Assembly: GCA_964016885.1 (NCBI GenBank)
Contig: OZ024751.1
Location: forward strand, 36,828,001-36,892,000
DNA from: Eledone cirrhosa
Taxonomy: Eukaryota
Length of the DNA: 64,000 bases
Direction: 5' to 3'
This document shows, in pieces, positions 1-64,000 of this stretch. Position 1 is the first letter of the stretch, and each line of letters begins with the position of its first letter. A model generated the notes under the pieces. The model had not been told where the DNA came from and made no database searches. It saw nothing but the letters and a program-made list of their open reading frames with translations. A program made the position numbers and the translations under genes.

Positions 1-1312
1 AGCTGAATACCCTTAAAGCCGGAAAATGAAGTTGTATCGCGTTTAATGAGGGTTTCAAGTATTCCATTAAATAGTTGTTTGAGGTGTCTTGGCCTAGGAC
101 ATGTATGCCTTTAACGAAGTCCACCGTGTTGTAATGACACTGACCAGGTCACGTGTCTGAGAACACCTTTCTCACAAGTGCCACAGAAACATTGAAAAAG
201 GTTACCTGCCGCCTCCAGAATAATGTCATTAAATAAAATATATAAATAATCATTTGTGTTTGTGAGTGTTTGTACAAGGTCAAGTTCCTTTCCTTGAAAT
301 TTTCCCATAAGTTTATGTCAGCTTATGTTAATATAACGATCTTTTCTTTTCATGTTCTAGTAAGTTTAGTAGCTATAGCCTGTTTGTATTTTTTGTGTCA
401 GGTCAAAAGGATTTGCATAATTTATGCAGCAAAATTAATAACAATAAACAAACAGCTTACTATATAAATAAAGGAGAAACCCATTTGATTGGCCTCGTGA
501 AACTGAAGCAAATATCTATACATATATATATGTGCCTGTACATATATATGAAAAGCAGAAGAACTGCGAAACCGGTAAAGGAACAAAATAAATATATATT
601 TTTATAAAAAAAAGACTCCAGTTGCATTTTCGATTTCATCTTTTTTCCTTATACTTTCATTCATGTAGGACACCTCGTTTTTTTTTTCATTTTGTAAAAA
701 ACCCTCACTTTCTAATATATATATATATATTAAACGTAAAGGAACTCAGCAACCTCTCCAAGTCTGAACATAGTCTATGTCTCCCAGAGAAGGAGATAGT
801 AAGTGATAGAGAGGAAGCACAAAAGATATATGGAGGGAAAATGAACCTCGAAATGATAAATGGCAAAGTTGAACTCGGGTGGAATATTAACTCAGAGAAG
901 AGAGAAACGGAAGGCCTATATGAAGCTGATTATATCAACAGAACTGCCTACTTCGGAAATGATGAAGTAGCATTCCACTAACACGTGAACGATCAGCATA
1001 TTTCTCAGGGAGATTCAGCATAACAGGATGCACATACATATAGGCGAAATGCTAGTTAAACCTCCGCTCCTCAGAAAATTGACGTCATTTGTTGAAACCA
1101 GTTTAATCGGAAGCAGGTTTAAAATGAACATTTCGTTTTTTGCAAAAAACATAATGAGAGAAAAGACATCTAATACCATAAATAATAGAAACTTAGAACG
1201 CAATCCGGTTTTCTCTTGCTCGAAATAAATAATTATACCTAAATAAATGAATAGATAATATGTAAAAAAAAGAGGTAAATAATAAATAAATAAATAAATA
1301 AATAGAGGTGGA

Positions 1313-1465
1313 GGCATGGCTATGTGGTTAAAGAGGTTTTCGTAATCATGAGGTTTCAAGTTCACTTCTAATACATGATATTTTGGGCAAGTATTTTCAA
1401 CTATATCCTTAGACTGGGTAATACATTGGGAGTGACATTTGGTAAAGGGAAGCTACAGAACCCCG

Positions 1466-1467
<2 letters not shown>
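1313..1467 (+). mobile_element. Diverged tRNA-derived SINE (octopus OK-like)
   Basis: GGCATGGCTATGTGGTTAA A-box head, degenerate B box, TTGGGCAAGT core and ...GAAGCTACAGAACCCCGTC end followed by (TA)n; similar to 22352-22515. Confidence 0.65.
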
Positions 1468-1529
<62 letters not shown>

Positions 1530-1906
1530 AACAACAAACAGTGGAGGACGCGTTTCGCACCTTTCCGACAGACAACCTTTCCCCCACCCCGGAAAAAACC
1601 CCAGTTGATGGATGTGAATCCGAAATATATAGGGACAATTAAATCTCTCCCAAGGTAACTCTCTCTCGTGTTCTTATTTTTATTTTATCCTTTATACTCT
1701 TTCCTTCATTCTTCTACACGTCTTATACGCACCACGCTTCTCAACGTACACCCACTTACCTCTCTCTCTCCACCACCGGATCTTGTTACCCGGAGATTTA
1801 CCCATTTGCATTGTCGAGGCTTCCAAACGACTTAAAGATATTTACCTATTGTTCCACAATGCTTCAAGCAAACTTCAATACTCTCTTATATATATATATA
1901 TATATA

Positions 1907-2091
1907 AGTTTATCCCGGGTTCAATCGGGGGTAACCACAGTAAGTAAGGTACTCAATACAAAGCAGAGTATACATATTTAATATAGAAAATCCTTCTACA
2001 GGACTAGAACTGTTTCATTCGGGAGAAATCATCAGGAAGCCCTGGTGATTTCTCCCGAATGAAACAGTTCTAGTCCTGTAGACGCCTTTCT
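1907..2091. mobile_element. Fold-back hammerhead element, family D (Penelope-like pLTR remnant)
   Basis: Inverted arms of about 1984-2036 and 2041-2091, a one-sided tail at 1907-1983, and (TA)n flanks; a related fragment lies at about 59681-59720. Confidence 0.75.
1993..2040 (-). ncRNA. Type I hammerhead ribozyme motif (family D)
   Basis: Minus strand: CUUC-CUGAUGA-(UUUC UCCC GAAU)-GAAA-CAG uucuaguc CUG-UA^GAAG. Stem I CUUC/GAAG, GUA cleavage triplet. The plus-strand mirror copy has the core mutated to CUGGUGA. Confidence 0.65.
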
Positions 2092-2489
2092 ATATATTAT
2101 ATATACATATATATATATATGAAGGACGGCTGGGTTCTCTATATTTAACTTTGATAACTTTGATAGGTTTCGGCCTGTATTGGCCCAGGCCATATTTAAC
2201 TTATATATTACTGGTGTCCATATCGTGAAATATATCCTTTTAAGGTGGTGCTTCAGCATGATCGCAGTCAAATGAGTGAAACAAGTTAAATAAGAAGATA
2301 TTCTACACACATTAAACCAATCCGGTTATAAATAAATGTAACGCAAGTGTTGTGGTTCCTTCTTTTGTGGTTGTGAAACTAGTCGAACCACCCACAATAT
2401 CTGAATGTTGTGGGCTTATATAGGATTTTCACACAAATTTGTTTTCATTTGCAAACTGAATTGATTTATTTTCTATACCTTTTCACAGA

Positions 2490-2540
2490 CAACCACACAC
2501 GCATACATACATACAGAAAGAAAAAAAGAAAGATAGATGC

Positions 2541-2598
<58 letters not shown>

Positions 2599-2608
2599 TT
2601 CTTTATTT

Positions 2609-2670
<62 letters not shown>

Positions 2671-2820
2671 GAGTGAGAGAAAGATAGTTAGATAGATAGA
2701 TAGATAATTAGATAGATAGATAGATAGATGGATAGACAGAATGACAGACAGATAGATAGATAGATGGAGAGAGAGGGAGGGGGAGAAAGAAAGAGAGAGA
2801 GAGAGAGAGAGAGATAGAGA
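2490..2820. repeat. (GATA)n/(GA)n compound microsatellite
   Basis: Direct reading. Confidence 0.95.
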
Positions 2821-3067
2821 GGGGGGAGGGGCATTATATTTACTTATGGAAAAGCGGAAATGAAAGAATATTCTTTTAAATAACATCGCAACGAAATGTG
2901 GGGTGGGGGTCATGATAAGATTATAGTGATTGAAAATAAAGTCACACTTTAGCCATGGGAAAAAAGGGGCTAAAAAGGAATTAACATATTTCCAAAGTTT
3001 TTTAATATATATATATATTTATTTATATATATATATGTAAGTAATATATATATATAGAGAGTAAGTA

Positions 3068-3177
3068 ATAGGAAAATGTTTAACCCCGACGGCAGAACTT
3101 CGACGGCTATTTCTGGACTCCAGAAATAGTCGTCGAAACGGCTTGAGCTCTGCCGTCGGGGTTAAACATTTTCCTAT
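3068..3177. mobile_element. Fold-back element, family C (no tail)
   Basis: Imperfect palindrome ATAGGAAAATGTTTAACCCCGACGGC...GCCGTCGGGGTTAAACATTTTCCTAT, homologous to 9406-9533. Confidence 0.8.
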
Positions 3178-3199
3178 ATATATATCTGTTTAGGGCGGG

Positions 3200-3538
3200 T
3201 AAAATTCCCGTGATCCATGGACGAGTTCTCTCCAGCGGTCTCTATCATCCTTCATCATCGCTGCCATATCCTGCGTCTCTAAGAGACCAGTGTCTGTCAG
3301 GCCATCAACACATGTTAACCTCGGTCATTCTCTTCCAGTGTGTCCATGTAGGGGTTCCCATAGGAGCACTGAGTGCAGTGTCAACTCTGGATGTCGGTGA
3401 GCATGTCCAGCTAACCTCAGTCACCTCTGTGTCACTTTCGAGCTGACTTTTGGGAGGCTCCCGTACAGCTCTGAGTTCTTCATCCTCAGTGTATACTGAT
3501 TAATGTTCAGAGCCATCCTCAGCATTCTCGTGTAGCAC

Positions 3539-3540
<2 letters not shown>
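3200..3540 (-). pseudogene. RTE-clade LINE 3' fragment (C-terminal region of the ORF)
   Basis: Minus-strand translation GCYTRMLRMALNINQYTLRMKNSELYGSLPKVSSKVTQR*LRLAGHAHRHPELTLHSVLLWEPLHG...DGLTDTGLLETQDMAAMMKDDRDRWRELV; typical RTE C-terminal motifs (LYG, RLRxAGH, LLWEP, DRxxWR) with in-frame stops. Confidence 0.88.
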
Positions 3541-3583
<43 letters not shown>

Positions 3584-3704
3584 GGAGGTGAGTTTTATTG
3601 TAGCACAATAAAGCAATGCAAATATCGGATAAGTAGCACTCAACAGTTTATAGGACTGAAGTATACATAATATAAAATCAAAAGATGGTTAAAAGAGTTC
3701 CATA

Positions 3705-3772
3705 TATTTTATTATGCGCATTTCAAAAACAAATATCATCATGGGATGATATTTGCGTTCTCATCAGATAAA
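3705..3772 (-). ncRNA. Mirror-image hammerhead ribozyme (family A, minus strand)
   Basis: The reverse complement of the left arm gives UUUAU-CUGAUGAG...UGAAAUGCGCAUA^AUAAA with an intact core. Confidence 0.8.
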
Positions 3773-3838
3773 TCAACATATGTTGATTTAACACTTCAGT
3801 GCTCGCAAGTGTTTTTTAAGCTTCATATCATGTCTCCC

Positions 3839-3909
3839 TATTTTATCTGATGAGAACGCAAATATCATCCCGTGATGATATTTGTTTTTGAAATGCGCAT
3901 AATAAAATA
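3839..3909 (+). ncRNA. Minimal type I hammerhead ribozyme (family A)
   Basis: UAUUUUAU-CUGAUGA (3847-3853)-long stem II-GAAA (3890-3893)-U GCGC A-UA^AUAAAAUA; 8-bp stem I, palindromic stem III loop, AUA cleavage after 3901. Confidence 0.88.
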
Positions 3910-4032
3910 CATGGTACTCTTTTAACCATCTTTTGATTTTATATTATTTATATATATATATTTCTCCCACACTTTCCCCTTATTTTTTCCTGTTCCTTCC
4001 TCTTACCACTCTTTACTTTCTATTTACAAATT

Positions 4033-4070
4033 ATCTTCTGACGAAGGTCTAGGGTCCGAAACGTTAAGAT
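4033..4070 (+). ncRNA. Ultra-minimal hammerhead motif (family F, Penelope pLTR type)
   Basis: AUCUU-CUGACGA-AGG UCUAGGGU CC-GAAACGUU^AAGAU; stem I AUCUU/AAGAU; loopless palindromic AACGUU stem III (dimer type); the element starts after (TA)n at about 3961. Confidence 0.7.
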
Positions 4071-4218
4071 TCTCTTCCAGAGGAAAAAAAAAAAGCAGCC
4101 AACGCCCGCATTATGTTCTCATATGACCCCACTTAATGTTGAAATGAAAGTAAATAAATAGAACCAAACCAAACCAGCCAATACCCACCACCAAATCACA
4201 AATACTTAGTTGCACATT

Positions 4219-4475
4219 TCATGATGATGATGATGATGATGATGAAGGTGAAGGTGATGCTGATGCTGATGTTGGTGCGATGATAATATTGATGATGGTG
4301 GTAATGATGATGATGATGGTGATTGTAATGCTGATTATGGTGATGATGGTGATGATGATAATGACCATCATGATAATGACGATAATGATGATGATGACGA
4401 AAATGAAGATGATGATGATGATGATGAGGAGGAGGAGGAGGAGGAGGAGGGGGGGGGTAATGATGATGATGATAT
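4219..4475. repeat. (GAT)n/(GAG)n trinucleotide tract
   Basis: Direct reading. Confidence 0.95.
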
Positions 4476-5427
4476 CAGATGAAAGAAGCAAAGTAGACAA
4501 ATTAAGAAAGAAAACAAGAGAGAGAGAGGGGGCAAACAGAAAAACGCCAGAGAATGAGAGAGAGGTGGGAGTGAGGGAAGGAGGCAGGAAAGAGAAAAGA
4601 AAAAGAGAAACAATAAAAAATAAAAGTAAAATTATCAAAAACAAAAATGTCAGTAATTTAAATTGTTTGTTTTGCTTGGTTTTGTTTTTCTAATTTACCA
4701 TTTCACGGCCTTTTGCCAATTCCATATAAATTCCTTAATTTCTTTTCTAAAGGCCCCAATCCCCTTTTTATTCTCATTCCTTTTCCCACCTGACCCCTAA
4801 GATTCTCTCTGAACGCTTCATTAACTTCAAATATATTGCACTCTAAAACAGAAGAAAAGGCTTACCGCAAGGTTAATGTCGAAAATAAGAATACAAAAAC
4901 AAAAGAAAAAAACGAAAAAAAAACAAAAAAATAAAAAATAAAAAATAAAAAACGAAACAAATTTGATAATATAAATAATATAAAACAAAATTAAATAGAT
5001 AAATAAATAAATAAATACTGATAGCGTGACCATCTGGTGGTGGTCAGTTGACCGTGACCGACACAGTTGAATGCTGGAGTTGTAAAGAAATTTTAAACTG
5101 GACGATTAAACCGAGACAGCAAGAGACATAGGCCCGTACCAAACACTAAATACACGGTTTCAATTTCCGCTTGATATCATTTTACTTCATCTATATACTA
5201 TTTAAACCCCCTGGGGAAATAGCATGAATGCCACAGCCTCCCAGTTTTATTTTTCCTTAAAATATATGGTTGTATATCAAGGTGAAATATTCAGACTTTT
5301 CCCGCTTTAACACGAATAAATGATTTTACTTTCTAATTCATTTATTTATTTAAACACTAACTTGTTAAGCTTGCCTTCAACAACAACAACGAGAAGAAAA
5401 ATAAATATTTTCTTTACAAAAATAATT

Positions 5428-6149
5428 TCTAGTATAGGCACAAGGCCAGTAATTTGGGGGGAGGGGAAATTCGATTAAATCGACCCCAGTACGTTACCAG
5501 TGCTTTATTTTATCGACCTCGTAAAGATGAAACTCAAAGTTATTTTAACTCAGGATTTAACGGCGGGATTTTAACTCAGACTGTAAAGGACCGTAACTCT
5601 ATGCTGCAAAGGATGGTGTCCGACTCTACCGATAATTGTTTCTATTTTAGGCACAAGGCCAGCAATTATCCAGTGCATTACTGGTACTTTATTTTATCGA
5701 CCCCGTAAGGATGAAAGGCAAAGTCAACCTCGGCGGGATTTGAACTCAGATCGTAAAGGGACGTAACTATGCTGGAAAGCATGGCGTCCGACCCTCTACC
5801 GATACTGCCAATCCCCCGCCCTTATACGGTTATAAATAACTTTACCTCAATGTCTCCGAGTCAATAAGTGTTTTCTGATGATAAATAATTGTTTCTACTT
5901 TTAGCACAAGGCCAGCAATTACTCCAGTGTATTACTGGTACTTTATTTTATCGACCCCGTAAAGATGAAAAAAAAAAATTGTTTCTACTTTTGGCGCAAG
6001 GCCAGCAATTATCTCAATGTATTACTGGTACTTTATTTTATCGACCCCGTAAGGATGAAAGGCAAAGTTAACCTCGGCGAGATTTGAACGTAAAGGGACG
6101 TAACTCTATGCTTCAAAGCATGGTATCCGACTCTCTACCAATACTGCCA
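5428..6149 (-). mobile_element. Cluster of four tandem, partly truncated tRNA-derived SINEs (Meta/MESC-like core)
   Basis: Repeated reverse complement of GAGTTCAAATCCCGCCGAGGTT.ACTTTGCCTTTCATCCTTACGGGGTCGATAAAATAAAGTACCAG...CTGGCCTTGTGCC.AAAGTAGAAACAATT; the most complete copy is at 5634-5821. Confidence 0.85.
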
Positions 6150-6417
6150 ACAAATAATACGTCTGAAATATATCGATCTTTCGATATATCGATCTTTCAC
6201 CTTATGTTCACACACACTTACACACATACACTTACACACACATATATATATATAGAAAGAGATAGATAGGGAAAATCCTGACTGCGGCGCTAAGCAGTAT
6301 CATCTGAAATCGCTTGGCGCCGTGGTCGGGATCTTACCTATCTCTATACCCACTCTGCATCTCTCCCATACATTGAGTACACCCATGATTACTGGTCTTC
6401 TCAGTTTCAGCACCGAA

Positions 6418-6474
<57 letters not shown>

Positions 6475-7110
6475 GTGTATGTTCGACCTCTGGCGTTCAT
6501 GGATATTTTTCACAATATCTACCATCCTGTGGTAGCAACAACAACTTGATTGTTTGTTAATATTTATATACAAAGTATAGGTGTTGACTTGTTGAAAATG
6601 GAAACATTTTTTCTCCTTTGTTTACATACTTCACTTAGTAAATATATTTCTTAGATTATGAACAGTTCCAAACAATGTAAATATTTCACTGATGTTGATG
6701 TTTGTTTATCATTGGAAGTTGTTTGATGTAGAATTGGAAGATTTTTGCTGTGAAATACAACTAGTTTTTGGCAACTATTATTGCTTCACACATCTATTTA
6801 TTTATCTATATGTTCTATATTGAAGGTTGTGAACAATAGTGTCGTTAGTTAAATGTTTTGAACAGGCCAATAACGAGTAGGCTGCATGTCTAACTTTGAA
6901 AGTGATGAAACTGTGTCTCTAACTAGACGTAGAACAAATACTAAAAATAATTGAGTTCATGAAGACCTGGGGTTTCATTTAGTGCTGATGATCATACCTC
7001 CCATATCGATACACAGTGAAATTTATACATATATACACACACATATACATAATACATTAATATATACATACAACATACATATATACATAATGCATAAATA
7101 CACATATATA

Positions 7111-7285
7111 TAATTGTTTCTACTTTTGGCACAAGGCCAGCAATTATCCCAGTGTATTACTGGTGTTTTATTTTATCGACTCCATAAGGATGAAGGACAA
7201 AGTTAACCTCGGCGGGATTTGAACTCAGACCATAAAGGGCCGTAACTCTTTGCTGCAAAGCATGGCGTCAGACCCTCTACCGATA
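7111..7285 (-). mobile_element. tRNA-derived SINE (Meta-like core)
   Basis: Same family as 27114-27302. Confidence 0.85.
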
Positions 7286-7319
7286 CAATATATACAGACA
7301 GATAGATAGACCTGCATAA

Positions 7320-7578
7320 TGGTTGCATCTCAGTTCCAACAATTGTCATCATTTTACATTTTCTCCTCATAGGTGACACGAACCTAGTTTTTACCCCTCT
7401 CAAGGACTTAGATTCCTTTCTGCATATGTTACAGTGAAAGAAAAAAAAGTGCGATGTTGACGCAAAACACATGAAATTCTTTCAAATCAAGTGATTGTCT
7501 GTGTTTGAAGCTTTTTCAAGTGAAGAAATGCCTTGCACTGAACCAATCCTACTCTCCGAACAAGGGGGACAGATATCC
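7320..7578. repeat. Dispersed repeat of about 260 bp (second copy at 38550-38811)
   Basis: Colinear similarity TGCATCTCAGTT...CTTTCT.CATATGTT.CAG.GAAA...ATCAAGTGAT...TGTTTGAAGCTTTT...AAGTGAAGAA...GCCTTGCA...ACCAATCCTAC.CTCCGAACAA.GG.GACAGATAT. Confidence 0.8.
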
Positions 7579-7630
7579 TAAAAGAGGAACGGCTCAACAT
7601 TATTGCCTGCCATCCAGTTGCAAGTTTTGC

Positions 7631-8458
7631 ATCAGAGGAAGACACGACAACACGATGAGATATCGAAGCAGACACCTTAAGGTTTAACCAACTGTCAGAG
7701 GAAAACATAATAGCCACGATGAGATATCGAACTAGACATCGTAAGGTTTAACCAAATGTCAGAGGAAGAAACAATAACACGATGAGATATCGAAGCAGAC
7801 ACCTTAAGGTTTAACCAACTGTCAGAGGAAAACACAATAGCGACGATGAGATATCGAACTAGACATCGTAAGGTTTAACCAAATGTCAGAGGAAGAAACA
7901 ATAACACGATGAGATATCGAAGCAGACACCTTAAGGTTTAACCAACTGTCAGAGGAAAACACAATAGCGACGATGAGATATCGAACTAGACATCGTAAGG
8001 TTTAACCAAATGTCAGAGGAAGAAACAATAACACGATGAGATATCGAAGCAGACACCTTAAGGTTTAACCAACTGTCAGAGGAAAACACAATAGCGACGA
8101 TGAGATATCGAACTAGACATCGTAAGGTTTAACCAAATGTCAGAGGAAGAAACAATAACACGATGAGATATCGAAGCAGACACCTTAAGGTTTAACCAAC
8201 TGTCAGAGGAAAACACAATAGCGACGATGAGATATCGAACTAGACATCGTAAGGTTTAGCCAAATGTCAGAGGAAGAAACAATAACACGATGAGATATCG
8301 AAGCAGACACCTTAAGGTTTAACCAACTGTCAGAGGAAAACACAATAGCGACGATGAGATATCGAACTAGACATCGTAAGGTTTAACCAAATGTCAGAGG
8401 AAGAAACAATAACACGATGAGATATCGAACCAGACACCTTAAGGTTTAACCAAATGTC
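7631..8458. repeat. Minisatellite with a dimeric 127-bp higher-order unit (alternating 64- and 63-bp monomers, about 13 monomers)
   Basis: GTCAGAGG recurs at 7694, 7758, 7821, 7885 and onward; A and B variants alternate strictly. Confidence 0.95.
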
Positions 8459-8899
8459 CATGCCACGTCTATGACTAATAACACTATACACCCACCTTAT
8501 AACAAAATCCCAATATATATTTATGAGAGGAAGTTGTGTGAAATCATGTGGGTAATAAGAGCTTGGAGAGGTTAAGGAAAAACTTGAGCTTTATTTATCT
8601 AATAGAAAGTTTGTGGCTTTTCTTTTTAATCTAGAATCTGATGAAGAAAAGTGGGACATTGAGAGTGTGGGGATCTGGGAATGAAATTAAGGTTGATATA
8701 CAAAATTGTGATCGTAAATCCGGTCATTATGTGTTGTTGTTGTTGTTGTTCTTCTTCTTCTTCTTCTTCTTCTTTCTTCTTCTTCTTGTAGGGGTTAGTT
8801 GGTAACTGCCATATGGTATCTTTTAGTGGATATATGAGGAGGATAACTTGTAAATAGATGTGATTAAGTGTGCTTGTGTGTATGTGTGTGTATGTATGT

Positions 8900-8970
<71 letters not shown>

Positions 8971-9063
8971 ATGAATGAATATATTTTCCTATGATTTCGT
9001 CAATATTTTGGGAAAGGTTTTATAGATGTGTATGTGTGCGTTTAAGCCTGTACAGATGTACAA

Positions 9064-9102
<39 letters not shown>

Positions 9103-9405
9103 CATAATATATACATACACACACACAAATATATATAGCATGCCCACATACCCATGGACTGTCGAATGTATTATGAGAGAAATTGAGGAGAGACGCTGTT
9201 TGAAAGCTTGTCGCACGAGCTGTAATTGTAATTCGAACAGGTTGCCTTGTCTCATGATGATGATGATGATGATGATGGTGACGTTTCACCTTCTATTTAA
9301 AGGGTATATATTTTATTGATGCCGAAACCGTATCTATATCGAAACGACCGGAGCTCAGCCGTCGGGGTCCTGACTCTTTTCCTATATATATATATATATA
9401 TATAT

Positions 9406-9609
9406 ATAGGAACAAGTAAGGCCCCGACGGCTGAGCTCAAGCCGTTTCGACGGCTAATTCTGGACTGAATTCAGTCCAGAATTAGCCGTCGAAACGGCTT
9501 GAGCTCAGCCGTCGGGGTCTTACTTGTTCCTATTACCCACTCTACTACCCTAAGTATTGAGTACTTTGGTGCGTTATGGTCCACCTGGTTCCTTACCCCA
9601 TTTCCTTCG

Positions 9610-9611
<2 letters not shown>
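9406..9611. mobile_element. Fold-back element, family C, with tail
   Basis: Near-perfect palindrome at 9406-9533 centred on TGAATTCA, tail at 9534-9610, (TA)n flanks; a partial diverged copy lies at 9339-9385. Confidence 0.9.
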
Positions 9612-9655
<44 letters not shown>

Positions 9656-10774
9656 ATGCGTGTGTATGTGTGCGCGCGCGCGTGTGTGTCTGCGTGCGTG
9701 TATACCTATCTACACACGCACGTCGCCTTCAAACGCATGGTTTGGTGCCAATGTAGGAAGTCCTAATTTAAGGCTCACATAAAGTTTTATGTTTACGAAG
9801 GAATCGGTAAAGAAGGAATTAATAAACATCGCATCATTAGAACCGGATGGAAGTAAAACTGTTCCAATATTGAGTAAAAGAGCTATAAAATTGCTAGTTG
9901 ACCCCACTGACTTTACTTCCGGTTTGGGCCTTAATAAAAAAGATGATACCCCTTTCAACTAGATGGGTAGCATCACCACCTCTTCCGTCAACATCACCAG
10001 CACCATCATCACCATCATCATCATCACCGCCCCCGCTTCCATTCTTATTGCTCTCACTACCACCATCCTCCTCTCCTCCATCACCACCACTGCCATCATT
10101 CACTATCACCAGTACCACGAGCATCAGCTACACCACCACTACAATAACAAAAACCAACCACTTCATCATCATTATCACAACCACCTCTCCATTAACACCC
10201 AAAATCCCTAACACCAAAAGCACCAACACCGCCACCACCACCTACACCAAAAGCACCATCACCACCACCACCACCACCTACACCAAAAGCACCATCACCA
10301 CCACCACCACCTACACCAAAAGCACCATCAGCATCACCACAATCACCTGCATTAACAATTCTCAAATCATTTTGTTTTTCCCCAAAAGAATAAAAACCAA
10401 AATTGACCCCAGCGAGATTTGAACTAAGAACCTGGACAAGTAAAAGAAATTCAATACCGCAAAACATTTTATTTGACGCTCCATGGTTCTACATAATTCT
10501 CCGCTATGATATTAACATTATAAGGCGAACTTAAAACTGTGAAAAGCTTTTCATCGCTGGCTGCTTCTCTTCTCCTCTAAGATCTTCACCAATAGTAGAT
10601 TTAGTATTAGTTACGATAAGACCACCTATACATGGATTATAACGAGATATATATATAAAGGACACAAATAAAAGAATGATAGAACCGTTAAAGTGCAACA
10701 GGGCAGATTGAGAAAATACCAGAAGGTAGTAGTAACCTTTAAGAGTTTTTTTTTGTATGTGACAGGATGTGTGT

Positions 10775-10816
<42 letters not shown>

Positions 10817-10817
<1 letters not shown>

Positions 10818-10877
10818 ACTCTTTTACTCTCTTACCTGTTTCAGCCATCCGGCTGATGCCATGCTGGGGCACCGCCC
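10817..10877 (-). mobile_element. SINE 3' tail fragment (second octopus-type family)
   Basis: TACTCTTTTACT...TGTTTCAGCCAT...GCCATGCTGGGGCACCGCC; related pieces at 23225-23362 and, inverted, at 50799-50900. Confidence 0.6.
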
Positions 10878-10920
10878 CATATGTATATATATATATAAAC
10901 TCACACACATATGTATATAT

Positions 10921-10957
<37 letters not shown>

Positions 10958-11023
10958 CATATATATAAATATATATATACATATATATATATAGATAGAT
11001 ATACACACATATATATGTATGTG

Positions 11024-11060
<37 letters not shown>

Positions 11061-11549
11061 AGACGACGGGAGTAGCGCCAATATGTATATATATATATGT
11101 GTGTGTGTGTTTGTGTGTGTTGTTTGTGTATGTATAAAGTTTATAAAGAATGAATATTTAGAGAGTATCGTGTCAAAACTGACTGGCTGCACTTAGGAAT
11201 GGTGGAAGGAGGGCAAAATATGGAGAAAAACTGGAAAACGGAGCGTTATAATGGCAAAAGAATTTGGCTGAGAAAATTAGTAAGCAGATGCGGTCGACCG
11301 TTTTTGATATGAAGGCAAACAATCTTTGTAAAAGACCATTGCTGGTTCTGGAACCATCCAAACTGAATGAACTCCCTTTCAACCCCCTCTCTCGTATTTT
11401 GAATTAGGGCCAATGAAATTTCCTTAGTCAGGTCTCGGTCTCTTTTCTGTGTCTGTCTGTCTGTCTATATGGCTACCTGTCTGCCTGTCTGTCTGTTTGG
11501 CTGACTGACTGTTTCTCTCTCCGAGTACATCTGGTGGTGATTCATATTT

Positions 11550-11563
11550 CTAGTAGTAGTAGC

Positions 11564-11609
<46 letters not shown>

Positions 11610-24630: not shown

Positions 24631-25117
24631 AAGCTAGTGACGTAGAGCATCAGAAATGGCGGTAAAGGTGACAAAATGGCGGAGACGGAAGATTTCCCAG
24701 GAGACAATACGAAAATAATGAATGACTTTTATCTTTTATAAAGAACATATCGCTGGAGAGATGACGCCTGATGAGTGAAGGAATGAAATACTTAGCACGA
24801 CTCGTCACTCTCAGACATCTCTTCATCACCTTTCTCTCTTTCTCTCCACCTCCTACCCCTACCTCTGTTCCTCCTACACCTCCTACCCTCACCTCTGTTC
24901 CTCCTACACCTCCTACCCCTACCTCTTTGTCCTCCACCTCTCTCTCTCCCCCTCTTCGTCCTCCACCTCTCTCTCTCCATCTTCCCCCCTTCCTCCACCT
25001 CTCTCTCTCTCTCCCTCTTCGTCCTCCCTCCTCTCCCCCGTCTCCGTCCTCCACCCCTCTCTCTCTTCGTCCTCCACTTCTCTCTCGCTCCCTCTTCGCC
25101 CCCCCCCCCCTTTCATC

Positions 25118-25224
<107 letters not shown>

Positions 25225-25574
25225 CTCCACCTCTCTCTCTCCTTCTTCCCCCCCCCGCCTACCCCCTCTCAGTCCGACCCTCATCTCTCTCTCTCAACAT
25301 CTCCCTCTTTCGCTATCTTACTCTATCCTCGTTATATATATGTATCTATCTATGGCTGGGTGAATGTATGTATATGTGTATGTATGTGTGTATATATGTC
25401 TATCATATATGTATCTATGTATGGGTGGGTGAATGTGTGTATGTATCTACGTATGAATGTATGTATAGGTGAGTGGGTGAATGTATGTATATATATGTGT
25501 ATGTATGTGTGTATTTATGTATGAAGGTGTGTATATATTTATTTATATATCATTTATATGTGTATACTCACGTG

Positions 25575-25668
<94 letters not shown>

Positions 25669-26050
25669 CGGCGATGAATTAGTTTTGCGAGGTTTTTTAT
25701 ATGAAATCGTGTGTCGAAACAGAGACTGAATAATAAATAATGAATAAAAAATGGCGTAGACATACAACACAACAGGGGTAACAATGAATATAACACCACT
25801 GACGATGTTGCTGATGTGCAACGAAAGATTTATATATATATATATGTGTTTGTGTCTATATTGTATCTGTATTATTTTTGACCGCCGGTCAGTCAATGGC
25901 AACATTGAGGACCGAGTAAGTTAGATCGCAGATATAAAAGACAGCGAGAAGCGAAAACCAACCAAACAGTGAGTGTGTTCTGTTTTTAATTCTGGCAATA
26001 TTACGCAAATATGACCCTCCCCAAGTATAACAATATATATATATATATAT

Positions 26051-26240
26051 ATAGGAACAAGTATGACTCCGACGGCAGAGCTCAAGCCGTTTTGACGGCT
26101 AATTCCAGAATTAGCCGTCGAAACGGCTTGAGCTCTGCCGTCGGGGTCATACTTGTTCCTATTACCTCCTCTACTACCCTAAGTATTGAGTACTTTAGTG
26201 CGTTATGGTCCATCTGGTTCCTTACCACATTTCCTTCGTT
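26051..26240. mobile_element. Fold-back element, family C
   Basis: Palindrome at 26051-26162 plus a right-hand tail, (TA)n flanks. Confidence 0.9.
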
Positions 26241-26241
26241 C

Positions 26242-26273
<32 letters not shown>

Positions 26274-26372
26274 CATATATTAATGTACACACATACACTT
26301 ATACACACACACACATACACACACACTTATATATATATATATATATATATATACTATATATATATATATATA

Positions 26373-26922
26373 TAAAATAAAGTTAAATAAAAGTCAAATG
26401 ATTAAAATTTAGCTTCGTTTATTACTGCTATATATATTTCAGTGACAGCCATCTTTGGCTGTGACCTCTTCAGGCAGTTTGAATTAGTATGGTATAGACA
26501 AGTACATATGTTGTTTAGGTGTATGATATTGTCAATACTCTGATATGCCCAGTTCCTTGGTGGGTTGTTAATTCACTGAGGAACTGGAGTCATATCTGAG
26601 TCATATATGACTCCAGTTCCCCAGTGAATTAACAACCCACCAAGGAACTGGGCATATCAGAGTATTGACAATATCATACACCTAAACAACATATGTACTT
26701 GTCTATACCATACTAATTCAAACTGCCTGAAGAGGTCACAGCCAAAGATGGCTGTCACTGAAATATATATAGCAGTAATAAACGAAGCTAAATTTTAATC
26801 ATTTGACTTTTATTTAACTTTATTTTACACTACTCCGGAGTAACCAAACCAACCTGCGCACTTCGTCGAGTGCTCCAGCCTGCATACTGAGGTGTTGGTA
26901 TACAACCAACATAAACTAAAAA

Positions 26923-26924
<2 letters not shown>
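26373..26924. mobile_element. Fold-back hammerhead element, family B (455-bp palindrome plus tail)
   Basis: Arms at 26373-26595 and 26605-26827 are almost perfectly complementary; tail at 26828-26924; (TA)n flanks. Confidence 0.92.
26722..26776 (+). ncRNA. Minimal type I hammerhead ribozyme (family B); mirror copy on the minus strand at about 26424-26478
   Basis: ACUGC-CUGAAGA-(GGUCACAGCC aaagau GGCUGUCACU)-GAAA-U AUAU A-UA^GCAGU; cleavage after 26771. Confidence 0.88.
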
Positions 26925-27006
<82 letters not shown>

Positions 27007-27113
27007 CACACGTCTGTGTATGTGTGTACAAACTAGCTTACCATCCTGTACATTCTGCTTGCTTTACATAACTCTTAACTGTCGCTGGTACAATCAGTCA
27101 TTATTTCTGCAAA

Positions 27114-27302
27114 GGGTGGTGGATTGGCAGTATCGGTAGAGGGTCGGACGCCATCCTTTGCAGCAAAGAGTTTCGGCCCTTTACGGTCTGAGTTCAAATC
27201 CCGCCGAGGTTAACTTTGCCTTTCATCCTTACGGGGTCGATAAAATAAAGTACCAGTAATGTACTGAGTATTTGCTGGCCTTGTGCCAAAAGTAGAAACA
27301 GT
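27114..27302 (+). mobile_element. tRNA-derived SINE (Meta-like core), full length
   Basis: A box TGGCAGTATCGG, B box GAGTTCAAATCC, core GCCTTTCATCCTTACGGGGTCGATAAAATAAAGTACCAG. Confidence 0.9.
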
Positions 27303-27358
27303 TATTAGTGCAATGACCGCCGACACGAACACGTTATCACCAGTACATCAACCTGGCG

Positions 27359-27434
<76 letters not shown>

Positions 27435-27454
27435 TCTTTCTCTCTCTCTTCCTT

Positions 27455-27490
<36 letters not shown>

Positions 27491-27574
27491 TATATATGTA
27501 AATGTGATTTATATTTATATATATATGTAAATGTGTTTTATATATATATATATATGTGTGTTTATATATATATT

Positions 27575-27633
<59 letters not shown>

Positions 27634-27732
27634 TTATATATATATTTGTATATATATATATATATATGTGTGTGTGTTTATATATATATTTGTATATATA
27701 TATATATATGTGTGTGTTTATATATATATTTG

Positions 27733-27774
<42 letters not shown>

Positions 27775-27815
27775 TTATATATATATTTGTATATATATAT
27801 ATATATGTGTGTGTG

Positions 27816-27898
<83 letters not shown>

Positions 27899-28639
27899 GT
27901 GTGTACGTGTGTGTGAGTGAGCGTGTGTGATAGATATATTATAGGAGGTAATGATACAGTAAGAGTTGTGAGGGTCATTGGAAGAAATGAGGGGAGGAGA
28001 AAGAGATGGTATACTCCCTCGCAACGCCGAAACCTAAAAGTGGAATAACGCCACGACCTTGTGTAATACCGATCCATCATTTCCATATCACTGGGCAACA
28101 CCCACTTGGAGATCCTATTAACTAATTTCAATGTATTCCACAGTGACATTAAAATGTGTAGAAGTTTAGACAAATGTATGAAAGCGACCGTAAGTTGGGG
28201 ATAATTAATTTAAATTCAAAACATTAACTTCGATTTAAGAGAAGTCGAACAGAAACAAGCGAAACAAATCCGTTGATCTAAATCAAACGGAAGGTGGACA
28301 TTGAAATAGAGTAACAGAGACTTGTTGGATTGATATTGAAAGTGACACTAGCAGAAATACGATCTCATGTAAATATTCACAAGCCATCACAGGTGCAATG
28401 TATAATACATTAGAAAAGGCTGGTTAAACTATCCATTGCAATACGATGATTGGACTGGGGTCCCTATCATTAAAACACCCAAGAAACCACCAATGAGATA
28501 CAACCTTGGAGCAGGCCAGCTAAACCTACATAGGTGAGAGCCTTAACAACAACAACAACAACATTGCAATACGAAGCTACCTTTCTTTAGAAGCTAATAT
28601 CAAATATACTTAGCATTAGTCAGATCTACCCAGAAAAAT

Positions 28640-29095
28640 CTAGGTATCATTCTTCAGAAAATCTGTTGCCAGGGTTGTACGAATCTCGCACATGGACCCT
28701 GACACAAGTACTTGTGAAGGAACTAGATGTTACATACACTAAAATACTCAGGGTTATACAAAACATAAACTGTGATCAATATATTACAAATGAAAGTTTA
28801 TATGGAAACTTGGCTATGATAACAACTACTATTGCTTAAAAATGGTTGAGATTTGCAGGACATTGCTGTAATAAGTAAGCTACTGTTGTGGGAACCAACT
28901 CACGTGAGATGCAGTAGAAAAAGACTTGTTTGAGACGTAATAGAGGAAGACCTGTCCGAACCTTCATTGATCAACTATGAGAAGGGAACAGTTACCAAGA
29001 GCAAAGTCTCACCACAATCGGAAATTGTGGTGAGACTTTGTCAGGAATGTTCAACAATGGTGAGACTTTGTCAGGAATGTTCGACTGTGGTGGCA
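28640..29095 (+). pseudogene. RTE-clade LINE 3' fragment
   Basis: From 28681: ESRTWTLTQVLVKELDVTYTKILRVIQNINCDQYITNESLYGNLAMITTTIA*KWLRFAGHC, then LLWEPTH...RGRPVRTFIDQL after frameshifts. Confidence 0.85.
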
Positions 29096-29251
29096 ACAAT
29101 GATGTGTATGCAGGCGAGGAACACACATTCACCATAGTCTTACATAGTATTTCGTCTTCCCACGACATATCTCACTCAACGTTATAAACATTTTTGGAGG
29201 AGTATGGTTGTATCAATACTGCACTTGCTATGTAACACTGGACTACTACTG

Positions 29252-29347
<96 letters not shown>

Positions 29348-29439
29348 AAATTTAATAAGCGAAAAAAAATGACACTTATGATAGTGGTAAAAAAAAATTC
29401 AAACAAACATACATGCACACACCCTTATATATATATATT

Positions 29440-29471
<32 letters not shown>

Positions 29472-29529
29472 CACATTTACACACCTATATATATATAAAT
29501 ACATATATATATGCACACACACACATACT

Positions 29530-29560
<31 letters not shown>

Positions 29561-29775
29561 ATAATCCGTGTGTGTGTGTATATAATCTGCACATGTATTG
29601 AATTTCTCGTTCAATTACAGGAAAATGATTAATTTTGAAAGATGAGATACATGTATTTACATCATATCAATCATACAGGACTGTCTTTGAAATATATGGA
29701 TATATAAATACAGCATTATACATACATTAGTACAATCTATCTATTTATCTATCTCTCTCTCTCTATATATATATA

Positions 29776-29810
<35 letters not shown>

Positions 29811-29953
29811 GCTTGCTATAGATAAATAGAGATGTATACAATGTACAATGAGAATCATATAGAAATTTACACTTCCAGATGACAAGAAAAAAACCTACTG
29901 GCACTCTTGTTAAAAAGGGTTCCATATATATCAGTCCATATATATATATATCC

Positions 29954-29986
<33 letters not shown>

Positions 29987-30220
29987 GATATATATATTCA
30001 TATATTTGTACATTCATACACAAATATATATATTTATATCTACACACATATATATATATATTTGCTCTACGGTTCTTATATATTTGATATATATTTATCC
30101 TTATCGAGCCCCTCTTTGGATTTTAGTCTTCAAATTTATTATTATTACTATTATTACTATATATATATATATATATCTATCTATATATATCCATACATTT
30201 ATATACATATATGTATACAC

Positions 30221-30341
<121 letters not shown>

Positions 30342-30795
30342 GAGAGAGAGAGAGAGAGAATGATAGATATATCATGTGTGTGAATGATGAGTAATGATAG
30401 TAGTATGTTTTTCTAAAGCCAATTTAGTATAAGGGTGACCACTGAAAACCTCGTGTCATGTTCATACAGTGTATAATGAAGTATGTCAGAATATGCAGCA
30501 GTAACTGTTCTCTATATTACATCTAGTCTAGTTGAACACATCATAATTATAACAGAGCGATACAGCCATGCTCCTTTAGATCTGCCGCTGTTAGATATAC
30601 ATATGGATTCACAAACATATTTCTATGCTTGCATATATACACAGTTATATATGTATGTATATATATGTAGTTATGTGTGTGTGTATGTATGTATGTATGT
30701 ACATATATATGTATGTATGTATGTAGGTACATATATCTGTAAGTATGTATGTATGCATGTATATAGGTACATATATATGTAAGTATGTATGTAAG

Positions 30796-31002
30796 TACGT
30801 AAGGGTCGGCTGAGATGTTCATAGGCTGAGAATGAAGGATTGATGCTAGAGCTGTAAAATATTGTATGCATTAATTTCATCTCTCTTTATTAGTAACTGC
30901 AGAGACTATGTTGAAAAATAAACCTCATTTGGTCATTCCATGAGATTATCTTAGTCAGCCTATTAACATTTCAACCTATGAACCTTTCAGCCGACGTTCG
31001 TA
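30796..31002. mobile_element. Tc1/mariner-type MITE
   Basis: Terminal inverted repeats TACGTAAGGGTCGGCTGAGATGTTCATAGG / CCTATGAACCTTTCAGCCGACGTTCGTA with TA termini and no coding capacity. Confidence 0.7.
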
Positions 31003-31166
31003 TATCTATAAGGATCCTAATAGCAGACATAAGCATGTGGCTCTCCTATCTCGCATATAATCAGGAACTTTATAGCAAAGCATCACTCCACTCTAATGAG
31101 GCTTCACCTGAATGGAAACAACTAATATTATCCCAGAATCCTCATCTTTACTCGAATACTGGAACA

Positions 31167-32957
31167 CACTGTCTCTTGTGATAAACCTTCCTCCACTGTC
31201 TCTTGTGATAAACCTTCCCCCACTGTCTCTTGAGATAAACCTTCCCCCACTGTCTTTTGCGATAAACCTTCCCCCACTGTCTCTTGAGATAAACCTTTTC
31301 CCCCACTGTCTTTTGAGATAAACCTTCCCCCACTGTCCCTTGCGATAAACCTTCCCCCACTGTCTCTTGAGATAAACCTTTTCCCCCACTGTCTTTTGAG
31401 ATAAACCTCCCCCACTGTCCCTTGCGATAAACCTTCCCCCACTGTCTCTTGTGATAAACCTTCCTCCTACTGTCTCTTGCGATAAACCTTCCCCCACTGT
31501 CTCTTGCGATAAACCTTCCCCCACTGTCTCTTGAGATAAACCTTTTCCCCCACTGTCTTTTGAGATAAACCTCCCCCACTGTCCCTTGCGATAAACCTTC
31601 CCCCACTGTCTCTTGTGATAAACCTTCCCCCATTGTCTCTTGTGATAAACCTTCCCCCACTGTCTCTTGAGATAAGCCTTCCCCCACTGTCCCTTGTGAT
31701 AAACCTTCCCCGACTGTCTCTTGTGATAAACCTTCCCCCACTGTCTCTTGTGATAAACCTTCCCCCCCTGTCTCTTGAGATAAACCTTCCCCCACTGTCT
31801 CTTGCGATAAACCTTCCCCCACTGTCTCTTGCGATAAACCTTCCCCCACTGTCTCTTGAGATAAACCTTTTCCCCCACTGTCTTTTGAGATAAACCTCCC
31901 CCACTGTCCCTTGCGATAAACCTTCCCCCACTGTCTCTTGTGATAAACCTTCCCCCATTGTCTCTTGTGATAAACCTTCCCCCACTGTCTCTTGAGATAA
32001 GCCTTCCCCCACTGTCCCTTGTGATAAACCTTCCCCGACTGTCTCTTGTGATAAACCTTCCCCCACTGTCTCTTGAGATAAACCTTCCCCCACTGTCTCT
32101 TGTGATAAACCTTCCCCCACTGTCTTTTGCGATAAACCTTCCCCCACTGTCTCTTGTGATAAACCTTCCCCCCACTGTCTCTTGTGATAAACCTTCCCCC
32201 ACTGTCTCTTGAGATAAACCTTCCCCCACTGTCTCTTGCGATAAACCTTCCCCCACTGTCTCTTGCGATAAACCTTCCCCCACTGTCTCTTGAGATAAAC
32301 CTTTTCCCCCACTGTCTTTTGAGATAAACCTCCCCCACTGTCCCTTGCGATAAACCTTCCCCCACTGTCTCTTGTGATAAACCTTCCCCCATTGTCTCTT
32401 CTGATAAACCTTCCCCCACTGTCTCTTGAGATAAGCCTTCCACCACTGTCCCTTGTGATAAACCTTCCCCGACTGTCTCTTGTGATAAACCTTCCCCCAC
32501 TGTCTCTTGTGATAAACCTTCCCCCACTGTCTCTTGTGATAAACCTTCCCCCACTGTCTCTTGCGATAAACCTTCCCCCACTGTCTCTTGTGATAAACCT
32601 TCCCCGACTGTCTCTTGTGATAAACCTTCCCCCACTGTCTCTTGAGATAAACCTTCCCCCACTGTCTCTTGTGATAAACCTTCCCCCACTGTCTCTTGCG
32701 ACAAACCTTCCCCCACTGTCTCTTGTGATAAACCTTCCCCCACTGTCTCTTGTGATAAACCTTCCTCCACTGTCTCTTGTGATAAACCTTCCCCCACTGT
32801 CTCTTGAGATAAACCTCCCCCACTGTCTCTTGCGATAAACCTTCCCCCACTGTCTTTTGAGATAAACCTTCCCCACTGTCTCTTGCGATAAACCTTCCCC
32901 CACTGTCTTTTGAGATAAACCTTCCCCCACTGTCTTTTGAGATAAACCTTCCCCCAC
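31167..32957. repeat. 27-bp minisatellite, about 66 copies, with higher-order variant blocks
   Basis: Unit CACTGTCTCTTGHGATAAACCTTCCCC. Confidence 0.98.
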
Positions 32958-33209
32958 ACATTTTGTTTTTCCTGTAGATGACCGTTGCTTAGCATTTCTT
33001 GCAACACTATCAACGGATTAGTTATTGTTGTTTTTGCTGTTATATTGTTGTTGTTGTTACTGCTGTTGAATGTTGTTGTTCATGATGTTGTTGCGAGTCA
33101 TTTAAACGTGAGGTTTTGCTCCGCAATCACGTGATTTCTTCGTGGTTATATCTTTCTTCAATTGTCATTTCCTCTGTTTATCTTTATCCAGTGTTTTACT
33201 GTTTTCGAA

Positions 33210-33256
33210 AATGATGATAACGATGATAATGCTGATGGTGATGGTGGTGGTGATGG

Positions 33257-33307
<51 letters not shown>

Positions 33308-33432
33308 GGAGGAGGGGAAGGAGGAGGAGAAGAAGAAGAAGAAGAAGAAGAAGAAGAAGAAGAAGAAGAAGAAGAAGAACAACAACAACAACGAAAACAA
33401 GCCAGGAAGAAAACAAAAACAAGAAGAAGAAT
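33210..33432. repeat. (GAT)n(GAG)n(GAA)n(CAA)n compound tract
   Basis: Direct reading. Confidence 0.95.
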
Positions 33433-33951
33433 GAATTTCAACGACAACAGCAAAAGTTCCAGCAGAAACATTAAAAACATCAACAAGAGTTTTGACATGC
33501 TTTCTAAGATAGAAATAGTTTTATTGACTTTAACTTATCACGTGTATCATAGTAATACATTGATCTGATAGTGGGTTGTGTGTGGTGGTGTGATGCAAGT
33601 CTGCAATGTTGTGGTGTGGTGTGGTGTAGTGTGAGGTGGTGTAATGTGCTGTAAGATATAGTTTAATATGGCGGTCTGTTGTGGATAAAAAAGAGCATCC
33701 ATGTTAGCGCTAAATAATCAATCAATGTACTAGTGTATTCAAACTCAGTTCGATCATCTCTCTTGCTAACTGTATGATATGTTACCCCAGGAGGGACAGC
33801 TTGGATCCACAGAGAGGTTATCGAACATTCTAGATGTTACAATGTCTGCTCAGAAGAAGAGAAGAAGAAACTAAATGAATAAATAAACATCAATAAATAA
33901 ATGATCAATGAGAAGATGTGTTTGATGAGTAATTGGTTCGTTATTTATGCA

Positions 33952-33996
<45 letters not shown>

Positions 33997-34619
33997 TGCA
34001 AAGTGATTGTTGACTGCCGTGACGCAACCACATGCTTACATGCATTTCTGAACATCTCACACATATACATACGCAAATACGTACATACGAACACATATAC
34101 ACACACACATATATATATGTAAATGTAAAATGCATATGTATATATATATATGTACATAAACACACATACACGCGCGCACACACACACACACGCACACACG
34201 CCCCCCCACACACACATACATATGCATATCTAAGCAAATCTTTCTCATTCAACTCTGCAAGTTTAACCCTTTGAATATCCACCTAACTGTAATCACTCAT
34301 GGTTCTGTGATACAAAACTGTTTGGTCTAAAATGTTTATATTTATCTCAAAACTATCTATCATTATTCTATGTAAGAACCTTTGTTATGTTATGTTCCAA
34401 ACACTAGGTTGATAATAAACAAATTTTATTTTACTGCTAAATCCCTCCAAATTCTTCAATAAGTTCAAAGTTATTTGATAATTGGCCTGTTTAGATGCCT
34501 ACATATTAGATATGAGTATATATTTATACAGACTGATGCAGTCTAGGTTACACAGTGTATTTATACAGATATGGCTTTATCATATGCTTCAGATGCTATG
34601 GTACTTTATATATATACAG

Positions 34620-34714
<95 letters not shown>

Positions 34715-34804
34715 GAGTATAACCAAAGTTGCAATTGCGAGTAGCAGGTTCGCAATCGATTCTTTAAGGCACTTATATATATGTATGTATGTGTGTATAT
34801 ATAA

Positions 34805-35191
34805 ACGTGTGTTGAAACCGATATTGTTATACTTTGGGAGGGTCATGTTTCCAATAAGAAACACGCACCAGTTGCTTTGACTTCAATTTATTATAATAAA
34901 TTTATAAATTTAGGAATTTATAAATTTCCGGTTGGTTGGATGGTTCCACAACCAGATGGTTGTTTATATATTGTTAAAGTTCTTTCGTCACACATTCTGT
35001 GACCTCTTCAGTGACTGGGGTTCTTTTCTTTGTTTTTTGTGCCTCTCCTTTGTTCTGTCCTACGCCATCTTGTTTTCAACCAACCAACCGGAAATTTATA
35101 AATTCCTAAATTTATAAATTTATTATAATAAATTGAAGTGAAAGCACTGGTGCGTGTGTTTCTTATTGGCAACATGACCCTCCCAAATTAT

Positions 35192-35198
<7 letters not shown>
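34805..35198. mobile_element. Fold-back element, family G, with a degenerate hammerhead in the spacer
   Basis: Arms of about 34821-34939 and 35079-35198; the minus-strand spacer reads GUCA-CUGAAGA-G GUCACA gaaug UGUGAC-GAAA; the terminus is related to 26009-26035. Confidence 0.8.
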
Positions 35199-35242
<44 letters not shown>

Positions 35243-35296
35243 TACATACATAATATATATGAGTGCCTTAAAGAATCGATTGCGTACCTGCTACTC

Positions 35297-35328
<32 letters not shown>

Positions 35329-36230
35329 ATGTAACGAACATCGCTGATATTAAGTCATCGGGCTCTGGCCAACTAGCTCACTCACTGAAATTCCCAAATT
35401 GCAGTAATGCAACTGCAACCAACTGTTCAGAGTGCACATATTTTAGTTAATAGCTGTTAGTATATGTATATATATAATGTACCGGGAGAGATGACCCCTT
35501 AGCCCGGGAGAGATGACCCCTTAGCTCTTGTCAAGGCAGAATTCTAGGAGAAGGAAAACTCTGATATAACAACCCTGATGGAAAACTCTGATATAACAAC
35601 CCTGATGGAAAACTCTGATATAACAACCCTGATGGTATCCAATGATGTTGACTTGTTCTTCTTTTTGGTAAATATCATATTGGTTAAGAGAGTGGGAATG
35701 GCTTTGTGCAGTGCCTTTGCTCACTATAAAAGCATCACGGCACAGGCATTGCTTTATATCTGGAGATCTCTCTGCACTTGTCGTCACATGGTACCATGGG
35801 CCCAGCACTATGTGTCAGTAATTGTCACAAGTGTAGTGTTTGTACCAGAGTTTTCAAGTTGCTGGCTGGATTAAAAAGTCGCACTCGTTCAGCGCATCGG
35901 TAGGGGTTCTCCTACATGGTTATAAAGTAGTGGCCGTACTCGAAAACGAGTTGGCAGCAACCATATATGTGTATATATAACGAAGGAAATGTGGTAAGGA
36001 ACCAGGTGGACCATAACGCACCAAAGTACTCAATAATTAGGGTAGTAGAGTGGGTAATATATATATATAACCAAAACACAGCCACCGTAACTGCTATTAA
36101 CTAAAATATGTGCACTCTGAACAGTTGGTTGCAGTTGCATTACTGCAATTTGGCAATTTCAGTGAGTGAGCTAGTTGGCCGGACACCGAAGACTTAATAT
36201 CAGCGTTAGATTTATATATATGTTCGTTAC

Positions 36231-36232
<2 letters not shown>
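35329..36232. mobile_element. Inverted-repeat element (arms of about 130 bp) with nested inserts
   Basis: 35329-35460 is inverted to 36088-36232; the interior holds (TA) runs, a unique segment with 3 x 27-bp repeats, and a family C tail (35979-36058). Confidence 0.8.
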
Positions 36233-36296
<64 letters not shown>

Positions 36297-36331
36297 TATA
36301 TATATATAATATATATATATATATAATATAT

Positions 36332-36478
<147 letters not shown>

Positions 36479-36509
36479 CATACACACACATATATATATA
36501 TATATATGT

Positions 36510-36566
<57 letters not shown>

Positions 36567-38371
36567 CATATGTCTAACCCATGCTAGCGTGGAAGATGGA
36601 CGTTAAATGAAGATAATGAGGATGACATATATCATATATAGAGAGAAAGAGATAGAGAAAATCTTGATTCTTCCCTCTATCATGTTTCTCAATCTCCCTC
36701 TCTTCCTCTCCCTCTCTTCCTCTCCCTCTCTCTCTCTCTCTCTCTCTCCCTCTCTCTCTCTGTTTTGTTACACCCATTCTTATATTTAATTGTCTACTCT
36801 ATAATTATCTTTATCCCTTCCATTCCTCGCGGACAGGACCTTAACTTTCCCTACTACACACCCAACCTCCCCCCACATACATTCGCCCCCACATCTCCGC
36901 ATCCTTCTACTCCATCTCTCAACTATGATAGCCATAATTGCCTCCTACTACACCCCTGACCCTTTCATTGTTTTCTCTTGTATTCCCCCCCCCTACACCC
37001 ACACTGACACACACACTCTTCCTAGACCCGACTCCACTCAACCAATAACTTACTACACCACAGTGATCTCTTACCTCCTCTCATCACACCACCACCACCA
37101 CCACCACTACCACCACCACCACCATCACCACCACCTTCACCACCACCATCATCAACACCACCACCACCACCACAATCATCATCATCATCATCATCCCCAC
37201 CTCCGCAGCCATTAACAAAGCCACTTCACTCTACCAATTCACACTATTACAGCCTCAAACCAGCCTTCACCACCTCCGACCCCGACGGCAGTACGACCAT
37301 AATCCTTTCTCATCATCACCATAACCACCACCACAACTACCGACATAACCACCGCAATCGCTTATTACCACCACCACCACCATCACTACAACCACCACCA
37401 CAACCACCACTACAACCACCACAATCGCTTATTACCACCACCACCATCACCACAACCACCACCACCACAACTACCGACATAACCACCACGATCGCTTATT
37501 ACCACCACCACCCTCACCACAACCACCACCACTACAACCACCACAATCGCTTACCCCCACCACCACCACCACCAACAACAACAATAACAACAACCCCTTC
37601 CCCACCACCACCACCACCACCGCTCTGTCTAATCTCATCTACCATTGAAAGCATACACCAGCATCATCACCACAGCAGCAATAGTAGAAATAGCAAACGT
37701 TGGTTTTAATGTCGCTGCTGTCGGTAGATTTGCCGTCAAAAATGGTCAACTGAGCATAACCGGAAGTAGTGTCAGTATCGACAGCCACAAAACAAAACTG
37801 AAATGTCAGGCAGCCATATTGCTTCTGTCAAAATATCTGACCAAGCTGTCATTGGTTGATAATGGACAACGAACGCTGACTGGCTTTGGAAATTGGATCA
37901 AAGGGAAAAGTGAGGGCGGTAGGGTCGTGGTGATGGTAGAGGTGTTGTTAGTATTTGTGGTAGTGAGGGTGGTCTCAATTGTGGTCATGGTGGTGGGTTG
38001 TAGTGGTAGGGGGAAATAGCTGCTTTGCTGTTGTTATTGGTTGTGGTGTTGGTGGTAATGGCTGTTTTAGTGTTGCTGTTTATTGTTATTGTGGTGATGA
38101 TAGTCGTGATTGTGACTGTAGTCGTGTTAGTAGGTCGTAATAGTGGAGTGAAATGGTTGTCTTGGTGTTGATGCTGGTTGTTGTGGGGGTGATGATAGTG
38201 ATTGTGTTGTTGATAGTTGTGATGGTAGTCGTCGTTTTATGTTCTTGTTGGTAGTGGTAGTTGTGGTGGTGTTGTTGGTGGTATTGGTGGTTGTTGGTAG
38301 TGGGGGAAACTGTAGATTTGTATGTTAAAGAATTTAGCCTTGAAGTTCAAACACACTTCAGAATTAAGTAA

Positions 38372-38549
38372 TAATTGTTTCTACTTTTGGCACAAGGCCA
38401 GCAAATAGCCAGTGCATTACTGGTACTTTATTTTATCGAACCCGTAAGGATGAAAGGCAAAGTTAACCTTGACGGGATTTGAACTCAGACCGTAAAGGGA
38501 GGTAACTATTCTGGAAAGCATGGTGTCTGACTCTCTACTGTTGCTGCCA
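38372..38549 (-). mobile_element. tRNA-derived SINE (Meta-like core)
   Basis: Same family as 27114-27302. Confidence 0.85.
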
Positions 38550-38806
38550 TGCATCTCAGTTTCGAGATTGCCATCTCTGGATTTTCCTCATACACAGGCT
38601 GCACGAATATAACTGTTTAGCCCACCAAGGAATTATACTCCTTTCTACATATGTTGCAGCGAAAAAAAAAATAATAATAAACGAAAAGGCCATGCTCAGG
38701 CAACACATGTGAAAATCGTTTAGATCAAGTGATGTTCATGTTTGAAGCTTTTAAAGTGAAGAATGGCCTTGCATTGGACCAATCCTACCCTCCGAACAAC
38801 GGTGAC

Positions 38807-38866
<60 letters not shown>

Positions 38867-39889
38867 GAGATATAACTAGCACCCTCTTACCGACAGTAGT
38901 ATTCCAATTAAGATAGCAGGTTGTTATCTGAATGATCGTCGACTGCTATTTCTAACAGGTCAAACGAGACCGACATTCGGCTCACCGTTTCAGTTAAGTG
39001 GGTGTATTAAAAGGCATTTCCTGGATAGGATGTTTGACATATTGACGCTAACGTCTTCCAGATGTTTAGCCACCTTCTTATCACAGACACATAAAGTCAC
39101 CTCTTAATGTAAAGTACCTTGCCATGATTAAAACAGAAATAAGTAGAATATAATGGCAGATATGATCCCTAATTGCCTTATCTGAGTGTCCATAGTATCA
39201 CAACATAAATTTAAGAACGGCAGTCTTAGTTTTTGCCAAAGGTAATTCCGAACTTACTATTTTACAAATGACACCATTGTTTGTACTCAATAATACATTT
39301 CTTTTAAAAACCTCGCCTAACAAGCAGTGTACATTCGATTTAGAATAGGCACGTGATAATTCTGCCTGCATTAATAGGTAACTAAAATAGTTGCACCAGA
39401 AACAGCACCCAGCCTTAAAATAGTGCCTCATATTGCCCTAAGAGAGGTATAAAACTTCTTTCAGGGTTCGCACGGTTAATCCCTGTTATGGCTGACACAA
39501 TATCTTTAAAGTGCTTGTTGTGTTACTTCACAAGTTCTGTCAACCTTGTAAAGTGTCTGCAAAAATGATTAAATTTTCATTCTGATTAGCGATTTCAGAA
39601 GTCTCTGTTGAGCTCGTCTGTCTTCGTGAAACTTTTGGTAAATGGAATAATTGTTAAAAATAATAGTTAAATACCCCTTCCGTCTTAAAATTATACGACT
39701 CCAATAGGAGTTAAGGGCCCTTGTATTTATGTATGTTTGATCAATTTTGAAACGACGAACGGCAACATCTGCTTCAGCGGGATTTAATCAAACCCTGGTC
39801 ATAGAAATCTGTGACAAATACCACGAAACATTCTTTCTGACTTTTAAAGGATTTTACCAATTCTCAGCCGTTCACTGCTGCTGCTGTTG

Positions 39890-39962
<73 letters not shown>

Positions 39963-40127
39963 ATTGATGGTAGTAGGGGGAATAAAGAAAAAAACTGAGA
40001 AGGAGTGAGGTATGATTCCTCAAACATATTCTGCAAACCCAAAACCTACCGCTAATCGGAGGATTGCACATGGACTATTATTACTACTTCTACTACTATT
40101 TGTACTACTACTACTACTACTCCTACA

Positions 40128-40191
<64 letters not shown>

Positions 40192-41133
40192 GATTAAACT
40201 GGAGATCCAGTTTATGGGACGATATTGAGCCAGCTTCTTCTATAGTGAGAATCATTAAAATATCATGTAACGAAACCGAGCCAGTTCAGACAGTTCAAGT
40301 AAAAGAAAATCTCAATTTAATGAATGAAGCAATAAATGAATAAAAGAATAAACGAATGAGAGAATAGATACATGAACGGAAGGGTAAAGTATTAAAGTAA
40401 ATGAATACCGGAATGAATAATGGTTAAATACCTTAAATAGAAGTCAATCAACGGTATCGGATGTGTTGTGCTGTAAAGGGGGGGGGGGGTTATTTAGCAT
40501 AAAGTAGAATTCTTAATATCAGGATATGTGTGAAGTATGTGTGTATGTGTATGTATATGTGTTATGCATGTGTATGAGTTGTCCATGTATATACATGTAT
40601 ATATATGTATATGTATATATATATATGAGTGTGTGTGTGCGTTTGTGCGCGTAATGTCTCTGTGTGTATGTGTGTGTGTGTGTGTATGTAATATGGCGAC
40701 CGTGTGTGTACGTGTATGTCTGTGTGTGTGTGTATGTCTCTGTGTGTATATGTGTCTATGTGTGTGTAATATGGCGACCGTGTGTGTATGTGTACGACTC
40801 TGTGTGTGTGTATGTCTGTGTATGTCTGTGTGTGTGTGTGTGTCTGTGTGTGTGTAATTAAACAGGATTTACTTTCAGCCACAACCTATTCTCTTGGGTC
40901 TCTCTTTATTGCAGTTTCATTTCCTTCTTAGATCACATTTCACTCAGTGTGTGTGTGTGTACGTGTGTGTGCTTGTGTGCGTGCGCGTGTGTGTGTGTGA
41001 TATTTGTGTATATATGTAAAAAGGAGTGAACGCACACACGTGCATATAACTGGCGGAGGAACGCACTCACAAGCAGACACAAATATAAATATACATATAT
41101 ACACACTCACAAGTACGCACACACACACGTGTG

Positions 41134-41262
<129 letters not shown>

Positions 41263-41440
41263 TAATACAAAGGCATGTATAAAACATTATTTAACTGATA
41301 AAAGCTCTGCTATCAGCTTATCTAAGCTATTTTCTCTTAATTATCACTTCATCCAAGCCCAGTACTCACCTACCAACACGCACACACACACATATATATA
41401 TATACATTTACACACAACCACACAAACAAGCACACACACA

Positions 41441-41479
<39 letters not shown>

Positions 41480-41634
41480 CCATAAATCCATGCCTCCTCA
41501 CAAGAAACAAATACGTACACAGACACACACAGACACACCCATATTCACATACACACACGTAAAGGCATAATCGTATATATACTATATGATACAGTTATGG
41601 AATTACAGTAGGATTACACCAAACACACACACAC

Positions 41635-41674
<40 letters not shown>

Positions 41675-41715
41675 TCTCTCACACACACACATGTATATAT
41701 ATATATATATATAAT

Positions 41716-42131
41716 GTAGGAGGTGAGTTTTATTGTAGTATAATAAAGCAATGCAGATATCGGATAAGAAGCACTCTACAATTTGTAGGACTGGAGTAAA
41801 CATAATATATAAGATCAAAAGATGGTTAAATGAGTTCCATGTATTTTATTATGCGCATTTCAAAAACAAATATCATCATGCAATAACATTTGTGTTTTCA
41901 TCAGATAAAATAGGACATGATATGAAGGTTAAAACACACTTGTGGATAGTGCAGTTTTAAATCAACATATGATATGTTGATTTAAAACTGCACTATCCAC
42001 AAGTGTTTTTTAACCTTCATATCATGTCCTCCTATTTTATCTGATGAAAACACAAATGTTATTGCATGATGATATTTGTTTTTGAAATGCGCATAATAAA
42101 ATACATGGAACTCATTTAACCATCTTTTGAT

Positions 42132-42135
<4 letters not shown>
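41716..42135. mobile_element. Fold-back hammerhead element, family A, copy 3 (both cores intact)
   Basis: Plus-strand CTGATGA at 42041-42047, GAAA at 42084-42087, AUA^ at 42095; a mirror copy is on the minus strand at about 41842-41912. Confidence 0.92.
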
Positions 42136-42201
<66 letters not shown>

Positions 42202-42209
42202 TATAAGCG

Positions 42210-42296
42210 TGTTTGATTTACGATCATAATGTCGTGAGTTCGATTCCTGGGCTGGGTTGCGTGTTGCGTTCTTTGAGTAAAACACTTTATTGCATC
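42210..42296 (+). mobile_element. tRNA-SINE fragment (family of 53690-53828)
   Basis: GTGAGTTCGATTCCTGG...GTGTTG.GT.CTTTGAG.AA.ACACTTTAT. Confidence 0.55.
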
Positions 42297-43408
42297 TTAT
42301 TTTTCTTCGTCTTCTTCATCTCCCCCACCTTCTCCTTCTTCCACCCCCACCTTCTTCTTCTTCTTCTTCTTCTTCTTCTTCTTCTTCTTCTTCTTCTTCT
42401 TCTTCTTCTTCTTCTTCTTCTTCTTCTTCTTCTTCTGTGTATGTACGTGTTTGTGTGTTTGTAAGTGCATTTGGATGTTTGTGTTTGTGTCTGTGCGTGT
42501 GTATGTGTGATTTTGTGCGTACACACGTGTGAGCGTGTGCGTGTGTTTGAGTGTGTACACGGGTGTGTGTGTGTGGGGGGGGTGTATGTGTGTGTATGTG
42601 TGTGTATGTGAAGAATGTAGTAGGAAATGCGAGAAAATAAAGGAAAGATGTTTGACTATGAATTACAGAAGTTAGACATCTTACCAAACTAATTACAGTC
42701 AGTGTAGTTGTTGCTGTTGTTGCTGTTGTTGATGGCGCTGGTGTTGTTGTGGTTGCTCGTGGTGTTTTTGTTGTTGATGATGATGATGCTGTTGTTGTTG
42801 CTGTTGTTTTTATTTGTGTTGCTGTTGTTGTTGATGGCGCTGTTGGTGTTGTTATTGATGGCAGGCACTGTTTGTGCTGTTGTTATTGTTGTTGGAGTTG
42901 CTGTTGCGGTTGATGGCAGTTGTTGATGATGTTGTTGTTGCTGTTGTTTTTAGTGTTGCTGTTGTTGTTACTGTTGTTGTTGTTGACGTTGTTGTTGTTG
43001 TTGTTCATGGCGTTGTTTTTGCTGATTTCGCTGTCGGTCGGTGTTGTTCTTGTTGTTGATGGCTCAGTCAGTAATTCTGTTGTTGTTGTTAAAGACGTTG
43101 TTATTGTTGTTATTGCTGTTACTGTTGCCGACGGCGTTGTTGTTGTTGTTATATGTATTATTATTGATAATGGTGTTGGTCGTGTTATATTTTTACTTCT
43201 ATATTATTTGCTCAATTCATGCAACAAACAATATCAGTTCTTTCAACCACAATTGTTTTATAATTATACCACATTATATCATCTCATATATTTTTCTCCC
43301 TAATATTCTTACTACTTATACAAGATATTACGTAACAAAACCAAGTTTGAACGTTTCAGAACATCAAAGGAACCATGTCAAAAAAATATAACGTAATACG
43401 TGAAAACT

Positions 43409-43555
<147 letters not shown>

Positions 43556-43594
43556 GTGTGTGTGGGAATATATATATATATCAGTGTGTGTGTG

Positions 43595-43672
<78 letters not shown>

Positions 43673-44193
43673 TGTAATAAGATATAAGGAAAATGCAAAA
43701 AAAAACATTTATTAAAAAATAGGGAAATTACATGTCAATATTATCTTCATAAATATTTCTAACACACACACACACACACATGTATATACACACACATAAA
43801 TCTATATATCTATATACACATACATACACGCACACATATATATATACCATATACCCACACATACATACTGACAAATACACATATACACACACACGCATAC
43901 ATACATACAAAAATACATATACAAACATATAGGCGGTCGTGCGTCTCCATCTCAGGAGTTAAGAAATCATACATGCTATAAAGGCATGATATAGTTTGTA
44001 TTTTTTTTCTATGTATACGTGTGTATAATTGGTGGTAGCACTAACATAGCGTTGTTCATAATAATTATGTATAGGAAAAGATACGATATATTTATCTATA
44101 ATGGTTTCTGATTTAGATACAAGGGCAACAACGGTTAAATTGACTTCAGTTCATTACTGGTATGCAGCAGTGATCTTATTTACTACACACACG

Positions 44194-44231
<38 letters not shown>

Positions 44232-44548
44232 AAGAAGCAGATGCTTGTAATTTTTGTTTCCCACGATCAATCGACCCTCTTAATCGATCGTAAAACAATG
44301 AACTGATTAACTACCTACGTCTGACTTCTGCTTTTTTAATGTTCTATGCACAAACATATTTATATGTACGACTCAGTGACCGGGACGGATTATCTTCGAG
44401 GAAACCCTAAGCAGTGGTCAGCTACTAGAAAAACTAGTGCTCACAGCACCTAATTTCCCTGCAGTCATCTTTCCAAGGACACATTGCGCTGTAACAACGT
44501 TATCAGCCTCGTCACAACCAGGTGGAATACGATATATATATATATATG

Positions 44549-44639
<91 letters not shown>

Positions 44640-44667
44640 GTATGTATATATATATATATTTATATAC

Positions 44668-44732
<65 letters not shown>

Positions 44733-44786
44733 TATGTATGTGCGTGTGTTTTTATTGTTTGTGCGCGTGTGTATTTAACTATCAAC

Positions 44787-44821
<35 letters not shown>

Positions 44822-44980
44822 ACGATATTAAATAAATGGAAACTATATTTATAAAACCATATTTATTTTATTATATAAGAGCATCAACACACTTTGGTAC
44901 GATTTCTTCAGATAAAATACGAAGTTTGTTTTATAAATAGAGACATACCCAGGAAAATCATACCTTATCAGTTGATATAT

Positions 44981-45011
<31 letters not shown>

Positions 45012-45184
45012 CGTTGAGATATATATATGTGTAATATACATATGCACACTTACAAAGACAACAACGCACATACATACATAGTTACATACATATATACATA
45101 CATACAAACATACATACATACATACATACATACATACATACAAACATACATACATACATGCATATATACATACATACAAACATA

Positions 45185-45660
45185 ACACAGTCAACGCGAT
45201 CAGTCGCATATTTTGGTGTGAGAGACTATTTATTTAATTTAAGATGAATACTATCTCCGACAGTAATGCCACAACTACAGTCATGTTGAATAACTAGTTA
45301 TTCTTCTAACTGTATCTTCTGAAGACACCTTTCATTCGAATTCGTAGAGATATCCGACTAAATACATAATTCATTTTAAAAGGATTTGCTACAAACAGCA
45401 TGGCTGAACACAACATCAACAATAAAATTAAGGAAGTATCGAAGACAAACAACAATAAAGATAGTTGTAACTACAGAAGAAACCGAAATTATAAATCGCA
45501 TTTCTCTTGGATTTGCGAACTTAATGATGATTTATTTAATTGTTATAAAATGGCAAAAAACAATCCCTCCATTGGCTATATGAACAGAATGAAGCTACAC
45601 TGGGACGAAATGCACCCAGAGCTAAATGATTTCACAGCGAAACCAAATACAACTAGTTAG
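45185..45660 (+). pseudogene. 5' end of an R4/Dong-like non-LTR retrotransposon (N-terminal domain)
   Basis: ORF 45400-45660 has WICELNDDLFNCYKMAKNNPSIGYMNRMKLHWDEMHPEL, resembling the WxxExNxxLxxCY...GYxxRMxxxWxExxP N-terminal motif of R4/Dong ORFs; it begins right after (ATAC)n. Confidence 0.65.
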
Positions 45661-46011
45661 GAAATTACAAGTACAATCCATTAATGGAACAGTAAAAATA
45701 TGTAAAACATTCCAAAAATGTTGCATCCAATAACTGCGTATACACATGTACAGATACAAAGCATATACGCATGCACACATACAACTCAATACATACACAT
45801 CCACACATACAATAACATCCATATCTACACATGCATGTAGACATACATACATAATCTACCTAGTTGATGTGTAAATTCCAATGAGAGAGTCTTGTGTCTA
45901 TGTTAGAAACTGAATCTCTCGCTATTGGGAAAAAATTTGTGAAATTATAAAGCCAGAAGAACATACATAAATACATACATACATACATACATACATACAT
46001 ACATACATACA

Positions 46012-46045
<34 letters not shown>

Positions 46046-46087
46046 CATACATACATATATAAATACATACATACATACATACATACA

Positions 46088-46470
46088 TTGAAAACGTGTT
46101 CTGTTGTGGAGATCAGCTGCCCACTTCATGTAAACGTTGTCAGAAAAATACAGGAGAAGGAGGACATCTACGGACCATTGATGAGGAGTTTACAAATCCA
46201 GTATCCAAGATACACCTTTAGCTCCATACCCATCATTATTGGAGCTACGGGTTATATACCAACCCGCTTGGACCAAAGTATGACTGAACTTGGATTTGCG
46301 GACAAAGAACGCAGCTCCCTAATTCATAGTCTACAAATGGCTGCGATAGCTGGCACCTTCAACATTTGCAAAACATTCTTGCGATTCAAGGGATGACAAT
46401 TTCTTTTCTTTTACAACCTTGCCACCAGGAGGTGACCGGTCAAATAAATATTCTCGAAATTAAGAGATAA
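46088..46470 (+). pseudogene. 3' end of a restriction-like endonuclease (RLE) non-LTR retrotransposon, R4/Dong-like
   Basis: CSVVEISCP...VVRKIQEKEDIYGPL...IPIIIGATGYIP...LQMAAIAGTFNICKTFL matches the RLE C-terminus (E.xxP, K..KY, P..IG..G, Q....GT..I); flanked on both sides by (ATAC)n. Confidence 0.85.
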
Positions 46471-47118
46471 CATACATATATACATATATACATACATACA
46501 TAAATACATACATATATACATACATACATACAGTGACTGACTGACACTACTATATGTAGCTAGTAGCACCATATTTCCAAAGTAGCACCAGTAAAACCTA
46601 GAAATTAACTTCCTAGTTTGGTAAGAGGAACAATAAGATCTCATTAACTTCCGCTATTTCCTAACATTTCCTTTCGTTTCTCTTGTTTTGCTTTTCTTTT
46701 ATTTCTGGTATTTACAAGTTTTTTTCCCGTTGTTTCTTGTTTTTTATTTAAAAAAACAACATTGTTATTTATTTATTTATATTGTATTTCTCTTCGTTAC
46801 CTGATTAATTTTTTTTTCTCTTAATTAATTAATGGAATGTAGTTCTAACATAAACGACGCTGAAATGAATACATACACACTACACACACACATACACACA
46901 CACACACACACACATACAAACACTACACACACACATACACACTACACATGCACACACTACACACACACTCACTACACACACACACACTCACCACACGCAC
47001 ACTCACACACACGCACTCACTACACGCACACACACACAGTCACACACTTACACACACACAGACAACTCACTCACAATACAGACACATTACACAGACACAC
47101 AATTAAACACACACACAA

Positions 47119-47149
<31 letters not shown>

Positions 47150-47449
47150 AATATATATATATTTAACACCCACAGAATGACACACATGCATACGTACACA
47201 CACTACACACACCCCACACTCACTACACACACACACATATATATATATATATATTTAACAGCCACACACATATAAGTATATAATCTTAATTATATAATTG
47301 CGTGGTTTCGTAGATGCAAAAGGACTTTTAAGATTTCGCTTTCCTTGAACACGTGACGAATGTACTGGACACACACACACACTCACACTCACACACACAC
47401 ACGCACACACACACACACACACACTCACACATACACACACACATACACA

Positions 47450-47495
<46 letters not shown>

Positions 47496-47734
47496 TACCA
47501 AACATAGTTCCCTTGTAAATTAATTGGTGGCTGTGGTGCCCCTTACAATTCCCTATTTACCCCTACCCCTCCCTTCATTAAACGTTCTCCCACAACCGGA
47601 AGTAGGCCAGCAACCTAGTTACCAGCGACGCCTAGTGTCCGTTCGTGCTTTTACGATCGTTTGAAATGAGATGCAAGGGAAAACAAATCACATATGGACC
47701 AAATCCCTCGACACCTCCTTCCATATATTTACTG

Positions 47735-48755
47735 CACACACACACATACATACATACACACATACACACATATACATACACACACATATACACAACACAT
47801 ACATACATACACACATACACACATATACATACACACACACACAACACACTCACATACACACACACATACACACATACACACGCATACATACATACACACA
47901 TACACACATACACATACATACACACACAACGCACTCATATACACACACACATACACAACACATACATACATACACACATACACACATATACATACACACA
48001 CACAACGCACTTACATACACACACACATACACAACGCATACACACACACATACATACATACACAACACACTCATACACACATACACAACACATACATACA
48101 TACACACATACACACATATACATACACACACACATACATACACAACACACACACATACACAACGCATACACACACACACATACATACGCAACACACTCAC
48201 ATACACACACACATATACAACACATACATACACACATCCACACATATACATACACACACACATATATACACAACACACACACATACACAACGCATACACA
48301 CATATACATACACAACACACTCACACACACACACACATACACAACACATACACACATATACATACACACACATACATACACAACACACTCACATATGCAC
48401 ACACATACACAACGCATACACACACATACATACACAACACACTCACATACACACACACATACACAACGCATACACACACACACATACATACATACACAAC
48501 ACACTCACACACACACACATACATAACGCATACACACACACACATACATACACAACACGCTTACATACACACACACATACAAACACATACACACACACAC
48601 ATAGATACACAACACACTCACATACACACACACATACAAACACATACACACACACACATACATACACAACACGCTTACATACACACACACAAAACACTCA
48701 CATACACACACACATACACACACATACATACACAAGACAGACATACACACATATA
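47735..48755. repeat. Cryptic CA/TA minisatellite
   Basis: Recurring CATACACAACACAC and CACAACGCATAC blocks. Confidence 0.9.
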
Positions 48756-48859
48756 CTTATATGAGTGACCACCCTACACTCCAACACAACCGAACCAAAC
48801 CCAGTCTCCCACATCTCATACACACACACTCCCACACAGACACATATTCATACACACTA

Positions 48860-49395
48860 CGATCAACACCACCACAATCACCACCACCACCACCTTAATC
48901 ATCACCACCACCACCATCATCATCAACACCACCACCACTACCACCACCACCACCACCACCTTCATCACCACCACCACCACCATCATCACCACCACCACCA
49001 CCACCACCACCTTCATCATCACCACCACCACCATCATCATCAACACCACCACCACCACCACTACCACCACCACCACCACCTTCATCACCACCACCACCAC
49101 CACCACCATCATCACCACCACCACCACCACCACCTTCATCATCACCACCACCACCTTCATCACCACCACCACCACCACCACCACCACAGCGACCACAATC
49201 ACCACCACCACCACCACCACCACAGCGACCACAATCACCACCACCACAACGACCACCTTCATCACCACCACCACCACCACCACCACCACCACCACCACCA
49301 CAACGACCACCTTCATCATCACCACCACCACCACCACCACTTTCATCATCACCACCACCACCACCACCACCACCACCACCTTCATCTTCACCATT
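48860..49395. repeat. (CAC)n/(CAT)n tract
   Basis: Direct reading. Confidence 0.95.
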
Positions 49396-49512
49396 ACTAT
49401 TCCCACCACAATCCCATTTTCCCACCGTTCCTAGATGCTCTTTGTCCAGTTTCTGTTGGTTGTATAAGAAAGCGATATGCATTGTTATGTCTTTGAAAAC
49501 CTGCTTCCTTCT

Positions 49513-49595
<83 letters not shown>

Positions 49596-49629
49596 TTATA
49601 TATAAACACACATGTGCACCCCCCCACAC

Positions 49630-49665
<36 letters not shown>

Positions 49666-49689
49666 CATTATATCTTTAGGTCAAATCCC

Positions 49690-49805
49690 TTGAGTTCAAA
49701 TCCCGTCGAGGTTAACTTTGCCTTTTATCCTGACGGGGTCGATGAAATAAAGTACCAGTAATGCACTGGATAATTGCTGGCCTTGTGCCAAAAGTAGAAA
49801 CAATT
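49690..49805 (+). mobile_element. 5'-truncated SINE (Meta-like core)
   Basis: Runs from the B box through the 3' end. Confidence 0.85.
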
Positions 49806-50071
49806 ATATCTTTAGGTCAGTTTGACAATCGCCACCAACGAAGTCGAGGAAGTTCTCCAGCATGTTAACCAGGATTTAAAAAAACAACAAATTCCCACCG
49901 AAGTTAACAAAGGCCTTATTGGGTCTACATAGCAAAAGAGGGGTCAAGTCAGATCTATTGGAGATGGTTGCTTGTGACAGGAATGCTTGAGGGCTCTACA
50001 TAAAAGGGCGACGAAGACGACGACGACGACGACGAAGAAGAAGAAGAAGAAGAAGAAGTCAGACAGACCAA

Positions 50072-50250
50072 TAATTGTTTCTAGTTTTGGCACAAGGCCA
50101 GCAATTATTTCAGTTTATTACTGGTACTTTATTTTATCGATGAAAGGCAAAGTTAACCTCGGCAGGATTTGAACTCTGACCACAAAGGGCCGTAACTCTT
50201 TGCTGCGAAGAATGGCGTCCGACCCTCTACTGATACTGCCAATCCACTGC
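50072..50250 (-). mobile_element. SINE (Meta-like core) whose head is tandemly amplified
   Basis: 3' end at 50072, B box at about 50165-50176, head continuing into the 45-bp array. Confidence 0.85.
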
Positions 50251-50790
50251 CCTAGCATGGCGTCCGACCCTCTACTGATACTACCAATCCACTGCCCTAG
50301 CATGGCGTCCGACCCTCTACTGATACTACCAATCCACTGCCCTAGCATGGCGTCCGACCCTCTACTGATACTGCCAATCCACTGCCCTAGCATGGCGTCC
50401 GACCCTCTACTGATACTACCAATCCACCGCCCTAGCATGGCGTACGACCCTCTACTGATACTACCAATCCACTGCCCTAGCATGGCGTCCGACCCTCTAC
50501 TGATACTGCCAATCCACTGCCCTAGCATGGCGTCCGACCCTCTACTGATACTACCAATCCACTGCCCTAGCATGGCGTCCGACCCTCTACTGATACTGCC
50601 AATCCACCGCCCTAGCATGGCGTCCGACCCTCTACTGATACTGCCAATCCACCGCCCTAGCATGGCGTCCGACCCTCTACTGATACTACCAATCCACTGC
50701 CCTAGCATGGCGTCCGACCCTCTACTGATACTGCCAATCCACCGCCCTAGCATGGCGTCCGACCCTCTACTGATACTGCCAATCCACCGC
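50212..50790 (-). repeat. 45-bp minisatellite (about 13 copies) derived from the SINE 5' A-box region
   Basis: Unit CATGGCGTCCGACCCTCTACTGATACTRCCAATCCACYGCCCTAG is the reverse complement of the SINE head seen at 27114-27155. Confidence 0.95.
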
Positions 50791-51325
50791 ATAATTGAGA
50801 GGTGGTGTGAGCATGGCCACAGTCTAATAATTGAAACCAGTGATAGAACTCTGACCACAAAGGGCCGTAACTCTTGATTGAAACCAGTGATAGGATATGA
50901 ATAAAGTAGAAACTAGAGTTAAGTAGTTGAACAGAAGCAGCAAGTCGTATTGTGGAGGTTATCCATAAATGACACACAAGCACCCAAGAGAAGGGCAATC
51001 TGTACATTACGTATAGTGGAGGGTGAAACCCAATAGCTGTGTGTGTGTGTGTGTGTGTGTGTGTGTCTGCACCTGCGTGTATGTGTGTATGTACACAGCA
51101 CAGTTAACTGACGTGTAAATTTCTTGGCCTTTTGGTTTCCAATGTGTTGCTTCTCATTTAACTTGGGGTGTAATGTATGTATGTACGTATGTACGTATGT
51201 ATGTATATATGTACGCATGTACGCATGCCTGTAAGAATACATGTATTTACTCAGACACACACACACATATGTATATACAAATATATAATTATTGCTACAC
51301 TATATATCTATCTATCTATATCTGT

Positions 51326-51396
<71 letters not shown>

Positions 51397-51573
51397 CACG
51401 CAATATACCCAAGTTATTCTAAATATAACTCGGAACATATTAGAATATAAAGATTTGTAATGAAATCTGTCTGGATAAATTTATTGCCAAATCATGATAT
51501 TTCTTAATCACCAAATATGTATGTATACGGGCGTATGTTTGACAATATATATATATATATATATATATACACA

Positions 51574-51623
<50 letters not shown>

Positions 51624-51644
51624 ATGTACGTATGTTTGACAATA

Positions 51645-51692
<48 letters not shown>

Positions 51693-53425
51693 ATCAATGT
51701 GTAGATAAACATGCATAACTGCATATCCATATAATCTGGTAGATCAGTCTTTTACAGAATTATCATTTCAAACAGAAGTTATCACCGTGGTATATTTATT
51801 GACGCAGAATTGCTTATAAATTCAAAACAATTCAACTGTCCTTCCTATTTTTTCCTATTTATTTCTACTTATCCTCCGTTCTTACCTTCGTATTCCCTCT
51901 GAAATTACACCTTTAATATCCCGTTGAAGTTGTTCTCAATGTATTTTCCTTTTCTTTTTTTTATATACGTTGTTGTTTGTTTTTCGCTAACTCTTAGCAC
52001 CTGGCAGAGAGACGTTTAATGTTTAGTCGTAAAAATGGTAAAAGATAAGCCAGCCATCCAAGTAGCATAGCGACCAATTGTCTGCTTTTGCCAGGGTTTA
52101 TGGTCAAATATTTTATTGTCTACATATAAAATTCAGTAAAGTGATAACTTCCTGACATGTGACCAAGAAAAAAAAAAAGAAAAATATATATATATATATA
52201 TATATGAAAAAAAAAAAGATGAAAAAATAAAAATATCTAAGTCACACATCAACACCACAAACAAAAACAAGACCGCCACCACCACCACCATCATTACCAA
52301 CCGCCCCAGCGACAACAACAAATAACAAACAATAGACAATAGACTTTTCTTCCCGTTTATTGCTTTCTCTTAATCTTATTCATTGCTTTTAAGATGTGTT
52401 TTTGTTGTTGAATTGCTATGTTAAAAATGTAGAAAAACAAATGGCGATAGCTTATCTAACATAACATATATAAACATTAGGTTATTCAAACTAGAGAGGA
52501 CGCCTTCGAAGCTGGACATACATGAGGTGTCAAGGACGAAAGTAATATGTATGTACTGGAAAACAAGGGGTAGGTTTAGTGCGTTTAAATTTAGAAAGAG
52601 GAGCAAAACCATTTACATACACATTACAAATAAATAAACAAATATATATATATATATATATAAATGCGCCTGTGTGTGTCTATGTATTATATATATATGT
52701 ATATATAAATGCGTGTGTGTGTGTATGTATTATATATATATATATATATATATAAATGCGTGTGTGAATGCATTATATATATAAGCTGTTTGTTCACTCT
52801 CTTATTTTCTCTTTCTCTCTGGAGAAAGAAGGAAATAAGCACTCGAGATGAGCCCGTAAAGACCAGGCGGAACTAATCGAGTTACGCTTCACTCCTTTTT
52901 GCTGCTAGACATTTGTGGTTTAACCACACGGGCGCTATTTACACTGAGGCTAAATGCACGACTATTAAATATATTTATACCTCACCCATCCACAGAGTGC
53001 GTTAATTAATAACGCTGAAGATTCCCCCGTGTGTTACAAGATCCTTAGATAGTTCATGACTCGGGTACACTAACATGAAACAGTAAAATATAGCAAAATT
53101 TTCAGGGTAATAGGCCACAGGGTTGTCGTATATATATATATGAAAATACTACCCAAAATAATACTACCCAAAATATCGAGTACTCTGGTGGGTTATGGTC
53201 CACCTGGTATCTTACCACACCTTCTTTGTTATATATATATATATATATATGCAAAAGTTTTATTTAAGATTGTTGGGTTACAACGAGTAAATATTTTATA
53301 ACTGATATAAAAGCACTCAACAGTTTCTGGAGTAGGTTTACGAGACTACCAAATCAACTTTTTAAAAGGAAGTTGCATTATTACAAGGTATGTCACTAAT
53401 TATTTATAAAACAGCTTATGTATTG

Positions 53426-53491
53426 TATTTTGTCTGAGGAAGGCATAACATATTTTTAATATGATATCCCAGAAATATATATAACGAAATA
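53426..53491 (+). ncRNA. Minimal hammerhead motif (family E)
   Basis: UAUUUUGU-CUGAGGA-imperfect stem II-GAAA-U AUAU A-UA^ACGAAAUA; the element ends at (TA)n at 53533; an inverted degenerate relative is at 44821-44940. Confidence 0.7.
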
Positions 53492-53532
53492 AATATGGTT
53501 TTATAAATATAGTTTCCATTTGTTTAATATCG

Positions 53533-53569
<37 letters not shown>

Positions 53570-53689
53570 CTGTATGTGTTGTTGTCAGAGCTCACACCTA
53601 TGCAGGTTTAGCTGGCCTTCTCCAAGGTATATCTCGTTGGAGGTGTCTTGGGTGATTTAATGATAGGGACCCCAGTCCTATCATCTCAT

Positions 53690-53828
53690 TTCTACAGCCG
53701 AGTAAACTGGAGCAACGTGAAATAATGTGTCTTGCTCAAGGAAACAACACATCACCCGGTCCAAAAATTGAACTCACAACCTTTCGATTGCAAGCCCAAT
53801 GCTCTAACCACGAAGCCATGCGCCTTCA
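53690..53828 (-). mobile_element. tRNA-derived SINE (third family)
   Basis: Minus strand: GAAGGCGCATGGCTTCGTGGTTAGAGCATT...GTGAGTTCAAT...CCTTGAGCAAGACAC...TTTCACGTTGCTCCAGTTTACTC. Confidence 0.75.
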
Positions 53829-54295
53829 CACATATATATACATTATCTAAAAGCCAGATCCGATCAATTCTGCCCTCCTACTATGCCCAAACTCCTACCA
53901 TCTACACTAAATGCGTCTTGATGTGTAAATCAGCAGCTGGACATAACCATAAAATATGAACTGAGAAGAGTGTTGAACCCTCATACATCGTTATACGACG
54001 GGAGAGTCCACCACACACACACACACATATATATATATATTTATATATATATATACGCGTGTACATGTGTGCGCGCAGGTGCAAGTGTATATGTGTAGGA
54101 TTGTAACTCGGAAATCCTACCATGGCCACCTGTCTAATAGTCTCCCCGAACATCTCCGCTATTTCCCCAGACTGATAAATGCCAGATATTCCTTTCTATT
54201 TTCTCTTTTGCTTTGATTCATTTTGGTGAAACATCTTCAGAATTAACAGCTGTACATATTTCTATACCACTACTATCACACGTTCAAGTAATTTC

Positions 54296-54331
<36 letters not shown>

Positions 54332-54344
54332 GTATATATAATAT

Positions 54345-54389
<45 letters not shown>

Positions 54390-55153
54390 TATATATATAA
54401 AGCAACATAAATACATACATATATATATATACATATACATATCCCTACACCCATACACTCTTATATACATACATACCTACATGCATACATATATACATAC
54501 ATATATAGATACATACATACATACATATATACATAAATACATAAATACATTCATACTTACTTACTTACATACATACATACATACATACATACAAATTTGC
54601 CTAGAAACTTCACAAAACCTCACACACCCAAATACTCGTAAAAAAATAAAAAAAATAAAAAGAAACAATCAAACTCCCAAACTAATGAATTTCTGATGAA
54701 AAGGTTTGTTCTCGACTTTGTTTAAGACATCATCGCCATTACTGTACACCATCAGAAGCCATCACAAACATGAAAAAACATCAGTAAGATTAGAAACATC
54801 AGAAATAAAGCAACGATCAGCCAAGTACGCTTTACTATACGTACGAACTGTGGAAATGTAAACAAAAGGAAAGAAATGAGAGAAGCGAGAGGATTAAAAA
54901 CAAAAAAAAGATTGAGTTTTAAGTTTTGATGGACTCATCTGTGCAAGATAGAAAGAATATTTTCCCAACAGCGTCTTAGAAAAACCAAAGTATTTCCTTC
55001 CCACCATGATGTTTGTAAGAAATGTTCACCCATCAGAATAATCAGTCAAAATTTACTTGAAGTTTGTCTGTCTGCCTGTCTGTCTCTTTCTCCCCCTCTC
55101 CCTCTCTCTCTCTTTATATATATATATATATCTTTCTGTGTATGTCCCCCCCC

Positions 55154-55190
<37 letters not shown>

Positions 55191-55322
55191 ATCTTTCTGT
55201 GTGTATGTCCTCTCTCTCTTTCTTTCTCGCTCTCTCTTTTGATTGCTAAGCAGTGAAATACCAAGCCTTGTAAGTAATGGAACACCAACTCCATGGTAAA
55301 GAGATTTGGGGAAGCTTTAACT

Positions 55323-55413
55323 CGTTTGTCCGTCATCATCATCATCATCATCATCTTCTTCATCAGTACCATCATCATCATCATCATCATCATCATCTTC
55401 ATCAGTACCATCG

Positions 55414-55455
<42 letters not shown>

Positions 55456-55494
55456 CCCTCATCATCATCATCATCACCACCATCACCATCACCC

Positions 55495-55542
<48 letters not shown>

Positions 55543-55580
55543 CCACCATCACCATGACCCTCATCATCATCATCATCATC
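55323..55580. repeat. (CAT)n tract
   Basis: Direct reading. Confidence 0.95.
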
Positions 55581-55866
55581 TTTCGCACTGGTGTTGATTT
55601 AATCGACTTACCCCTCCCCACTAAATTGTTGGCCTTGTGCCTAAATCAAAACTATTATTATAGTTGTTGCTGTTGTTGTAGGTGGTGGTGGTGGTGGTGG
55701 TGTTATTATTTTATCGTTATTTTCACTTACAAATTTTCACCCTCCCACGCCCTCACACTCACCATCTCATGCTTCACTCCCCCCCCCCCCCATTATTTCC
55801 GGTCACCATCTCTCCCTTTCTCTTTCTTTCTCTGTTATCTATCTATCTATCTATCTGTACTTCTAG

Positions 55867-56059
<193 letters not shown>

Positions 56060-56165
56060 TGGAAAATGTTCAGATTTTCCTATGTATATATATATATATA
56101 TGGGGGGTATGGGAGGGTGTACGTTCAGCTGACATTCTGGTTCCTCTAGCTCCACGGCAGCGGGC

Positions 56166-56207
<42 letters not shown>

Positions 56208-56555
56208 GGTATATATATAGGGAGAGGGGGGGGGGGGAAGAGAAAGCAGTGTTCTAAGAGAAACATTAGTAAAGAGAAGTGAAACTCGAAAAATGTTCCG
56301 ATTCCGTGGGAATGGTTTTTTTTTTTTTCAACGAAATGTTATGTCGTCTGTATTTCACAAGAATCTGGTGTTCTGCTGTTCTGCTATTTCTGTAACACAA
56401 CTGGGAAACTGAAACAGACATTGTTGTGTTGTGTGGGTGGTAAAGATATCCTTATTTCTGAAACAAATTTCAGAAGACTAGATAAGAAAATAACATGAAT
56501 GATGATAGTTAGTGAAGTGGAGGTGGGTGGTAGAGGAGAGAGAGAGATAGATAGA

Positions 56556-56665
<110 letters not shown>

Positions 56666-56814
56666 GGGGGGGGACTGAAAAAAATGTGTGTGAGAAATAA
56701 AATGCAATATGCTAGGGAGAGATATGGATAGCTAAAAAAAAAGTAACTTTACAAAACAGACATAATATATTCACATATACACATACACACATACGTGTAT
56801 ACACACATATACGT

Positions 56815-56854
<40 letters not shown>

Positions 56855-57073
56855 GATGAAGTAGGTGATTAAAATACCACTGTAATTAAAACATTCATAT
56901 ATTAACTGAATGAATACTCATTACATGTAAGCACAGTGTGAAATATTATATTCGGAAGAGAAATTTGGCAGTTTGTACATGTCATATAACACGTACACCC
57001 CCACCACATCACACCCACACGTACATACACACATCCACTCATTCACAAATATAAACATATCCACCCACCCATA

Positions 57074-57115
<42 letters not shown>

Positions 57116-57170
57116 CACACATCAACCTCCATATATATATATGTGTATATACACACACACATTAACCTCC

Positions 57171-57205
<35 letters not shown>

Positions 57206-57211
57206 CGTGCG

Positions 57212-57242
<31 letters not shown>

Positions 57243-57249
57243 GTGTGCG

Positions 57250-57282
<33 letters not shown>

Positions 57283-57607
57283 TGGTATGTGTGTGTGTAT
57301 GTGTATGTGTGTGTGTGCGTGTTGGTGTGTGTGTGTGTATGTGTGTGTGTGTGTGTTGATGTGTGTGTGTTGGTATGTAAGTGTGTTGGTGTGTGTGTTG
57401 GTGTGTTGGTGTGTGTGTGTGTATGTGTATGTGTGTGTGTCTGTGTGTGTTTTAATATAAACACCACTGTTCAATCTTTAATGTCTGTTTCTCAAGTGTA
57501 CGATTGAGATAAAAGGTGGTAACTTTGACATTAACAAACAGAACGTGGCTTCTGTTACGAACCCCACAAATAACTTCAAAAACAAAACCTCCTTGATCCA
57601 GGAAAGT

Positions 57608-57678
57608 AAACTACGAACGTCTGGAAACTACGAACGTCTGGAAACTACGAACGTCTGGAAACTACTAACGTCTGGAAA
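57608..57678. repeat. 17-bp tandem repeat, 4 copies
   Basis: AAACTACGAACGTCTGG. Confidence 0.9.
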
Positions 57679-57739
57679 CGATGGAATTTAACAAACTGAT
57701 AAACGATAAACTGTTCGTCCTTCTCGACAAACACACACA

Positions 57740-57786
<47 letters not shown>

Positions 57787-57806
57787 AGACCCCCCCCCCC
57801 ACACAC

Positions 57807-57838
<32 letters not shown>

Positions 57839-58349
57839 GTATATATATATCAAAGGTATATAGTGAGTTAGAAACTCAAAATAGACTCTTACAATTAAAT
57901 ACAAACCGAAATTGTGGCAATTTCGGTTTGTATTTCTTTTCCAATTTATTCTTTTAAATTGAGTCTGGCAAACCGTATTGTTCATAGTTAGTATTTGTTT
58001 CACCCCAGCGAATCTGGTCCTTTACGATTTGAACACGTATATCTATATATCTGTGTTTATCTCTCTTTTATAATCAATTATATATATTTATATATATATA
58101 TATATATATAATCCTCTCTCGTCACTCTACACATGCATTGAGCAACTTATTTACATGGTTTCCCTTGACAGAACTCAGGATCAACATATATATATATATA
58201 TTACACATACATACACATAGGCACGCACACACACACACATACACACACATACACACACACACACACACACGCACATACATACACACACACACACAAATCC
58301 CCAACATGCAGACACATTTAGAAACTATACATACACCACACACACACAC

Positions 58350-58381
<32 letters not shown>

Positions 58382-58384
<3 letters not shown>

Positions 58385-58611
58385 CGAAGGAAATGTGGTA
58401 AGGAACCAGATGGACTATAACGCACCAAAGTACTCAATACTTAGGGTAGTAGAGTGGGTAATAGGAACGAGTAGGACCCGACGGCTGAGCTCAAGCCGTT
58501 TCGACGGCTAATTCTGGACTAATTGTAGTCGGCTAATTCTGGACTAATTGTAGTCCAGAATTAGCCGTCGAAACGGCTTGAGCTCAGCCGTCGGGGTCCT
58601 ACTCGTTCCTA
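58382..58611. mobile_element. Fold-back element, family C
   Basis: Tail plus a palindrome with an internal duplication of about 25 bp at the fold point. Confidence 0.9.
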
Positions 58612-58634
58612 TATATATATATATATATATATAT

Positions 58635-58843
58635 GATTCCAGTTCCTCAGTGAAATAACAACCCAACCAGGAACTGGGCATATCAGGTTATTGACAAAGT
58701 TATACACCTCAACAACATGTGTACTCGTCTCTACCACACTAATTCGGACTGCCGGAAGAGGTCACAACTAAAGATGGCTGTCACCGAAATATATATAGCA
58801 GTAATAAACGAAGCCAAATTTTAAACATTTGACTTATTTATTT

Positions 58844-58850
<7 letters not shown>
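58635..58850 (+). mobile_element. Family B solo arm (hammerhead core mutated to CGGAAGA)
   Basis: Colinear with 26609-26827; bounded by (TA)n. Confidence 0.85.
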
Positions 58851-58894
<44 letters not shown>

Positions 58895-59455
58895 TGCTTG
58901 AGGATATATGAGTATGAACTAAATGTATGTTTATTTTATGCTTTTTACATTGATGTACTCCCTACATTCCTCTGCTGAGATCCCCCCCCCCTCTTCTAAA
59001 TCCTTGTACTAAACAGCATGTATAGAATCTTGCCTCTGTCTCAGATTCACTTCCGGTACAATGCCATTTTTTATTTAAACCGTTATAATCTCCTTCTCTC
59101 TTACCAGCAGCTAACCTGTGGTTCACTCAAGGGAAGAATTAACCGCATCAAACTCGTCTAACCCTTTACCCCCAATCAATATTTTTTTCTCCTTTCATAG
59201 AAGATGTTTTATTTTACAGGCTACCAGCTCTTGTTGTTGTTTACTACTGGGTTGCTATATAGAGAAAAACAAAACAAATATATATATATATTTCATATGT
59301 GCAATCTTTCCTCTTTTCTTACCCTGTCTCCATACGACACTCTTTCTTTCTCGCTTTTTTTCTGACAGTTACTCGGCTAGGTTTATATACAGAAGACATT
59401 CACGTTCTCACTCACACAAACACGCTAACACACACACACATATGTATGCGTGTCT

Positions 59456-59643
59456 CGGTGGATTGGCAGTATCTGTAGAGGGTAGGACGACATGCTTTGC
59501 AGCAAAGAGCTACGGCCCTTTATGGTCTGAGTTCAAATCCCGCCGAGGTTAACTTTGCCTTTCATCCTTACGGGGTCGATAAAATAAAGTACCAGTAATA
59601 CACTGAGATAATTGCTGGCCTTGTGCCAAAAGTAGAGACAATT
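59456..59643 (+). mobile_element. tRNA-derived SINE (Meta-like core), full length
   Basis: A box, B box, core and 3' end. Confidence 0.9.
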
Positions 59644-59808
59644 ATATATATACATCATGTCTAATATAGAAATGGCTTTTACAGGACGAGAACTATTTCA
59701 TTCAAAAGAAATCATCACGATGTTTACTATCAACTAATGTATTGTGTACCTTACTTTCTTACCCCGATTGAACCCAGGACACACACACACACACACTCTC
59801 TCTCTCAT

Positions 59809-59864
<56 letters not shown>

Positions 59865-60078
59865 ACACACACACACACATATATACATACACAAGTAGGA
59901 CCTCTTGTACTTGGAAAGCTGGAAACGATATAGAGATTGAGATATTTATGCTGGGTTATTTTTTCCAGTAGCCATGGTGAAGCATATCAGATCTTTGGAA
60001 ATCTCATCATAAACGTTTGTTAACCGGATAAACGGGCTGTGTTGTTAATTTTTTTTTTTTCAATATAGTAGTATACTT

Positions 60079-60672
<594 letters not shown>

Positions 60673-60906
60673 TAAAACAGAAGACAGATAATTAAAAAGA
60701 GATTGAGAAACGATGAGAATGAAAGAAGATGAGAAAAGAAGAACGAGATAGATAGAAAGAGAAACACTGAGAAAGACAGAGAGAGAGAGAGAGAGGGGGG
60801 GCGAGACGGAGGGAGAGAAAGAGGATGGTATCTGATCTGAACATTTGTACGCTTAAAAAGGTTGACGGACATATAACACACATGCACACACACGCACACA
60901 CACACA

Positions 60907-61002
<96 letters not shown>

Positions 61003-61726
61003 CACATATATAAACAAGTCTCGGACCCTACTTCTGTCAGAGTTGTGTCCCGTTGACGTTGATCCGTGTCTCCTGTCACCGAATCATTTAAACAATTCAT
61101 TTATAATTGGACAGGTGCAAGGGAGATTTCCGTTGTGGCTTTATTATGTTACGTATTCCCCTCACACACACCTGTATTGTTGAAAATACACCCCAGGCTT
61201 GTAGCCTAAGATGAAATAAAAGACAGAATGTAAAGAAAAAATAGAAAAAAAACTCTCACAAACATATCTATAAATGGAAGAAAAAAAACAGCATTATTTT
61301 TGTATTCCATTCTGTTAAAATTTTTTCTCATTCTTTTAAAAGTCATTTTCAATTGATTAACCCTTTAATTACAATATTACTAATGAAAATAATAAAATGA
61401 TAAAAGAACACAGCAGAGGATTTTGAAATCGTTTAAAAAATAACCAAGATCTTGTTAGAATTTATAAAATCTCTATAAATAGATGTACGGGTACTCACAT
61501 ATACACACTCCCATATATATATATATTGAGTGAGAGTAAAAGACTGAAGCCCACTATTGTTCTGGATGTGTTGAGTATATTTCACGATGTTCTGCATTAA
61601 TGACGACAGTTATATATATATATTGTAGTAAAGACTTGGTAAAAAAATATCCCAGTAACATAGCGAATTGTTATGTTGGCGTTAACTAACACGCTAACGA
61701 AACACACGTATTTACGTTATACAGGC

Positions 61727-61828
<102 letters not shown>

Positions 61829-62029
61829 GTGTGTGTGTACATATAGGCATACAATCTCACGTACATACATAGGTAAATATATACACATGTATTTATTACT
61901 CTCACGTACACAAATATGTATATATATTCTACCTATTTATCGACTATCAAACTATTTTAATTCGAAAATTATAATTTCTGTAGTTACATAGTTACATATA
62001 CTGGTGCAAAATATGTTTACATTTCATCT

Positions 62030-62073
<44 letters not shown>

Positions 62074-62127
62074 TACCTTGTCAGAGAATGTCTGGGGCAT
62101 GGTTGTATTTCTGATATATATGTATGT

Positions 62128-62248
<121 letters not shown>

Positions 62249-62948
62249 CAAAAATTACACCCATGCCTCAGAGACTTTCACATAAAGTACTTACACTTAC
62301 ACACTCAGACACACATAACTAATCTAATAAGAACTATTTTTCTATGTTCCGCTTCAGGGCTAACTAAGTGAGATGAGCAAGCTGGTAAAATTGCATTAAG
62401 CAATCCATGATTTCTTACGTGTCTGTTTACGAAAAGTTATCGTTTCCCCCGTCGATACATATGATTTGTTCGTCAAATATTATTCATCATTTTACAAGAA
62501 TTTCGTGGCATATTCTTCAACTTTGGCTAAGTCTCTTGCTGGGTGTTTACACATGGAATTATGACATAGGAAACAACCTGCTGAAGGCATCGATCTTTTA
62601 GTTCTTTATATTTTTATTTCAAAATTATTCAGAGTGACTTTTGGAAATAATTTATATACCTCCATAAACACAGACAGACTCTGGCACATGCACATACATG
62701 TTCGAACATGTATAAAATTAGAGACATATTCACACGCATATTATGTGTGTGCGTGTGCATATATATATATATGTTTAGTTATGTGTGTATGTAGGTATGT
62801 ATGAGCATGCATATACACACAAATTTAACTCTTTCTCACTCTCTCTCTCTCTCTTTATATATATATATAATATATATATATATATTTATATATATTCAAA
62901 GTCTACACCCACGTCTACACCCATACAGTCTTACATCTATATGAGCGA

Positions 62949-63074
<126 letters not shown>

Positions 63075-63707
63075 ATAATGAAAGATAAAACATGAAGAAG
63101 AAAATTAGAAATACAATTTACAACAATATTGCGTAAACTACATCAACAACATAGTGAACAACGCGAAGTACAATAAAACTATGCAAAAGTAAGAGAAACA
63201 AGAGAAGGAACGAGAACAAAAACGAGAATAACAAGGCATGGGAACAAGAATAACGCCATTAAAAAGTATCACAATAGGTAGGTGTAAAGTTTTATAGATA
63301 TGTTGTTGCAATTTCCTTTAATTATCAAAGGTTGATAAAACAACAAATAAAATAGAAAATCTAAAAACAAAAAAACAAAAACAGAACAAAACAAAAAGAA
63401 ATAAAAACATGTATACGAATATAATCTAAAGCAACATTAACAATAAGAAGAAGACCAACAACAACAGCAGAATAAAAGACATTGAAGAAATATATAGTTG
63501 TGCCAGGAGAGAAAGTAAAATAATAATGATAAAATATTGTTGTGAGAATTCTGAAAAAAATACAACACAAATAATATGAAAATGACGAAAATAATATTAA
63601 AACGGAAATTAAAACAACAATGTTGCATATAACATATATATATATATATGTGTGTGTGCGTGTATGTGTATAGATAAATATATATATATATATATATATA
63701 TACATAC

Positions 63708-63765
<58 letters not shown>

Positions 63766-63792
63766 ATACATATAGATAAATTAAATAAATAA

Positions 63793-63823
<31 letters not shown>

Positions 63824-63824
63824 A

Positions 63825-63863
<39 letters not shown>

Positions 63864-64000
63864 GAAACTATATACAGCTCATATGTTCCAGAAGAAATCC
63901 ATAAAAGTACGAGGCATTTATAAAAGTCTTAGATAAAAATTCAGACAATTCAGTTAGAGCTGCTAGAAACTCTATGGCACATTTGGAAAGGATTTGAAAA

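Follow-up and report, generated by a model that had tools for sequence, protein, structure and literature searches.

A head-to-head pair of 5′-truncated pLTRs with Hydra-clade Penelope-like motifs and a hammerhead on each strand in Eledone cirrhosa

Organization of the locus

The window, i.e., the whole stretch of 64,000 nucleotides analyzed here, is microsatellite-rich animal DNA and contains three copies of a palindromic repeat with hammerhead motifs, hereafter family A. Copy 1, a stretch of ~370 letters, belongs to a known type of jumping gene with a hammerhead ribozyme motif in its ends, of which thousands of shortened copies exist. The following features were annotated:

3541..3580, no strand assigned: left (TA)n target microsatellite, read from the sequence; TA-rich repeats also lie to the left of the best 30 relatives
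3581-3950, both strands: copy 1
3581..3663, minus strand: tail of ~83-86 nt, present in one arm only, with the long 3′ end at 3581
3594..3612, minus strand: predicted 8-bp hairpin right before the long 3′ end (prediction only)
3664..3772, minus strand: tailed arm, a 5′-truncated pseudo-LTR (pLTR) with its ribozyme sense on this strand
3705..3772, minus strand: type I hammerhead with a 5-bp stem I, predicted cut between 3713 and 3712
3770..3789, no strand assigned: junction, a 20-bp palindrome centred on CATATG; ~50 nt beside it are missing in the tailed arm
3778..3828, plus strand: fixed 5′ break point at 3778 (putative RNA 5′ end) and predicted leader stem-loop, AUAUG pairing with CAUAU
3778..3950, plus strand: tail-less arm, a pLTR bounded by the fixed 5′ point and the short 3′ end, with TA repeats after it
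3839..3909, plus strand: type I hammerhead, predicted cut after 3901
17389..17805, no strand assigned: copy 2, of a different subfamily, with a mutated plus-strand core
41716..42140, no strand assigned: copy 3, a near-perfect palindrome with both hammerheads complete and an extra G at the centre

The plus-strand motif of copy 1 consists of an 8-bp stem I (3839-3846 with 3902-3909), CUGAUGA at 3847, a stem II of 16 positions (15 pairs and one C·U mismatch), GAAA, and a minimal helix III with A-U and U-A pairs around a palindromic GCGC loop, just as the preliminary description had given them. The family A motif possesses the conserved core and the three helices of a type I hammerhead. The predicted cuts fall after 3901 in copy 1 and after 42095 in copy 3, at the positions named earlier. 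The minus-strand motif of copy 1 retains an intact core, stem II and helix III, while its stem I has just 5 bp because the tailed arm lacks ~50 nt upstream. In copy 2, the plus-strand core is broken (CUGAUUA) and the minus-strand helix III loop altered. The earlier statement that the hammerhead is complete on both strands is consequently true only in part, copy 3 alone being complete on both. The hairpin at 3594..3612 is predicted to have 8 bp in eight of the nine subfamily majorities described below and 6 bp in the ninth.

An Rfam search with positions 3590-4120 returned no hammerhead match at E ≤ 10, and a scan of the whole window yielded, among the 150 of 300 matches listed, only microsatellite look-alikes below gathering scores. 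In the 3.0-Gb assembly, the hammerhead pattern had 18,010 exact matches versus 0 for the reversed control, which shows that the motif is not there by chance. When the matches were put in positional order, a minus-strand motif followed by a plus-strand motif was common, the two lying 0.15 to 7 kb apart. The genome contains many near-identical copies of the palindrome (~425 bp), 867 exact 22-bp centres on CATATG, 1,809 matches to one source-type context and 775 to the oldest subfamily. Contigs of three sequencing runs (one sample, kind unrecorded) likewise present the locus as a high-copy repeat.

Several further repeats were observed in the window. A small fold-back in TA repeats (3063-3176) resembles a shortened hammerhead, having GAAAC and a stem II of ~16 bp but no CUGAnGA; a similar sequence flanks another family A locus (L008). 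A single compact type I hammerhead-like motif with a palindromic helix III (CUGACGA ... GAAACGUU) at 4033-4070 is probably another PLE end. A CUGAAGA ... GAAA motif with a short stem II lies on the minus strand at 34960-35020. Two tandem arrays, one of 45-bp units (~99% identical) and one of 27-bp units, occupy approximately 20383-22500 and 31156-33000, and microsatellite perfect hairpins at 16294-16409, 17018-17125 and 44563-44743 are microRNA-like in Rfam, below the gathering thresholds.

Identity of the element

Twenty longer loci with family A motifs were fetched and inspected for ORFs and repeats. Since ORFs of 738-821 aa (~810 aa) adjoin or sit between copies of the same repeat in four of them (L091, L094, L095 and L096), the repeat is the pLTR of an autonomous element of ~3.7 kb. 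The repeats are direct in L094 and L096 and both direct and inverted in L095. In full-length copies, the counterpart of the tail (3581..3663) continues into the 5′ UTR and the ORF. Between the arms of copy 1 and the pLTRs of six long loci, some of which bear an ORF, identity is 85-95%. No ORF pieces were found in the 64-kb window itself.

All four ORFs contain RT motifs, DKT, CxCx5C, YRDD and a GIY-YIG-like motif, and three of them the terminal CxxC and CxH, the fourth frame stopping early. The CX2-5CxxC linker is found in none, and CxCx5C stands in its place. The N-terminal RWK position reads RWI or RWT in all four (RWK/R in 21 of 37 homologues). DKT/S is present in 35 of the 37 homologues and DKG in none. 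One homologue has a precomputed PF00078 match, and the sole named protein relative comes from Argonauta hians (37% identity). Pfam gave no RT or GIY-YIG match for the ORF and nothing significant for the 6 of 37 homologues checked, and a PDB sequence search with the ORF gave no match. Given the silence of these databases, the assignment of the domains rests on motifs and homologues, and membership in the clade on motifs.

Judged by these motifs, the element has the single ORF with an RT plus a GIY-YIG at the C terminus between pLTRs that characterizes EN+ Penelope-like elements, as well as their inverted 5′-truncated copy with a one-sided tail (45 of 49 pairs combine a long and a short end). 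Among the features of the Hydra clade, DKT, the CxCx5C linker, CxxC/CxH, a hammerhead in the pLTR and (TA)n targets are present. On sequence grounds, copy 1 is two head-to-head, 5′-truncated pLTRs of a Penelope-like element with Hydra-clade motifs. Readings of the repeat as a Naiad element, as a MITE or as a palindrome replicated whole were rejected on the C-terminal endonuclease and the variable junctions.

It should be added that the ORFs at L091:1629-4091 and L096:1771-4194 have an asparagine-rich stretch between the RT and the endonuclease. The ORF is ~100 aa longer than most homologues, and the stretch is reminiscent of the N-rich inserts described in PMC3846280. Other retroelements (PLE-like ORFs, a LINE-like RT) are nested in or lie beside family A copies in L097, L108, L369, L376 and L107.

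Conservation of the ribozyme fold

A total of 374 arms were collected from the fetched loci and typed by stem II into nine subfamilies, 60 arms staying untyped (indels or ambiguity). Because the search patterns used to select arms favour intact cores, a comparison of decay rates inside and outside the ribozyme was dropped as evidence. Among the nine subfamily majorities, 1 of 35 sites varies in the core and stems I and III, and this change results in a G·U pair, against 51 of 188 sites (27%) in the pLTR outside the ribozyme (Fisher p = 0.0008). For stem II, the figure is 16 of 36 sites. In an alignment of 11 representatives, 97.1% of the cells pair, compared with at most 62% in slid controls. 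Eight pairs vary there on one side and two, both in stem II, on both sides; the two two-sided changes were equalled in 23 of 500 shuffles, and both hinge on one subfamily, the oldest. The first pair of stem II is G-C, G·U or A-U depending on the subfamily. One subfamily breaks a distal stem II pair, and one of the 11 representatives has private changes in stem I.

All five differences in stem II between copy 1 and copies 2 and 3 preserve pairing, which the preliminary description had said of most of them. Across the subfamilies, the 3′ strand varies too. The significance of the five G-U changes depends on the model: counting nothing but transitions on the A/C-rich 5′ strand gives p = 0.26, admitting one third transversions gives 0.04, and allowing a transition on either strand gives 0.02. 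Thus, the earlier proposal of selection on RNA structure in the source elements agrees with the conserved core, whereas stem II contributes only two two-sided changes and weak G-U evidence. Taking the sequence comparisons together, selection on the fold in the source elements appears moderately supported; covariation alone does not show it.

It is unlikely that the hammerhead is a dead relic and that its pair-keeping changes reflect a mutational bias, either transitions or A-to-I editing fixed by retrotransposition. Such a relic would be consistent with the five pair-keeping transitions on the 5′ strand at p = 0.26, with two-sided covariation that shuffles reach, with the few arms that end at the ribozyme cut site, and with arm-finding patterns that favour intact cores. 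However, the near-invariance of the core, stem I and helix III over nine subfamilies with much more variable flanks argues against it, as do the frequent transversions outside the ribozyme (19 of 40 two-state sites) and the first stem II pair, which has changed among G-C, G·U and A-U.

Insertion footprint and proposed mechanism

Arms were numbered from the C of CATATG (position 1), which places the cut after position 125. Their 3′ ends lie at about 166-178 (short) or at 259 (long). Among 49 position-ordered head-to-head pairs, 45 combined a long with a short end, two were long with long and two short with short. A second set of 90 loci was anchored on one long-end variant, and 89 of them were scored; a partner adjoined the tailed arm in 42 cases, and 40 of these partners ended at the short site. 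This set is biased to short tailed arms, as 25 tailed arms extend beyond -200 and their partners are mostly out of range. Of the 41 pairs that were typed, 39 had both arms in one subfamily, where 7.3 would be expected. By hand count, the tail-less arm extends further upstream than the tailed one in about 25 of the 42 pairs, and the arms do not overlap in 10 of the 42, six of these ten starting at the break point. In inserts of several kb, either arm may be the longer one. Junctions, that of copy 1 included, carry small fold-back remnants. Rare variants common to both arms numbered 26, all in short palindromes and none in longer inserts.

According to the pattern matches, the 5′ ends of 38% of the arms fall on a single base, which lies 124 nt upstream of the cut site, often with an extra G; genome-wide, the source C at position 1 is absent in 4,746 matches and present in 7,673. 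In the scored set, 20 of the 42 partners and 14 of the 89 tailed arms start at -2 to 5, while 2 of the 42 and 3 of the 89 end at 120-130, the cut-site region, so that no hot spot at the ribozyme cut site was seen among these 89 tailed arms and 42 partners. Because arms break at the fixed 5′ point and rarely at 120-130, most templates had not been cut by the ribozyme. The sequence makes it likely that the break point marks where the element RNA starts, and the site resembles an initiator.

The extra base was scored in 90 fetched arms taken from the first 100 matches without the C: 39 arms had a G, 36 a T and 15 an A. In 56 arms it was not explained by the partner arm, by a classification that is imperfect, and 24 of these bases were G (p = 3e-8 if 13% G is expected, as among other inserted bases, and p = 0.09 if one third is). 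The base of the predicted leader stem reads AUAUG/CAUAU and then C. The extra G would come from a copied cap or, equally, from fold-back of the cDNA onto this stem.

A size-selected search gave 241 small palindromes, and a handful of the first 50, examined by eye, were joined at the cut site. They are not evidence of cleavage, because the selected sizes are centred on that site and there is microhomology. A few tiny palindromes, such as that at G000:C1:55115734-55115800 (L236), have both arms starting at the predicted cut site; these are not significant in number and are possibly a rare trace of cleaved templates.

A second palindromic hammerhead family, with a CUGAAGA core and a palindromic AT-rich helix III, lies at 26373-26827 of the window and has 1,447 matches in the genome. 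Its break point (TTC/ATATG), the base of its leader stem and its long and short 3′ ends are the same as in family A, and 16 of 26 arms break within 12 nt. A related Hydra-type endonuclease fragment was found nearby in four of eight loci checked. The extra base is G in 2 of the 26 arms, and both are explained by the partner arm, which makes this family uninformative on a cap-derived G.

Together, the long and short pairs and the fixed break point suggest, at the level of sequence, that two cDNAs were synthesized on a sense RNA that had not been cut and whose 5′ end was fixed and perhaps capped. Based on these results, we propose with good confidence that copy 1 is a head-to-head pair of 5′-truncated pLTRs, left in (TA)n by an abundant Penelope-like element with Hydra motifs when both cut strands primed on uncut RNA. 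The endonuclease would cut (TA)n on both strands. One strand would then prime at the long site and the other at the short site, ~85 nt upstream. Both cDNAs would run toward the RNA 5′ end, often as far as the fixed start, which lies 124 nt upstream of the ribozyme cut, and microhomology of a few bases would then serve to join them. In the source elements, the hammerhead would be kept by selection; in stubs like copy 1, it would be a passenger. This proposal agrees with the shared design of the second family in the window. It also agrees with what PMC11167929 describes (two internal RT start sites, cutting and extension of both strands, uncut RNA as the main substrate) and with the inverted copy, one-sided tail and (TA)n targets given in PMC8557442. 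On the other side, the tail exceeds the usual 30-40 bp, the RWK position deviates, arms of the same subfamily can stem from the timing of activity or from gene conversion, and part of the asymmetry between arms may have arisen by later deletion, a case that fold-back synthesis could explain too.

More tentatively, and as a possibility that we rate somewhat below even, an enzyme dimer would prime both strands at two fixed sites on the uncut RNA, and the cDNAs would reach a capped start at the conserved AUAUG/CAUAU leader, which two Hydra-type families in the window have in common, and the enzyme would copy the cap as the extra G. If true, head-to-head inversions would be better explained by twin priming than by antisense self-priming, and the ribozyme would be held inactive during insertion.

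A single cDNA, or an antisense template as in the account of PMC3846280, might instead fold back at CATATG and copy itself, the unequal arms being due to later deletion. This route is suggested by the 867 exact CATATG-centred palindromes, by the fold-back remnants at junctions, by the 26 variants shared between arms of short palindromes and lacking in longer inserts, and by the leader stem, which can template an extra G. Later deletion stays a rival, since copy 1 itself resembles a palindrome that lost ~50 bp. Nevertheless, we find self-priming improbable. The tail-less arm often reaches further upstream, even if the sample favours short tailed arms, and in 10 of the 42 pairs the arms do not overlap, which argues for two cDNAs rather than one folded back; the several-kb inserts in which either arm is longer point the same way, and self-priming alone does not account for one long and one short end.

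Folding of the read-through RNA

The read-through RNA of copy 1 is predicted to form a duplex of ~110 bp (-178 and -177 kcal/mol, z -23), which agrees with the 100-160 bp of dsRNA expected in the preliminary description. In the plus-strand read-through RNA, the predicted probability of stems I and II is 0.000, and forcing stem I would cost 78 kcal/mol. In a single arm, stem II is predicted to form (0.985) and stem I to form weakly (0.086). Helix III does not fold in the predicted monomer, and two copies pair at -12.5 kcal/mol; according to these models, the working form of the hammerhead is probably a dimer held together by the palindromic helix III. The further claim that transcription in either direction would give a ribozyme-containing RNA is not supported as a function by the modelled folds, in which both motifs are buried in the duplex. 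Since both motifs zip up in this way, the two-strand layout does not appear to be a bidirectional ribozyme design. It is likely a by-product of insertion that follows the known inverted-pLTR pattern of Penelope-like elements.

That the palindrome is itself the functional unit, whether as a ribozyme/dsRNA element working in both directions or as a non-autonomous, retrozyme-like element that is copied in one piece, is very improbable: copies 1 and 3 have two intact cores each, near-identical copies of ~425 bp are many and the long read-through hairpin could feed small-RNA pathways, but junctions vary from copy to copy, rare variants lie mostly on one arm only (217 versus 26 on both), the ribozyme is not predicted to fold in the read-through RNA, the aligned loci showed no tandem arrays of monomers, and the sequence is the pLTR of an ORF-bearing element.

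Comparison with known systems

Hammerheads in the pLTRs of Penelope-like elements, opposite-strand pairs included, have been in print since 2014, and the ribozyme finding is ordinary. The Hydra clade was described by Craig et al. 2021 (PMC8557442) and includes Penelope-13_HM and Hydra-1_Obim; according to its supplement, Penelope-13_HM has an inverted 5′-truncated copy with the same hammerhead on both strands, and an octopus Hydra family has a different hammerhead. Family A shares with this clade, as characterized there, the C-terminal GIY-YIG, DKT, CxCx5C, terminal CxxC/CxH, pLTR hammerhead and (TA)n targets. It differs in RWI/RWT instead of RWK and in a unit of ~3.7 kb, the clade's being generally <3 kb. 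Compared with the Hydra motifs listed, stem II has 15 pairs rather than about 3-7, and helix III consists of A-U and U-A around GCGC and does not start with AC. The hammerhead given for Hydra-1_Obim differs in sequence from that of family A.

Paired minimal hammerheads on opposite strands, 100-700 bp apart, are reported in PMC4209133. As in the examples given there, the family A motif has a CUGAnGA/GAAA core and a short palindromic helix III implying dimer cleavage, and its predicted fold fits the dimer-dependent, low-activity motifs of that report; in contrast to them, its stems I (8 bp) and II are longer. The usually conserved G10.1-C11.1 pair is G·U or A-U in the abundant family A subfamilies and G-C only in the older one. 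The fold also fits the protein-assisted hammerhead described in PMC11167929. In this in vitro study of PAc/Poseidon (Frangieh et al. 2024, PMC11167929), there are, as in the reading of family A given above, two internal RT start sites that define the tail, AT-rich targets and uncut RNA as the main template. However, PAc/Poseidon belongs to another clade. The family A tail is ~85 nt long and lies upstream of the ORF, and one long and one short end contrast with the start site of PAc/Poseidon, for which the results presented give no strand difference.

Animal non-LTR retrozymes, as outlined in bioRxiv 10.64898/2026.07.22.740005 and PMC7229834, are similar in their type I hammerhead, PLE relationship and non-coding copies. 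They are direct tandem arrays of hammerhead monomers, whereas the family A stub consists of inverted pLTR ends of an ORF-bearing element; such tandem arrays were not found among the loci aligned here, the arms being inverted and the direct repeats being pLTRs that flank the ORF.

A literature search covering mostly freely accessible main texts found no published report of a cap-like G, a fixed 5′ point or strict long and short pairing in PLE insertions. The value of family A lies in its insertion footprint. The origin of head-to-head inversions in Penelope-like elements and the role of their hammerheads are stated as open in PMC3846280 and PMC8557442. Both questions are directly testable in family A, since it offers thousands of young copies, ORFs that are open without repair, 3′ ends at two fixed positions and a single fixed 5′ point.
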